Both the position numbers and the translations under genes were made by a program. Shown in pieces: positions 1 to 64,000 of a stretch of 64,000 bases of DNA. Every line of letters starts with the position of its first letter. Position 1 is the first letter of the stretch. This DNA is from Armatimonadota bacterium (lineage in GTDB: Bacteria; Sysuimicrobiota; Sysuimicrobiia; Sysuimicrobiales; Humicultoraceae), in NCBI GenBank assembly GCA_037443365.1, contig JBBIOM010000004.1:1-64000 (forward strand). The letters are read 5' to 3'. The notes under the pieces are model-generated. The model was given only the letters and a program-made list of their open reading frames with translations. It was not told the DNA's origin and did no database searches.

Positions 1-5
1 GCGGT

Positions 6-35
6 TTGACAGGGCAGGTCGTCCGACAGTAGAAT
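6..35 (+). promoter_or_regulatory. sigma70-type promoter of the hisS-aspS leader
   Basis: TTGACA (6-11), 18-nt spacer, TAGAAT (30-35). Confidence 0.8.
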
Positions 36-61
36 GGCGGCAAGTTTCAGGTCATACCGCA

Positions 62-325
62 CCGGCTGCGAAGGGAAGAGTAGGCGCCCGGTCCTTCCAG
101 AGAGGGGAAGCCCCGCCAGGGCGGGCTGTGAGCGTCCCCAGGCATCCCGGGCTCCGAACGACACCCCTGAGCCGATGGGTTCGGCCGCGCCGCGGCTGGG
201 CCGTCCGGGTCCGCCCGTCACAGCGTAGAGGGTTCGCTCGGCGCGCATCGGCCGGGCGGGAACCAGGGTGGCACCGCGGGAAGGCGTCACGCTCCCGTCC
301 CTGTGGGACGGGAGCGTTGCTCTTC
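62..325 (+). promoter_or_regulatory. T-box riboswitch (probable Asp specifier)
   Basis: Stem I with GA motif, AGTA and AGAGA/GCTG elements, specifier loop GAAC-GAC-A (GAC 160-162); T-box AACCAGGGTGGCACCGCG at 261-278; terminator hairpin ACGCTCCCGTCCC-TGT-GGGACGGGAGCGT at 289-317. Confidence 0.9.
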
Positions 326-351
326 GCGCGCACGAAAGGAGGAGCGGCACA

Positions 352-1650
352 ATGCCCGCATTCCAGGCGCCCCGCGGGATGCGCGATATACTCCCGGGCG
401 AGGTAGAACGCTGGCAGGCGCTGGAGGCAGCGATCCATGACCTGGCGGCCCGCTACGGGTTCCGCGAGATACGCACGCCGGTAGTCGAACACACAGAGGT
501 GTTCGCGCGCACGGTGGGCGAGTCAAGCGACCTGGTCGAGAAGGAGATGTACTCCTTCCCGGACCGCGGTGGCCGTTCGCTCAGCCTGCGGCCCGAGGGG
601 ACAGCGGCCGTGATGCGCGCCTATCTCGAGCATGGACTCGCGCGGCAGCCACAGCCCGCAAAGCTCTACTACATCGCGCCCATGTTCCGCTACGATCGGC
701 CGCAGAAAGGCCGCTACCGCCAGCACACGCAGTTCGGAGCCGAGATCATAGGCAGCCCGGATCCCTCGGCCGATGCCGAAGTGCTTGCGCTGCCGGTGCG
801 TCTCCTCCAGCAGGTGGGGCTGGGCGAGGTGGAGGTTCGCCTGAACAGCGTGGGCGACGCGGCCTGTCGCCCGCGGTACCTGGACGCGCTACGCGACTAC
901 CTCGGCTCTCGCCTGGCAGACCTGTGCCCGGATTGCCGGCGCCGCCTGGAGGAGAATCCCCTTCGCATCCTTGACTGCAAGCGCGAAGAGTGCCGCCGGG
1001 TCACGCGCGGCGCGCCAGCCACCTTCGATCATCTCTGCGCGGAGTGCGCGGCTCACTTCGCCGGCGTCAGGGCGCAGTTCGACGCTCTGGGGATTCGCTA
1101 CTCGCTCGACCCGTTCATTGTGCGGGGCCTCGACTACTACACGCGCACGGCCGTCGAGGTGTACTCGGGCCGCCTGGGAGCCCAGAACGCCATGTTTGGC
1201 GGCGGCAGGTACGATGGCCTGGCAGAGCAGCTGGGCGGCCCGCCCACCCCCGGCGTGGGGTTCGGATTTGGCCTGGACCGCCTGCTGCTCGTGGGCGAGC
1301 AGGAAGGACTGGTTGGGCCCATAGAGCGTGGGGTTGAGGTGATGATCGTGGCGATCGGCACATCTGCCCGCGCAGAGGCCGTTCGCCTGACCGACTCTCT
1401 GCGCCGGGCCGGAATCCGCGCCGAGGGCGACCTGATGACCCGCCCGGTGGCGGCCCAGATGAAGCACGCGCACCGACTGGGTGCGAGGATCGCCGTGGTT
1501 CTGGGTGACGAGGAGCTGGCCGCCGGAACCCTCACGCTGCGCGACATGACGACCGGGGAGCAGACCACGGTGGCGCGTCGAGACGTTGATACGGTGCTTC
1601 GAGGCCGGCTGCGCAGGCCGGAACCGGCCGGCGGCGGGCAGGGGCGGTGA
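352..1650 (+). CDS. hisS: histidine--tRNA ligase
   Basis: PRGMRD, LRPEGTA, FRYDRPQKGRYRQ, VRGLDYY, GGGRYDGL motifs; RBS AAAGGAGG before ATG 352. Confidence 0.97.
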   Translation: MPAFQAPRGMRDILPGEVERWQALEAAIHDLAARYGFREIRTPVVEHTEVFARTVGESSDLVEKEMYSFPDRGGRSLSLRPEGTAAVMRAYLEHGLARQPQPAKLYYIAPMFRYDRPQKGRYRQHTQFGAEIIGSPDPSADAEVLALPVRLLQQVGLGEVEVRLNSVGDAACRPRYLDALRDYLGSRLADLCPDCRRRLEENPLRILDCKREECRRVTRGAPATFDHLCAECAAHFAGVRAQFDALGIRYSLDPFIVRGLDYYTRTAVEVYSGRLGAQNAMFGGGRYDGLAEQLGGPPTPGVGFGFGLDRLLLVGEQEGLVGPIERGVEVMIVAIGTSARAEAVRLTDSLRRAGIRAEGDLMTRPVAAQMKHAHRLGARIAVVLGDEELAAGTLTLRDMTTGEQTTVARRDVDTVLRGRLRRPEPAGGGQGR

Positions 1651-1664
1651 GGATGATGAGAGGG

Positions 1665-3428
1665 ATGCGCACGCACTCCTGCGGCGAGCTGCGGGGGGAG
1701 CACGTGGGACAGGAGGTACGCCTGGCCGGCTGGGTGCAGCGCCGGCGCGACCTTGGAGGGGTCATCTTCCTGGACCTGCGCGATCGCGAGGGGCTCACCC
1801 AGGTCGTGATCAACCCGAGCGAGGCGGACCCCGCCACCGTGGCGGCAGCGGGCGAGGTCAGGGCCGAGTTCGTGGTGGCCGCCAGCGGCGTGGTGGCGCG
1901 ACGTCCTGAGGGAACGACAAACCCGCGCCTTGCCACCGGCGAGATAGAGGTCCGCGCAGCGGAGCTTGCGGTCATCTCCTCGTCGCCCACGCCGCCGTTT
2001 GCTCCAGGCGATGAGGCCACCGTGGACGAGGCCCTGCGCCTGCGCTATCGGTATCTCGACCTGCGCCGGCCGCGCATGTACCGCAACCTGTTGCTGCGGC
2101 ACCAGGCAACCATGGCGGTCCGCGAGTCCCTCAACCGCCAGGGCTTCGTTGAGATCGAGACACCGATGTTGATCCGCAGCACGCCCGAGGGCGCGCGCGA
2201 CTTCCTAGTGCCCAGCCGCTTGCAGCCGGGGAAGTTCTACGCGCTCCCGCAGTCCCCGCAGCTCTTCAAGCAGCTGCTCATGGTAGGCGGCGTGGACAGG
2301 TACTTCCAGATCGCGCGGTGCTTCCGCGACGAGGACCTGCGCGCCGACCGCCAGCCGGAGTTCACGCAGATAGACATCGAGATGAGCTTTGCCGGCCAGG
2401 ATGAGGTCATCGAGGTCACCGAGGAGATGATCGCCGACGTTCTAGTGCGGGTGTCTGGCATGCAGGCCGAGCATCCCTTCCCGCGCCTGACGTACGGCGA
2501 TGCGATGCTCCGCTTCGGGTCCGACAAGCCCGATCTGCGTGTGCCGCTCGAGATCGTGGATCTGACCGATCTGGCCGCGGGCAGCGGGGTTGCCAGGTTT
2601 CAGGAAGCGGCGGCGTCCGGCGGGGTGCTGAGGGCGCTGCGCGTTCCGGGGCAGGCCGGCGTAGGGCGTCGCGACCTGGACACGATGGCCGCCTCGGCCC
2701 GCGCCGCCGGCGCCGAAGGACTGGCCTCACTCGCGCTGACCTCATCGGGTCCCAAGGGAGCGCTGGCCAGGCACCTGGCGGAAGGCATGATCGCCGCCAT
2801 CGCCTTGCGCACCGAGGCCCGGGAAGGCGACCTGATCCTGCTCATGGCCGGGCCAGCGGGCGTCGCCGCATCCGCGCTCGGACGCCTCAGGATCGAGGCA
2901 GCCGAGCGCTTCGGCCTGCGCGAAGACGGGGCAGCCATGAAGTTCGTCTGGGTAACGGGCTTCCCCCTGATGGAGTTCGACTCTTCCCAGGGACGATATG
3001 TCTCCGTGCATCATCCGTTCACGGCGCCCATGGAGGAGGACCTGCACCTGCTGGAGACCTCACCCGGGCAGGTCCGCGCGCAGGCGCACGATCTCGTGCT
3101 GAACGGCGTGGAGCTAGGTGGAGGAAGCATGCGCATACACCAACCCCAGATGCAGGAGCGGGCCTTCAGGCTGCTGGGGATCTCTCCGGAGCAGGCGCAG
3201 GAGAGGTTCGGATTCCTGCTCGACGCGCTCCGGTTCGGCGCGCCGCCGCACGGCGGGATTGCGCTGGGCCTGGACCGGCTCGTGATGCTGCTGGCCGGCG
3301 AAGCGACGATCCGCGAGGTCATCGCTTTCCCCAAGACGGCGAGCGCGACCGACCTGATGGTGGGAGCGCCGGCCCCGGTTGACCCCGAGCTGACGCGCGA
3401 GGTCCACATCGCAATAGTCCCAGAGTAG
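1665..3428 (+). CDS. aspS: aspartate--tRNA ligase
   Basis: MRTHSCGELR N-terminus, STPEGARDF, LPQSPQLFKQ, FRDEDLRADRQPEF, PPHGGIALGLDR; start could be 1653/1656. Confidence 0.97.
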   Translation: MRTHSCGELRGEHVGQEVRLAGWVQRRRDLGGVIFLDLRDREGLTQVVINPSEADPATVAAAGEVRAEFVVAASGVVARRPEGTTNPRLATGEIEVRAAELAVISSSPTPPFAPGDEATVDEALRLRYRYLDLRRPRMYRNLLLRHQATMAVRESLNRQGFVEIETPMLIRSTPEGARDFLVPSRLQPGKFYALPQSPQLFKQLLMVGGVDRYFQIARCFRDEDLRADRQPEFTQIDIEMSFAGQDEVIEVTEEMIADVLVRVSGMQAEHPFPRLTYGDAMLRFGSDKPDLRVPLEIVDLTDLAAGSGVARFQEAAASGGVLRALRVPGQAGVGRRDLDTMAASARAAGAEGLASLALTSSGPKGALARHLAEGMIAAIALRTEAREGDLILLMAGPAGVAASALGRLRIEAAERFGLREDGAAMKFVWVTGFPLMEFDSSQGRYVSVHHPFTAPMEEDLHLLETSPGQVRAQAHDLVLNGVELGGGSMRIHQPQMQERAFRLLGISPEQAQERFGFLLDALRFGAPPHGGIALGLDRLVMLLAGEATIREVIAFPKTASATDLMVGAPAPVDPELTREVHIAIVPE

Positions 3429-3429
3429 A

Positions 3430-3458
3430 TTGCGAGAAGGGCGGGGGGCTGCTAGAAT
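3430..3458 (+). promoter_or_regulatory. promoter of 6S RNA
   Basis: TTGCGA-17 nt-TAGAAT with extended -10 TG. Confidence 0.7.
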
Positions 3459-3473
3459 CCGGGTTGGAAGGAA

Positions 3474-3654
3474 AGTTCCCTGCCGTGCACGAGGCGGGCC
3501 AGAAGTTCCGATCCAACACATTGGCCCGGGGAGCCCGCCTCCGGACGTCGAGGCAGGCCCGCAGGCAGTAGGCGGGAGCCGAAGCGTTCGGGAGGGCACC
3601 CACCTGCGAGAGCAGGATTCGGGAACTCCGTCCCGCACGGCACGGCGGGGAACT
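3474..3654 (+). ncRNA. ssrS: 6S RNA
   Basis: About 180-nt intergenic element whose ends pair (AGTTCCCTGCCGTGC ... GCACGGCGGGGAACT), has its own promoter, and lies downstream of aspS as in Firmicutes. Confidence 0.8.
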
Positions 3655-3655
3655 G

Positions 3656-4897
3656 CTAGTAGATGAACTCCTCTATGTCGTAGCGCGCCACGCGCGCCCC
3701 CGGCCTCACTGACGCCCTTGCTCCCGCAACCAGTTCGTCCACCTGATCCCACATCTGGTCCTCGGTAAGCGCCACGATCCCGGCCGCCCGGGCCCTGTCG
3801 GTGTAGGGGCCTTCCTGCGGCGCCTGGAACGCCGAGACATAGAGCAGGTCCGCGGCTCCAAGCCGCATGGCCTGTATCGCCTCCAGCGTGGCCCGAGTGT
3901 GCCGGTGCCGGAATGCATCTCCGCCGATGCCGGCCATGACGATCACGCCGACGCCCAGCCCCGCGTCGTGGAGCGCGTGCGCGAACTCGACCGCCTCAGC
4001 CGCCGACTGGGGCTTGTTCAGGAACCGGAGCAGCTCGTCATCGCCGCTCTCCAGTCCCAGGTAGACCCGCCGCAATCCACGGGCGCGCAGGGCAGCCAGG
4101 TCGCGGCGACTGCGGCGCGCCCCGGTGAAGACATCCACGAACGCCGCCAGGTCTGTGGCGTGCCCGGGAAACGTCTGCGCCAGCATCTCGATGCGCGGCA
4201 GGAGATCGCCGACCGGAAGCAGCAGGGCGTTGGCGTCTCCAAGGAACGTGCCGCGCCGCAGCGTGAGTCCTGGACCGAAGAAGGCCCCCACCGCTTCGAG
4301 ATGGGCTGCGAACTCCTCTGGCGGTTTGATCCTGAACGGCCGGGCCCGGTAGAAGGTGCAGAAGGCGCACCGGTTCCAGTGGCAGCCCTCGGTCATCTGG
4401 ACAACGAGCGAGCGATACCGGTCAGGAGGAAGGATCGGCACCGGGACGTAGGCCGAGGCGAACCTGCAGGCGTCCGTCTCGGCAGCGCGCGCATCGAATC
4501 GGGCGGCGGACCCCAGCAACTCGGCGGCCCTTCCGGCGTCGGGATCCCCGGGCATGGACCAGATGATCTCGGCCTCCCCGCCGCGCAGCGCCGTCAGGGC
4601 CCGGGCCGCGGCACCGGAGGCCTCGCCCACGAGCGCGTCGCGCGCGCCGGCGTCCAGGAACTCCCTGTGCCGACGCGGATGCCGTCCCCGCCGGTCTGTG
4701 TGCTTGCGCATGACGCGCCCGTCCAGCGCGCGACGGTAGAGGCGGTATCCGACCCACGCGGACCAGAGCCGGCCGGCGTGGTCAAACGTGTAGATGGCCT
4801 CTGGGCCGTCAAACACGGTGATCACCAGCGAATCACGCTTGCAGGCGACGCGCGGCGGACGTGTCGTGCTCACGCGGGTTTCTTCGCACCCCTCCAC
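3656..4897 (-). CDS. radical SAM protein with N-terminal extension
   Basis: GCHWNRCAFC cluster motif, FLGDANAL, VYLGLESGDD; start may be GTG 4873. Confidence 0.85.
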   Translation of the reverse strand: MEGCEETRVSTTRPPRVACKRDSLVITVFDGPEAIYTFDHAGRLWSAWVGYRLYRRALDGRVMRKHTDRRGRHPRRHREFLDAGARDALVGEASGAAARALTALRGGEAEIIWSMPGDPDAGRAAELLGSAARFDARAAETDACRFASAYVPVPILPPDRYRSLVVQMTEGCHWNRCAFCTFYRARPFRIKPPEEFAAHLEAVGAFFGPGLTLRRGTFLGDANALLLPVGDLLPRIEMLAQTFPGHATDLAAFVDVFTGARRSRRDLAALRARGLRRVYLGLESGDDELLRFLNKPQSAAEAVEFAHALHDAGLGVGVIVMAGIGGDAFRHRHTRATLEAIQAMRLGAADLLYVSAFQAPQEGPYTDRARAAGIVALTEDQMWDQVDELVAGARASVRPGARVARYDIEEFIY

Positions 4898-4944
4898 GCC
4901 GGTCCCTCCGAGCGTTCGGTACGTGGTACCATGTATGGTAGCCT

Positions 4945-6321
4945 ATGGCTCTCTTCGACGCGGCCCCAACACGCTCCGCGGCGGTCCCGCTGGCCGCCCG
5001 GCTGCGCCCGCGCACGCTCGACGAGTTCGTCGGGCAGGAGCACCTCGTAGGCCCTGGCAGGGCGCTCAGGACGGCGATCGAGCAGGATGCGGTTCGCAGC
5101 CTGATCCTCTGGGGTCCGCCGGGCACTGGCAAGACCTCGCTTGCGCTGCTGATCGCCGCAAGGACACGCGCCCACGTCGAGCAGGTCAACGCGGTGACGG
5201 CCGGGGTCGCCGACCTGCGGCGCATCATCGCCCATGCGCAGGACCGTCTGAGGTTCCACCAGCAGCGCACGCTGCTGATCGTTGATGAGATCCACCGCTT
5301 CAACAAGGCGCAGCAGGACGTGCTTCTGCCGCACGTGGAGGTCGGCGTGATCATCCTGATTGGCGCCACCACCCAGAACCCGTTCCACGACGTGAACCCG
5401 ACGCTGATCTCGCGCTCCGCCGTGGCTCAGCTCGAGCCACTGGATGCGGCGTCAATCCGGGTAGTCGTGGAGCGGGCGATTGTCCACCCCGACGGCCTGG
5501 CGGATCCCAGGCTCGACCTCGATCCCGAGGCGGCCGAGTTCCTTGCCTCGGCGAGCAACGGCGATGCCCGCGTGGCCCTCAATGCGCTGGAGGCCGCATC
5601 CGCCGCGGCGGTGGAGATCGAGGGGCGCCGGCGGATCACGCTCGCGCTCGTCACCGACGCCAGTCAGTGCCGCATCCTTCCCTACGACCGGGAGGGCGAC
5701 GCCCACTACGACGCGATCTCGGCGTTCATCAAGAGCCTGCGCGGTTCAGACCCCGACGCGGCGGTGTACTGGATGGCGCGGATGCTGGAGGCGGGAGAGG
5801 ATCCCAGGTACATCGCTCGCCGAATGGTGATACACGCCGCCGAGGACGTCGGTTTGGCCGATCCGATGGCCCTTCTGGTCGCCACCGCGGCCATGCAGGC
5901 CGTCGAGTTCGTTGGGCTCCCGGAGGCGCGCATACCCATGGCCGAGGCCGCCATATACATCGCTGCGGCGCCCAAGAGCAACGCGGTGGTGACGGCGATC
6001 GGCGAGGCGATGCGCGATGTCCAGCAGGAGCGTGCCGACCCGGTGCCCGTGCACCTGCGCGACACGAGCCATCCCCAGGTGGTCGAGCGCCTCGGCTACG
6101 GCGAAGGATACCTGTACCCGCACGACTTCCCCGAGGGCTTCGTGCGGCAGCAGTATCTGCCGATGGGACTCGAGAACCGGCGTTACTACCGGCCCACAGA
6201 GCACGGCGCCGAGGCCGCTGTGCGCAGGCGGCTGGAACGGCGGTGGGGGAAGGACGCCGCTCCCGCCCAGGAACAGCCCCGCGAGGGGTCGAACGACGAG
6301 AGGGACGAAGCTGGTCATTGA
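4945..6321 (+). CDS. rarA: replication-associated recombination protein A (RarA/MgsA)
   Basis: PLAARLRP, WGPPGTGKT, DEIHRFNKAQQD, ISAFIKSLRGSDPDAA. Confidence 0.95.
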   Translation: MALFDAAPTRSAAVPLAARLRPRTLDEFVGQEHLVGPGRALRTAIEQDAVRSLILWGPPGTGKTSLALLIAARTRAHVEQVNAVTAGVADLRRIIAHAQDRLRFHQQRTLLIVDEIHRFNKAQQDVLLPHVEVGVIILIGATTQNPFHDVNPTLISRSAVAQLEPLDAASIRVVVERAIVHPDGLADPRLDLDPEAAEFLASASNGDARVALNALEAASAAAVEIEGRRRITLALVTDASQCRILPYDREGDAHYDAISAFIKSLRGSDPDAAVYWMARMLEAGEDPRYIARRMVIHAAEDVGLADPMALLVATAAMQAVEFVGLPEARIPMAEAAIYIAAAPKSNAVVTAIGEAMRDVQQERADPVPVHLRDTSHPQVVERLGYGEGYLYPHDFPEGFVRQQYLPMGLENRRYYRPTEHGAEAAVRRRLERRWGKDAAPAQEQPREGSNDERDEAGH

Positions 6322-6380
6322 CTTGCTGGCCGGCGGCGCTCCCTGATACCATCAAGCCAAGAGGAGCGCGCGGTGAAGCC

Positions 6381-7457
6381 ATGAGCAGGATAGCCGTCGC
6401 CATGAGCGGCGGGGTGGACAGCGCGGTGGCCGCGGCCCTGCTCACCGAGCAGGGCTGCGACGTCATCGGGCTCACGATGATGCTGGGGCCGCAGTGCTCG
6501 CCCGAAGGTGACGGGAACACCCGGTCGTGCTGCGGCATGCGCGCGATCGAGGACGCGCACATAGCGGCCCGGCGGCTAGGCATCCGCCACCACGTGCTGG
6601 ACCTGCGCGAGGAGTTCGATCGCGAGGTCGTCGGCCGCTTCTGCGATGAGTACGCTCGGGGCCGCACGCCCAATCCCTGCATCACGTGCAACCAGGCGAT
6701 CAAGTTCCGCGCTCTGCTGGAGCGGGCGGAGGCGCTGGGTTGCGAGGCCCTGGCCACCGGGCACTACGCCCGGATCGCCCCCGACGGCCGCAGCGGCAGG
6801 CTGGTGCTGCTGCGCGCCGCAGACCGCCGGAAGGACCAGTCGTACGTGCTCTATTCGCTGACGCAGGGGCTGTTGGCGCGTCTGCGCTTCCCGGTGGGCG
6901 GGTATCTCAAGGAGGAGATCCGGGCCATCGCGCGCCGAAGGAGGCTGACCGTTGCCGACAAGCCCGACAGCCAGGAGATCTGCTTCGCTCCCAGGGGACG
7001 CCACGCCGATCTCGTGGCCGAGCGGCGGCCCGAGGCATTCCTTCCCGGGCCGATCCTGGATCTTGCCGGCAGGGTGGTCGGCACTCACGCCGGGATCGCC
7101 CGATACACGGTCGGGCAGCGCCGCGGGCTAGGGCTGGCGATGGGTGTAGCGCGGTACGTGCTCGAGGTTGACGCGCGGGGCAACGCGCTCGTAATAGGAG
7201 GTCCGGAAGGGCTGCGGCGAAGTCGTCTCGAGATGGACCGGGTGAACTGGATCGCCCCGACGCCGCTTCCGGCTGCCGCGACGGTGCGCGTGCGGTACGG
7301 GGCGCCCGATGTCCCTGCGATGCTGCACGCCCGTGGTCCTGATGGTGTGCTGGTGGAGTTCCACGAGCCCCAGCGCGCGGCTGCGCCCGGTCAGGCCGCC
7401 GCCTTCTACGACGGCGACCGCGTGCTGGGCGGGGGAATCATAGAAAGCCTATCCTGA
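6381..7457 (+). CDS. mnmA: tRNA 2-thiouridylase
   Basis: AMSGGVDS PP-loop, TPNPCITCN, ATGHYAR, KDQSY, DSQEICF, PGQAAAFY. Confidence 0.95.
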   Translation: MSRIAVAMSGGVDSAVAAALLTEQGCDVIGLTMMLGPQCSPEGDGNTRSCCGMRAIEDAHIAARRLGIRHHVLDLREEFDREVVGRFCDEYARGRTPNPCITCNQAIKFRALLERAEALGCEALATGHYARIAPDGRSGRLVLLRAADRRKDQSYVLYSLTQGLLARLRFPVGGYLKEEIRAIARRRRLTVADKPDSQEICFAPRGRHADLVAERRPEAFLPGPILDLAGRVVGTHAGIARYTVGQRRGLGLAMGVARYVLEVDARGNALVIGGPEGLRRSRLEMDRVNWIAPTPLPAAATVRVRYGAPDVPAMLHARGPDGVLVEFHEPQRAAAPGQAAAFYDGDRVLGGGIIESLS

Positions 7458-7479
7458 TCTGGAAGGGAGATGAGCGGCA

Positions 7480-7809
7480 ATGGGACACCGAAACGACTTT
7501 GTGGCCGGGTTCATCGTGGGCGGTCTGCTGGGCACGGCAGTGGCGTTGCTGCTGGCGCCTCGCTCGGGGGAGGAGACACGCACCCGCCTGGCAGGGTCTG
7601 CGGAAGACCTGGGCGAGCGTGCGCGCGATCGCGCAGAAGAGGTCATCAAGAGACTGCGCGTCACCGCCGAGGACCTCTCGCAGCGCGGGCGGGTGAAGCT
7701 GGACGAGGGAGCCTCCAAGATTCGCGAAGCGATGGAGCGTGGTCGTGAGACGCTCGAGGAGAAGACCAGAGGGCTCCGCGAGTGCCGCGAGGAAGAGCCG
7801 AAAGAGTAG
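7480..7809 (+). CDS. YtxH-domain protein
   Basis: FVAGFIVGGLLGTAVALLLAPRSGEETR signature. Confidence 0.85.
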   Translation: MGHRNDFVAGFIVGGLLGTAVALLLAPRSGEETRTRLAGSAEDLGERARDRAEEVIKRLRVTAEDLSQRGRVKLDEGASKIREAMERGRETLEEKTRGLRECREEEPKE

Positions 7810-7813
7810 CACG

Positions 7814-9103
7814 CTGACGCTGGCGATCCCGCAGCACCTGAGGCCCGGCCTTGAGATCGTCAGGCGGTTGCGCGAGGCCGGGTGGGAGACATACCTGGTC
7901 GGCGGGGTTGTGCGGGACCTGCTCCTTGGCCGTCCGGCCGCCGACCTGGACATCGCCACGGCCGCGTCCCCCCAACAGGTGGCCGCGTTGTTCGACCGGG
8001 CGGTGCCGGTGGGAATCCAGTTCGGCGTCGTGGCCGTCGTCCTGGGCGGGCATCCCTATCAGGTGGCCACCTTCCGCAGGGAGGGCCCGTATCTGGACGG
8101 TCGCCGCCCCTCGTTCGTCGAACCCGCCAGCGCGCGGGATGACGTACGCCGGCGTGACTTCACCGTCAACGCCCTGCTGTGCGACCCATCCAGCGGCGAG
8201 ATCATTGACCATGTAGGCGGCCGGGCCGATCTCGCCAGGCGGCGCATTCGCACGGTCGGCCCACCGTCCGAGCGCTTCGCCGAGGACCGGCTACGGCTGC
8301 TGCGCGCGGTGCGGCTGGCCGCCGAGCTGGAGTTCACCTTGGATCCACGCACTCGCGCGGCGATCGCGGGCCTCGCATCCACAATCACCGGGGTCAGCGC
8401 GGAGAGGATCCGCGACGAGCTGATACGGCTGCTGGTCGCGCCGGGCTCCACCGAGGGCGTTCGCACGATGGCGTCAACAGGACTCCTGAGAGCCATCCTG
8501 CCCGAGGTGGCGGCCCTCTCGTCAGTGCCTGCCCCACATGCCGACGGCCCCGCCGCCGACGCGCTCGAGCACGCCTGCCGGATGCTGCGATTCCTGAGGC
8601 CGCCGGCGCCTGAGACGGCCCTTGCCGCTCTGCTCTGCCGCCTGCCCGAGGCCACCGCGCAGGAGATCTGCCGTCGCCTGCGCCTGAGCACGGCCTCGCG
8701 CCGCAGGGTCGCGGCGCTTGTCCGCGAGTTCCCCCGGTTCGGGGCGCATGCCCGCGCATCCCGGCCGGATGCCCGCCGCCTGCGGCGCCTGGGGATAGCA
8801 GGGAGTCTGCTCGCGCTGCTCCGGGCGGACCAGGAGGCCGCAGGCAGAGACCCCGCCGCCTGCCTGCGCGCCCTGGGGCCGTTGGCCGCCAGCATCGAGG
8901 ACGCCCCGGGACCGGACCATCTGGTGAGCGGCGACGACCTGATTGCCATGGGCTATGCTCCGGGTCCGGCGTTTGCCGTGATGCTGCGCGCGGTCGACGA
9001 GGCGTGGGTCCGCGGTGAGGTCGCGAACGCGGAGGCGGCGCGCGGGTGGGTACGCGACCGCTTCCCGGCAGGTGCGACCAGCCCGCCCGTGGAACCGACA
9101 TGA
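7814..9103 (+). CDS. cca: class II tRNA nucleotidyltransferase (CCA-adding / poly(A) polymerase family); start uncertain
   Basis: VGGVVRDLLLG, DLDIAT, RRDFTVNAL, EDRLRLLRAVR, SAERIRDEL. Confidence 0.85.
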   Translation: MTLAIPQHLRPGLEIVRRLREAGWETYLVGGVVRDLLLGRPAADLDIATAASPQQVAALFDRAVPVGIQFGVVAVVLGGHPYQVATFRREGPYLDGRRPSFVEPASARDDVRRRDFTVNALLCDPSSGEIIDHVGGRADLARRRIRTVGPPSERFAEDRLRLLRAVRLAAELEFTLDPRTRAAIAGLASTITGVSAERIRDELIRLLVAPGSTEGVRTMASTGLLRAILPEVAALSSVPAPHADGPAADALEHACRMLRFLRPPAPETALAALLCRLPEATAQEICRRLRLSTASRRRVAALVREFPRFGAHARASRPDARRLRRLGIAGSLLALLRADQEAAGRDPAACLRALGPLAASIEDAPGPDHLVSGDDLIAMGYAPGPAFAVMLRAVDEAWVRGEVANAEAARGWVRDRFPAGATSPPVEPT

Positions 9104-9137
9104 GCGACCGAGCAGACCCGATTGGACGGAGGCCGGC

Positions 9138-9284
9138 ATGACAGAACGTGCTGCGTTGTACGCTGTGCTCTGGGCTCTGGGCGTCATGGTCGTGATCGGC
9201 GCGCTGCTTCCCCTCATCTGGCCCGGGCTGATCCGCTTCGTCAATCGAAGCGTGCTGAATGAGGACGGCGCCGCGGACAGCTGA
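9138..9284 (+). CDS. small single-pass membrane protein (48 aa)
   Basis: GGAGG RBS at 9128-9132; hydrophobic ALYAVLWALGVMVVIGALLPLIW. Confidence 0.6.
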   Translation: MTERAALYAVLWALGVMVVIGALLPLIWPGLIRFVNRSVLNEDGAADS

Positions 9285-9332
9285 GCACGCTCCCCGCGGA
9301 TTCGCCGCGCGCCTGCCAATACAAGGATATGC

Positions 9333-10220
9333 ATGCGGCCGGGTCGAACAGCCCGGAGAGCACCGGAGCCGGCGGCGCGAGGCGGAATGGTGCGGAGGAA
9401 GCCGGTGGGAGACGGGGCGCTGATCCTGGGGCTTGTCAACCAGAAGGGCGGGTGCGGCAAGACCACCACCGCCGTCAATCTGAGCGCCTCGCTGGCCGCT
9501 GAAGGTCATCGGTGCCTCCTGATAGACCTGGACCCGCAGGCGAACGCCACGGTGAGCCTCGGGATGGATCCCGCCACGCTGCGGCAGACGATCTACCACG
9601 TGCTTCTGGACCCGGACCACGCGGAGGGCGTGCCGCTGGATGCCGTCGTGCTGCCTTCGCCCGTGCGGGGTCTTGATATCGCTCCGTCCTCGATCGACCT
9701 CGCTGCCGCCGAGCTGGAACTGGCAGCACGCATCGGACGCGAGCACGCGTTGCGCAGGCGTTTGGCACCGGCGCGCGACCGCTACGATTTCGTTCTCATC
9801 GACACGCCGCCGTCGCTAGGTTTGCTCACACTGAACGCGCTGGTCGCCTGCGACGCGATCATCATCCCGATCCAGACCCACTACTACGCGTTGCTAGGGA
9901 TGCGGCAGCTGATACGCACCCTCAAGGTGGTGGGCAGCGAGGTTGGCCACCAGGTCGAGATCCTGGGGGTGCTGCCGACCATGTACGACTCGCGCACAAC
10001 GATCAGCAAGGAGATCCTGGAAGGCATCCACGACTTCTTCCCAAACAAGGTGTTTGAGACCACGATCCACTTCAACATCAAGCTCGTGGAGTCGTCGATG
10101 TCGGGCGTGCCGCTCTTCGTGAGCAACCCCTCATCGCGCGGCGCCAGGGAGTACTCGAGCCTGGCCAGAGAGGTGATCGCACATGTCAGGCGGTCGCGAA
10201 GAGCTGAGGCGCGGCGTTAG
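9333..10220 (+). CDS. ParA/Soj-family ATPase (orphan)
   Basis: NQKGGCGKTTT, IDLDPQAN, IDTPPSLG; start could be ATG 9388. Confidence 0.92.
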   Translation: MRPGRTARRAPEPAARGGMVRRKPVGDGALILGLVNQKGGCGKTTTAVNLSASLAAEGHRCLLIDLDPQANATVSLGMDPATLRQTIYHVLLDPDHAEGVPLDAVVLPSPVRGLDIAPSSIDLAAAELELAARIGREHALRRRLAPARDRYDFVLIDTPPSLGLLTLNALVACDAIIIPIQTHYYALLGMRQLIRTLKVVGSEVGHQVEILGVLPTMYDSRTTISKEILEGIHDFFPNKVFETTIHFNIKLVESSMSGVPLFVSNPSSRGAREYSSLAREVIAHVRRSRRAEARR

Positions 10221-10587
10221 GAACGTCATTGAGGCGGCCTCGCGCGAGATGGGCGCCCTGAGCGATCAGCAGCGCTCCGGGGCCGGCCTGCCCGAGAGTC
10301 CGCCCGAAGGGCGCGCGGAGCGTCCGTTCCTGCGGCTGGTGCGCGAGCGCCAGGCGCCCCCCGCTCCCTTGGCGCCCAGGCCGGTCGCGGTCCAGGGGCC
10401 CGTAGCGGTGCATCCTGCGAGGGGCGTCTGCGCCGACTACCAGGACCACCAGGCCTGCTGGGAAGTTCCGGAGGCCTACTGCAACCAGGCGCTGCACGTG
10501 TGCATGCTGCGCGAGTGTCCGGTCTACGACCTGAACAGGGGCGTGCTCGAGAAGCGATTCGCCGCGAAGTTCGCGCACCTCTGGTGA
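10183..10587 (+). CDS. hypothetical protein with Cys-rich C-terminal domain
   Basis: Overlaps the parA end; AGAGG RBS; C-terminal CADY...CWE...C...C...CPVY. Confidence 0.65.
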   Translation: MSGGREELRRGVRNVIEAASREMGALSDQQRSGAGLPESPPEGRAERPFLRLVRERQAPPAPLAPRPVAVQGPVAVHPARGVCADYQDHQACWEVPEAYCNQALHVCMLRECPVYDLNRGVLEKRFAAKFAHLW

Positions 10588-10596
10588 GGGCGCGGG

Positions 10597-11244
10597 TCAG
10601 GGGTCCCAGTCGAGGTCGAGCAACTCGCGCAGGTCGGCCACCCAGGCCCAGGGACTGACGCCGCGCGCTTCAGCCTCGGCCCGGCGGGGACCGAAGCCCA
10701 CGAAGCGGATGCCGGCCGCCTCCGCGGCCTGGCCGTCAATCCAGGAGTCTCCTACCAGGTAGGCAGCCCGGTGGGGCCCCGCGCGTTGCAGTATGAGTCG
10801 GATGCCGGCCGGATCGGGCTTCAGGGCAGGCGCCTCATCGCGGGTGACGGTCACGCCGATCAAGGCGGACAGCCCGAGGTCGTCCATCACGCGCTCGGTG
10901 GCGCTCCGGGCGTTGTTGGTGAGGAGGGCAAGGGTGACCCCGCGGGCGGCCAGGGCGGCAAGGACGTCGTGCACGTTGGGCACAGGCGCGGCCCCTGCCA
11001 TGCCCGCCGCCTCGAAGGTCTCGATGATTGACCACGCCTGAGCGGTCAGGTGAGGGGCAAGGAGGTCGATCCGGGCGACCAGGTCGGCTATCGGGACACG
11101 CATCAAGGCCGGGCGCGGCTCGGGCAGGGCGCCGGCGGTCTCGAGCAGGTCCACCAGGGCGCCGCGCAGCGCGGTGAAATCTATGCGAGAATCAACGAGG
11201 GTGTTGTCGAGGTCGAAGATGACGAGGAGCGCAGCAGAGTTCAT
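10597..11244 (-). CDS. HAD-family hydrolase
   Basis: [31 protein letters not shown]. Confidence 0.9.
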
Positions 11245-11310
11245 CCTGGGCGGCCTGCCTATTGGTTCTCCGCCGCCGCCGCACTCCCTCCGCGACGAAA
11301 GGAGACAGGT

Positions 11311-12618
11311 ATGACCGACCGGACGGCGCACCGAACCATCGGCGCTCTGCCTGGCCACGTGGGAGAGGAGGTCGAGCTCAGGGGCTGGCTGCAGCACCGG
11401 CGCAGCAGCGGACGGATACTCTTCCTCCTGGTGCGAGACGGCACCGGTCAGGTCCAGGCCGTCATGAGCCGGCAGGAGGTGCCCGAGGACGTCTTCGCGG
11501 CGGCCGCCCGCCTCCCGCAGGAGAGCAGCGTGATCGTAACCGGCGTCGTGCGGGCGGATCATCGCGCGCCCGGAGGCGTGGAGCTCACCGCGAGCTCGCT
11601 GCGTGTCGTGCACGAGGCCGAGCCCTACCCCATCACGCCGAAGCCCCACGGGGTGGAGTTCCTGATGGATCACCGTCACCTGTGGCTGCGCAGCAGCCGG
11701 CAGCAGGCGATCATGCGCGTGCGGGCCGAGGTGATCCGGGCGATGACGGACTATCTCGACGGGGCAGGCTTTCTTCGCATGGACGCGCCGATTCTCACCC
11801 CGGCGGCGGTCGAGGGGACGACGACGCTCTTTGGGACGCAGTACTTCGACCTGGGATCCGCCTACCTCACGCAGTCGGGCCAGCTCTACAACGAGGCCGC
11901 CGCCATGGCATTTGGCCGCGTCTACTGCTTCGGTCCCACATTTCGGGCCGAGAAGAGCAAGACGCGGCGGCACCTGATCGAGTTCTGGATGCTCGAGCCT
12001 GAGGTCGCATACCTGGATCTGGAAGGCTACATGGCCCTGGCCGAGGACTTTGTCTGCAGCGTCGTGGTGCGGGTACTCGACCGAGCCCGGGCATCGCTCG
12101 CCACGCTCGAGCGCGACCCGGCGCCCCTCGAACGCGTCCGCTCCCCGTTCCCAAGGATCTCATACGATGAGGCACTCGGGCTCCTGGCGGAAGCCGGGAA
12201 GCCCGTGGCCTGGGGTGATGATCTGGGAGGCGACGAGGAGACCGCGGTCAGCCAGCAGTTCGACCGGCCGGTGTTCATTCACCGCTACCCCACGCGCTGC
12301 AAGGCCTTCTACATGCAGCCCGATCCCGCCCGCCCGGACGTCGCGCTGGGCGCGGACCTGATCGCCCCCGAAGGGTACGGCGAGATAATAGGCGGCGGGC
12401 AGCGGATCTGCGACCTTGAGCTGCTGAGAACGCGCCTGGCCGAGCACGGCCTGTCCGAGTCCACCTATCAATGGTACCTGGACCTGCGCCGCTACGGATC
12501 GGTGCCGCACTCGGGCTTCGGGATCGGCATTGAGCGCACGGTCGCCTGGATTTGCGGCATCGAGCACGTGCGAGAGGCCATCCCCTTCCCTCGGCTGCTC
12601 AACCGGCTCTACCCGTAG
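11311..12618 (+). CDS. asnS: asparagine--tRNA ligase
   Basis: [55 protein letters not shown]. Confidence 0.95.
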
Positions 12619-12635
12619 GCCTTGCGCGCCGGGCC

Positions 12636-12750
12636 TTGCCTGGCCGCAAGGCGTTGTGGTAGCATGGCCTGGAAGACCGCTGCAGAAGACGTCCGGCTCT
12701 CCGCCGGCAGGCAGGACGTGGCGAGTGGGTGAGGTTGCCCGCTCGTTTTT
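12636..12750 (+). promoter_or_regulatory. rimP operon promoter plus rimP-leader terminator hairpin
   Basis: TTGCCT-18 nt-TAGCAT (12636-12665); hairpin GCGAGTGGGT...GCCCGCTCGT followed by TTTT (12721-12750) in the 5' UTR. Confidence 0.7.
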
Positions 12751-12777
12751 CATGCGGCGGGGTGAGGAGACAGGTTC

Positions 12778-13280
12778 GTGGCGCATGCGCCCTGGAAGGA
12801 GCAGGTTGAGCACCTGGCCGCGGCAGTAGCGGTCAGGTGGGGGTATGCCCTTGTCGGCGTCGAGATCGTCGGGCGGGGCCGCCGCCCGTTGATCAGGGTC
12901 ACGGTGGAGGGAGAGGAGCCCGTGACCGTGGACGCGTGCGCGAGGATCTCCGAAGAACTGGGGCGCGCGCTGGACCTGCACGACCCGATCCCGCACGCGT
13001 ACGTGCTCGAGGTGGCCTCGCCGGGGCTGGACCGGCTGCTCGTGGCTGAGGGCGACTTCCGCCGGTTCGCCGGTCGCAAGATCGACCTGGCGACGCGCGC
13101 TCCCGTGGATGGACGCCGCCGCTGGAAGGGTCATCTGCGGGGTGTTGACGCCGGCAGCGTAGTGGTCGAGGCAGAGGGCCTGCTGATACGGCTGCCGCTG
13201 GAGCAGATTGCCTCGGCGCGGCTGGTTGTCGAGATGGAGGACCTTCGCCAGGATCTTGCCAAGGGGGGGCGCGGTCGGTC

Positions 13281-13284
<4 letters not shown>
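12778..13284 (+). CDS. rimP: ribosome maturation factor RimP
   Basis: VTVDACARIS, YVLEVASPGLDR; upstream of nusA. Confidence 0.93.
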
Positions 13285-14417
<1,133 letters not shown>

Positions 14418-14433
14418 CGGGCGGCCTGGGAGC

Positions 14434-14724
14434 ATGGCGAGAGTCAGGCACGTGCCACAGCGCCAGTGTGTTGCATGCCGGAAGATCCGGCCCAAGCGCG
14501 AGATGGTGCGCGTGGTGCGCACGCCTGCGGGAGAGGTGCGCGTGGACTCGACCGGGAAGGTGTCAGGGCGCGGGGCGTATGTGTGTCCGGATGCCGCGTG
14601 CGTAGATGTCGCGGTGCGCGAGCACCGACTGGGGCACGCGCTCGAGATGGCGATACCGGAAGCGACGGTCGAGGAACTGCGCGCCGCGGCGAGCCGCGGC
14701 GCGCAGGCTCCCGGTCGAGGCTAG
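14434..14724 (+). CDS. ylxR: YlxR/RnpM-family RNA-binding protein (DUF448)
   Basis: PQRQCVACR, GRGAYVC; located between nusA and infB. Confidence 0.9.
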   Translation: MARVRHVPQRQCVACRKIRPKREMVRVVRTPAGEVRVDSTGKVSGRGAYVCPDAACVDVAVREHRLGHALEMAIPEATVEELRAAASRGAQAPGRG

Positions 14725-14737
14725 AGGAGGCCGCTGC

Positions 14738-17278
14738 ATGCGGGTGTACGAGCTGGCGAAGGAACTGGGGCTGAGCACCAAGGACCTGATGGACGTGCTC
14801 ACGACGCTCAAGGTGTCGGTCAAGAGCCACAGCAGCAGTCTGAGCGTGGTGGCCGAACAGCGCGTCCGGGTGCACATCGCGGCCACACGCCCCTCCAAGG
14901 GAAAGAAGCGCGCGGCCGCCCCGGCCGCGCCTGCGCCCGCGCCTCCGACACCGCCCGTGGTGCGGCCCGATACCAAGACCCCGACGGGCGAGCGGATTCT
15001 GGGGGTGCGGAAGATCACACTTCCCCCGCCTCCGCCTGCGGTGGAGCCGCTGCCAGCGCCCCAGGCGCCCGTGGTGCAGCAGCCTCAGGTCGCACCCGTT
15101 GCCGTGGTTCCACCCGCCGCAGCCGTGCCGGCCGCGGCCGCGCCTCCGCCGCCCACCACCGTCGTCGAGGCGCCCCCGGCGCAGCCAGTCCCTCCGCCGC
15201 CCACCACCGTCGTCGAGGCGCCCGCTGCGCAGCCAGCCCCGCCGACCCCCAAAGAGATCCGCATCGAGCCGGTTCGGCCGCCCAGGCGCGAGGTCGCGAA
15301 GGAGGCCCTCCGCGAGCCCGAGGGCCGCGGTGTGGCTCCTCCCCCGGTGGTTCCGCTGCCGCCGCGCGCTCCTGAGGCCGGCGAGCGCCGCCGACCACCT
15401 GCAGGCCCTGGCAGGCCGCCCGGCAGGCCCACGATCCAGCCGCGCCGACCTGTGTACCGCCTGCCCCGCAGCAGGCGGCGGGCACGCCCGCGTCCTGTCG
15501 AGACCCCCGTGGTGGAGGCCGTCCTCCCGGTGGCCGCACAGGTCGAGCTGGCCGGGCCGATCAGCGTGGGCGAGCTGGCGTCGCGCCTGAACGTGGCCGC
15601 GGGCGAGATAGTGCGGCGCCTGCTCGACCAGGGTGTGCTGGCCGGGATCAACCAGCAGATTCCGTCCGAGGTCGCCGTCCGGATCGCCGAGTCGTTCGGA
15701 ACAGTCGTGGCGCGCCCGCGTCCAACCCCCGCGGGAGAGCAGGCGGCCCGAAGGATCACGCGGATGATCGTGGCCGCCGGTGAAGGCGCGGCTCCCAGAC
15801 CCCCGGTCGTCACGGTCATGGGGCACGTTGACCATGGGAAGACGACCCTCCTGGACGTCATACGCCAGACGCGCGTCGCCGATTCGGAGTTCGGAGGGAT
15901 CACGCAACACATAGGGGCATCCGTAGCGCGATCGGGTGACCGGGAGATCGTGTTCATAGACACCCCGGGACACGCCGCGTTCACGGAGCTGCGCGCTCGC
16001 GGCGCGCAGGTGACCGACATTGCGGTGCTGGTGGTGGCGGCCGATGACGGCGTCATGCCCCAGACCATCGAGGCCATCAACCACGCGCGGGCTGCGGGCG
16101 TGCCCATCGTCGTGGCCATCAACAAGACAGACCTGCCGCAGGCCAATCCCGAGCGCGTCATGCAGGGGCTGGCCGAGCAGGGGCTCGTGCCCGAGGAGTG
16201 GGGCGGCGACACGATCATGGTGCCGGTGTCCGCCCGGCAGAAGACCGGATTGGACCAGCTGCTCGAGATGATACTGCTCGTGGCTGACATGCAGGACCTG
16301 CGCGCCGACGTGGACCGCTCGGCGCGCGGGACGATCATCGAGTCCCGGCTGGACAAGGGGCGGGGGCCCGTGGCCACGGTTCTGATCCAGGAGGGACGCC
16401 TCCGAACAGGGGACTCCATCGTTGCTGGCGAGACCTACGGCCGCGTGCGCGCCATGCTGGATGCACGAGGTCAGCGGGCTGACCAGGCGACTCCTTCCAC
16501 GCCGGTTGAGGTCTTGGGGCTGATGGAGGTCCCGGCGGCGGGCGACCTCCTGGAGGCGGTGCGCGACGAGCGCGCGGCGCGGGCGGCCGCGGAGGAGCGT
16601 CGCGAGCGTCGGCGAGCGTCCGAGATGGCCGCGGCGCCCGCCGCGGCGGCCACCGGGATGGGAGAGGAATCAAAGGACCTGCGCGTCATCATCAAGGGCG
16701 ATGCGCATGGTTCGGTCGAAGCGCTGCAGGCTGCCATTCCCAGGCTGTCGGGGCCCGAGGTGAAGGTGTCCGTGTTGCACGCGGCCGTCGGCAACGTCAC
16801 CGAGTCGGACATCATGCTGGCCGCGGCCAGCCGAGCCGTCGTGGTGGGCTTCAACGTGAGGCCCGAAGCCCAGGTGCGGCGGATGGCCGAGGAAGAGCGC
16901 GTGGACCTGCGGGTGTACCGCGTCATCTACGAGGCCCTCGACGATCTGGCAGCGGTGCAGAAGGGCCTGCTTGCGCCCAAGATCCAGGAGGTTGTCCTGG
17001 GGCAGGCCGAGGTGAGACGGGTGTTCGCCATCTCCCGCCTGGGCGTCGTGGCCGGGTCGTATGTGACCGGAGGTCAGATCGTGCGCGGCGCGAAGGCCCG
17101 CGTCGTGCGTGACGGCGTTGTCGTGTACGACGGCAGGGTAGCCTCGCTGCGCCGGTTCAAGGAGGATGTCCGCGAGGTGACCGACGGGTTCGAGTGCGGC
17201 ATCGGCCTGGAGCGGTTCAACGACGTGAAGGAAGGCGATCTGGTCGAGGCCTACGAGTTGCAGGAGGTATCGGCTTAG
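14738..17278 (+). CDS. infB: translation initiation factor IF-2
   Basis: [43 protein letters not shown]. Confidence 0.97.
15143..15238 (+). repeat. 48-bp in-frame tandem duplication within infB
   Basis: CCTCCGCCGCCCACCACCGTCGTCGAGGCGCCC at 15143 and 15191 ([15 protein letters not shown] twice). Confidence 0.85.
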
Positions 17279-17310
17279 GGCAGGACGGCGCAGGCCTGGG
17301 GGACGGGCAG

Positions 17311-17592
17311 ATCATCGTCGGCGTGCTAAGCGTGGAGCTGAGCCTGCCGGGCGCGCGGGGTCTGAAGGACAAGCGCCGCCTGGTCAAGGGGCTGATCGAG
17401 AGGACCCAGAGCCGGTTCCGGGTCTGCGCCGCCGAGGTGGACCACCAGGAGAGCTGGCGGCGTGCGACCGTCGCCTTTGCCTGTATCTCCACTTCCACGC
17501 GTCACGCGCACGCGGTCCTGGCCGGGATCTCTGACTTCGTCGAGCGCCAGGCGGATCTGGTCGTGGTGGGTCTAGAGGTCGAAATCCGTTGA
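17311..17592 (+). CDS. DUF503 (YlxP) protein; start uncertain
   Basis: IVGVLSVELSLPGARGLKDKRR, AEVDHQESW; located between infB and rbfA. Confidence 0.85.
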   Translation: MIVGVLSVELSLPGARGLKDKRRLVKGLIERTQSRFRVCAAEVDHQESWRRATVAFACISTSTRHAHAVLAGISDFVERQADLVVVGLEVEIR

Positions 17593-17606
17593 TGGAGCAG
17601 GCGACA

Positions 17607-17990
17607 ATGGCTGGCACAAGAGCCCGGCGCCTGGCCGAGGTCATTAGGGCCGAGGCCAGCGAGATCATCCGCCAGGACCTGCGGGATCCCCGCATCGGGT
17701 TCACCTCCGTAACCGATGTCGAGGTGAGCGGAGACCTCCGTCACGTCAAGATCTTCGTGAGCGTGTTGGGCGATCAGGACGCGAAGCAGAAGACCATGGA
17801 AGGGTTGGACAGGGCGACCGGGCGCATTCGCACCGCGCTGGGGGCCCGGCTGGCCATGAGGTTCGTGCCGGAGATCCACTTCCGTCTCGATGAATCCATC
17901 GAGCGGGGGGCCCGCGTGGCGTCCCTGCTTCGCGAGGTCGAATCGGAGGGAACGCGTGGACCCTCGGGAGACGATAGCCCGGGCGCTTAG
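17607..17990 (+). CDS. rbfA: ribosome-binding factor A
   Basis: DLRDPRIGF, VEVSGDLRHVKIFVS, PEIHFRLDESIE. Confidence 0.95.
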   Translation: MAGTRARRLAEVIRAEASEIIRQDLRDPRIGFTSVTDVEVSGDLRHVKIFVSVLGDQDAKQKTMEGLDRATGRIRTALGARLAMRFVPEIHFRLDESIERGARVASLLREVESEGTRGPSGDDSPGA

Positions 17991-18933
17991 TTCCGCCGGC
18001 CGCGCGCTGATCGTCTGCCACCCTGACCCGGACGGCGACTGCCTGGGGGCGGCCCTTGCGCTCCACGCCGCCCTGGAGCAGATCGGGGTGGAAGCGACGG
18101 TCGCCTGCGAGGACGGCGTGCCCGGCTCGCTGGCGTTCCTGCCGGGTGCCGGACGGGTGGTCCGCGCGGTCCCTGCTGACGTTCCGATTCCCGTCGCGGC
18201 GGCGCTGGAGTGCGATACACCCGAGCGGGCCGGCTCGCTGGCAGCCGCCCTGAGGCGCGCCAGGACGCTCATCGCGATCGACCATCACGGCGAGCGTCCC
18301 ATCGGTGCCCATCTGGCATACTGGGATCCCGCGGCCGCCGCGGTCGGCGAGATGGTCATGGATCTGATAACCGAGCTTGGGGTGACGATTGATCGGCCGA
18401 TGGCCGCGTGCCTGCTCGCTGCCATTGTGACCGACACGGGCGTCTTCAGGTACGCCAACACGACGCCGCGCACCCTCCGGATTGCCGCAGAACTGATCGA
18501 GCGCGGCGCCAGCCTGAGCGAGATCGTGCGCGCAGCCTACGAGGAGCAACCCGCCCCCACGGTGCGCTTGCTCGGGCACGCGCTGGCTGCCAGCCGGCTG
18601 CACGAGGACGGGGCGGTGGCGATGACCACGGTGACGCCGGCGATGCTGGCGGCCGCCGGCGCCGGAGCGGATGACATCGAGGGCATCGCCGAGGCGCTTC
18701 GCACGATATCCGGGGTGCGCTTGGCCGTGATGGTGCACGACCGCGGGGACTCGGTCCGGGTCTCGATCCGGGCGAGAGACGGGGTGCGCGCCGATCGGAT
18801 GGCCCGGGAGCTGGGGGGTGGCGGACACCCTGGCGCCGCAGGGGCCCAGATGGGAAGCGGGCTCGATGAGGCGATGCCGCGCGTCCTTCGGGCCGCCTCG
18901 CGCGCGGTCCGTTCGGCAGGCCATGGCGCGTAA
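17956..18933 (+). CDS. nrnA: DHH/DHHA1 phosphoesterase (NrnA-like)
   Basis: HPDPDGDCLG, IDHH, TDTGVF, GGGGHPGAAG. Confidence 0.9.
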   Translation: MDPRETIARALSSAGRALIVCHPDPDGDCLGAALALHAALEQIGVEATVACEDGVPGSLAFLPGAGRVVRAVPADVPIPVAAALECDTPERAGSLAAALRRARTLIAIDHHGERPIGAHLAYWDPAAAAVGEMVMDLITELGVTIDRPMAACLLAAIVTDTGVFRYANTTPRTLRIAAELIERGASLSEIVRAAYEEQPAPTVRLLGHALAASRLHEDGAVAMTTVTPAMLAAAGAGADDIEGIAEALRTISGVRLAVMVHDRGDSVRVSIRARDGVRADRMARELGGGGHPGAAGAQMGSGLDEAMPRVLRAASRAVRSAGHGA

Positions 18934-19861
18934 CCCCCAAGCGAGGGATCCGGGACACCTCTCGGGGGTGCTCAACATCCTCAAGCCGCCCGGGATGACC
19001 TCGCACGACGTGGTTGACGTGCTGAGGCGGCTGCTCGGGGTACGCAGGGTCGGACATACCGGGACGCTCGATCCCGGCGCCTCCGGCGTGCTCGTTCTGT
19101 GCGTGGGCCGGGCCACACGCATCGCCGAGTTCCTCGCGGATCAGAGCAAGGGGTATCGCGCCGAGTTCACGTTCGGGCTCGAGACATCATCCGGGGATGC
19201 CTACGGCGAGCCGCTGCAGGAGCGTGACGCCTCGGGCCTGGGTGCCGGAGCGCTGGAGTCCGCGCTGGCGACGTTCCAGGGTGCGATCCAGCAGGTCCCG
19301 CCCATGGTCTCGGCGGTACGCAGGTCCGGGCGCAGGCTCTACGAGCACGCCAGGCGCGGGGAAGTCGTTGACGTCGCCGCGCGCCAGGTCACTATCTTCG
19401 AGTGCCGGTTGATCGAGTTCGTTCCGGGCCCGCGCGCCACCGCCATGGTGCAAGTTGAGTGCTCCAAGGGCACCTACATCCGCGCGCTGGCCTGTGATCT
19501 TGGCAGGCGGCTGGGCGTGGGCGGGCACGCCTCCTTCGTCCTGCGCACGAGGGTCGGACGCTTCTCCCTCGACTCGAGTCTCACCCTGGAGGAGCTGTCC
19601 GCGGCCGAGGATCCCGGCGGGCTTCTCATTCCGCCGGATGAAGCGCTGGACCACCTGCCCGCCGTGGACCTTGCGCCTCACCAGCGTCGGCAGGTCCTGG
19701 ATGGTGTGGCGATCCCGCTCTTCCAGATCCCGGGATGGGCCCGGCTGAACGCGGATGCGCCGGTGCGCCTTCGCGACGAACGAGGCCTGGTGGCCTTGGG
19801 GCGCGTGGAGGCCGGACGCCTCATGCCGTTCCGCGTGCTCCGGGGACCAGGCGCCGGATGA
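18923..19861 (+). CDS. truB: tRNA pseudouridine55 synthase
   Basis: KPPGMTSHDVV, GHTGTLDP, CSKGTYIR. Confidence 0.96.
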   Translation: MARNPQARDPGHLSGVLNILKPPGMTSHDVVDVLRRLLGVRRVGHTGTLDPGASGVLVLCVGRATRIAEFLADQSKGYRAEFTFGLETSSGDAYGEPLQERDASGLGAGALESALATFQGAIQQVPPMVSAVRRSGRRLYEHARRGEVVDVAARQVTIFECRLIEFVPGPRATAMVQVECSKGTYIRALACDLGRRLGVGGHASFVLRTRVGRFSLDSSLTLEELSAAEDPGGLLIPPDEALDHLPAVDLAPHQRRQVLDGVAIPLFQIPGWARLNADAPVRLRDERGLVALGRVEAGRLMPFRVLRGPGAG

Positions 19862-20802
19862 ACGTCATCTGGGGGTTTGACCGTCTACCCGCAGAACCTG
19901 CGCCGGCGGCGGTGGCCCTGGGAACGTTTGACGGGCTGCACCTGGGACACCGGGCCGTCATCGCGGCGCTCCTGTCGGTTGCCGCGCGCGAAGGCCTTCA
20001 AGCGGTGGCCATCACATTCGACCCGCACCCGCTGACCGTGGTCGCGCCGCCGGGTGAGCCCTTCCTCCTCACCACGATGGAAGAGCGGACCGACCTCTTC
20101 GCCCAAGCCGGAGTGGACGCCCTGCTCATCGTGCGGTTCGATGCCGGGCTCCGCGACGTTCACGGCGCCAAGTGGTTGGAGATGCTGACCGAGCGACTCC
20201 GGGCGCGTCACATGGTGGCGTCCTCGAGTCATGCCTTCGGACACCGCCGCGAGGGAGACGCCACGATGCTGCGGGATTGGGCGCTCACCCGGGGGATCGG
20301 TGTGACCGTTGTGCCTCCCGTGAGCAACGGGGGCGCGATGATAAGCAGCAGCGCGATACGCGAACGCCTGCGGGCCGGTGACGTCCAGACCGCGGCCGCG
20401 TGGCTGGGACGCTGGTACTCGATTCGAGGAATCGTGACGCCCGGTGACGGTCGCGGCCGTGTCCTGGGCGTGCCCACGGCCAACCTGCGGGTCTCCCCTC
20501 AGAAGGTGGTGCCCGGCCCTGGAGTATACGCTGCCTATGCCAGCGTGGGGGGCCGGACTCACATGGCCGCGGTCAACGTAGGCGTCCGGCCCACGTTCGG
20601 CACCGGGGGCCCCGGGGTGGAAGCGCACATGCTGGACGTCGACCTCGACCTCTACGCGCAAACGGTCGAGGTGGCGTTTGTCTCGAGGCTCAGGGACGAG
20701 CACCGCTTCTCGGACACCGAGGCGCTCAAGGCCCAGATGGCGGCGGACATCGTCGCCGTGAGGGACCTCCTGGGGCTCCGAGGGCGCTGGGGCCAGGCGT
20801 GA
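19858..20802 (+). CDS. ribF: bifunctional riboflavin kinase/FAD synthetase
   Basis: [31 protein letters not shown]. Confidence 0.95.
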
Positions 20803-20807
20803 TCGTG

Positions 20808-20935
20808 TTTACGCCTGCTGGCAGTCTGTGCTACGATATGCCAGACCCCGGCGGGGAGCAGCGTTGCTCCGACGTCCTCCCGGCCGCGGGTGTCATTCAT
20901 TTCCGGTTCCCGATCGGTCGGGACTGAGGAGAGCA
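20808..20935 (+). promoter_or_regulatory. rpsO promoter and structured 5' leader
   Basis: TTTACG-18 nt-TACGAT with TG extension; leader with nested hairpins (GGAGCAGCGTTGCTCC). Confidence 0.5.
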
Positions 20936-20938
20936 GAG

Positions 20939-21205
20939 ATGCTTAGGCGTGAAGTCAAGCAGGGTATCCTCGGGAAGTACAGGCGCCATACAGGGGACAC
21001 AGGATCACCCGAGGTGCAGATCGCGCTGCTCACGGAACGGATCAACCACCTCGCCGAACACCTCAAGAATCATGCCAAGGACTTCCACTCGCGGCGGGGC
21101 CTGCTGAAGCTCGTGGGGCAGCGCCGGCGCCTGCTTGCGTATCTCGAGAGAACGGACATCGCGGCGTACCGACGGTTGGTGGAGTCACTGGACCTGCGGC
21201 GCTGA
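20939..21205 (+). CDS. rpsO: 30S ribosomal protein S15
   Basis: [38 protein letters not shown]. Confidence 0.97.
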
Positions 21206-21278
21206 CCAGGGCGACCACACGCGCACTGGGCCCGGCACGTTGCTACCCTAGTCCCTATGGGAAGGACGGGATCCATTC

Positions 21279-23531
21279 ATGAACCTCGCAGCATTGGTCC
21301 GCCGCGCTGAGGTGGAGGCAGGCCCCACCCGGATGGTGTTTGAGACCGGCCTGCTGGCGAAGCAGGCGTCCGGGGCGGTCACGGTAACGTGCGGCGAGAC
21401 CGTAGTGCTCGTGACGGCGACGATGTCGGACACCGTGCGGGAGGGGATTGACTTCTTCCCGCTGACCTGCGATTTCGAGGAACGGATGTACGCCGCCGGG
21501 AAGATCCCCGGCGGCTTCTTCAAGCGGGAGGGACGCCCCGGCGAAAGGGCCATCCTGACCTCCCGGCTCATCGACCGGCCGATCCGGCCCCTGTTTCCTA
21601 AGGGGTTCCGCAACGACGTCCAGATCATCGCCACGGTCCTTTCCACGGATCAAGAGAGCGATCCCGGCATCGCCGCGGTGAACGGCGCCTCGGCCGCGCT
21701 CATGCTGTCGGGCATCCCGTTCGCCGGACCCATCGGCGCGGTCAGAATGGGATTGATTGACGGCAATCTCGTCGTAAACCCGACTCTTCGGCAGGTGGAG
21801 GAACAGAGCAGCCTCGACCTGGTCGTGGCCGGCACCGACGAGGCCATCATCATGGTCGAGGCGGGAGCCAACGAGGTTCTCGAATCCCAGATAGTCGAGG
21901 CGATGTCACGGGCGCACGCTGAGATCCGCCGCATCGTGGCCGCGCAGCGCGATCTTGCGGCGAAGGCCGCGAGGCCGGCCCGCGTCCCGTCGCTTGTGAG
22001 GTACGACCCGGAAGTCGAAGCCGCCGTGCGCACCGCCGCCCTGCCCCTTGTGCGCGAGGCACTGGCCAGCCCGGAGAAGCTGGCGCGCGAGGATGCCCTG
22101 CGCGCGGTGGAGGAGGAGGTGGCCGCCAGGATCACCCAGCAGTTCCCGGCCGCCTCCGGGCAGATCGGCGAGATGATCACCGCGGTTGCGAAGGAAGAGG
22201 TCAGGCGGAGAGTCCTCGAGGACGGCGTGCGGCCGGACGGACGCGGACCGCGCGAGATACGCCCGCTGGCATGCGTCGTAGGCCTGCTGCCGCGCGCTCA
22301 CGGGTCGGGGCTGTTCCAACGAGGACAGACTCAGGTCCTCGCGATAGCCACGCTCGGAACGGGTGACGACAGGCAGCGCCTCGATGACATAGGCGTGCGC
22401 GAGGAGAAGCGGTACATGCACCACTACTCGTTCCCGCCGTTCTCCGTCGGCGAGGCCCGTCCCCTGCGCGGCCCGGGGAGGCGCGAGATCGGACACGGCG
22501 CCCTGGCGGAACGCGCGGTGGAACGCATGATCCCCGGCGAGGAGCAGTTCCCCTACGTCATCCGAGTAGTGAGCGAGGTTCTTGAGTCGAATGGGAGCAC
22601 GTCCATGGCGGCTGCGTGCGCCTCCACCCTGGCGCTGATGGACGCGGGTGTTCCCATCCGCGCCGCGGTGGGAGGGATCGCAATGGGGCTGGTCTCCGGC
22701 GCAGATGGCAGGCACGCCGTCCTGACCGACATCCAGGGCATTGAGGACGCCATGGGCGACATGGACTTCAAGGTGGCCGGGACGCGCGAAGGCGTGACCG
22801 CCCTCCAGATGGACATCAAGACATCGGGCATCCCGCTGGAGGTGTTCGCCGAGGCGCTGGAGCAGGCCCGGGAGGCCCGGCTGGTGGTGCTGCAGGCGAT
22901 GTCCGATGCCCTGCCCGCGCCCCGCACCGCGCTGTCGGCCCACGCCCCGCGCATCCTGACGCTGCAGATCAACCCGGATAAGATCCGCGAGATCATAGGC
23001 CCCGGCGGCAAGGTGATCAACAAGATCACCGCCGACACCGGCACCAAGATAGACATCGAGCAGGACGGGCGCGTGATGGTGGCCTCGGTGGACGAGGAAG
23101 CCGCGCGGCGCGCCGTCGCCATGATCGAGGCCATCGTGCGCGAGGTGCAGGTGGGGGAGACCTACCAGGGACGTGTTACAAGGCTGATGAACTTCGGCGC
23201 ATTCGTGGAGATCCTGCCCGGCAAGGAAGGCCTGGTGCACATCTCCGAGCTCGCGTACACGCGTGTCAACAAGGTCGAAGACGTGGTCAAGGTGGGCGAT
23301 GAGCTTCGCGTGAAGGTCAAGGAGATTGACTCCCAGGGGCGCGTGAACCTCACGCACCGCGGCACGCTCCCGCCGCCGGAAGGGTGGGAGGAAGAGGAGG
23401 GCGAGCCCCAACCGGTCGACGTCGAGCACAGGCCGCGGTTGCCGCGTGCGCGCCCGGGCGACTCCCGGGGCGGGCGCCCGCCGCGGCGGCGCGAGGGCGG
23501 AGGTAGGCCGCCCCGCAGGCCGCACGCGTAG
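21279..23531 (+). CDS. pnp: polyribonucleotide nucleotidyltransferase
   Basis: [45 protein letters not shown] and S1 domains. Confidence 0.97.
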
Positions 23532-23551
23532 TCACGGCACGGCCCCTCTCG

Positions 23552-24856
23552 ATGGAACCGACACGCAGATCGGTCCTGCCCAACGGCATCCGTGTGATCA
23601 CGGAGACCATGCCGGGGGTCCGCACCGCCACGATCGGCCTGTGGGTGGGGGCCGGCTCGCGGTACGAGGCACGGGATGTCCACGGCGTTTCGCACTTCAT
23701 CGAGCACCTGTTCTTCAAGGGGACGGTGAGCAGGACGGCCCTGGCAATTGCGCAGGCCGTGGACGCGCTGGGCGGGCAGATGAACGCCTTCACGGACAAG
23801 GAGCACACGTGCATCCATGTGAAGGTCCTGGCCGATCACCTCCCGCCGATGGTGGAGCTGATGGCCGACATGGTGCTCAACTCCGCCCTTGACCCCGCGG
23901 CGATCGAGCGTGAACGCCAGGTCATTACCGAAGAGATCAAAATGTACGAGGACTCGCCCGACGCGATGGTTCAGGACCTCATCGCCCAGACGATCTGGGA
24001 CGGGCATCCTCTGGGCCGGCCGGTCATCGGGACGCGCAAGACCGTCTCGCGACTGGGGCGCCAGGACTTCATCGGCTACATCAAGGAGCGTTACCGGCCC
24101 GACAACACGCTCCTGGCCGCGGCCGGGGATGTCGAGCACGAGGCGATCGCCGACCTGGTGGCGCGGCATCTCGGCTCCTGGGACGGTCTCGCGATCCCGC
24201 AGGAGACCGTCACCCCCACGCCCAGGCCGGCCGTGGCCATCCGTTCGAAGGAAATCGAGCAAGTGCACATCTGCATGGCCACGCGCGGCTGTCGGGCGGC
24301 CGATGAGGACCGGTACGTGCTGGCCGTCCTCGACAACCTGCTCGGGGGAGGAATGAGCAGCCGTCTCTTTCAGGAGATCCGGGAGAAGCGCGGGTTGGCG
24401 TACAGCATCGCCTCGTATCCGGCCTCATACCGCGAGGGCGGGCTGTCGGTCATATACGCGGCCACGAGCCCGCAGAACGGCCCCGAGGTAGTGCACCTGA
24501 TCCTGGAGGAGGTCGCGAAGCTGTTCGGTGCCGTTGCCGAGGTGGAGCTGCACCGCGCCAAGGAATCGCTCAAGGGCGGCATCATGCTGCCGCTTGAGAG
24601 CACCGGGAGCCGGATGAGCAAACTGGCGGGCTCGGAACTATATCACAGCCGGCAGATAGACCTCGACGAGATCCTGGGGCGCATTGATGCTGTGGACGCG
24701 GCAGCGGTGCGGCGGATGGCAGCCCAGATATTCACTCCCGACCAGATGGCCATGGCCGCCATCGGGCCGTTTGGTGCGCACGGCACCCCCCGCGCGCCGC
24801 TTGAGCGCGCCTTCAGACGGTCGGTCGGCATCCTGGCCGGCCGACCCACCGTCTAG
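23552..24856 (+). CDS. M16-family zinc metallopeptidase
   Basis: HFIEH (HxxEH), [23 protein letters not shown]. Confidence 0.93.
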
Positions 24857-24935
24857 ACGCCCCGCCCGGACTCCCGGCGCGCTGCCCGAAGCCCGCCGGG
24901 GGGAGTACCGGCAACGGCGGCGAATCCCTCCTGGC

Positions 24936-25742
24936 ATGAACGCGATCCGAGTGGCCGTCAGTGGTGCCGCCGGGCGTATGGGCCGGACGGCCATCCGCGC
25001 CATCGCCCGCGAAGGCGACATGCAGATCGTCGCCGCGCTTGAACGCAGCGCATCCGCCGGGCCTGACGCCGGCGAGCAGGCAGGCATCCGGCGACTGGGA
25101 GTGACCACGACCGACAGCATGGAGACCGTCATTGCCGCCTCGCCGGACGTCCTGGTGGAGTTCGCGCCGGGGCTGGTCGCCGCGGCGCACGCCCGCGCCG
25201 CGATCGAGGCCGGCATCCGGCCGGTCGTGGGCAGCACAGGGATACCGACGGGCGAGATCGAGGGCCTGGGCGAGATGGCTGCTCGGCGCGGCATCGGCGC
25301 CGTGGTGGCGCCCAACTTCGCCGTGGGCGCGGTGCTGATGATCGAGTTCGCCAGGATCGCCGCGCGCCACCTCCCACACGTGGAGGTAGTCGAACTGCAC
25401 CACGACCGCAAGCGCGACGCGCCGTCGGGCACGGCGCAGAAGACCGCGCGCGTCATTGCGGCGGAGCGCGCCGCGCTTCCCGGCGATGCGCCCATCGACG
25501 AGGAGATGGTCGCGGGTGCGCGTGGCGGCGTCGTCGAGGGCATCCGCGTGCACAGCGTGCGCCTGCCTGGCCTGGTGGCTCATCAGGAGGTCATCTTCGG
25601 CGGAACGGGCCAGGTGCTCACGATACGGCACGACTCGACGAGCGAGGAGTCGTTCATGCCGGGACTGCTGCTTGCGGTCCGGCGCGTGATGTCACTCGAC
25701 CGCCTGGTCTACGGCCTGGAGCATCTGCTGGTGCTGGGCTAG
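24936..25742 (+). CDS. dapB: 4-hydroxy-tetrahydrodipicolinate reductase
   Basis: GAAGRMG, ELHHDRKRDAPSGTA. Confidence 0.95.
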   Translation: MNAIRVAVSGAAGRMGRTAIRAIAREGDMQIVAALERSASAGPDAGEQAGIRRLGVTTTDSMETVIAASPDVLVEFAPGLVAAAHARAAIEAGIRPVVGSTGIPTGEIEGLGEMAARRGIGAVVAPNFAVGAVLMIEFARIAARHLPHVEVVELHHDRKRDAPSGTAQKTARVIAAERAALPGDAPIDEEMVAGARGGVVEGIRVHSVRLPGLVAHQEVIFGGTGQVLTIRHDSTSEESFMPGLLLAVRRVMSLDRLVYGLEHLLVLG

Positions 25743-25761
25743 TCACCCTGGGGGGACGGTT

Positions 25762-26835
25762 GTGACCGAGGGTCTGCGCGTTGCGGTGATCGGCGCCACC
25801 GGCGTGGTGGGCGGCGCCATGGTCCGGGTTCTTGAGGAACGGAGGTTCCCCGCAGGAACGCTCCGGCTGTTCGCGACGGCCCGATCCGCCGGCCGAGTTG
25901 TGCTCTTTCGAGGCGAAGAGACACGAGTGGAGGAGACCAGCGAGGGCCCGCCCGAGTGCGACCTGGCCCTGTTCGCCGGAGGCGATGACGCCAGCCGACG
26001 CCTGGCGTGGGCCGTCGCGGGAGCCGGCGCGGTGGCGGTGGATAACTCGTCAACGTGGAGGATGGATCCCCGAGTCCCTCTCGTTGTTCCCGAGGTCAAC
26101 GCGCACGCAGCGCATGCCCACGTGGGCGTGATCGCCAATCCGAACTGCGTCGCCGCGGCCCTGGTTGTGGCGCTGAATCCGATACATCGCGCGGCCGCGA
26201 TCCGGCGCTGCATCGTGGCCACCTACCAGTCCGTCTCGGGCGGCGGCGCCGACAACATGCGCGCGCTCCTGCGGGAGAGCCGTGGACTGCTCGAGGCTCC
26301 AGAAGCCCTGGAGACCGGAGACGCGGAGCGCATCGCGGCCGCCGCGGGGACTCCTTCGCCAGTGGCCTTCAACATCAGGCCGCAGTGGCGGTGGGAGCCC
26401 GACGGAGAAACGGAGGAAGAGAGCAAGATCGTCGCGGAGACGCGCAAGATAATGGCCGCCGACTTCCCGGTGAGCGTGACGGCCATGCGGGTGCCTGTCA
26501 TGGTTGGGCACACGCTCGCTGTCCATCTCGATCTGAACCGGCCTACGACGCCCGAAGAGGCCCGCGCCGTCCTGCGGAGCGCACCAGGGGTGGAGGTCGT
26601 GGACGACCCCGCCTCCGATCGTGTGCCGACCCCGCTGCTGGCCGCGGGCCGCGACCCGGTCTACGTCGGGCGTCTGCGAGGCGACCGGTTCGACCCGCAC
26701 ATGCTGAAGATGGTGGTCTGCTCCGACAACCTGCGCAAAGGCGCCGCCCTGAACGCGGTGCAGATCGCCGAGTACCTGCTGGCCGCAGGCCTGCTGCGCG
26801 GCCGGAGCGAGAGCGCGCAGTCCCGGGGGGGATAG
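25762..26835 (+). CDS. asd: aspartate-semialdehyde dehydrogenase
   Basis: GATGVVG, DNSSTWRM, IANPNC, YQSVSGGG, DNLRKGAALNAVQIAE. Confidence 0.93.
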   Translation: MTEGLRVAVIGATGVVGGAMVRVLEERRFPAGTLRLFATARSAGRVVLFRGEETRVEETSEGPPECDLALFAGGDDASRRLAWAVAGAGAVAVDNSSTWRMDPRVPLVVPEVNAHAAHAHVGVIANPNCVAAALVVALNPIHRAAAIRRCIVATYQSVSGGGADNMRALLRESRGLLEAPEALETGDAERIAAAAGTPSPVAFNIRPQWRWEPDGETEEESKIVAETRKIMAADFPVSVTAMRVPVMVGHTLAVHLDLNRPTTPEEARAVLRSAPGVEVVDDPASDRVPTPLLAAGRDPVYVGRLRGDRFDPHMLKMVVCSDNLRKGAALNAVQIAEYLLAAGLLRGRSESAQSRGG

Positions 26836-26837
26836 CG

Positions 26838-27764
26838 ATGGCGTACTTCGGCCACCTGATAACCGCAATGGTGACGCCATTCGACGCCGAGGGCCGGGTT
26901 GACTACTTGCGGGCCGCGGCGCTAACGAACCGCCTGATCGCGGGCGGAAACGATGGCCTCGTGGTCGCCGGCACCACCGGGGAATCGCCGACGCTCTCCG
27001 ATGAAGAGAAGGTCCGGCTCTTCGGCGTGGTGAAGGAAGCCGCCGGGACGCGCGCCAGGGTGATCGCCGGCACCGGCACATACGACACCGCGCATTCGAT
27101 TCACCTTTCCAGGGAGGCCCACCGCGCCGGCGCCGATGGGCTGCTGCTGGTGAACCCGTACTACAACAGGCCGTCTCAGGATGGGCTCTACGCCCACTTC
27201 CGCGCCGTCGCCGAGAGCACGCCGCTGCCGGTGATGCTGTACAACATCCCGGGGCGCACCGGGGTGAACTGCGCGCCCGAAACGATCGCGCGTCTCGCCG
27301 AGATTCCCAACATCGTTGCCGTCAAGGAGGCCGCGGGGAGCCTCGATCAGGTTTCGGAGATCCGCGTCAGGACCCCGGAACGGTTCAAGATCTACAGCGG
27401 GGATGATAGCCTGACGCTGCCCAAGCTCGCGGTGGGCGCGACCGGAGTCGTAAGCGTTGCGGGGAACCTGACCGGTCTGGAGATCAAGGCGATGATCCGG
27501 GCCTTCCTGGCAGGGAAGGTGGCCGAAGCGTTGCGCCTGCACTGCCGCCTGTGGCCGCTGTTCAAGGTTCTGTTCATCACCACCAACCCGGTGCCGGTGA
27601 AGGCCGCCATGCGCATGGCCGGTTTCGACTGCGGGCGTGTCAGGCTCCCTCTCGTGGACGCCACGCCCAAGGAAGAGGAGCAGATCCGCGGGGTCCTGCG
27701 CGCGCTGGGGCTGATGCCAGGACAGCCCTGCGACCCGGCGGAGGGCACGTGCTCGAGCTCCTGA
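26838..27764 (+). CDS. dapA: 4-hydroxy-tetrahydrodipicolinate synthase
   Basis: GTTGESPTL, PYYN, LYNIPGRTG, AVKEA. Confidence 0.95.
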   Translation: MAYFGHLITAMVTPFDAEGRVDYLRAAALTNRLIAGGNDGLVVAGTTGESPTLSDEEKVRLFGVVKEAAGTRARVIAGTGTYDTAHSIHLSREAHRAGADGLLLVNPYYNRPSQDGLYAHFRAVAESTPLPVMLYNIPGRTGVNCAPETIARLAEIPNIVAVKEAAGSLDQVSEIRVRTPERFKIYSGDDSLTLPKLAVGATGVVSVAGNLTGLEIKAMIRAFLAGKVAEALRLHCRLWPLFKVLFITTNPVPVKAAMRMAGFDCGRVRLPLVDATPKEEEQIRGVLRALGLMPGQPCDPAEGTCSSS

Positions 27765-28555
27765 TCCTGGGTGTCGTTCAGGGGCTGACCGAGTTCCTAC
27801 CGGTCAGTAGCACGGCCCACCTGCTGTTCGCCGAGCACTACCTGGGCATGCACAGACCCGGGCTCCTGCTGGAGGGCGTGCTGCACCTGGGCACGGCTGC
27901 GGCTGCCTGCCTGCTGTTCTGGCCGGACGTGGTGCGGATCGCCCGATGCATACCAGGGCTCCTGCGCGCTCGCGGGCGGCCAGCAGGGCGCACTTTGGAG
28001 CCCTCCGAACGGATGACGATCGCGATCGCGGCGGCCACAGCGGTCACGGCGATTCTGGGCCTGGCGCTGGCCAGCCCGCTGGAGCGCATGTTCGACTCGG
28101 TCCAGGCCACGGCGGCGCAGCTCCTGATCACGGGCATCATCCTGCTCCCCAGTCGCGAGCGCGGATCGCGCGGCGCCGGCGATGTAACGGCGTGCAATGG
28201 CGTGATCCTGGGTTTGGCGCAGTCCCTGGCGATCGTGCCGGGGATCTCGCGGTCAGGGGCCACCATCATCGCCGGCCTGGCGCTGGGCATGCGGCGCGCC
28301 GAGGCCGCGCGCCTCTCGTTCTTGATGTCTATTCCGGCCATCGCAGGAGCCGGCGCCTACGCGTTGAAGGACGCCACGGTGGCCGCTCGATTGGGGTATG
28401 CGCCGCTCGAACTGCTGGCCGGCGCGGTTGTTGCCTGCGTCTTCGGCGGGCTGGCCATCTTGTTGCTGGTCGACATCGTGAAGCGACAGCGCCTGATTCT
28501 CTTCAGCGCCTACTGCTGGGTGGTAGGCCTGCTGGTACTGCTGACGACGAGGTAG
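27749..28555 (+). CDS. uppP: undecaprenyl-diphosphate phosphatase
   Basis: VQGLTEFLPVSSTAH, PGISRSGATI, ARLSFLMSIP; GTG start with GGAGGG RBS. Confidence 0.93.
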   Translation: MLELLILGVVQGLTEFLPVSSTAHLLFAEHYLGMHRPGLLLEGVLHLGTAAAACLLFWPDVVRIARCIPGLLRARGRPAGRTLEPSERMTIAIAAATAVTAILGLALASPLERMFDSVQATAAQLLITGIILLPSRERGSRGAGDVTACNGVILGLAQSLAIVPGISRSGATIIAGLALGMRRAEAARLSFLMSIPAIAGAGAYALKDATVAARLGYAPLELLAGAVVACVFGGLAILLLVDIVKRQRLILFSAYCWVVGLLVLLTTR

Positions 28556-28559
28556 ACGC

Positions 28560-30812
28560 ATGGCCAGGCGACGGCAGCCGCGCCCTCCCTCACACAACCG
28601 CCCGGTGGCTGCCGGGTGGATCCTCGTGTTGGTCGCGCTCGTGCTCGGTCTGGCGTTTCTCCCGGGTGCGACCGGCATCCCCGCGGTGTTGGCCCGGTGG
28701 CAACGCCTCCTCCTTGGGACGGCGGCCGTGGCGCTGCCGGTCTACACCCTTGTTGCCGGGCTGATCCTGATGGCCGCGGGCGAACGCGCCCGCCTGAGCA
28801 GGAGGATCGGCGGGTTCCTCTTGGGATCAGTGACGGCACTGCTGGCGCTGCACGCGCGATCCGCCGGGGCGGACCTATGGAGCGACGGGCTGGCGGGAAA
28901 GGGTGGCGGTGCAATCGCCGGGGGTCTCACGTGGATCCTGGCGCGAGGGTTGGGGCCCACCGGGATGCGGGTGGCCATTGGCGTCCTTGCGGTGGTAAGC
29001 CTTGGAATGCTGACCGGCCTGACGCTCGCTTCCGCCGGGGCCGGGCTGCGTGCCGCCGCGCGCGGGGCGGTGCTCATTGGGCGCGTGATGCTCCGCCTGG
29101 GCGCGCGCCTGGTCCGTGTCGTGGCCCTCGCGTTGCGCGATGCCTGGGCCTCGATTCGGGCCCGCCTCCGCCTGCATGTGGCGCGCCGAGCCGCCAGGCC
29201 TGCGCCGCCTCCTCCTGCGGCGCCGGTCGAACCCGCACCCGCGCACGAGGCGCCGTCCCGGCTGGCCCCGGCCGAACCGGAAGGCGCTCCGGCGGCCGCG
29301 CTCGATGCGCAGGCCAAAGCCAGACCTCGCCCCAGGCCCGCGAAGCCCCTGGAACAGATCCAGCAGGAGCGGCTCGACTTCGCGGCGGTCGAGTACCGCC
29401 TGCCACCTGTCTCCATGGTCGGCGAGGGCGCGGCGGCCAGGGCGCGCGGCCGTGTGGACCCGGCCGACACGGCCAGGGCACTGGAGCAGACGCTCGAGAG
29501 CTTCGGGGTGCGCGCGCGCGTCGTGCACTGGGAAGTTGGGCCGGTGGTGACGCGCTACGAGGTTCAGCCGGAGCCCGGGGTCAAGGTGCAGAGGATCACC
29601 AGCCTCACCAACGACATCGCCCTCAATCTGGCCGCCCAGAGCGTCCGGATCGAGGCGCCGATCCCGGGCAAGTCGGCGATCGGGATCGAGCTGCCCAATC
29701 AGAAGGCCAGCATGGTGCACCTGCGCGAGATACTGGGAGCCGAGATCTTCCAGAAGGCCACCTCGCCGCTGGTCGTCGGGGTGGGCAAGGATATCGCCGG
29801 GCATCCCATCGTCGCGGACCTTGCCGAGATGCCCCACCTGCTCATCGCCGGGGCAACCGGGTCAGGGAAATCGGTGGCCCTGAACGCGATGATCGCCAGC
29901 CTGCTGTTCCGCTGTACCCCCCGCCAGGTGCGCTTCGTCATGATTGACCCCAAGCGCGTGGAGCTCACGGACTACAACGCGATCCCCCATCTCCTGACAC
30001 CCGTGGTCACGAACCCGCGCCAGGCAGCCAGCGTGCTCAAGGACATGCTGAGAGTAATGGAGCAGCGTTTCGAGATGTTCGCCTCGGCGGGCGTGCGCAA
30101 CATCCAGGGCTACAACCAGCTCGCCGACGTCGAGCCCCTGTACTACATCGTCATCATCGTGGACGAGCTGGCCGACTTGATGATGGTGGCTCCGGCCGAC
30201 TTCGAGGACATCATCTGCCGCCTGGCCCAGATGACCCGGGCCACCGGCATCCACATGGTGGTGGCGACGCAGCGGCCCTCGGTGGACGTGATAACCGGGC
30301 TGATCAAGGCGAACATCCCGTCGCGCCTGGCGTTCGCGGTCTCCAGCCAGGTGGACAGTCGGACGATACTGGACGGCCCGGGAGCCGAGAAGCTGCTGGG
30401 CCGGGGCGACATGCTCTTCATGCCGCTGGGCGTCTCACGGGCGATCCGCGCCCAGGGCGCCTACATCGCCGACGACGAGATACGCACGCTCGTTGGGTGG
30501 TGGCACGAGCAGGGCTCGCCGGTCTACGACACGGCGTTGATCGAGGCGCAGGAGTCCGCGGCCATCGAGGAGTCGGCCGACGGGGAACGGCTCGTAGAGG
30601 CCGCCCGCCTGGTTGTGCGAACAGGGTACGGCTCGGTCTCCCTGCTTCAGAGGAAGATGCGCATCGGTTACGTGACGGCGGCCCGGCTCGTGGACGAGCT
30701 GGAGGCCCGCGGGATCGTGGGGCCTGTGCAGGGGAGCAACCCCCGCGACGTCCTCGTGGGCCTCGATGACCTCGACCGCCTGCTTCGCAAGAAGACTCCC
30801 CCGGCCCCGTAG
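28560..30812 (+). CDS. ftsK: DNA translocase FtsK/SpoIIIE
   Basis: N-terminal TM region, MPHLLIAGATGSGKS, ATQRPSVDVITG, gamma domain SVSLLQRKMRIGY. Confidence 0.95.
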   Translation: MARRRQPRPPSHNRPVAAGWILVLVALVLGLAFLPGATGIPAVLARWQRLLLGTAAVALPVYTLVAGLILMAAGERARLSRRIGGFLLGSVTALLALHARSAGADLWSDGLAGKGGGAIAGGLTWILARGLGPTGMRVAIGVLAVVSLGMLTGLTLASAGAGLRAAARGAVLIGRVMLRLGARLVRVVALALRDAWASIRARLRLHVARRAARPAPPPPAAPVEPAPAHEAPSRLAPAEPEGAPAAALDAQAKARPRPRPAKPLEQIQQERLDFAAVEYRLPPVSMVGEGAAARARGRVDPADTARALEQTLESFGVRARVVHWEVGPVVTRYEVQPEPGVKVQRITSLTNDIALNLAAQSVRIEAPIPGKSAIGIELPNQKASMVHLREILGAEIFQKATSPLVVGVGKDIAGHPIVADLAEMPHLLIAGATGSGKSVALNAMIASLLFRCTPRQVRFVMIDPKRVELTDYNAIPHLLTPVVTNPRQAASVLKDMLRVMEQRFEMFASAGVRNIQGYNQLADVEPLYYIVIIVDELADLMMVAPADFEDIICRLAQMTRATGIHMVVATQRPSVDVITGLIKANIPSRLAFAVSSQVDSRTILDGPGAEKLLGRGDMLFMPLGVSRAIRAQGAYIADDEIRTLVGWWHEQGSPVYDTALIEAQESAAIEESADGERLVEAARLVVRTGYGSVSLLQRKMRIGYVTAARLVDELEARGIVGPVQGSNPRDVLVGLDDLDRLLRKKTPPAP

Positions 30813-30907
30813 CCGGGGAGCGCCCGAGGGCAGGCAGAGGACTCCCACCGGTTAGCCCAGAAGCACCACACGCACGCCAGGCAGCAGGTGAGAGAGGGGT
30901 GGTTGGG

Positions 30908-31975
30908 ATGAGGCAGGTCGCGGTGCGCGCCGTGACGATCGTGCTCGTGACGCTCGCGTTGCTGGTTTGGTCGGTGGGCCCTTCGGTCGCGCAGGCACAG
31001 GCCCCCAAGAAACTGCTCATAGGAATGGTCTATGACGTGGGGGGGAGGGGCGACCTGTCCTTCAACGACATGGCCTACGCAGGGCTGTCGCGCGCGCAGA
31101 AGGAGTTCGGGGCCAGGGTCCAGACCAAGGACCTGGAGCCCGCCGCCGGCGGCGAGAACCGGGAAGAGCTGCTGCGCCTCCTGGCCGGTGAGAAGTACGA
31201 CCTGATATTCGGCATCGGGTTCCTTTTCACCGACAGCATCACCCGGGTTGCCAAGGCGTTCCCGGGCGTGAAGTTCGGCATCGTGGACGGGTTCATCGAC
31301 AAGGAACCCAACGTGGCCAGCCTGCTGTTCAATGAGCACGAGGGCTCGTTCCTGGTGGGCGCCGCCGCGGCGCTCAAGTCCAAGACGGGCAAGATCGGGT
31401 TCGTCGGCGGCATGAAGATCCCCCTGATCGAGAAGTTCGAGGCGGGCTACATCGCGGGAGCGAAGTACGTCAAGCCAGCCATCCAGGTCTTCTCCGACTA
31501 CGCCGGGACGACCGGCGAGGCGTTCCGAGATCCGGTCAAGGGGAAGGAACTCGCAACAGCCCAGTACGACCGCGGCGCGGACATCATCTACCACGCGTCG
31601 GGCGGCACCGGGATCGGCGTCTTCGAGGCGGCGGCGGCGAAGAAGAAGTGGGCGATTGGCGTGGACGCCGACCAGTCCCTGACGGTCAAGCCCGATCAGC
31701 GCGCCCGCATCCTCACCAGCATGATGAAGCGCGTGGACGTGGCGGTCTTCTCCACGATCAAGGCCATCGTGGGCGGCACCTACAAGGCGGGTGTCCAGTC
31801 CTTCGGGTTGAAGCAAGGCGGCGTGGGCTACGCCGTCAACGACTACAACCGCGAGATGGTGAAGGACATCGTGCCGCGGCTGGAAGCCCTCAAGAAGGAC
31901 ATCGTGGCCGGCAAGATCAAGGTCCCGAGCGACAAGACGCAGCTGGAGGCGTTCCTGAAGGGAATCAAGCGTTAG
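30908..31975 (+). CDS. BMP-family ABC substrate-binding protein (nucleoside-type)
   Basis: Signal peptide, GGRGDLSFN, IGFVGGM, IGVDADQ, SMMKRVD. Confidence 0.92.
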   Translation: MRQVAVRAVTIVLVTLALLVWSVGPSVAQAQAPKKLLIGMVYDVGGRGDLSFNDMAYAGLSRAQKEFGARVQTKDLEPAAGGENREELLRLLAGEKYDLIFGIGFLFTDSITRVAKAFPGVKFGIVDGFIDKEPNVASLLFNEHEGSFLVGAAAALKSKTGKIGFVGGMKIPLIEKFEAGYIAGAKYVKPAIQVFSDYAGTTGEAFRDPVKGKELATAQYDRGADIIYHASGGTGIGVFEAAAAKKKWAIGVDADQSLTVKPDQRARILTSMMKRVDVAVFSTIKAIVGGTYKAGVQSFGLKQGGVGYAVNDYNREMVKDIVPRLEALKKDIVAGKIKVPSDKTQLEAFLKGIKR

Positions 31976-31982
31976 GTCCGTC

Positions 31983-32011
31983 GCGGGGGCGGCGCCCGGC
32001 GCCGCCCCCGC
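31983..32011 (+). terminator. GC-rich hairpin after the SBP gene (mRNA stabiliser or partial terminator)
   Basis: GCGGGGGCGGCGC-CCG-GCGCCGCCCCCGC perfect inverted repeat. Confidence 0.6.
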
Positions 32012-32018
32012 TTCACAG

Positions 32019-33545
32019 ATGTCCGCCGTAATCGAGCTCACGCAGATCACCAAGCGCTTCCCCGGCGTGCTGGCCAACGACCGCATCTCGCTGGCCGTAT
32101 CTCCCGGCGAGATCCACGCTCTCGTGGGTGAAAACGGCGCGGGCAAATCCACCCTCATGAAGATACTCTACGGGCTCTATGAGCCCGACGAGGGATGGAT
32201 AGCGATCCGTGGGAACCGTGTGACCCTCGACAGCCCCAGCCGCGCCATCACCGTCGGAATCGGGATGGTGCACCAGCACTTCATGCTCATCCCGCGCTTC
32301 ACCGTGGCCGAGAACGTGATTCTGGGATCCGAGCCGGCCCGGGCCGGCCGGTTGTCCATGAGTGAGGCGCGCAGGCGGATCCGTGCTCTCGCCGACCAGT
32401 ACGGCCTGGCCGTTGATCCGGACGCGGAGGTCGGCGCCCTGTCGGTGGGAGAGCAGCAGCGCGTGGAGATCATAAAGGTGCTCTACCGGGGCGCCGAGGT
32501 GCTAATCCTGGATGAGCCCACCGCGGTGTTGACGCCCCAAGAGGTCGACGACCTCTTCGCCAACCTTCGGCGCCTGCGCGCCGAGGGCAAGACGATCCTG
32601 TTCATCAGCCACATCCTGGAGGAGGTTCTGGACATCGCGGATCGCATCTCCGTGCTGCGGCGTGGTCGCGTCGTCGGAACGCTCGAGGCGGCGCGCGCGA
32701 CCAAGGCGCAGATCGCCGAGATGATGGTGGGGCGTCCGGTACTGATGGAACTCGATGTGCCCCCGGCCAGACCCGGGCCTGTGCGGCTCGAGGCAGCAGA
32801 CCTTGTGGTGCCAGGGTCCCGAGGCAGGATGGCGGTGCGCGGCCTGTCGTTCCAGGTCAGGGAGGGTGAGATCCTGGGCATCGCCGGGATAGAGGGGAAC
32901 GGGCAGAGCGAGCTGGTTGAGGCGCTCGTGGGATTGCGGGCCCCGTCGGGGGGACGGCTGCGGATCATGGGCGAGGACATGACTCAGGCAGGGCCGCGCT
33001 CGATCAGGATGATAGGCGTGGCCCACATACCCGAGGACAGGCACCGACGCGGCCTGGTCCTGCCCATGGAGGTGTGGGAGAACCTGATCCTGGGACACCA
33101 CTTCCGGCCGGAGTTCGGGGAAGGGATGCTGCTGGATCGCGGCGCGATCGAGGGCTTCGCACGCGAGCGCGTGGATCGGTTCGATGTGCGCACACCCTCG
33201 CTTCGAACCCTGGCGCTGGCACTCTCAGGGGGCAACCAGCAGAAGGTGATCGTGGCGCGCGAGTTCGGTTTCGCACCGTCTGTGCTGATCGCCGCCCAGC
33301 CCACGCGGGGCCTCGACATAGGCGCCACCGAGTTCGTGCGGCGCCAGATCCTCGCGGCCCGTGAGGCCGGGATGGCCGTGGTCCTGGTCTCGGCGATGCT
33401 GGAGGAGGTGCTCTCGCTGGCCGACCGCGTGGCGGTCATGCACGCGGGGGAGATCGTGGCCGAGTTCGCCCGGGGCGCGGCGACACCGCGCGAGATCGGC
33501 CTCTACATGACCGGCGCCCGGCGCACCCAGGAAGTGCCCGCGTGA
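32019..33545 (+). CDS. ABC transporter ATP-binding protein (tandem domains, NupA/CUT2 type)
   Basis: GENGAGKST, LDEPT, LSGGNQQK. Confidence 0.93.
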   Translation: MSAVIELTQITKRFPGVLANDRISLAVSPGEIHALVGENGAGKSTLMKILYGLYEPDEGWIAIRGNRVTLDSPSRAITVGIGMVHQHFMLIPRFTVAENVILGSEPARAGRLSMSEARRRIRALADQYGLAVDPDAEVGALSVGEQQRVEIIKVLYRGAEVLILDEPTAVLTPQEVDDLFANLRRLRAEGKTILFISHILEEVLDIADRISVLRRGRVVGTLEAARATKAQIAEMMVGRPVLMELDVPPARPGPVRLEAADLVVPGSRGRMAVRGLSFQVREGEILGIAGIEGNGQSELVEALVGLRAPSGGRLRIMGEDMTQAGPRSIRMIGVAHIPEDRHRRGLVLPMEVWENLILGHHFRPEFGEGMLLDRGAIEGFARERVDRFDVRTPSLRTLALALSGGNQQKVIVAREFGFAPSVLIAAQPTRGLDIGATEFVRRQILAAREAGMAVVLVSAMLEEVLSLADRVAVMHAGEIVAEFARGAATPREIGLYMTGARRTQEVPA

Positions 33546-34684
33546 GCGCGCAGGTTCGCCTGGGACTGCTGCAGGCCGCCGCCCCACTGCTGGCGATCGC
33601 GTTTGGCGCGCTGGTCGCCTCGGGGATAATCCTGGCGATCGGCGAAGACCCGCTCGAAGTCTATGCCCTGATGCTGCGATTCAACCTGACCCGGTCTGAC
33701 AGCGTGGCCGCGATCCTCTTCAAGGCGACCGCGCTGACATTCGCGGGCCTGGCCGTGGCCCTCGCGTTTCGCGCCAACCTGTGGAACATCGGGGTGGAGG
33801 GGCAGTACGCGGTGGGAGCGTTCGCGGCGGCGCTGGTGGCGTTTGGGGTTAACGGGCTGCCCGCCTTCATCCATCTTCCCCTGGCGATCCTGGCCGGCGT
33901 GGCGGGAGGGGCGATCTGGGCGCTGCTTCCAATCGTGCTGAAGCTCAGGCGCGGCGCGCACGAGGTCATCACCACGATCATGATGAACCACATTGCCGCG
34001 GCGCTGGTGCTGTACCTGCTCGCCGACGTCTTCCGCGACCCGACGCAGGCGGGCACGCCGCGCGTGCGCACCCCCCTGTTCCTTGACAGCGCCCGGATAC
34101 CTCCGCTGCGGCCGTTGCTACAGCAGTTCGGGATAGGAATTCCTGAGCACTCGGCGCTCAACTGGTTCCTGGTGCTGGCGGTGGTGCTGTGCCTGGCCGC
34201 GGCATATCTGCTTGCGCGCACCCGCTTCGGGTACGAGGTCCGCGCCGTGGCGCTCAACCCGCACGCGGCCGAGGCCGCCGGGGTACGCATCGCGCGCACC
34301 CAGTTCCTGATGTTCCTGGCAAGCGGCGCAACGGCCGGGCTTGTGGGGCTCTCCGACATACTCGGGTTCTTCGGGTACTTCGACATCGACTTCCCGAAGG
34401 GGCTTGGCTTTCTGGGGATCTCCGTGGCACTGCTGGCCAGAAACAACCCGATGGGAGTCGTCCCTGCGGCGCTGCTGCTGGGCTTCCTCGACCGCGGCGC
34501 GCAGGGAGTCCAGGTGTTCGCGGGGGTCCCGCGCGAGGTAATCACGATCCTGCAGGCCGTGATCATCCTGGCGATTGTAGTGGGGTACGAGTTGGTGACG
34601 CGTTACGTCCGCGCGCAGCGCAAGCGCGAGGCGGAGCGTGCGGTGGCCGCGCCGTCCGACGCGGTCATGCAGGAGGGGGGATAG
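33542..34684 (+). CDS. ABC transporter permease
   Basis: NIGVEGQ, EVITTIMMN, multiple TM helices. Confidence 0.9.
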   Translation: MSAQVRLGLLQAAAPLLAIAFGALVASGIILAIGEDPLEVYALMLRFNLTRSDSVAAILFKATALTFAGLAVALAFRANLWNIGVEGQYAVGAFAAALVAFGVNGLPAFIHLPLAILAGVAGGAIWALLPIVLKLRRGAHEVITTIMMNHIAAALVLYLLADVFRDPTQAGTPRVRTPLFLDSARIPPLRPLLQQFGIGIPEHSALNWFLVLAVVLCLAAAYLLARTRFGYEVRAVALNPHAAEAAGVRIARTQFLMFLASGATAGLVGLSDILGFFGYFDIDFPKGLGFLGISVALLARNNPMGVVPAALLLGFLDRGAQGVQVFAGVPREVITILQAVIILAIVVGYELVTRYVRAQRKREAERAVAAPSDAVMQEGG

Positions 34685-34687
34685 GCC

Positions 34688-35668
34688 GTGGAGCTGGTGG
34701 CAGCCCTCTTCAACATGGCGCTGCTGGCGTCCGCGGTCCGGCTGACAGTGCCCATACTGCTCACCGCGATGGGCGCCGTCTACTCTGAGCGCGGCGGCGT
34801 CGTGAACATCGGTCTGGAAGGCATCATGATAATGGGCACGTTCGTAGGTGCCTCGGTAACCCACGTGGTCGCGGTGTCCATCCCGGCGGCCGGGGCAGAG
34901 GCCGGCGCGGCGCAGGCGCTCGCCCCGCTGGCGGGCATGCTGGCGGCAATGGCCGCCGGCGTGGCGTTCTCGCTGATACACGCCGTTGTCGCCGTGACGT
35001 TCAGGGTGGACCAGATCATAAGCGGCGTGGTGCTGAACATGCTCGCGGTCGGGCTGGCGCGGTTCCTGAACATCCTGATCTTCGGCGTGGCCACGCAGTC
35101 GCCCGGCATCAGCGGGTTTGAGCCCGTCAGCGTACCCTTGCTGCGCGAGGTGCCGGCCCTGGCGCCGCTTGCCACCGGCATCTCGCCGGTAATCCCGCTG
35201 GCGCTGGTACTGCTGGTGCTGGGCCAGTGGGTGCTGCTGCGGACCGTCTTTGGGCTGCGCCTGCGATCCGTGGGCGAACACCCTCTGGCCGCGGACACCC
35301 TCGGGATCAACGTGGCGGTGATGCGATACGCGGGGGTGCTGATCAGCGGCGCCCTGGCCGGGCTGGCGGGCGGGTACCTCTCCATCGAACAGGGCCGGGG
35401 CTACCTGGAGGGGATGACCCAGGGGCGTGGCTTCATCGCCCTGGCCGCCATGATCTTCGGCAACTGGTGGCCGCTTGGGGCGCTGGGCGCCTCCGCGCTC
35501 TTCGGGTACTTCGACGCGCTCAGTCTGCGTGTGGTGCACACGGGGGTGCCCTACCAGTTCATCACGGTGCTGCCGCACATCGCCACCATCCTGGTGCTCG
35601 CCGGCTTCATGCGGCGGGCCGTGCCGCCGGCCGCGGACGGAATCCCGTACACCAAGGAAGAGGCGTAG
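34688..35668 (+). CDS. ABC transporter permease
   Basis: ERGGVVNIGLEG, GEHPLAADTLG, GRGFIALAAMIFGNW. Confidence 0.9.
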   Translation: MELVAALFNMALLASAVRLTVPILLTAMGAVYSERGGVVNIGLEGIMIMGTFVGASVTHVVAVSIPAAGAEAGAAQALAPLAGMLAAMAAGVAFSLIHAVVAVTFRVDQIISGVVLNMLAVGLARFLNILIFGVATQSPGISGFEPVSVPLLREVPALAPLATGISPVIPLALVLLVLGQWVLLRTVFGLRLRSVGEHPLAADTLGINVAVMRYAGVLISGALAGLAGGYLSIEQGRGYLEGMTQGRGFIALAAMIFGNWWPLGALGASALFGYFDALSLRVVHTGVPYQFITVLPHIATILVLAGFMRRAVPPAADGIPYTKEEA

Positions 35669-35672
35669 GGGC

Positions 35673-36509
35673 GTGATCCGCATCCGCGCGTACGGCCCCG
35701 TGACCCAGATACGCATGGCCCGGGCCGTGGCCGGGCGGCCGCTCTACTGGACTTGCGCCTACCATGTGGACGGTCTGCTGATCGATACGGGTTGCCGGCG
35801 CACCGCCGGTGAACTGGTCGCCGCCCTCGCCGGATACGAGGTGACGCAGGTTGTCAACACGCACCACCACGAGGATCACGTCGGGGGGAACGCCGCGGTA
35901 GAAGCGCGCTTCGGCATCCGGGCGCGGATTCACCCGCTCGGGACCGAGCGGCTTCGCTACCCTGGGACAGAACTGCCGCTCTATCGGTGGTTTGTGTGGG
36001 GAAGGCCGACCCCGTACGATCCCGCGCCCCTGGGCGAGCGTGTCGCAACCGGGCGGTACGCCTTCCGCGTCATTCATGCGCCCGGTCACAGCGACGACCA
36101 GGTGGTGCTGTTCGAGGAGCGCACGGGCTGGCTGTTTGGCGCCGACGCCTACCTTGGTCAGCGGGTCATGTACCTGCGGCGGGACGAGCGGCTGCATGAG
36201 AGCCTCGAATCGCTGCGCAGGATCGCCGCGCTTCCGATAAGCAGGCTGTTCTGCGGCCTGGGCGCGGTCTGTGACGACGGTCCGGCGGCTCTGCGCGGCA
36301 AGATCGCCTTCTGGGAGGAGATCTGCCAGCGCGCAGGAGAACTGCACGCCGCCGGCAGATCGGCGGGAGAGATTCGCCGCGCCCTTCTGGGGGCTGAGGG
36401 ATTCCTGAACTGGGTCAGCGCCGGGGACTTCGCCAAGCAGCATCTGGTGAACCAGGCGCTCCTGCAGGACTGCGGGGCTTGCCCCGGGGGCAGGGACGCG
36501 CGGGCCTGA
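35673..36509 (+). CDS. metallo-beta-lactamase-fold hydrolase
   Basis: LIDTG, THHHEDHVG, APGHSDD. Confidence 0.88.
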   Translation: MIRIRAYGPVTQIRMARAVAGRPLYWTCAYHVDGLLIDTGCRRTAGELVAALAGYEVTQVVNTHHHEDHVGGNAAVEARFGIRARIHPLGTERLRYPGTELPLYRWFVWGRPTPYDPAPLGERVATGRYAFRVIHAPGHSDDQVVLFEERTGWLFGADAYLGQRVMYLRRDERLHESLESLRRIAALPISRLFCGLGAVCDDGPAALRGKIAFWEEICQRAGELHAAGRSAGEIRRALLGAEGFLNWVSAGDFAKQHLVNQALLQDCGACPGGRDARA

Positions 36510-36529
36510 GCGGGAACAACACGGGTGTC

Positions 36530-37348
36530 GTGAGAACGCCGACACCGCCGCAGGACCGATCCAGGGCCGCCAGCATCGGCGCCACGCTCCGATCGGCGCG
36601 CGGGGCGCGCGGTATCTCACTGGACGAGCTGCATGCGCGCACGAAGATCAGCGTCGCCCACCTCGCGGCGCTCGAGGAAGGTCGCCTCGACGCGCTACCT
36701 CCGTTGGCGTTCTCGAGGGGCTTCCTTCGCACGGTGGCCCGTGAGCTGGGCGTAGATCCCGAGCCGCTGGTCAGAGACCTTGTCGCGATCATGCCGGCGG
36801 CGGATGCGGAGCCCGCGGAGGCCATGCAGCGCCTGGGGTCGCCCATCGTCCAGGGTACAGCGGCCTCGCCCCTCAGGCGGCGGATCACCTTCCTGGCAAT
36901 CCTGGTAATCCTTGTCCTGACCTCGGCGGTGGCTCTGCTCACGCGCCAGATCTGGGAGTTCGCGCAGCCCGTGCCTGCCAAGGGCCCTCCCTCGGCGACG
37001 GCGACGCCCGAGGCTGCGGTGCCATCGCCGGCTCCACTCCCATCCCAGGTTCCTGCCCCGCGCGAGGAACGGGTGCCACCGGGCGCGCCGCGCACGCGAG
37101 AGGATGTGACGATCGAGGTGCGTGCCTCGGGCCGATCGTGGCTGCTGGTTCGGACCGGGGAAAACCGCCTGTTCGAGGGGTTCATCAGCGCCGGGCAGGT
37201 GATGCGGTGGGTAAGCCCGGCCCAGATAACGCTGCGCGCGGGCAACGCCGGTGCCTTGACCGTGATCGCGAACGGCAACGCGCTAGGGGTCTACGGACGC
37301 CTGGGCGAGGTCGTGGAGCGCACTTTTCGACCAGGCGCAGCGCCTTGA
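36530..37348 (+). CDS. rodZ: RodZ-like protein (HTH + TM + DUF4115)
   Basis: IGATLRSAR...LAALEEG HTH, single TM, LRAGNAGAL C-terminal domain. Confidence 0.85.
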   Translation: MRTPTPPQDRSRAASIGATLRSARGARGISLDELHARTKISVAHLAALEEGRLDALPPLAFSRGFLRTVARELGVDPEPLVRDLVAIMPAADAEPAEAMQRLGSPIVQGTAASPLRRRITFLAILVILVLTSAVALLTRQIWEFAQPVPAKGPPSATATPEAAVPSPAPLPSQVPAPREERVPPGAPRTREDVTIEVRASGRSWLLVRTGENRLFEGFISAGQVMRWVSPAQITLRAGNAGALTVIANGNALGVYGRLGEVVERTFRPGAAP

Positions 37349-37367
37349 GGGGTTCCTGCTGCAAACC

Positions 37368-38606
37368 ATGCGCGCCGAACTGATATCTGTCGGCACCGAA
37401 TTGCTCCTCGGGCAGATCACCGACACAAACGCGGCCTACCTGGCCAGGCTGCTGGCCGCGTGGGGTGTGGATGTGCTCGCGAAGCAGACAGTGGGCGACA
37501 ACCTCAACCGTGTCCGGGAGGCGGTGGAACTCGCGCTGTCGCGCTCGGACCTGGTGATCACGACCGGAGGCCTGGGGCCGACCGAAGACGACTTGACGGG
37601 TGAGGCAGTGGCTCTCGCCGCGGGCCTGCCGCTGGTCCACCACCAGGAGACAGCCGATCGCATCGTCGAGTTCTTCGCCCGGCGGGGCCGGAGGGCCGTG
37701 GACTCGGTCTTCCGGCAGGCCAGAATCCCGTCAGGGGCTCGCGTCGTCCCGAACCGAAGGGGCACGGCGCCCGGGCTCGTTGTCCCGATTGGGCGCCAGG
37801 TGGTCTTCATGTTCCCGGGCGTGCCCGCGGAGATGGAGCAACTGGTCGCTGACGGGCTGGTGCCCTGGCTAACCGAGCACGCCGGAGACCAGGTCATACG
37901 GTCGCGCGTGCTGCGCGTCGTCGGCATGGGTGAGTCGCTGGTCGAGGAACGCGTTCGCGACCTCATCCACGGCGACAACCCGACCGTAGCGCCGCTCGCC
38001 AAGCTGGGTGAGGTTCAACTTCGAATCACGGCCAAGGGACGGCCCGCGGCCGTCGAGGAGATGATAGACCGGGTCGAGGCGTGTCTGCGTGAACGGCTGG
38101 GGGACGCGGTTGTGGGCGCGGACGACGAGACGCTCCCGGGGGCGGCGGCCCGTCTCTTGATCGCGAGCGGGCTCACGCTGGCGGTGGCCGAATCATGCAC
38201 CGCGGGCCTCCTGACCGCGCGCCTGACCGAGACCCCGGGCAGCTCGGCGTTCCTGCTAGCGGGATTCGTCGCCTACAGCAACGAGGCCAAGGTGCGGGAT
38301 CTCGGCGTGCCGCCCGACACGATTGTGGCACACGGCGCGGTCAGCGCCGAGGTTGCCAGGGCGATGGCCCAGGGTGCGCGAGCCCGGACAGGCGCCAGCA
38401 TCGGCGTGGCGATCACCGGAGTTGCCGGCCCTGATGGAGGCACGCCTGCCAAGCCCGTTGGACTGGTGCACCTCGCGCTGGCCACGGAGACCTGCACGCG
38501 CAGCGAGGAGTGGCGGTTCAGCGGCGAGGCCGGGAGGGCCGGGGTGCGCCACCTGGCCGCGCAGGCAGCGCTCAACTTGCTAAGGCTTCACCTGCTTGGG
38601 CGATGA
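37368..38606 (+). CDS. cinA: competence/damage-inducible protein CinA
   Basis: VGTELLLGQITDTN, GGLGPTEDD, AESCTAG, GAVSAEVA. Confidence 0.95.
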   Translation: MRAELISVGTELLLGQITDTNAAYLARLLAAWGVDVLAKQTVGDNLNRVREAVELALSRSDLVITTGGLGPTEDDLTGEAVALAAGLPLVHHQETADRIVEFFARRGRRAVDSVFRQARIPSGARVVPNRRGTAPGLVVPIGRQVVFMFPGVPAEMEQLVADGLVPWLTEHAGDQVIRSRVLRVVGMGESLVEERVRDLIHGDNPTVAPLAKLGEVQLRITAKGRPAAVEEMIDRVEACLRERLGDAVVGADDETLPGAAARLLIASGLTLAVAESCTAGLLTARLTETPGSSAFLLAGFVAYSNEAKVRDLGVPPDTIVAHGAVSAEVARAMAQGARARTGASIGVAITGVAGPDGGTPAKPVGLVHLALATETCTRSEEWRFSGEAGRAGVRHLAAQAALNLLRLHLLGR

Positions 38607-39193
38607 CACTTCACCGCACCTTCATCGCGGTCGAGCTTAGCGCCGAGGCCCGGCGCCTGGCGGCGGGGGCCCAGGAGCGGCTGCGCGCTGCCGGGGCCGC
38701 GCTGCGGTGGGTGCGTCCAGAGCTCCTGCACTACACCCTGTGCTTCCTGGGCGAGATACCGGCTGCGCAGGTGGCCCGTGCGGTTGTCGCGACGCGCGCG
38801 GCCGCAGTCGGCGTGGCCCCGTTCTCGGTGACGATCGGGGGCCTGGGCGCGTTTCCCAGCCTGGCCAGACCGCAGGTCGTTTGGCTCGGGTGCACGGAGG
38901 GGGCCATGGCCCTGGAGAACCTGGCTGGCCGGGTAAGGGCCGCGTTGAGCAGGGACCGAATCCCCATGGACTCCAGGCCGTTCCGGCCTCACCTGACACT
39001 GGGCCGCGCGAAGGACGACCGCCAGTGGGGGGACATCGTACGGGCGATCGGCGCGCACCGCGACATCGCCATCGGCCTCGAGTGGATCAGGACGGTCACG
39101 GTGATGGAGAGCCGCCTGACACCCCAGGGTCCGGTCTACACGCCACGGGAGCAGGTTCATCTGGGCCACGGATTGAATTCCAGGGAGGGCTAG
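38603..39193 (+). CDS. thpR: RNA 2',3'-cyclic phosphodiesterase (2H family)
   Basis: [14 protein letters not shown] and HLTLGR motifs. Confidence 0.9.
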
Positions 39194-39238
39194 GCACCAA
39201 ATCTGGTACATCGGCACGCCCTGATTGTCTTTGCAGGA

Positions 39239-39267
39239 TTGACAAGCGAACATTTGTTTGGTATTCT
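39239..39267 (+). promoter_or_regulatory. recA promoter with LexA (SOS) box in the spacer
   Basis: TTGACA-17 nt-TATTCT; CGAACATTTGTTTG matches the Gram-positive GAAC-N4-GTTY box (39248-39259). Confidence 0.85.
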
Positions 39268-39297
39268 CAAGGCGTCGCGGTCGGGAGGTCGCACGAG

Positions 39298-40398
39298 ATG
39301 ACTGAGCGTCAGCGGGCATTGGACCTGGCCCTCTCCCAGATTGAGAAGCAGTTTGGCAAGGGCTCCATCATGAAGTTGGGCGAGGCCGGCGCGAGACTCC
39401 AGGTCGAGGTCATTCCAACCGGGGCGCTCAGTTTGGACCTGGCCCTGGGCGTCGGCGGGGTTCCAAGGGGGCGCGTGGTCGAGATCTACGGCCCCGAGGC
39501 ATCGGGCAAGACCACGCTCGGCTACCACATCATCGCGGAGGCGCAGCGTGAGGGGGGCGTGGCCGCGTTCATAGACGCCGAGCACGCGCTCGATCCGTCC
39601 TACGCCAAGGCGGTGGGGGTGGACGTGGACAACCTGATCCTCTCGCAGCCCGACAGCGGGGAGCAGGCCCTGGAGATAGCCGAGACCCTCGTGCGCAGCG
39701 GCGCCGTGGACGTCGTGGTCGTGGACTCGGTGGCGGCGCTGGTGCCGCGTGCCGAGCTCGAGGGCGAGATGGGCGACGCGCACGTGGGACTGCAGGCGCG
39801 CCTCATGTCACAGGCCCTGCGCAAGCTGGTCGGCACGATCAGCCGGTCGCGCACGATAGTCGTCTTCATCAACCAGATCCGCGAGAAGATCGGCGTCATG
39901 TTCGGCAACCCGGAGACAACGACGGGCGGCAGGGCGCTCAAGTTCTACTCGTCGGTCCGCATGGAAATCCGCAAGATCGAGAACATCAAGAGCGGGGACG
40001 AGGTCCGGGGGATGCGGGCGCGTGTCAAGGTCGTCAAGAACAAGGTCGCGCCTCCGTTTCGCGATGCGGAGGTGGACATCTACTACGGTCACGGGATCTC
40101 GCGCAGCGCCAGCATTTTGGATGTGGCCACGGCGGTAGGGTTGGTGCAGCGCACCGGGGCCTGGTTCACATACGGCGACCTGCGCCTGGGGCAGGGGCGC
40201 GACAACGCGCGCGAGTTCCTTGACAGCAACGCCGAGGTGGCCAACGAGATAGACCGCCGCGTACGCGAGGCGCGCGGGCTGGTTCGCGGGGGCGAGGCGA
40301 CCGCGGCTCCGACAGCCGACCCTGAGGCCCGTCGAGTGCAGGCCGCGGCGCGCCCCGCTCCACCAGCGCGTCCTGCCACCGCGAAGCCCCGGGGGTAG
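39298..40398 (+). CDS. recA: recombinase RecA
   Basis: [42 protein letters not shown]. Confidence 0.98.
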
Positions 40399-40416
40399 GC
40401 GACGGAGTCCGGGCCC

Positions 40417-41091
40417 GTGGATGAGGCCGCGAGCCCGCGCGTATCGCGCGTGCGCACGTGCGCACGCGACGCAGGCATCCGGCAGGTGGAGATCCAGGGT
40501 CTGGGACGGATCCGCATAGACGCCCGAACCGCTGACGCGCTCGGCCTGGTCGAGGGCCGAGTCCTCGCACCAGACGAGGTCACGCGTCTTGTCGAGAGTT
40601 CAGGGCGCCTGAGGGCACGGGAGGTGGCCCTGGGCCTGCTGCGTCGCAGGCTGCGCAGCAGGGCCGAGCTGGAGATCGCGCTGCGGCGCCGCGGTGTGGC
40701 GCGCAAGGAGGCGCTGGCCGTCATCGGAGATCTGGCGCGATCGGGGTGGATAGATGATGCCCGGTTTGCGCGCGCCTGGATCGCCGACCGCATGGCCCTG
40801 CGCCCGGGCGGCGCGCGCAGGCTGAAGGCGGAACTACTGGCGCGCGGCGTGGCGCAGGCGGTGATCGCCGAGGCGCTCGCGGACCGGTTGTCGCCTGAGC
40901 AGGAGGAGGCCCTGGCCACCCGCCAGGCTCAGGAACGTCAGCGACGCCTCCGGGGGCTGCCCCCGCACGTGGCGCAGAGGCGCCTTGCGGCGTGGTTGGG
41001 GCGCCGCGGCTACTCGCCCGGCACCATAGCCAGCGCCCTGCGAAAGGCGGGACGCCCGGACGCGGGCGACCCTGATAGCGATACCCCATGA
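40417..41091 (+). CDS. recX: regulatory protein RecX
   Basis: RSRAELE, GWIDDARFA, LGRRGYS; follows recA. Confidence 0.88.
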   Translation: MDEAASPRVSRVRTCARDAGIRQVEIQGLGRIRIDARTADALGLVEGRVLAPDEVTRLVESSGRLRAREVALGLLRRRLRSRAELEIALRRRGVARKEALAVIGDLARSGWIDDARFARAWIADRMALRPGGARRLKAELLARGVAQAVIAEALADRLSPEQEEALATRQAQERQRRLRGLPPHVAQRRLAAWLGRRGYSPGTIASALRKAGRPDAGDPDSDTP

Positions 41092-44060
41092 CGATCTCGC
41101 TCTCTGATCCCGCCGGGACACTCGAGGACCTCACGCCCGGCCAGGCCGCCGCGGTAACGCACGGCGACGGCCCGCTGCTCATCGTCGCCGGCGCCGGCAC
41201 CGGGAAGACGACCGTGATCACGCGCCGCATCGCGTGGCTGATCTCCACCCGGCGCGCGCGCCCCAGCGAGATCCTCGCGCTCACCTTCACCGACAAGGCG
41301 GCCGCCGAGATGGAGACGCGCGTGGACCAGCTCGTGCCCTACGGGTACGTCGACGCCTGGATCAGCACGTTCCACGCCTTCGGCGACAGGGTGCTGCGCG
41401 ATCAGGCAATCGAGGCCGGGCTGGCCCCGGACTTCCGTGTTCTGTCGCGCCCGGAGCAGTTCGTGTTCTTCCGCGATCGCCTCTTCCAGATGCCGCTCGA
41501 GAGGTACAGGCCGCTGGGCGATCCCACGCGCTACATCGACGCCCTGCTCACCTTGATCGCGCGCGCGAAGGACGAGGACATCTCTCCCGAGGCGTACGAG
41601 GCCTGGGCGGAGCGCCTGGCCCTGGAGGGACAGGCCGGTGAGACCGAAACGGCTCCCGGAGAGGACGCCGGGGCGCACCGTGAACTGGCCCGGGTCTACG
41701 CGGCCTACCAGCGCCTTCTGCTGGAGGCGGGTCGGGTCGATTTCGGCGACCTGATCTCGATCCCGCTCCGGCTGTTCCGCGACCGCCCCGATATCCGCAG
41801 GCAGTATCAGGAGCGGTTTCGCTACATCCTGGTGGACGAGTTCCAGGACACGAATCACGCCCAGTTCGAGCTCGTGAAGATCATGGCCGCCGGACACCGC
41901 AACATCACGGTGGTGGGAGATGACGACCAGGCGATCTACAAGTTTCGCGGGGCGGCGATAAGCAACATCCTGGGGTTTGCGGCCGCGTATCCCGACGCCA
42001 CACAGGTGGTGCTCACCGAGAACTTCCGCTCGCCCCAAACGGTCCTCGACGCCGCCTATCGCCTGATAAGGCACAACGATCCCGACCGGCTGGAGGCGCG
42101 CAACCAGCTCGACAAGCGCCTCGCCGCCCGCACCCCGGACCGGACTCCTGTCCGGCACATCCACTACGACACCCTCTCAAGCGAGGCCGAAGGCGTGGCG
42201 GAGATGATCGCCGACCACATCCGATCAGGCGGGCGCGCGCGGGACTGCGCCATCCTGGTGCGGGCCAACCGTGACGCCGACCCGTTCATGCGCGCGTTGA
42301 ACCTTCGCGGGATCCCCTGGTGGTTCTCGGGAACGCGCGGGCTCTACGACCGGGAGGAAGTGAGGGTGGCGCTGGCGTTCCTGCGCGTCCTGGCCGATCC
42401 CGCCGACAACCTGAGCCTGTACTACCTGGGCACGTCAGGCCTCTACGAGATCGACGGCGCCGACATGGCGCTGGCGCTCAACCAGGCAGGCCGCCGCAAC
42501 AGATCGCTGGAGCACACCCTCCGCAACCCGCGCTCCGCGCAGGGGCTGGGTGCCGAGATCTCTCCCGAGAGCAGGGCTTCCGTTGCCCGCATGCTCGAGG
42601 ATCTGGACGAGATGCGCGCGCTGATGCGTCACCACGCCACGGGGCGCGTGCTCTACGAGTACCTGGTCACCCGCACGGGTTACATCCGCCGGCTGGCCAC
42701 CTCGGGGCTGCCCGGCGACGAGGTGAAGGTGGCGAACCTGGCCCGCCTCTTCGACATCGTGGCGCGCCACGGCGAGGTCGCCGTGTACGATCGTGTACCC
42801 GAGTTTGTGCGCCGCATGGAGGACCTGATCGCCGCCGGGGACGACCCCCCATCGCCGGAGCCCGACCCGGATTTCGACGGCGTGCAGGTCCTGACCGTGC
42901 ACAAGGCCAAGGGCCTGGAGTTCCAGATGGTGTTCCTGGTCAACTGCGTGGCCGATCGGTTCCCATCGCGCGGCCGCTCCGAGCCGCTGCGGATTCCCGA
43001 CGACCTGGTGCGCGACAAAGAGGTGCTGCCCTCGGGCGACAGCCACCTGCAGGAGGAGCGGCGGCTGTTCTACGTCGGCATGACGCGCGCGAAGCAGCGC
43101 CTCGTGCTGACAAGCGGACGGGACTACGGAAACGTGCGCCCGCGCAAGATCAGCCGGTTCGTGCTGGAGGCCCTGGACGAACCGGCGGTTGAGGTGGCGG
43201 TGCTCGGGGTCTCGGCGGTCGAGTCGATAGCACGGCACGCCCCTCCAGCGGATGCGCCCGTGGTGCTGCCTGGCATCCTGCCGCCCGAGGCGACCGTGAA
43301 TCTCTCGTTCCGGCAAGTGGACGACTACCAGATCTGTCCGCTCAAGTACAAGTACACGCACGTGCTGCGCGTGCCGCTGCTGCGCGACCACCGTGTTGTG
43401 TACGGCGCGGCCGTGCATGCCGGGGCCATGGAGTACAACCGGCGCCGCGCGCGTGGACAGCCGATCGAACCCGAGCACCTGATACAGGCGTTCGAGCGCG
43501 CCTGGACCAGCGAGGGGTTCATCAGCCGCGAGCACGAGGACCAGCGAATGGCCGAGGGGCGCCAGGTCCTGCGAACATTCCTGGAGTTCCAGCGGGCCTC
43601 TGGCACGGTGCCGACGATGGTCGAGAGCAGGTTCGCGGTCCAGATCGGCAGCACGCGTGTAATTGGGCGGTGGGACCGCGTGGATCTGCATCGCCCCGAC
43701 AGGGCGGGCGCGGACGATGAAGCGGTTATCATCGACTTCAAGACGGCCGACGTGCGGGCTCAGAAGGACGCCGACCGCAGGGCCAAGGAGAGTCTCCAGC
43801 TCGACATCTACGCCCTTGCCTTCCATAGCCACTACGGCCGCATGCCCAATCGGCTGGAGCTGCATTTCCTGGGGCCCAGGCAGGTTCTGGTGGGGACCGC
43901 CACACCTACCCAAGCAAGGCTGGATGCCGCGTCTGGGGCAATCGAGGCCGCGGCCGCGGGCATCCGCAGCCGGGAGTTCACCGCGACCCCCGACTACTAC
44001 CGGGCCTGCCGGTACTGCGCCTTCGCTTCGATTTGCCCCTACACCGCGGGGGAGGACTAG
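41088..44060 (+). CDS. UvrD/PcrA-family helicase fused to a C-terminal PD-(D/E)xK nuclease
   Basis: AGAGTGKT, VDEFQDTN, GDDDQAIY, TVHKAKGLEF, EERRLFYVGMTRA; C-terminal CPLKY, GRWDRVD, IIDFKT, QLDIY, CRYCAFASIC. Confidence 0.92.
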   Translation: MTISLSDPAGTLEDLTPGQAAAVTHGDGPLLIVAGAGTGKTTVITRRIAWLISTRRARPSEILALTFTDKAAAEMETRVDQLVPYGYVDAWISTFHAFGDRVLRDQAIEAGLAPDFRVLSRPEQFVFFRDRLFQMPLERYRPLGDPTRYIDALLTLIARAKDEDISPEAYEAWAERLALEGQAGETETAPGEDAGAHRELARVYAAYQRLLLEAGRVDFGDLISIPLRLFRDRPDIRRQYQERFRYILVDEFQDTNHAQFELVKIMAAGHRNITVVGDDDQAIYKFRGAAISNILGFAAAYPDATQVVLTENFRSPQTVLDAAYRLIRHNDPDRLEARNQLDKRLAARTPDRTPVRHIHYDTLSSEAEGVAEMIADHIRSGGRARDCAILVRANRDADPFMRALNLRGIPWWFSGTRGLYDREEVRVALAFLRVLADPADNLSLYYLGTSGLYEIDGADMALALNQAGRRNRSLEHTLRNPRSAQGLGAEISPESRASVARMLEDLDEMRALMRHHATGRVLYEYLVTRTGYIRRLATSGLPGDEVKVANLARLFDIVARHGEVAVYDRVPEFVRRMEDLIAAGDDPPSPEPDPDFDGVQVLTVHKAKGLEFQMVFLVNCVADRFPSRGRSEPLRIPDDLVRDKEVLPSGDSHLQEERRLFYVGMTRAKQRLVLTSGRDYGNVRPRKISRFVLEALDEPAVEVAVLGVSAVESIARHAPPADAPVVLPGILPPEATVNLSFRQVDDYQICPLKYKYTHVLRVPLLRDHRVVYGAAVHAGAMEYNRRRARGQPIEPEHLIQAFERAWTSEGFISREHEDQRMAEGRQVLRTFLEFQRASGTVPTMVESRFAVQIGSTRVIGRWDRVDLHRPDRAGADDEAVIIDFKTADVRAQKDADRRAKESLQLDIYALAFHSHYGRMPNRLELHFLGPRQVLVGTATPTQARLDAASGAIEAAAAGIRSREFTATPDYYRACRYCAFASICPYTAGED

Positions 44061-44092
44061 CACACCCTACTGCGGGCGGAAGGGAGGCGGGC

Positions 44093-45148
44093 GTGAGCAC
44101 CCTGGATGTGGTCATGTTGGCGGCCGCGGCCGCGGCCGGCGCCGGCCTGGCCGTCCTGGCCCTGCGGCGGCGCGAGGGGCCTGACGCCGGGCTGCTGATG
44201 CTACAACAGCAGCTCGACGCGCTGCGCGGGCAGATGTCGCAACGCCTTGACGAGGTAGGCCGCAACGTCGCCGAACGCCTGGACGCGAACCTGCAGATGG
44301 TGGGCCAGCGGTTCACGGAGACCGCGGGTCTGGTGACAACGGTGCACGAACGGTTGAAGGGAGTGGAGGAGGCCGCCGGCCGGATCTACGATCTTGGCCG
44401 TGACCTGGCCTCCCTGCAGGAGATCCTGCGGCCGCCCAAGCTGCGCGGCGGCGTGGGCGAACTGCTCCTTGAGAACCTCCTGCGCGACCGCCTGCCGGAG
44501 TCCATCTTCGAGATGCAGCACCGCTTCCCCAACGGCATGGTGGTGGATGCGGTGATCCGCCTGGGGGATAGGCTGGTGCCCGTGGATTCGAAGTTTCCCC
44601 TGGAGGGCTTCCAGGCGATGCTGCGGTCCGCATCCGACGAGGAACGCGCAAGGACCAGGCGGGAGTTCGATCGCCAGGTCCAGGCGCACGTCAGGACCAT
44701 AGCCGAGAAGTACATCCTGCCCGAGGAGGGCACGTACGACTTCGCGCTGATGTACGTGCCCGCGGAGAACGTGTACTACGAGGCCGTCGTGCGAGGGGAC
44801 GAGGCAGGAGGCCTCTACCAGTACTGCATGGAGCGCCGCGTGATCCCGGTCTCGCCCACCACCTTCTACGCGTACCTTGTGGCGCTGGTCTACGGCCTCA
44901 AGGGGCTCCAGGTGGAGCGCCAGGCTGGCCAGATCCGCGAAGGGCTGGCGCATCTGGCGGCGGACATCGGGCTGGTCAGGGAGCCCATGGCCAGGCTGGG
45001 CGAGCAGATTCGGCGGGCCCAGAACAACTACGAGGTCGCGCGCCGGGCGCTGGACCGCTTCGGAGACCGGCTGCAGAGCCTGGGCGGCGTTCCCATTCCC
45101 GAGGGGCCCGAGGAGGCGCTGCCGCAGGCGTCGCAGCCCGATTCTTGA
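44093..45148 (+). CDS. rmuC: DNA recombination protein RmuC
   Basis: N-terminal TM and coiled coil, RGGVGELLLE, VDSKFP, IAEKYI, FALMYVPAE. Confidence 0.9.
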   Translation: MSTLDVVMLAAAAAAGAGLAVLALRRREGPDAGLLMLQQQLDALRGQMSQRLDEVGRNVAERLDANLQMVGQRFTETAGLVTTVHERLKGVEEAAGRIYDLGRDLASLQEILRPPKLRGGVGELLLENLLRDRLPESIFEMQHRFPNGMVVDAVIRLGDRLVPVDSKFPLEGFQAMLRSASDEERARTRREFDRQVQAHVRTIAEKYILPEEGTYDFALMYVPAENVYYEAVVRGDEAGGLYQYCMERRVIPVSPTTFYAYLVALVYGLKGLQVERQAGQIREGLAHLAADIGLVREPMARLGEQIRRAQNNYEVARRALDRFGDRLQSLGGVPIPEGPEEALPQASQPDS

Positions 45149-45174
45149 CACTGTTTTCGGTCCGTCGGTACAAT
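45145..45174 (+). promoter_or_regulatory. rny promoter
   Basis: TTGACA-18 nt-TACAAT. Confidence 0.75.
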
Positions 45175-45246
45175 CGAGTGAAAGGGCAGCAAGTATCCTT
45201 CCAAACCGGAGGGTGATGCCGCAACAACCCAGCACAACCGAGGGAG

Positions 45247-46797
45247 GTGACCACCATCGAAGCCATGGGCCCGTACGTAGTCACCGTGGTCGCGGCCCTG
45301 ATCGCGCTCCTCCTCGGGTACCTCCTGCGCAGAACCATCGCCGAGGCGCGGATAGAATCGGCCGAAGTGGCCGCACGACAGATCCTTGAGGAAGCAAGGA
45401 AGGAGGCAGAAGCCCGGCAGCGGGAAGCCGTCGTTGAAGCCAAGGACGAGGCGTTCCGCCTCAAGCGTGAAGCGGAGAAAGAGATCCGTGAACTGCGCGC
45501 GGATCTCCTGCGGCAAGAGCGGCGTTTGGCACAGCGAGAGGAGAACCTCGAGCGCAAGATCGAAGGCTTTGAGAAGCGCGAGCACCATCAGGCGGAAGAG
45601 GAACAACGCATCGCCCAACTGCGCGAGGAAGCCGCACGGCACAAGCACGCGCAGCAGGCTGAACTCGAGCGGATCGCGGGCCTGACCTCGGAGGAGGCCC
45701 GCGCCCAGGTCCTGTCGGCCGTCGAGGTCAGCACGCGGAACGAAGCCGTACAACTCATTCGTCGCATTGAGAGCGAGGCCCGGGACGAGGGCGACCGCCG
45801 AGCCCGCGAGATCCTGGCACTGGCCATCCAGCGGTGCGCGGCCGAGCACACGGCCGAGGTCACCGTTTCGGTCGTACCCCTTCCCAACGAGGACATGAAG
45901 GGCCGCATCATCGGCCGCGAGGGCCGGAACATCCGAACCCTGGAGAGCCTCACCGGCGTGGATCTGATCGTTGACGACACGCCGGAGGCCGTCACGGTCT
46001 CCTCGTTTGATCCCGTCCGTCGCGAAGTGGCCAGGCTGGCGCTGGAGAAGCTGATGGCGGACGGCCGAATCCACCCCGGCAGGATTGAGGAGGTGGTCGA
46101 GAAGGCACGCGCCGAGGTCGAGGAGCGTGTGCGCTCAGACGGCGAGCAGGCCGCGTTCGAGGCCAACGTCCACGGTCTGCACCCGGAGGAGGTGCAGGTC
46201 CTGGGGAGGCTCAAGTACCGTCACTCCTATGGCCAGAACCTGCTCCGCCACTCCATTGAGGTGTCGCTGCTGTCAGGGTTGCTCTCCACGCACTTGGGCG
46301 CCGATACGGCGCTGGCCCGGCGGGCCGGGCTGCTGCACGACATCGGCAAGGCCCTCACGCACGAGGCGGAGGGGACCCATGTCACGCTAGGGGCCGACCT
46401 GTGCAGACGCTACCACGAGCCTCCCGAGGTGATGAACGCGATCGCCTATCATCACGGCGAGGAGGAGCCCGCGTGCCTGGAGGCGGTGATCGTGGCCGCC
46501 GCCGATGCGATCTCGGCCAGCCGGCCCGGCGCCCGCAGGGAGACCGTCGAGCTGTACATCAAGCGCCTGCAGGCGCTCGAGGAGCTGGCCACATCGTTCG
46601 ACGGCGTGGAGAAGGCCTACGCGATCCAGGCCGGGCGCGAGATACGGGTCATCGTCAGGCCGACCGAGGTGGATGACGCCGGCGCGACGATCCTCGCCCG
46701 CGACCTGGCACGCAAGATCGAGGAGCAGCTGAAGTACCCCGGGCAGATCAAGGTAACGGTCCTCCGCGAGACCCGGGTTGTGGAGTACGCGCGGTGA
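45247..46797 (+). CDS. rny: ribonuclease Y
   Basis: N-terminal TM, coiled coil, [13 protein letters not shown] (KH), LLHDIGK (HD). Confidence 0.97.
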
Positions 46798-46801
46798 GCG
46801 A

Positions 46802-47599
46802 GTGAACATCCTGTTTGTGGGAGATGTCACAGGGAAGCCGGGCAGGCGCCTCCTCGCTGAGCGCCTGCCCGCTCTCCGGCGGTCGCGCGATCTCGACGTC
46901 GTGATCGCCAACGCCGAGAACGCCGCAGGGGGGAGGGGCCTGACCGCGCATGTGGCCGAGGAGATGTTCGCCGCCGGGGTGGATGTGATCACGTCCGGCA
47001 ATCACATCTGGAACAACCGGGAGGCATACGATCTCCTCGACGCCGACCCACGCATCCTGCGTCCGGCCAACTATCCGCCCGGGGTGCCCGGGCGGGGAGC
47101 GGCGGTGCTGGCGACCGCGGGCGGCGCCACGATCGGCGTGATCAACCTGCAGGGACGCGTGTTCATGGCTGAGCTGGACGATCCGTTCCGCCTGGCGCGG
47201 AGCCTTGCGAATGAGCTGCGGGCCAAGGTGCCCGCGGTGGTTGTGGACTTCCATGGAGAGGCCACGTCAGAGAAGGTCGCCATGGGATGGCACCTGGACG
47301 GCTTTGTGAGCGCGGTCATCGGCACGCACACGCACGTGCAGACGGCCGACGAGCGCGTTCTGCCCGAGGGCACCGCCTACATCACCGATGTGGGCATGAC
47401 AGGACCGCGCGACGGCATCATCGGCATGGCCCGCTCGGCGGTGCTGGAACGCTTCATGACGCAGCTCCCGGCGCGTTTCGAGGTGGCCGCAGGTCCGGTA
47501 ATGCTGAACGCGGTGCTGGTGACCGTCGCCGCCGACGGCCGGGCCACCGCGATCGAGCGCATCCAGGAAGTCGCAGGGGACGGGCCGCGTGCGGATTGA
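46802..47599 (+). CDS. ymdB: YmdB-family metallophosphoesterase (TIGR00282)
   Basis: GDVTGKPG, NAENAAGG, DFHGEATSEK, GTHTHVQTAD. Confidence 0.92.
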   Translation: MNILFVGDVTGKPGRRLLAERLPALRRSRDLDVVIANAENAAGGRGLTAHVAEEMFAAGVDVITSGNHIWNNREAYDLLDADPRILRPANYPPGVPGRGAAVLATAGGATIGVINLQGRVFMAELDDPFRLARSLANELRAKVPAVVVDFHGEATSEKVAMGWHLDGFVSAVIGTHTHVQTADERVLPEGTAYITDVGMTGPRDGIIGMARSAVLERFMTQLPARFEVAAGPVMLNAVLVTVAADGRATAIERIQEVAGDGPRAD

Positions 47600-48452
47600 C
47601 CTTCACACCCACACCGTGGCCTCGGACGGCCTCTTGGATCCCGGAGCACTGGTCGCCGAGGCCCGGTCGCGCGGCGTGGGGATACTCGCGGTCTGCGACC
47701 ACGACTCGACCGCCGGGGTGGACGACGCCGTTGCCGCCGGCAGGAAGCTCGGCGTGGAGGTCTGGCCCGCGCTGGAGCTATCCTGCGACGTCGACGATGG
47801 AGAGGTCCACCTGCTGGGGTACTTCGTGGATCATCGCCAGAACTGGTTGCAGGCGCTCCTGGGGCGGCTGCGGGAGGGCCGCTCGGACCGCGCCGCGCGC
47901 ATGGTCGGCAGGCTGGCGGCGCTGGGAGCGCCGGTTGCGCATGAGCGCGTGGCGACCCTGGCGGCAGGGGGCGCGATCGGCAGACTGCACGTGGCCCGGG
48001 CGCTCGTCGAGGCCGGGCACGTACGCGACGTCAACGAGGCGTTCGACCGATTCATCGGACGAGGGCGGCCCGCCTACGCCGAGCGGCTCAAGCTTTCCCC
48101 TGAGCAGGCCGTCGCCCTGATCCGCGCGGCCGGCGGCCTGGCCGTGCTGGCGCATCCTGGCGTGGCGAATGGTGGCGCGCGAATCCCTGCGTTGGTCGAG
48201 GCCGGCCTGGACGGGCTTGAGGTCTACTACCCGGACCACAGCCCGTCCCAGGTAGAGGAGTACAGGGCGCTCGTTGCGAGGATGGGGCTTCTGGCCACTG
48301 GCGGCACCGACTTCCACGGCGGCGCCGCCTCCACCCACATGCCGGTGGGCGGTCAGTACGTGCCCGAATCGGTAGTCGCCCCGATCCGCGAGGCCGCGGC
48401 GCACCGGAAGGCCGCTTCCGAACCGCCGGCGATCGAGATACTGCCAGGGTGA
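47589..48452 (+). CDS. PHP-domain phosphoesterase
   Basis: DLHTHTVASDG, CDHD, AHP, GGTDFHG. Confidence 0.9.
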   Translation: MRIDLHTHTVASDGLLDPGALVAEARSRGVGILAVCDHDSTAGVDDAVAAGRKLGVEVWPALELSCDVDDGEVHLLGYFVDHRQNWLQALLGRLREGRSDRAARMVGRLAALGAPVAHERVATLAAGGAIGRLHVARALVEAGHVRDVNEAFDRFIGRGRPAYAERLKLSPEQAVALIRAAGGLAVLAHPGVANGGARIPALVEAGLDGLEVYYPDHSPSQVEEYRALVARMGLLATGGTDFHGGAASTHMPVGGQYVPESVVAPIREAAAHRKAASEPPAIEILPG

Positions 48453-48493
48453 TCCTGCACGACCGATTCAGAGGAGACGAGAGGAGCACATGA

Positions 48494-48709
48494 ATGCGTT
48501 GCCCCAAGTGCGGTGCCGACAATCCCCAGGGGCGCACCCTGTGTGTGCGCTGCAGTACCCGTTTGCGTCCCCTGCCCGGAGGAGGCCCCTCCCCGGCGGA
48601 CCCAGGTGAGGCCCTGATGCCGCGCCTGCGCGCCGACCTGGCGCGCCTTGCCTTGGTCACGGCCGTCGTGGTGGCCGTAGCCATGGTCATGGGCACGCTT
48701 CTGCGCTGA
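48494..48709 (+). CDS. small zinc-ribbon membrane protein
   Basis: CPKCG...CVRC, C-terminal TM; GAGGAG RBS. Confidence 0.75.
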   Translation: MRCPKCGADNPQGRTLCVRCSTRLRPLPGGGPSPADPGEALMPRLRADLARLALVTAVVVAVAMVMGTLLR

Positions 48710-48715
48710 TCCGAC

Positions 48716-50113
48716 ATGCCCGAGGAGGGTCCGCCCCTGCGCCTCCTGCCCTCAGTGGACCGAGTGGTGGAGGAGTTGCGCCGGCGGGGTCTGCTCGATG
48801 CGTTCTCACGCAGGGCGGCCACGCTGGCGGTCCAGCATGCGGTGGACGAGGCGCGCCGCGCGCTACGTGAGGGAGGAGGCGGCGTGGAGCACGAAGCCAT
48901 CGCGGATCGCGCCGCGGCAGTGCTGCGGCGGCAGTTCGGCGGCGGTCCCAGGCGCGTCATCAACGCGAGCGGCATCATACTGCACACAAACCTCGGACGC
49001 GCTCCCCTCTCCGTGGCGGCGCAGGCGGCGCTGGGTGAAGTCTCGTCCGGCTACTGCGCCCTGGAGATCGACCTGGAGAGCGGGGAGCGCGGCAGCCGCG
49101 CCGCGCACGTCGAGCCGCTGCTGACCGCCCTGACCGGGGCCGAGGCCGGCTTCGCGGTGAACAACGCCGCAGCCGCGGTCGTGCTTGCCCTGGCGGCCCT
49201 GGCCACCGGACGCGAGGTGCTGGTCGGGCGCGGCGAGCTCGTTGAGATCGGAGGCGGATTCCGGCTGCCCGACGTCATGCGCGCAAGCGGCGCCCGCCTC
49301 GTGGAGGTGGGAACGACCAACCGTACGTACCTGTCGGACTACGCGAGGGCACTGGGCGAACAGACGGGCATGTTGCTGAAGGTGCATCGGAGCAACTTCT
49401 CCCAGAGCGGGTTCGTGCAGGATGTCGCGCTGTCCGAGCTTGTGGAGCTCGGGCGGAGCCGCGACGTTCCGGTCGTGCATGATCTGGGCAGCGGCTGCCT
49501 TGTTGACACGGTGCGCGTGGGACTCCCGGCAGAGCCGATGGTGCAGGCCTCGGTAGCGCAGGGCGCGGATCTGGTGATCTTCAGCGGCGACAAACTGCTG
49601 GGCGGGCCGCAGGCCGGCGTGATCGTGGGGAGGCGCGCCACGACGGACCGCTGCCGGTCCCATCCGATGGCCAGGGCCGCGCGCCTGGACAAGTTGAACC
49701 TGGCAGCGCTTGTGGCCACCCTGCGCGCCCATCTCGACCAGGACCGGGCGTGGAAGGAGATCCCGATCCTGGCGATGCTGGCGCGCGCCCCCGGGGCGCG
49801 CCGCGCTCTGGCGCGGCGCCTGGCCAGAGGGGTACTGGGGGCCGTGGGAGGGGCGGCCTCGGTGGATGTCGTGCCCACGCACGGAGAGGTGGGAGGAGGT
49901 GCGCTTCCCGGCGCCTCGATTCCGTCCTGGGCCGTCAGGATCTCCCCTGTATCTGCGCGGCCCGAGGATTGGGCCGCACGCCTCCGGACGGGATCCGTGC
50001 CGGTGCTCGGTTTCATGCGGGAAGGCGCACTGCATCTGGACGTCCTGGCGCTGCTGCCCGGGGAGGAGCGGCGGATCCCGGCGCTGCTTCGGGCCGCCGC
50101 TTTCCCCGACTGA
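48716..50113 (+). CDS. selA: L-seryl-tRNA(Sec) selenium transferase
   Basis: [48 protein letters not shown] (PLP Lys). Confidence 0.96.
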
Positions 50114-52032
50114 TGCATCCGGTCACAATCGGCACCGCAGGGCACATAGACCACGGCAAGAGCGCGCTGGTGCGGGCGCTGACCGGCACCGACCCCGACC
50201 GCCTGGCCGAGGAGCAACGGCGCGGAATGACCCTTGATCTGGGCTTCGCGCACCTGGACCTGCCTGGGGGCCGGCGCGTGGGCATAGTGGATGTGCCAGG
50301 ACACGAAGCGCTCGTGCACAACATGCTGGCCGGGGCCGGAGGCATAGATCTGGTCATGCTCGTGGTGGCCGCCGACGAAGGCGCGATGCCACAGACACGG
50401 GAGCATGTGGACATCCTGCGCTTCCTCTGCCCCTGGGGCGGTGTGGTGGTCATCAGCAAGATGGACCTTGGGCCTGACCCGGAATGGCTGGCCGCGGTCG
50501 AGGAGGACCTTTCCGGGCTTGTGGCTGGGACGGCCCTGGAGGGCGCGCCGCTCGTGCACGTCTCGGCCAGGACCGGCGACGGGCTGGCAGAGCTGGTGCG
50601 CGTGCTCGCACGCCTGGTGGAGCAGGTACCGGAGAGATCGGCCGACGGTCCGGCACGCATGCCCGTGGATCGCTCCTTCACGATGCAGGGATTTGGCACC
50701 GTGGTAACCGGCACGGTATGGAACGGGCGCATCCTGCAAGGGGACACCCTGGTGCTGCTGCCATCGGGCCGGCAGGCAAGGGTGCGTGGCATCCAGGTCC
50801 ACGGCGTGGCTGTACCTGAGGCGACGGCGGGCAGCCGGGCCGCGGTCAATCTGGCCGGAGTCGAGAAGAGCGAGGCCAGGCGGGGCGACGTCCTGGCCAC
50901 GCCCGGCGCTTTCCGCGTCACCGACCGGCTGGACGTCCGCCTGAGACTCCTTCCTCACGCGCCCGCGCTGCGGCACGCCGCGCGGCTGCACGTCCACATC
51001 GGCGCCGGCGAGACCATCGGACGCGCGGTGCTGGCCGGACGCGGCGCGCTGGCCCCCGGCGAGGAGGGACTGGCCCAGATCCGCCTGGAGGCCCAGGTGG
51101 TCGCCGTGCATGGCGATCGGTTCGTGGTGCGGCGCTACTCGCCCACGAGCACCGTCGGGGGCGGGACCGTCCTGAACCCCGCGCCGTCGCGGCGACGCCG
51201 CGGTACACCTGCCGCGGCCGAGATGGACGCAGGCGAGAAGGGAGGCGCCGGGGCGCTCGTCGTGGCCGCGGTTACAGCGCGGGGACGCGCCGGAATGGCT
51301 CCCTCTGAGGTCGCGGCCGAATCTGGCGTGACCGAGCCCGTCGCCCGGGCCGCGCTTGCGAAGGCGGTTGAGGAGGGCGCCGTCCAGGACGTGGGCGCCC
51401 GCGTCTACGCGACGTCGGCGGTGCTCGAAACGCGCCGCGCCATAGAGGAAGCCCTGGGAGCATACCACAGGGCCGAGCCGTGGCGCCGCGGCATGCCGCG
51501 CGAGGAGCTCAAGAGGCGGGTACAGGCCGGGCCCCGCGACCCTCTGCTGGAGGCGGTGCTGGCACAGCTCTTGGGCGCGGGGGGCCTGGTGGAGACCCGA
51601 GGCTTGCTGGCGCTGGCAGGGCACACACCGAGGGTGGGGGAGGGCGAAAGGGCGCTGCGCGAGGCCCTCCTGGCGTTGCTGGAGCGGGCGGGTATCCAAC
51701 CCCTCCCGGGCGGGGAAATCGAGCGCCTGGGGCCTCCCAGTGCCCTGAACAGGGCGTTCCAGGCGCTGATCGACGAGGCCCTGGCCGTGCAGATAGCGCC
51801 CGACCTGCGGATCGCCGCGCGCGCGGCGGAGCAGGCCCGGCAGGCCGTGCTCGAGATGCTCCAACAGGGTACGCCAGTGAGTGTGGCGTCGCTACGTGAC
51901 CGGCTTCAGACCAACAGGAAGTACGCGCTGGCCCTGCTGGAGTACCTGGATTCGGCGCGGGTTACGCGCCGCGTGGGCGACCGGCGGATCCCCGGCCCCC
52001 TGGCCGAGCAGCCGCTCTGGCCGCCTGGCTAG
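50113..52032 (+). CDS. selB: selenocysteine-specific elongation factor
   Basis: [31 protein letters not shown]-terminal winged helix [24 protein letters not shown] coupling to selA. Confidence 0.96.
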
Positions 52033-53198
52033 TCGCTGACGCGCACATCGGTAATGCGGGTCGTGGCCGACCAGGTGGCGAACTCCTGGCAGATGCCGGG
52101 CGACAGTTCCACCGTGGCGCGGGCCGAGCCCCCCGCGGGAATCGCTCCGACCTTGGCCACACCGGACCGGCTGTCCTGCACGAATCGGGGAGCCGGCAGC
52201 ACCAGGCGACAGCCGCCCTCTATCTGAACAGCAACCGTGGCGCCTGCCACGGCAACAGGGCTGCGGTTCGTGACCACGACCACGAACCCCGCGGCAGCGC
52301 CCAGCCACTGCACTTGAGCCTCGAGCTGCTTGCCGACTATCTGCGCGAACTGCGCCATCCCCTTGATCTCACCGGCGTGCTCGGCCAGGGCACCGGTGAT
52401 CTGCCCGATCGGCCGGATGACGACGGTGTAGCGACGGACGACCTCGCCCACCTGCAGGCGAACCTCGAAGCCCGATGTCCTCCCGCGCGGCACGGGATTG
52501 GGGTAGACGGGAGCCGTTCCCTCTGCCACACGGCGCCCGGCTTCGCCAAACGCCCGCACCTCAGCGTAGACGGACATCGCCGGGCCCTGGTTCTCCACTG
52601 TGCCTGCGACGATCAGCGTGGCATCCTCTACGCGCGCGGACGATGCCCGGATACTCCACGCGGCAGGCTGCGCCGTGGGCGCAGCGGTGGGCGCCCCTGG
52701 CTGTGGGCGGGGCGCTGGCACTTCGACGCGCAGGCCTGTCTCTGCCCTGAAGACCTCCACCGTCTCGGCCTTCTCACGACGCACCAGGAAGGCCACACCG
52801 GCGAAGGGGTAGGAGAGAAGGTCTCCGTCCGGGGTCGCCGTGACGACGCTCGCGGACGCGCCCGCATAAGCGCTCCGAACCGCGGCGAGGGTGGAGCCAG
52901 GTCCGATGCCGCGCGCCGTGCGGCACGCCGGCGTGCGCGTGCTGATGCGCTCGACGAACCCGTAGTCGGTCACCATCTGTGCCCAGGGCTCGCGCAGGGC
53001 GTAGACCACGCGCGTTCCCGACTCCACCGCGCGCAGGGGCGTGCCCGTGGTGGCAATGGCCGCGGCCACACCCATCCCGAGCCGCACCCCGGCGATGCCG
53101 GCACCTTCCGCGATCACGCACTCGGCCGGACCTCCAGCGGACCAGCGACCCGGCGCCGCCAGCACCAGCGCGACTGCAAGAACCCACGCTCTGCGCAT
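52029..53198 (-). CDS. hypothetical exported protein (beta-rich, Ig-like C-terminal domains)
   Basis: Signal-peptide-like MRRAWVLAVALVLAAP, Pro/Ala linker, VAGTVENQG motif. Confidence 0.65.
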   Translation of the reverse strand: MRRAWVLAVALVLAAPGRWSAGGPAECVIAEGAGIAGVRLGMGVAAAIATTGTPLRAVESGTRVVYALREPWAQMVTDYGFVERISTRTPACRTARGIGPGSTLAAVRSAYAGASASVVTATPDGDLLSYPFAGVAFLVRREKAETVEVFRAETGLRVEVPAPRPQPGAPTAAPTAQPAAWSIRASSARVEDATLIVAGTVENQGPAMSVYAEVRAFGEAGRRVAEGTAPVYPNPVPRGRTSGFEVRLQVGEVVRRYTVVIRPIGQITGALAEHAGEIKGMAQFAQIVGKQLEAQVQWLGAAAGFVVVVTNRSPVAVAGATVAVQIEGGCRLVLPAPRFVQDSRSGVAKVGAIPAGGSARATVELSPGICQEFATWSATTRITDVRVSD

Positions 53199-53288
53199 CC
53201 GCACGGCAATCACCACCTGGATACTACGACGCAACGCCCAAAGTCCCTCCACCGGCCGTGATGCTGCGTGATCGAGAACCCGGCCTTC

Positions 53289-53317
53289 TTGCCGATCGCG
53301 CAGGGCGCGCTTACAAT
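53289..53317 (+). promoter_or_regulatory. selC promoter
   Basis: TTGCCG-17 nt-TACAAT. Confidence 0.75.
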
Positions 53318-53341
53318 CTAGCTGCGGCCCGAAGGCCGCGC

Positions 53342-53436
53342 GGAGGGCATTGTTCGCTGGTGCGGGCCCCGGTCTTCAAAACCGGTCGCTGGGCTTGACG
53401 GTCCAGGCTGGGTTCGATTCCCAGGGCCCTCCGCCA
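53342..53436 (+). tRNA. selC: tRNA-Sec (anticodon UCA)
   Basis: Anticodon arm CCGGT-CTTCAAA-ACCGG, 6-bp D stem with TGGT loop, long variable arm, CTGGG-TTCGATT-CCCAG T arm, GCCA end. Confidence 0.95.
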
Positions 53437-53486
53437 GCCCCTGCTGTGGAGGGCATAGCAGCCGCCTGACCCGAGGAGCCCCGAAC

Positions 53487-53846
53487 ATGATCTCTCATTC
53501 ACGCGCAGCAGGGGGCCTGATCCTGCTTCTCATCGTCACGATATCCGCCGCGACCGGTGCCGTCATCACGAGGGCGGTGGATCAGGCCAGGGGCGTGCGG
53601 GTCTCCATGGGGTATGATGGCAGCGAAGTGCTCCTCTGGAACTCCACGGCCCAGACCTGGAGAATCTGCTCGGTGGTCCTGGACAACCGCTACGGCCTGG
53701 AGACCGCAAGCATCCCGGTGCGCACCCTGCTGATGCTTCCCAAGCGCCTGTTCGGAGCACCCGATGATTGGGAGCCGCGGCGGGCGGTCGTACGGTGTGA
53801 GGAACCCAGGAGCGGTTCCTGGGAGAGCCGGGTCAGCCCTTACTAG
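53487..53846 (+). CDS. hypothetical exported or membrane-anchored protein
   Basis: GAGGAG RBS, N-terminal hydrophobic helix, two Cys. Confidence 0.6.
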   Translation: MISHSRAAGGLILLLIVTISAATGAVITRAVDQARGVRVSMGYDGSEVLLWNSTAQTWRICSVVLDNRYGLETASIPVRTLLMLPKRLFGAPDDWEPRRAVVRCEEPRSGSWESRVSPY

Positions 53847-53902
53847 CGCCGATACGGCGCCCGACCGATGGCCTGCTTCCATGCTGGCCGATAGGGTGAA
53901 GC

Positions 53903-55003
53903 GTGATGGGACCCGCAGACGCCGGCCGCCAGCAGCCCGGCCCGCCCCTGGCGCAGCCTGCGGCGACGCACGCCCGCAGAAACCCGATCCGGCGCCTGGC
54001 CCGGGCGCCGCTGCTGCTCAAGATCCTGGTGGCCAACGCCGGCATCGTGGTGCTGGGCGCCGTGGCCGGGACAGCGATCTCGCTCCGCCACGGTGCCGTC
54101 CATCCCGGCGCCCCGCACTACGACCTTATGATCCTCTTTGGGACAGCCGGCGTGGCGGTGAGCGTGGCCGTCAACTTCCTGGTGCTGCGGGCCGTGTTGA
54201 GGCCACTGGATCACCTGCAGCGGGCCGTGGACGCGGTGGCCGAGGGGGAGCGCGGCGTGCGCGTGGCACGCTACGGCCTCTCCGATGACCGCCTCGACCA
54301 CCTGGCCGACACCTTTGACCGCATGATCGCGGCGCTGGAGGAGCAGGCCGAGCGGCTGCGGCTGTTGCCCGGGCAGATCCTCCGGGCGCAGGAGGAGGAG
54401 CGGCGCCGGGTGGCGCGCGAACTGCACGACGAGGCCGCCCAGTCGCTCACATCGCTGCTGGTGCGCCTGCGGCTGCTGGAGCAGGCCCAGGCGCCGGAGG
54501 CGGCGCAGCAGCGGGTCGCCGAGCTGCGCCGGCTCACAGCGCGGGCCCTCGACGACGTGCGGCGGATCGCCCTGGAGATGCGGCCCTCGGTTCTCGACGA
54601 CCTGGGGCTGGCTGATGCGCTCCACGCGCACGTCGACGGCCTCAACGCGTCTGGCAGTACGCGGATCAGCCTGCTGACCGAGGGCCTCGGCGTCCGCCTG
54701 GAACCCGGGGTGGAGTTGGCCCTCTACCGGGTGGCCCAGGAGGCACTGACCAACGCCAGGCGGCACGCCCGGGCGTCGGCGGCACGGGTGCGGATCCACC
54801 GGGAGGGGTCCGACGTCGTCCTGGAGGTGGAGGATGACGGCGCCGGCTTCGACCCGCATCAGGCCTCCTCCAGAGGGAGCGGGCTAGGCCTGGCCGGCAT
54901 GCGCGAGCGCATGGGTCTGATTGGCGGGACGCTGACGATCAGGTCAGCCCCAGGGCAGGGGACCACGGTGGTGGCGCGGGTCAGCCTGAGGGAGCGGAGG
55001 TAG
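53903..55003 (+). CDS. sensor histidine kinase (NarX/HisKA_3 type, HAMP)
   Basis: Two TMs, HAMP, EEERRRVARELHDE, YRVAQEALTNARRH, DDGAGF, GLGLAGMRER. Confidence 0.93.
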   Translation: MMGPADAGRQQPGPPLAQPAATHARRNPIRRLARAPLLLKILVANAGIVVLGAVAGTAISLRHGAVHPGAPHYDLMILFGTAGVAVSVAVNFLVLRAVLRPLDHLQRAVDAVAEGERGVRVARYGLSDDRLDHLADTFDRMIAALEEQAERLRLLPGQILRAQEEERRRVARELHDEAAQSLTSLLVRLRLLEQAQAPEAAQQRVAELRRLTARALDDVRRIALEMRPSVLDDLGLADALHAHVDGLNASGSTRISLLTEGLGVRLEPGVELALYRVAQEALTNARRHARASAARVRIHREGSDVVLEVEDDGAGFDPHQASSRGSGLGLAGMRERMGLIGGTLTIRSAPGQGTTVVARVSLRERR

Positions 55004-55008
55004 CCGGG

Positions 55009-55671
55009 ATGTCGGGGCCCATCCGCGTTCTGCTTGCCGATGACCACCCTGTTCTCCGTACCGGGCTGCGCACGTTGCTGGAGCAGGAACCCGACATGGC
55101 CGTTGTGGGTGAGGCCTCCGACGGGCACGAGGCGGTCGCTCTGGCGCAGCGGCTGCGCCCCGACGTGATCGTAATGGACATTAGCATGCCCGGGCTGGAC
55201 GGCCTTGAGGCCACGCGCCGGATACGCGCCCTCGGCCTGTCCTCCCCCGTCTTGATCCTGACGGTGCACGCCCAGGAGCGGTACCTGTTTCCGGTGCTCA
55301 AGGCCGGAGCCGCGGGCTACCTGAACAAGACCGCGGCGGACATGGAACTCGTGGCCGCGGCGCGCACCGTAGCCGGCGGTGGGGCGTTCCTGCACCCGGG
55401 CGCCACGCGCATGCTGCTCGAGGACTTCGTGACCCGCGTGCACACGGGCGCGGAGAAGGACAGCTTCGACCGGCTCAGCGAGCGAGAGCGCGAGGTCCTG
55501 AGGATGGTGGCCTCGGGTTACACTTCACGCGAGATCGCCGACCATCTCAGCCTGAGCCCAAAGAGCGTGGAGACGTATCGCGCCCGCATCATGGAGAAAC
55601 TGGAGCTGTCGACCCGCGCCGAGCTAGTGCGCTACGCCCTGCGGCGCGGCCTGCTGACAGGAGACGTGTAG
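55009..55671 (+). CDS. NarL/LuxR-family response regulator
   Basis: LLADDH, DVIVMDISMPGLDG, LSEREREVL, LSPKSVETYR. Confidence 0.95.
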   Translation: MSGPIRVLLADDHPVLRTGLRTLLEQEPDMAVVGEASDGHEAVALAQRLRPDVIVMDISMPGLDGLEATRRIRALGLSSPVLILTVHAQERYLFPVLKAGAAGYLNKTAADMELVAAARTVAGGGAFLHPGATRMLLEDFVTRVHTGAEKDSFDRLSEREREVLRMVASGYTSREIADHLSLSPKSVETYRARIMEKLELSTRAELVRYALRRGLLTGDV

Positions 55672-55785
55672 CTCAGCCGGTCGGGTAGCATTCCTGCCCG
55701 GGCATCCGTAGGGAAAACTTCCGCCAAGAAAATCCGACTTTTCCTGATTTCGCACCGCCTCTGCGCCGGTCACCATAGGGGCCGG

Positions 55786-56247
55786 GTGATGGATCCGATG
55801 GCCTTCTTCCTGCTTGTGGCCGAGTGCGACGCCGATTTCCGCGAGACGCTGCGGGAGATGACCGGCGCAGTGCGAGCCGCCCTTCCGATTGATCTTGAGG
55901 TCCAGGAAGCCACTTCGGCGAGTGAGACTCGCGTCACGCTCCAGGAACGGCGTCCCGATGCGCTGCTCCTGGACTGGAATGTGACGGCCGAGGGGACCGT
56001 GCCCTTCGTTCAAGAACTCCAGGGCCTCGCCCCCGGCATACGCATCATGGTGATGCTGCCCGAGGCGGCCGGGGAGTACCGGAGGGCCGTCTGGGCGGCA
56101 GGCGCCTGCGCGGGCATGCCGCGCGACCGCCTTGACGCCGAGTGCCTGGCCACGGCCATCTGCATCATGCAGCGCGCCAAGATGCGCGAGACGGCGCTGC
56201 GCTCCCGCGTGAGGGAACTCTGCCCGGCTACGGCCGAAGTGCTGTGA
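55786..56247 (+). CDS. stand-alone atypical receiver-domain protein
   Basis: PDALLLDW, VWAAGACAGMPR resembles a REC fold; no output domain; TGATG-coupled to psrA. Confidence 0.65.
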   Translation: MMDPMAFFLLVAECDADFRETLREMTGAVRAALPIDLEVQEATSASETRVTLQERRPDALLLDWNVTAEGTVPFVQELQGLAPGIRIMVMLPEAAGEYRRAVWAAGACAGMPRDRLDAECLATAICIMQRAKMRETALRSRVRELCPATAEVL

Positions 56248-58535
56248 TGAGGGTCTCCCGCAGGGAGTTCATGGTACTCGGCACCGGTGCCGCGGGTGCG
56301 CTGGCGGCGGCCTCTGCGCCCAGCCTGCTGCGCCGGTTCTTGCCGCCTCGCCGACGCTTCTGGTACCAGAACGCCACGACCGCCATCCCGACCGTGTGCG
56401 AGATGTGCCTGTGGCGGTGCGGCGCCATCGCACACGTTGCCGACGGCCGCGTGTGGAAGATTGACGGGCATCCCGACAACCCCAAGTCCAATGGTCGGCT
56501 GTGTGCGAGGGGCTTGGGAGGCCTGGGCGAGCTCTACGATCCCGACCGGCTCAAGAAGCCCCTGATCCGCACCGGGAAGCGGGGCGAGGGGACGTTTCGA
56601 GAGGCGTCCTGGGACGAGGCGCTCGACCTGTCGGCCAAGGCGCTGCTGGAGATCAAGGAGCAGTACGGTCCCGAGGCCGTCGCCTTCTTCGGGCACTATG
56701 CCGGGGACAAATGGTTCGTGGACTACCTGGCGCCAGCCTGGGGGTCTCCCAACGCCGGCAAACCCTCCGTAGCCCTGTGCACCACGCCCCGAGAGGTCGC
56801 GAGCAACCTGACCTTCGGCAGGCCGATTGGTGGCCACGAGCCGGTGGACTGGGACGATGTCCGCTACCTCGTGCTTTTCGGCACCCATATCGGCGAGAAC
56901 GCCCACAACACCATGATGCAGCAGTTCGCCGCAGCCCGGGCCCGGGGCGCCAAGGTCGCTGTCGTGGATCCTCGCTTCTCCACGGTGGCCTCTAAGGCCG
57001 ACCGGTACCTGCCGATCAAGCCCGGCACCGACACCGCGCTGCTGCTTGCCTGGATGCACTGGCTCATCGCCCGCGGCCACTACGACGCTGATTACATAGC
57101 GCGGTACGCCGAGGGCTTCGACAAACTTGCCGAGCACGTGAAGCCCTTCACGCCGGAGTGGGCCGCGAAGATCACCGATCTACCGGTCGAGCAGGTCGTG
57201 GAGGTCGCGAAGGACCTCTGCCGCTATCGGCCGCAGGCGGTCCTGGTGCCCGGCCGGCACGTGGTGTGGTACGGCAACGACACCCAGCGGATGCGGGCGC
57301 TGTACCTGGTCAACATCCTGCTGGGCAACTACGGCCGGCGCGGCGGGTTCTACATCGCGGAGTCGCCGTACATCGAGGACTACCCGCTGCCGCCGTTTCC
57401 TATCGGATCCGAAGCGGGCGGCTGAGCAGGTCCTGCGCCCTCCGGTCCGGAGGGCCCCTCAGATCGGAAGCCGCGCGCCGACGGGCAGGGAGCGCGGTTC
57501 CTGCGGGGCGGCGTCGCCATCCAGGAACTGGTCGAGCCCATGGTCTCGGGCCAGCCGTACCCGATCAAGGGCCTGGTGAGCTACGCCGTCAACCTGTTCC
57601 ACACCCTTCCGAATCCGGCACGCACACGCGAGGCCCTGGAGCGGCTCGACTTCCACCTGGCCATAGACATCCTGCCGCAGGAGCACACGCGCTGGGCCGA
57701 CGTCGTGCTCCCCGAGTGCACCTATCTCGAGCGCTACGACGACCTCATCACCGTGGCCCACAAGCGGCCCTTCATCGCGCTGCGGCAGCCTGTCGTTCAG
57801 CCCATGCACGACACCAAGCCGGGCTGGTGGATCGCCCGCGAACTGGGGCTCCGCCTGGGGCTGGAGCAGTACTTCCCCTGGAAGACGATCGAGGAGTACC
57901 TGGAGCAGCGCCTCAACTCGGTGGGCCTCACGCTGGAGGAGATGAAGCAGAAGGGCGTCAGCATCCAGAAGGGCCGGCCGTACCTGGAGGACTGGGAGGG
58001 GAGAGGGACGCCCTTCAAGATGACCGGGGGCAAGATCGTGATCTACTGCGAAGAACTCGCGAAGGCTGGGCACGATCCGCTGCCCCGCTACGAGCCGACC
58101 CCCGAGCCCCCAGAAGGGTACTTCCGGCTCATCTATGGCCGCGCGCCCGTCCACACTTTCGCGCGCACGCAGAACAACCCGGTGCTCGCCCGGCTGATGG
58201 CCGATAACGAGGTCTGGATCAATCGCGAGGCGGCCGCCGATCTCGGCCTCGCCGACGGTGATCGCGTCATGCTGGTCAACCAGGATGGCGCCAGGAGCGG
58301 GCCGGTCAGGGTGCGGGCCACCTCGCGCATCCGCAGGGACTGCGTCTACATGGTGCACGGTTTCGGCCACAACGCCCCTGGGATGCGCCGGGCCCACGGT
58401 CGAGGGGCCAGCGATACGGCACTGCAAACCCGTTATGCCATCGACCCGATCAGCGGTGGAGCCGGGTTGCGAGTCAACTTCGTCCGGCTGGAGCGGGGCA
58501 GCCGCACATCGCACCGCGCGGCCGGGAGGGCGTAG
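56247..58535 (+). CDS. psrA: polysulfide/thiosulfate/selenite reductase-type molybdopterin catalytic subunit, selenoprotein (UGA=Sec at 57423-57425)
   Basis: Tat signal SRREF, FS0 motif CEMCLWRC...C, Mo-ligand ALCTTPRE; ORFs 56142-57425 and 57540-58535 are in the same frame with only one TGA between them; 762 aa in total. Confidence 0.88.
57422..57462 (+). promoter_or_regulatory. bacterial SECIS element
   Basis: GCCCTCC-GGTCC-GGAGGGC stem-loop (57437-57455) begins 11 nt after the UGA; lower pairing CTGAG(57422-26)/CTCAG(57458-62). Confidence 0.8.
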
Positions 58536-58538
58536 GCG

Positions 58539-59111
58539 ATGGCGCGCTTTGGGATGGCGGTGGACCTCGATCGGTGCGTCGGTTGTCAGGCCTGCGCGGT
58601 AGCCTGCGCTGTGGAGAACGAGGTTCCCGAGGGCTTCGCGCGCCGGAGGGTAGGCGAGGTGGTCGCCGGTTGGGACCTCGACGACCTGCGTCTCCAGTTC
58701 CTGCACATGCAGTGCTACCACTGCGCCAACCCCCCCTGCATCCTGGTCTGCCCCACCGGCGCGACCTACATCAACCGCGACGGCCTCTGCCTTGTGGACT
58801 ACAACATCTGCATCGGCTGCCGGGCATGCGTCTCCGCCTGTCCCTACGGGATGCGCTACCCGCATCCGCGCGGCTTCGTGGACAAGTGCTCCATGTGTGA
58901 CCACCGGATCCACAGCGACCGTCATCCGGCCTGCGTCGAAGCGTGCCCCGCAGGAGCACTGGTCTTCGGTGACCTCGACGACCCGAACAGCGCCATCAGC
59001 CAGGCCGCCGCCGCGGCAAGCCGCGTCGAGGCAGACCGCCCAGAGACCGGCGCCCGGCCCAAGTTCCTCTTCCTCAACGCCCGGGTCAGTCCGCAGGAGG
59101 TGCGTCGGTGA
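58539..59111 (+). CDS. psrB: 4Fe-4S electron-transfer subunit (PsrB/NrfC type)
   Basis: CVGCQACAVAC, CYHCANPPCILVCP, CIGCRACVSACP, KCSMC...PACVEACP. Confidence 0.92.
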   Translation: MARFGMAVDLDRCVGCQACAVACAVENEVPEGFARRRVGEVVAGWDLDDLRLQFLHMQCYHCANPPCILVCPTGATYINRDGLCLVDYNICIGCRACVSACPYGMRYPHPRGFVDKCSMCDHRIHSDRHPACVEACPAGALVFGDLDDPNSAISQAAAAASRVEADRPETGARPKFLFLNARVSPQEVRR

Positions 59112-60034
59112 TCGAACTTCGCGACTCGGTCCTCAACACAACACTCCATCTGTGGGGCTGGGAGGTGGCGGTCTACCTGTTCCTGGGCGGCCTGGCAGCC
59201 GGGCTGCTGATCTTCGCCTCATCGGCGCACCTGGCCGGCCGTCGGCGGGAGTACTACCCAGCGGTCCGCGCGGCGACGCTGTGGACCCCGCCGATCATCC
59301 TGGTCGGCTTGGTCTCCCTCTGGCTCGACCTGGGCAGCAAGTGGAACCCGTTCTGGTTGTACCTGACCTTCCGGCCGTTGAGCCCGATGTCGTGGGGCGC
59401 CTGGATCCTGATCGCGGTGCTGCTCACCTCCTCGCTGGCCTCGGTCCCGGCGATCGCCGCACGAGGGGCATGGCCATGGCATCGGTCGAGAACAGCCCTA
59501 GACCGCCTCGCGCGATGGGTGGGGCCGCGCGTGCGCACGCTCTCTTGGTGGAATCTTGGCATGGGCGTGGCCCTGGGGGTCTATACCGGCGTCCTCCTCG
59601 GGACCATGGTCGCGCGCCCGGCGCTCAACAGCCCGCTGCTCGGCCCGCTGTTTCTGGTCTCCGGAGCATCTACCGCCGGGGCCCTGATCGTGATCCTCAT
59701 CCCCGGCGGGCCGTGGGGTCGCCTGCTGACCCGTGCCGAGGTGGCAGTGAAACTGATCAAGTTCTCGATGCTCGGGCTGTATCTGGTTGGCCTGGCGACC
59801 TCCACCGCCTATGCACAGGCCGCCGCCGCCACGCTGGTAGCCGGTGCCTGGGCCTGGGTATTCTGGCCGGTCGTCGTGGTGGCAGGCGTGCTGGCGCCTC
59901 TGGGGATCGCGCTGGCTGAGATCGTCACACACCGTGTCAGCCGCGCCCTGGCACTGCTATCCAGTTCGATGGTCCTGGCAGGCGGGCTGGCTCTCAGGAT
60001 CGTGCTGGTGTACGCCGGACAGCGCGGATTCTGA
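59108..60034 (+). CDS. psrC: NrfD/PsrC-family membrane anchor
   Basis: WGWEVAVYLFLGGLAAG, SPMSWGAW, YTGVLL, about 8 TMs. Confidence 0.92.
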   Translation: MIELRDSVLNTTLHLWGWEVAVYLFLGGLAAGLLIFASSAHLAGRRREYYPAVRAATLWTPPIILVGLVSLWLDLGSKWNPFWLYLTFRPLSPMSWGAWILIAVLLTSSLASVPAIAARGAWPWHRSRTALDRLARWVGPRVRTLSWWNLGMGVALGVYTGVLLGTMVARPALNSPLLGPLFLVSGASTAGALIVILIPGGPWGRLLTRAEVAVKLIKFSMLGLYLVGLATSTAYAQAAAATLVAGAWAWVFWPVVVVAGVLAPLGIALAEIVTHRVSRALALLSSSMVLAGGLALRIVLVYAGQRGF

Positions 60035-60137
60035 ACCGCGAAGGGAGGGAGACAGACTACTACCCGCATCCAGTTCGTCACGTGAAGGCCGCTCGTGAAC
60101 GAGCCCGACAACAACCATGCTTCAGGGAGGGAGTTTG

Positions 60138-60587
60138 ATGAAGAGAGCACACCTGGTCATTCTCGGCCTGGCCATCGCCATGGTCGTGGCAGCGCCGGCC
60201 GTCAGCAGGGAGTGGATCGAGCGGCCGTTCGTGACAGCCGCCGAGCGGATGCTGGCGACAATGCCGGCCGACTTCTTCCAGATGGATCCGACGGCTGTCC
60301 AGCGGCTGATGGAGACCGCTCAGCCGCTGATCCTCGACGTGCGTGAGAAAGCGGAGTGGGACGCCGAGCGCATCGCCGGCTCGGTGCACGTGCCGATCCG
60401 CGAGTTGGCCAAGTTCATTGACAGGCTGCCCGACAGCAGGGGTGCACCGATCGTGGCCGTGTGCAAGATCGGCTACCGCGGCGGGATCGCCATGACGATG
60501 CTGCGCATGTGGGGGTACACCAACGTGCGCGCGATGCGCGGCGGGCTCGACGCCTGGAAGGCCGCCGGGCTGCCCGTGACCAAGTAG
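60138..60587 (+). CDS. exported single-domain rhodanese (Sud-like sulfurtransferase)
   Basis: Signal peptide; ILDVRE, active loop CKIGYR, GGLDAWKAAGLPV; GGGAGGGAG RBS. Confidence 0.9.
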   Translation: MKRAHLVILGLAIAMVVAAPAVSREWIERPFVTAAERMLATMPADFFQMDPTAVQRLMETAQPLILDVREKAEWDAERIAGSVHVPIRELAKFIDRLPDSRGAPIVAVCKIGYRGGIAMTMLRMWGYTNVRAMRGGLDAWKAAGLPVTK

Positions 60588-60620
60588 CACCGGGCCCGGG
60601 ACATAGGATCGTCCAACACC

Positions 60621-60657
60621 GCGGTCCCGGGAGGGTTCCTCCCGGGACCGCCCCTTT
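60621..60657. terminator. terminator hairpin between convergent genes
   Basis: GCGGTCCCGGGAGG-GTT-CCTCCCGGGACCGC perfect 14-bp stem. Confidence 0.75.
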
Positions 60658-60672
60658 GCGCGACAATCCGTG

Positions 60673-61125
60673 CTAGATCCTGATGTCAACGATCGCCGAG
60701 ACGCCCACTCCCTGCACGCGCCGCAGCGACTCCCATGGCTTGAGGTTGTCCACGGGCACCAGCGCCTTGATGCGGAACGCCGCCTGGAAGTCCGCCTCAA
60801 GCATGGCCACGGCCTGCACGCGGTCAACCGCGGTCTTGGGCCCGGCGACCTGGGCGGCCCCCACGTACGCGCCCCCGGGCGAGGACGTGCCGATTGCGAT
60901 GCTCAGGATGGGCACGACCTTCGTTTGCTCGCGCACCGCCACGCCGCGGTTCTGCAGGAGGTCGTTGATGAACGAGTTGATCTGGGGAGCGAACGTGCGC
61001 ACGGCGTACCCGATGCCCAGCGTCTTGATGATGCCGAATATGTCCTGCCCGCTGACACCGACGGCCGTCACCCCGACAAGTGCCGCCACCGCAAGAATCA
61101 CCGTCCCGGCGCGTGCCATTCGCAT
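60673..61125 (-). CDS. hypothetical exported protein
   Basis: AGGAGG RBS, signal peptide, TKVVPILSI...YVGAAQVAGP...RVQGVGVSAIVDIRI. Confidence 0.75.
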   Translation of the reverse strand: MRMARAGTVILAVAALVGVTAVGVSGQDIFGIIKTLGIGYAVRTFAPQINSFINDLLQNRGVAVREQTKVVPILSIAIGTSSPGGAYVGAAQVAGPKTAVDRVQAVAMLEADFQAAFRIKALVPVDNLKPWESLRRVQGVGVSAIVDIRI

Positions 61126-61256
61126 TGTTCGCCTCCTGACGCCCGAGGTGCGCGGGTTTGTTGTGGTTCTCTACCGGTGTTACGCAGCGCGGCCGCGGCA
61201 TGTTCCCGAGGCCGTGCGGATCAACAGCAAGCACCCTGCTGTGGTAGCATGATGGG

Positions 61257-63917
61257 GTGACCCGCGATTCCTCGCTCACACCGATGATGCGCCAGTATCA
61301 GGAGCTGAAGGCCCGCCATCCGGGCGCGCTTCTCATGTTCCGGCTGGGCGACTTCTACGAACTGTTCTTTGACGACGCGCGGGTGGCGGCGCGTGAGCTC
61401 GAGATCGTGCTGACCTCGCGCGAGGTGGGCAAGGGGCGGCGCGTGCCGATGTGCGGGGTTCCCCACCACGCGTTGACCGGCCACCTGGCGCGGCTAGTGG
61501 AACGCGGGTACAGGGTGGCCATCTGCGACCAGGTCGAGGACCCGCGCAAGGCCCGTGGGCTGGTTCGACGGGAAGTGACGCGCGTCGTGACGCCCGGCAC
61601 CGTCATGGACGCCGCGCTGCTTCCGGCGCGCGAGCATCGCTATCTGGCTTCGTTGGGGGGCGGCGATGGCGCCTGGGGGCTGGCCGCGGTGGATCTCTCT
61701 ACCGGCGACTTCCTGGCGACGGAGATTCGGGGCCCGGACGCGGACCGCCGCCTAGCCGACGAGTTAGCCCGGCTGGATCCGCGCGAGATCCTGGTCCCCG
61801 CCGGCGCTGTCCCGTCCGGCGGGGAAGGTGGGGCGGAGCAGATCGCCTCGGGCCGGTGGACGCAGTACGACGCCTGGCGCTTCGATCCCGGGGTGGCGCG
61901 TCGGGCCCTGCGCGAGCACTTCGGCGTTGCCACGCTGGATGGCTTCGGCTGCGAGGGGCTGGCCCTGGCCACGTCCGCGGCCGGCGCGCTGGTCGGGTAC
62001 CTCCGGGGGACGCAGCAGGGTCCGCTTGCGCACCTGCGCGGTCTTCGCGTGTACTCCAGCGAGTCGGTCCTCGACGTGGACGAGATAACGCGCCGGAACC
62101 TCGAGCTCCTGCGCGGGCGCGGCGACGGCGGCACCCGCCACACCCTGATCGGCGCGCTGGACGAAACCGCGACCGCCATGGGCGGGCGGCTGCTCAGGGA
62201 GTGGCTGCTGCGCCCGCTCGTTGAGCCGGAAGGCATCGCGTCCAGGCACGCCGCCGTGGGCGCCGCGCTTGGGGAGCGCGGACGCAGGGAGACCGTGCGC
62301 AAGACGCTGCGCGCGATGCCTGACATCGCGCGCCTGGTGGGCAGGATCGGCCACGGGTCGGCAGGGCCCCGCGACCTATGCGCCCTGCGCGAAGGGCTCA
62401 ATCTGCTCCCGGCGCTGCGCGCGGAGGTGGAACGCCTGCCCGACGCGCGCTTTGCCCGCCTGGCAGGGGCGATGGACCCGCACGCCGATGTCGCTGATCA
62501 CATCGCCAGGGCCCTCGTGGACGATCCCCCAGCCGGGTTGCGCGACGGCGGGTTGATCCGGGAGGGGTACGATCCGGCGCTCGATCGGCTCCGCGAGGCC
62601 GCCTCGGGCGGCAAGGCCTGGATAGCCGGCCTGGAGGCCTCCGAGCGCGAGCGCACCGGCATTCGCTCTCTGCGCGTGGGCTTTAACAAGGTCTTCGGGT
62701 ACTACATCGAGGTCTCCAACGCCAACCGTCACCTGGTGCCGGAGGAGTACATTCGCAAGCAGACGCTGACCGGCGCCGAGCGCTACATCACGCCCGAGAT
62801 GAAGGAGCGCGAGGCCGCCATCCTGGGAGCCGAGGAACGCATCGCCGCGCTCGAGCTCGAGCTGTTCGCCGCGCTGCGCGGGTCGGTGGCCGGCCGCGCC
62901 CACTCCCTGCTGGAGGCGGCCGCGGCGCTGGCCGAGGCCGATGTGCTGCTGGCGCTGGCCGAGGGCGCAGAGAGGTGGGGCTACGTCAGGCCGGAGATCA
63001 CGGCCGAGCCGGTGCTCGATATCCGTGAGGGAAGACACCCGGTCCTGGAGCGCCTGCTGGAAGGCGAGCGGTTCGTGCCCAACAGCCTGAGCCTGGACGT
63101 GCGCGACCGAGGGCTGCTGATCGTCACGGGCCCCAACATGGCGGGCAAGAGCACGCTGCTGCGTCAAGCGGCGCTCATCACGATCATGGCGCAGATGGGC
63201 TCGTTCGTCCCGGCCGCCTGGGCGCGCATCGGTGTAACCGACCGGATCTTTACGCGGGTGGGCGCCACGGACGAAATCGCCTCGGGCCGGAGCACCTTCC
63301 TGGTGGAGATGCAGGAAGTGTCGCGCATACTGCACGGCGCCACCGGGCGCAGCCTGATACTCCTGGACGAGGTCGGGCGCGGAACGAGCACCTACGACGG
63401 CATGAGCCTGGCCTGGGCCGTGGTCGAGTACCTTCACGACCGCATCGGCGCGCGCACGCTGTTCGCCACGCACTTCCACGAGCTCACGGAGCTGGCGGAG
63501 ATGCTGCCCCGCGTGCACAACATCGCCATGCAGGTGCAGGAGCAGGGGGAGCGGATAGTGTTCCTCCACACGGTGGCCGAGGGGCGGGCCGACCGGTCGT
63601 ACGGCATTCACGTCGCGCGACTGGCCGGAATCCCAGACGAGGTCATCGCGCAGGCGCGCCGCATCCTGGCGCAGCTCGAGGCGGCCGCGGCCCGACCCGG
63701 CGAGGCCGATGCCCCGCCCACGCCCTCGCGGGCGCGGCGGTCCAGGCAGTTGCCGCTGGCCCTCGAGCTCGCCTCCCCCCTCGAGGAGGAACTCCTGGAC
63801 CTGGCCGTCGAGACCATGACCCCGCTGGAGGCGCTGCGGGTTTTGGCTGACCTGCGCGAGCGAGCGCGCGTGCGGCGCTCCGGATCCTCGGACCGCCGCG
63901 AACGGCGCCTGCAATGA
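61257..63917 (+). CDS. mutS: DNA mismatch repair protein MutS
   Basis: TPMMRQY, GDFYELF, TGPNMAGKST, STFLVEM, DEVGRGTST, SYGIHVARLAG. Confidence 0.97.
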   Translation: MTRDSSLTPMMRQYQELKARHPGALLMFRLGDFYELFFDDARVAARELEIVLTSREVGKGRRVPMCGVPHHALTGHLARLVERGYRVAICDQVEDPRKARGLVRREVTRVVTPGTVMDAALLPAREHRYLASLGGGDGAWGLAAVDLSTGDFLATEIRGPDADRRLADELARLDPREILVPAGAVPSGGEGGAEQIASGRWTQYDAWRFDPGVARRALREHFGVATLDGFGCEGLALATSAAGALVGYLRGTQQGPLAHLRGLRVYSSESVLDVDEITRRNLELLRGRGDGGTRHTLIGALDETATAMGGRLLREWLLRPLVEPEGIASRHAAVGAALGERGRRETVRKTLRAMPDIARLVGRIGHGSAGPRDLCALREGLNLLPALRAEVERLPDARFARLAGAMDPHADVADHIARALVDDPPAGLRDGGLIREGYDPALDRLREAASGGKAWIAGLEASERERTGIRSLRVGFNKVFGYYIEVSNANRHLVPEEYIRKQTLTGAERYITPEMKEREAAILGAEERIAALELELFAALRGSVAGRAHSLLEAAAALAEADVLLALAEGAERWGYVRPEITAEPVLDIREGRHPVLERLLEGERFVPNSLSLDVRDRGLLIVTGPNMAGKSTLLRQAALITIMAQMGSFVPAAWARIGVTDRIFTRVGATDEIASGRSTFLVEMQEVSRILHGATGRSLILLDEVGRGTSTYDGMSLAWAVVEYLHDRIGARTLFATHFHELTELAEMLPRVHNIAMQVQEQGERIVFLHTVAEGRADRSYGIHVARLAGIPDEVIAQARRILAQLEAAAARPGEADAPPTPSRARRSRQLPLALELASPLEEELLDLAVETMTPLEALRVLADLRERARVRRSGSSDRRERRLQ

Positions 63918-64000
63918 GCCGGATTCGTGTGCTGGAGAGATCGGTCGCCGAGCGGATCGCAGCGGGTGAGGTGATTGAGCGGCCGGCCTCGGTCGTCAAG
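63914..64000 (+). CDS. mutL: DNA mismatch repair protein MutL (5' fragment, runs off the window)
   Basis: MSRIRVLERSVAERIAAGEVIERPASVVK. Confidence 0.93.
   Translation, partial: MSRIRVLERSVAERIAAGEVIERPASVVK

Follow-up and report, generated by a model that had tools for sequence, protein, structure and literature searches.

In Wolinella succinogenes, polysulfide is reduced by a molybdoenzyme, Psr, to which sulfane sulfur is passed by Sud, a periplasmic, rhodanese-type polysulfide-sulfur transferase. The PsrABC complex of Thermus thermophilus (PDB 2vpw-2vpz) is a textbook respiratory enzyme of solved structure. Selenium enters the same superfamily in the formate dehydrogenases (FDHs) and FwdB proteins that contain selenocysteine (Sec), where Sec is the Mo/W ligand and is marked by a U-H motif (PMC7331816, PMC10100899). 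A different arrangement is described for MccSep, a multiheme polysulfide reductase of Geobacter sulfurreducens: according to its 2026 report, the redox metal is ligated by a Cys, while experiment shows S-S cleavage to depend on a second residue, a Sec that does not bind the metal (PMC13510729).

Here we describe a psrA gene in a 64,000-nucleotide stretch of an Armatimonadota contig (the window, to which all positions refer; every feature discussed lies on its forward strand). A sequence-only reading of the window had proposed a Cys-to-Sec substitution at a second, loop-borne residue of the enzyme, and each element of this identification that could be checked has held. The gene at 56247-58535 very probably encodes a genuine selenoprotein, with Sec at position 393.

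An intact psrA frame crossed by one TGA

Translation with table 11 divides the gene into two ORFs, 56142-57425 and 57540-58535, which share a frame and are split by the TGA at 57423-57425. An ORF scan finds no other in-frame stop between the ATG at 56247 and the TAG at 58533-58535, in agreement with the earlier claim that a single TGA splits an otherwise intact, 762-codon gene for a Tat-exported PsrA. Codons 1-392 (56247-57422) encode the twin-arginine signal (SRREFM), the FS0 [4Fe-4S] cysteines (C51/C54/C58/C86), the Mo-ligand Cys178 (in ALCTTPRE) and R337/H338, the ligand and the FS0 motif being as undamaged as that reading had them. Codons 394-762 and the TAG (57426-58535) follow in an unchanged frame, under purifying selection. 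Read through, the product is 762 residues long, with U393 in the context PIGSEAGG-U-AGPAPSGPEG; the tryptic peptide across position 393 would be ...GSEAGG-U-AGPAPSGPEGPSDR.

The three-domain architecture, the FS0 Cys motif, the Cys ligand to Mo, the Tat signal, and the PsrB and NrfD-type PsrC partners place the protein in the PsrA/PhsA/SrrA lineage of Mo-bisPGD enzymes, within the DMSO reductase family. It matches T. thermophilus PsrA (2vpw_A) at 63% identity over query residues 4-753 (E=0, 1098 bits), and an AF2 model confirms the fold (TM-score 0.91 to 2vpw_A, by Foldseek), although confidence is low in the loop around residue 393, with block means of 57 and 66. The Foldseek matches of PsrA also include a structure entry for FDH C872A. 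Against the NCBIfam equivalog model for thiosulfate reductase PhsA, NF012032, the protein scores 520.6 bits, below the curated cut-off of 694; by this measure it is a relative of enterobacterial PhsA, not its equivalog. The best explanation of 56247-58535, to judge from these likenesses, is a full-length PsrA of the Thermus type, which would supply the catalytic, molybdopterin subunit to a quinol-dependent PsrABC complex that reduces polysulfide or other sulfur compounds. We infer the substrate—polysulfide, or thiosulfate or selenite—solely from the identity to the Thermus enzyme.

The column at residue 393

Codon 393 aligns with a Cys in 2vpw_A (aaggCsgp), residue 388 of the chain by count along the ungapped alignment. 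The sequence-only reading had placed a Cys in the equivalent loop of T. thermophilus PsrA (AAGGCSGP); it is there, and it is invariant in the clade. Conservation of the column, which the sequence-only reading had made a test of its proposal, proved complete: among the best full-length homologues, 56-83% identical, the residue is Cys in 120 of 120, and never Trp, and other homologues have TGA at the same codon. G391-G392-C393 is invariant in an alignment of 99 rows, where the only other invariant cysteines are those of FS0 and the Mo ligand; beyond these, no conserved partner Cys for C393 was found in that alignment. The glycine-rich GG[C/U] loop is confined to one clade of PsrA; no representative of 50% identity or lower has it.

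The position is not that of the metal ligand, just as had been proposed. C178 aligns with Cys173 of the 2vpw_A chain and, in an alignment with FdhF, with the C/U-H ligand position; Sec393 would lie 215 residues past it, on a loop absent from FDHs. With Cys178 at the ligand position and the predicted Sec at 393, the protein falls outside the class in which Sec is the metal ligand (FdhA/FwdB type, U-H motif).

Recurrence of the TGA

TGA-bearing homologues, for which the sequence-only reading had proposed a search, proved plentiful. Seven of 94 genomes of the phylum (Ca. Sysuimicrobiota) have an orthologue of psrA: five, spanning four genera, have TGA at the codon (G000, G014, G022, G029 and G013) with no other lesion in the gene, and two have TGT (G002 and G041). 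Internal stops had been flagged in these last two, but they are the terminal stops of the genes, and both are Cys forms. Loop-bearing metagenome loci (n=26) divide into four with TGA and 22 with TGT or TGC. In public databases the TGA forms appear as N-terminal halves, broken at codon 393. Of the 120 best database matches to such a half, 115 terminate in ...GG, and 114 do so exactly at the codon-393 column (P0157 is left out of the 114 because its GG end comes after a divergent tail). The truncated halves make up more than 100 clusters from, by source names, at least four phyla (Chloroflexota, Myxococcota, Methylomirabilota and Ca. Sysuimicrobiota). We found no report of Sec in PsrA, either in reviews or in annotation.

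Selenocysteine machinery and the hairpin

The machinery for Sec, whose presence had likewise been put forward as a check, adjoins psrA, 3-7 kb upstream. It comprises selA (L-seryl-tRNA(Sec) selenium transferase, 48716-50113; TIGR00474, 517 bits against a cut-off of 268), selB (Sec-specific elongation factor, 50122-52032; TIGR00475, 337 bits against a cut-off of 242) and selC (tRNA-Sec, anticodon TCA, 53342-53436). The selB ORF as listed begins at 49750, and the family match at its residue 125. The genome also has selD, with a UGA of its own, which completes the set of selA, selB, selC and selD; selD and fdhA are further selenoproteins. Within the phylum, 77 of 94 genomes have SelA, including four of the five with TGA in psrA; it was not found in the fifth, G029, which is 72% complete.

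A SECIS-like element occupies 57426-57455: an 11-nt spacer (57426-57436), then a stem (57437-57444 paired with 57448-57455) capped by GUC. It has the features of a bacterial SECIS—a stem-loop directly 3' of the UGA, at the proper distance, with a G-rich apical loop. The 8-bp helix starts at +12 and GGUC at +19; the stem is 7-8 bp, and with the closing pair open the apical part reads GGUCC. The fdhA gene of this genome (LCARV-U-HAPS) shares the geometry: an 11-nt spacer, a 7-bp stem, and GGUC from +19. Over six sequences, helix 15-22/26-33 is 97.9% paired, versus 29-56% for slid controls, and two of its pairs are altered on both sides, by compensatory changes that also change the protein sequence. 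Of nine TGA loci, eight have an unbroken hairpin of 7 bp or more that starts 10-17 nt past the codon; of 21 Cys loci, only two have one. A second type of SECIS, with a 7-bp core, is present in four metagenome loci; it is invariant there, and therefore shows no covariation.

In folding energy, the 86-nt region does not stand out from its shuffles (z = -0.23; 80 of 200 fold equally well), the hairpin is missing from the MFE structure of that region, and in 57-nt windows it enters the MFE structure for three of the five TGA loci of the phylum. The region matches no Rfam SECIS family. The hairpin also persists in G002, a relative of the Cys form, and some of the hairpin's conservation may therefore be owed to the protein sequence or to a recent conversion.

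Stop, sense codon or selenocysteine

The halves in the databases are just what table-11 gene calling would produce if the TGA terminated translation, leaving a fragment of 392 amino acids, and perhaps a C-terminal piece made apart from it, from a pseudogene or split gene. We give this almost no credence. The TGA recurs at one codon in five genomes of four genera, and in the clusters besides, without other lesion. Selection is as strong after it (Ka/Ks 0.14-0.22) as before it (0.10-0.25; Ks ~0.7-0.9), and the genome has a SECIS and the full Sec machinery besides. Nor would a restart rescue it: the next in-frame ATG, at 57540, is codon 432, and translation from there would drop codons 394-431 from any product.

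We think it very improbable that the TGA is an assembly error, or that it is read as an ordinary amino acid (Cys or Trp), whether through near-cognate decoding, suppression or a variant genetic code. Sec at 393 is a computational assignment, which leaves these readings some room, but the aligned residue is always Cys and never Trp, and a dedicated tRNA-Sec with a TCA anticodon is encoded 4 kb upstream. TGA is also an ordinary stop here, since that of the adjoining 153-aa ORF overlaps the ATG of psrA. The sequence-only reading had allowed for a misread TGC or TGG; however, in contigs from three further runs (X2 belongs to the study of the probable source, X4 and X5 to two other studies; the records of these last two are identical, so that they may be one data set) positions 57423-57425 are covered and no letter difference is listed there, though differences are listed elsewhere. 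Four more genomes from the phylum have TGA at this codon too, which likewise shows that it is no assembly slip. The pairing of Sec with Cys, the conservation of the SECIS, the Sec machinery and the purifying selection are all computational observations; it is the Cys column, the recurring TGA, the stem-loop, the machinery and the equal Ka/Ks on which we base the reading of psrA as a genuine selenoprotein gene.

The operon and its rhodanese

Upstream of psrA lie a histidine kinase (53903-55003) and a LuxR-type response regulator (55009-55671), which also stand 5' of psrA in several loci of the clade, and then the 153-aa ORF (55786-56247), a weak match to receiver domains. Downstream come psrB, for a four-cluster ferredoxin subunit (58539-59111), psrC, for an NrfD-type membrane quinol subunit (59108-60034), and a single-domain rhodanese (60117-60587), predicted to be periplasmic from its signal peptide, with the active-site loop C116-x2-G-x-R. 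Of the 16 loci of the loop clade, 15 (Cys forms L035, L036 and L040 among them) have a rhodanese no more than 4 kb downstream, and of 38 loop-less homologues none does; the tally was made by similarity detection among related, non-independent loci. By this count the rhodanese is co-inherited with the GG[C/U] loop.

A possible role for the loop chalcogen

UGA393 is most likely decoded by SelB and tRNA-Sec under the direction of the stem-loop that starts 11 nt downstream, so that Sec replaces the clade-invariant Cys of the GG-C loop while Cys178 remains the Mo ligand. The selenolate (a thiolate in Cys forms) could then be a second chalcogen in catalysis, taking up sulfane sulfur as a Se-S adduct, with polysulfide or the persulfide of the operon's periplasmic rhodanese as the source, and offering this adduct to the Mo centre, where it would be cleaved reductively to sulfide. 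Such a role for Sec393, as nucleophile and relay, has in our estimation an even chance of being right; if there is a relay, the donor of sulfane sulfur is probably the co-inherited rhodanese.

A Sec that is real but does not handle substrate is the less likely case: it might be a redox switch, or a protective or gating residue, forming for example a reversible Se-S bond with Cys178 or with a sulfido ligand, and so shielding the site from oxygen. Invariance of the residue is compatible with this, many carriers of the Cys form belong by source names to aerobic or facultative lineages (Thermus, Trueperaceae, Acidimicrobiia), and allosteric disulfides do exist in Sec-containing FDHs. A switch of this kind, however, finds no conserved partner Cys besides those of the ligand and FS0, and the distribution of the rhodanese fits sulfur transfer better. 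These two points, the missing partner and the tight co-occurrence with the rhodanese, are, along with the example of MccSep, the reasons that we favour the relay.

Taken more broadly, and with slightly less than even confidence, Thermus-type PsrABC may work by a two-chalcogen mechanism new to the DMSO reductase family. A dedicated periplasmic rhodanese would pass sulfane sulfur covalently to the invariant loop Cys, or to the Sec that has taken its place repeatedly and in a large share of the clade, and from there the sulfur would go to the Cys-ligated Mo. Sec-PsrA would then rank among the more widespread of the selenoprotein families absent from catalogues and annotation pipelines.

Comparison with known systems

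With T. thermophilus PsrABC the locus has in common the Tat signal, the FS0 motif, the Mo-ligand Cys, R337/H338, the GG-C loop and the psrB and psrC partners, and a downstream rhodanese occurs in Thermus-like metagenome loci, too. The difference is that Thermus PsrA has Cys where the Armatimonadota protein is predicted to have Sec. We found no functional assignment for Cys388, and the reviews that mention PsrA are silent on it; its invariance, and its exchange for a putative Sec, point to an overlooked residue that may be functionally essential. T. thermophilus can be manipulated genetically, which makes a direct test feasible.

The rhodanese of the operon recalls the Sud of Wolinella, likewise a rhodanese-type carrier for a Psr. 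We know of no intramolecular acceptor Cys or Sec in Wolinella Psr, and its PsrA presumably belongs with the distant homologues that lack the GG[C/U] loop.

Sec-containing FDHs and FwdB are of the same superfamily as the PsrA described here, and have bacterial SECIS/SelB recoding in common with it, but in both of them Sec is at the ligand, whereas here the ligand is Cys178 and the probable Sec is on a loop that FDHs lack. Sec-PsrA would thus be a new selenoprotein family within a well-known enzyme, and the first case that we have found in the DMSO reductase family with Sec off the metal-ligand position. Since more than 100 clusters are stored as truncated halves, the potential for sulfur respiration is under-called in metagenomes.

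The closest mechanistic analogue is MccSep. It is unrelated in fold and cofactor, being described there with five c-type haems and no molybdopterin, and its Sec is proven, whereas that of PsrA is computational. The two together suggest that selenium-assisted S-S cleavage is a recurring device in sulfur respiration.

The psrA gene and its in-frame TGA

The psrA frame of the window runs from ATG at 56247 to TAG at 58533–58535, and its sole internal stop is a TGA at 57423–57425 (codon 393, in the context PIGSEAGG-U-AGPAPSGPEG). Read through this codon, the frame encodes 762 residues with a twin-arginine signal (SRREFM), the N-terminal [4Fe-4S] or ‘FS0’ cysteines C51, C54, C58 and C86, and Cys178 (in ALCTTPRE). 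Pfam matches all three domains of a molybdopterin oxidoreductase in it. The top NCBIfam model, PhsA, scores 520.6 bits, short of its 694-bit cut-off; the closest solved structure is Thermus thermophilus PsrA (2vpw_A; 1098 bits, E = 0, residues 4–753 aligned), to which an AF2 model (pLDDT 90) has a TM-score of 0.91 at 63% identity. The open reading frame (ORF) immediately 5′ of psrA terminates at a TGA overlapping the start codon of psrA, and TGA is thus an ordinary stop in this organism.

The TGA in psrA is neither error nor decay. Contigs from three further sequencing runs cover 57423–57425, and their differing letters all lie elsewhere; one run (X2) is from the same study as the window's probable source, and the remaining two (X4, X5) come from two separate hot-spring studies but may be a single data set, since their records are identical. 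Between the window and five relatives, Ka/Ks is 0.14–0.22 over the 240 codons after the TGA and 0.10–0.25 over the 380 before it, with Ks of ~0.7–0.9 in the same comparisons.

In 2vpw_A the residue at the TGA column is a cysteine (aaggCsgp; chain residue 388 by counting), just as the sequence-only reading had stated for the T. thermophilus loop. Cys178 aligns instead with chain Cys173, which we take to be the Mo ligand, and with the C/U-H ligand position in the FdhF alignment. Column 393 is Cys in all 120 of the best full-length homologues (56–83% identical; the best of 6392 proteins at E ≤ 1e-50, from 8000 scored candidates). G391, G392 and C393 are invariant in a 99-row alignment, in which the FS0 set and C178 are the only other cysteines that are fully or almost fully conserved; C393 is thus left without a conserved partner cysteine. 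Among 117 aligned representatives (at least 650 aa, from the best 150 of a 50%-identity library), GG-C is kept only by the one at 56% identity, and the loop is absent from all at 50% or less. Judged by these alignments, the loop that carries C393 is specific to this PsrA clade.

Selenocysteine machinery

Three components of the selenocysteine (Sec) machinery lie within the window, 3–7 kb 5′ of psrA and all on the + strand: selA (48716–50113; TIGR00474, 517 bits, cut-off 268), selB (family match ~50122–52032; TIGR00475, 337 bits, cut-off 242) and tRNA-Sec (53342–53436; anticodon TCA; Rfam, 70.9 bits, cut-off 47). Elsewhere in the genome, selD (contig C21:18065–18988, − strand, locus L012) has a UGA of its own, …ACAG-U-ASKL, in a U-x-x-K motif; a hairpin has its apex ~20 nt past that codon. 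One TGA also interrupts the gene of another molybdopterin enzyme, the formate dehydrogenase alpha subunit fdhA (C2:62924–64351, − strand, locus L109), which has Sec at the canonical ligand position (LCARV-U-HAPS).

SelA occurs in 77 of 94 phylum genomes (a tally that, like that of psrA orthologues, includes the unpublished genomes G015 and G024), among them four of the five TGA-bearing genomes and both with Cys at codon 393; a search of TGA-bearing G029, 72% complete, gave no match. The selA-selB-tRNA-Sec cluster stands immediately 5′ of the psr operon in the window's genome only. This adjacency is not conserved, since in G014 selA and psrA share a contig but are ~1.9 Mb apart, and in G002 they are on separate contigs.

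A further hit of the tRNA-Sec model, C55:138–223 (+ strand, locus L002), scores 49.7 bits, barely above gathering score, and may be an ordinary long-arm tRNA, because 5 of 14 control genomes also give scores over the cut-off with this model. Two ORFs, of 407 aa (52029–53252, − strand) and 119 aa (53487–53846, + strand), lie on either side of tRNA-Sec in the interval from selB to the histidine kinase gene, neither with a match in a Pfam search; they may be spurious, the DNA being GC-rich.

Recurrence of the TGA

The relatives belong to Candidatus Sysuimicrobiota, formerly CSP1-3 (NCBI taxonomy). Seven of the 94 genomes have a psrA orthologue (E ≤ 1e-100). Codon 393 is TGA in the window's genome, G014, G022, G029 and G013—four genera in two families—and TGT in G002, of the window's genus, and G041. 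Internal stops flagged in the latter two genes were rejected, being terminal stops. In G014 (locus L018) the frame stays open for 401 codons past the Sec codon, versus 358–370 in other loci, which may reflect an extended C-terminus or a stop that was missed. The loop is present in 26 of 80 metagenome loci; the codon is TGC or TGT (Cys) in 22 of them and TGA in 4.

With the N-terminal 392 residues as query, 653 proteins of 215–686 aa were found at E ≤ 1e-50. Among the best 120 of these, 115 end in …GG and 114 stop exactly before the column; one database protein, P0157, was rejected as a truncated Sec form, its GG falling by chance after a divergent tail. Several of the short forms are encoded on contigs of 100–400 kb, and the source records of these give the name molybdopterin-dependent oxidoreductase, from Chloroflexi, Anaerolineaceae, Anaeromyxobacteraceae and Ca. 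Methylomirabilis; current annotation therefore treats them as short proteins. A FastTree of the N-terminal parts of 116 Cys forms and 107 Sec forms, taken from two ‘best 120’ lists rather than random samples (4 Cys and 9 Sec rows were left out by length or motif filters), needs at least nine state changes, and the Sec forms fall into several large, well-supported groups. Sec-form PsrA is widespread.

A SECIS-like element

After an 11-nt spacer, the psrA UGA is followed by a hairpin at 57437–57455 (+ strand), GCCCUCCG-GUC-CGGAGGGC. Across the five phylum TGA loci and Cys-form G002 its helix is 97.9% paired, while control structures slid by 1–3 columns are 29–56% paired. Four pairs are invariant, a fifth varies at one partner only, and in two more both partners change (C-G/G-C/A-U/G-U, and C-G to U-A); the covariation score was reached by 2 of 500 shuffles. 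The compensatory changes recode residues (in G029, Pro to Leu together with Gly to Ser), which argues for pairing beyond that due to protein conservation alone. The layout of fdhA, an internal control from the window's genome, matches exactly: 11-nt spacer, 7-bp stem and GGUCU loop, with GGUC from +19.

The four metagenome TGA loci have another hairpin, invariant among them, that starts at +16/17 (AGGAGGC, a 4–6 nt loop such as CGGGCU, then GCCUCCU); in their Cys-form neighbours the encoded loop is two residues longer and the hairpin is absent. Eight of nine TGA loci have a stem of 7 bp or more, free of interruptions, that starts at +10–17 nt; the ninth has the same hairpin with one mismatch. 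A comparable stem occurs in 2 of 21 Cys loci examined, one at +26 and the other in G002, whose retention of the hairpin despite its Cys codon speaks against a SECIS. Two further results do likewise: the 86-nt region has no stability excess over shuffles (z = −0.23), with an MFE fold that lacks the hairpin, and the Rfam SECIS models find no match.

The operon and a proposed role for Sec393

Upstream of psrA are genes for a histidine kinase and a regulator of LuxR type, and a conserved ORF of 153 aa (55786–56247, + strand) whose sole match, to a receiver domain, is weak (E = 7.9e-4). By tblastn this ORF is present in 12 of 31 clade loci including the window's, 5′ of psrA wherever psrA was placed. 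Downstream come psrB, encoding a ferredoxin with four clusters, psrC, of NrfD type, and the gene for a rhodanese of 156 aa that bears a signal peptide and whose C-x2-G-x-R loop is invariant. Where a locus extends at least 2.5 kb 3′ of psrA, a homologue of this rhodanese lies within 4 kb downstream in 15 of 16 with the loop versus 0 of 38 without (tblastn, E ≤ 1e-6, window's protein as query); these counts include related loci, which are not independent samples. At L033, L089, L038, L041, L043, L045, L046, L050 and L102 the rhodanese has two to four tandem domains, not one; these multi-domain proteins are secreted or lipoprotein-like and occur in loop-clade members outside the Sysuimicrobiota.

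The cysteine at this column is invariant, partnerless and replaceable by Sec, sits in a flexible Gly-rich loop (AF2 pLDDT block means of 57 and 66), and is co-inherited with a periplasmic sulfur carrier, all of which suggests that C/U393 handles sulfane sulfur as a catalytic chalcogen. The selenolate would attack polysulfide or the rhodanese persulfide, the Se-S adduct would reach the Mo(IV) centre, and reductive cleavage would then release sulfide and regenerate the selenolate. This role is a proposal drawn from sequence. Its main rival, that Sec393 acts as a redox switch or has a protective function, strikes us as the less likely of the two.

Relation to known systems

The psrA product is very probably a genuine selenoprotein, hitherto unannotated. 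Searches of the main text of papers on selenocysteine or selenoprotein with polysulfide or thiosulfate reductase or molybdopterin oxidoreductase returned no report of Sec in PsrA/PhsA, and a 2022 review and the deep-Sep paper have nothing on it. In the accessible parts of a 2026 review of prokaryotic selenoproteomes (PMC13188914) the word ‘polysulfide’ is absent and ‘molybdopterin’ is used for MoeB only; in those parts, its Table 1 names FdhA and FwdB as sole members from this enzyme family. As far as their available text goes, two phylogenomic papers (PMC7331816, PMC10100899) give Sec as Mo/W ligand in the FwdB/Fdh lineages only, and Table 1 of the former gives the PsrA ligand as Cys. Neither psr nor selenium comes up in the Sysuimicrobiota paper, and a 2026 preprint touches on SECIS-like features alongside ‘other molybdopterin oxidoreductases’ but gives no details.

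SECIS-directed replacement of a redox Cys by Sec is of a known kind; what seems new is the non-ligand site in an enzyme of the DMSO-reductase family. In the MccSep polysulfide reductase (PMC13510729) the haem iron has a Cys ligand, and a Sec distinct from that ligand is essential. MccSep, with its metal-ligand Cys and separate Sec, is the closest proven analogue of the reading proposed here for Sec393 of PsrA.
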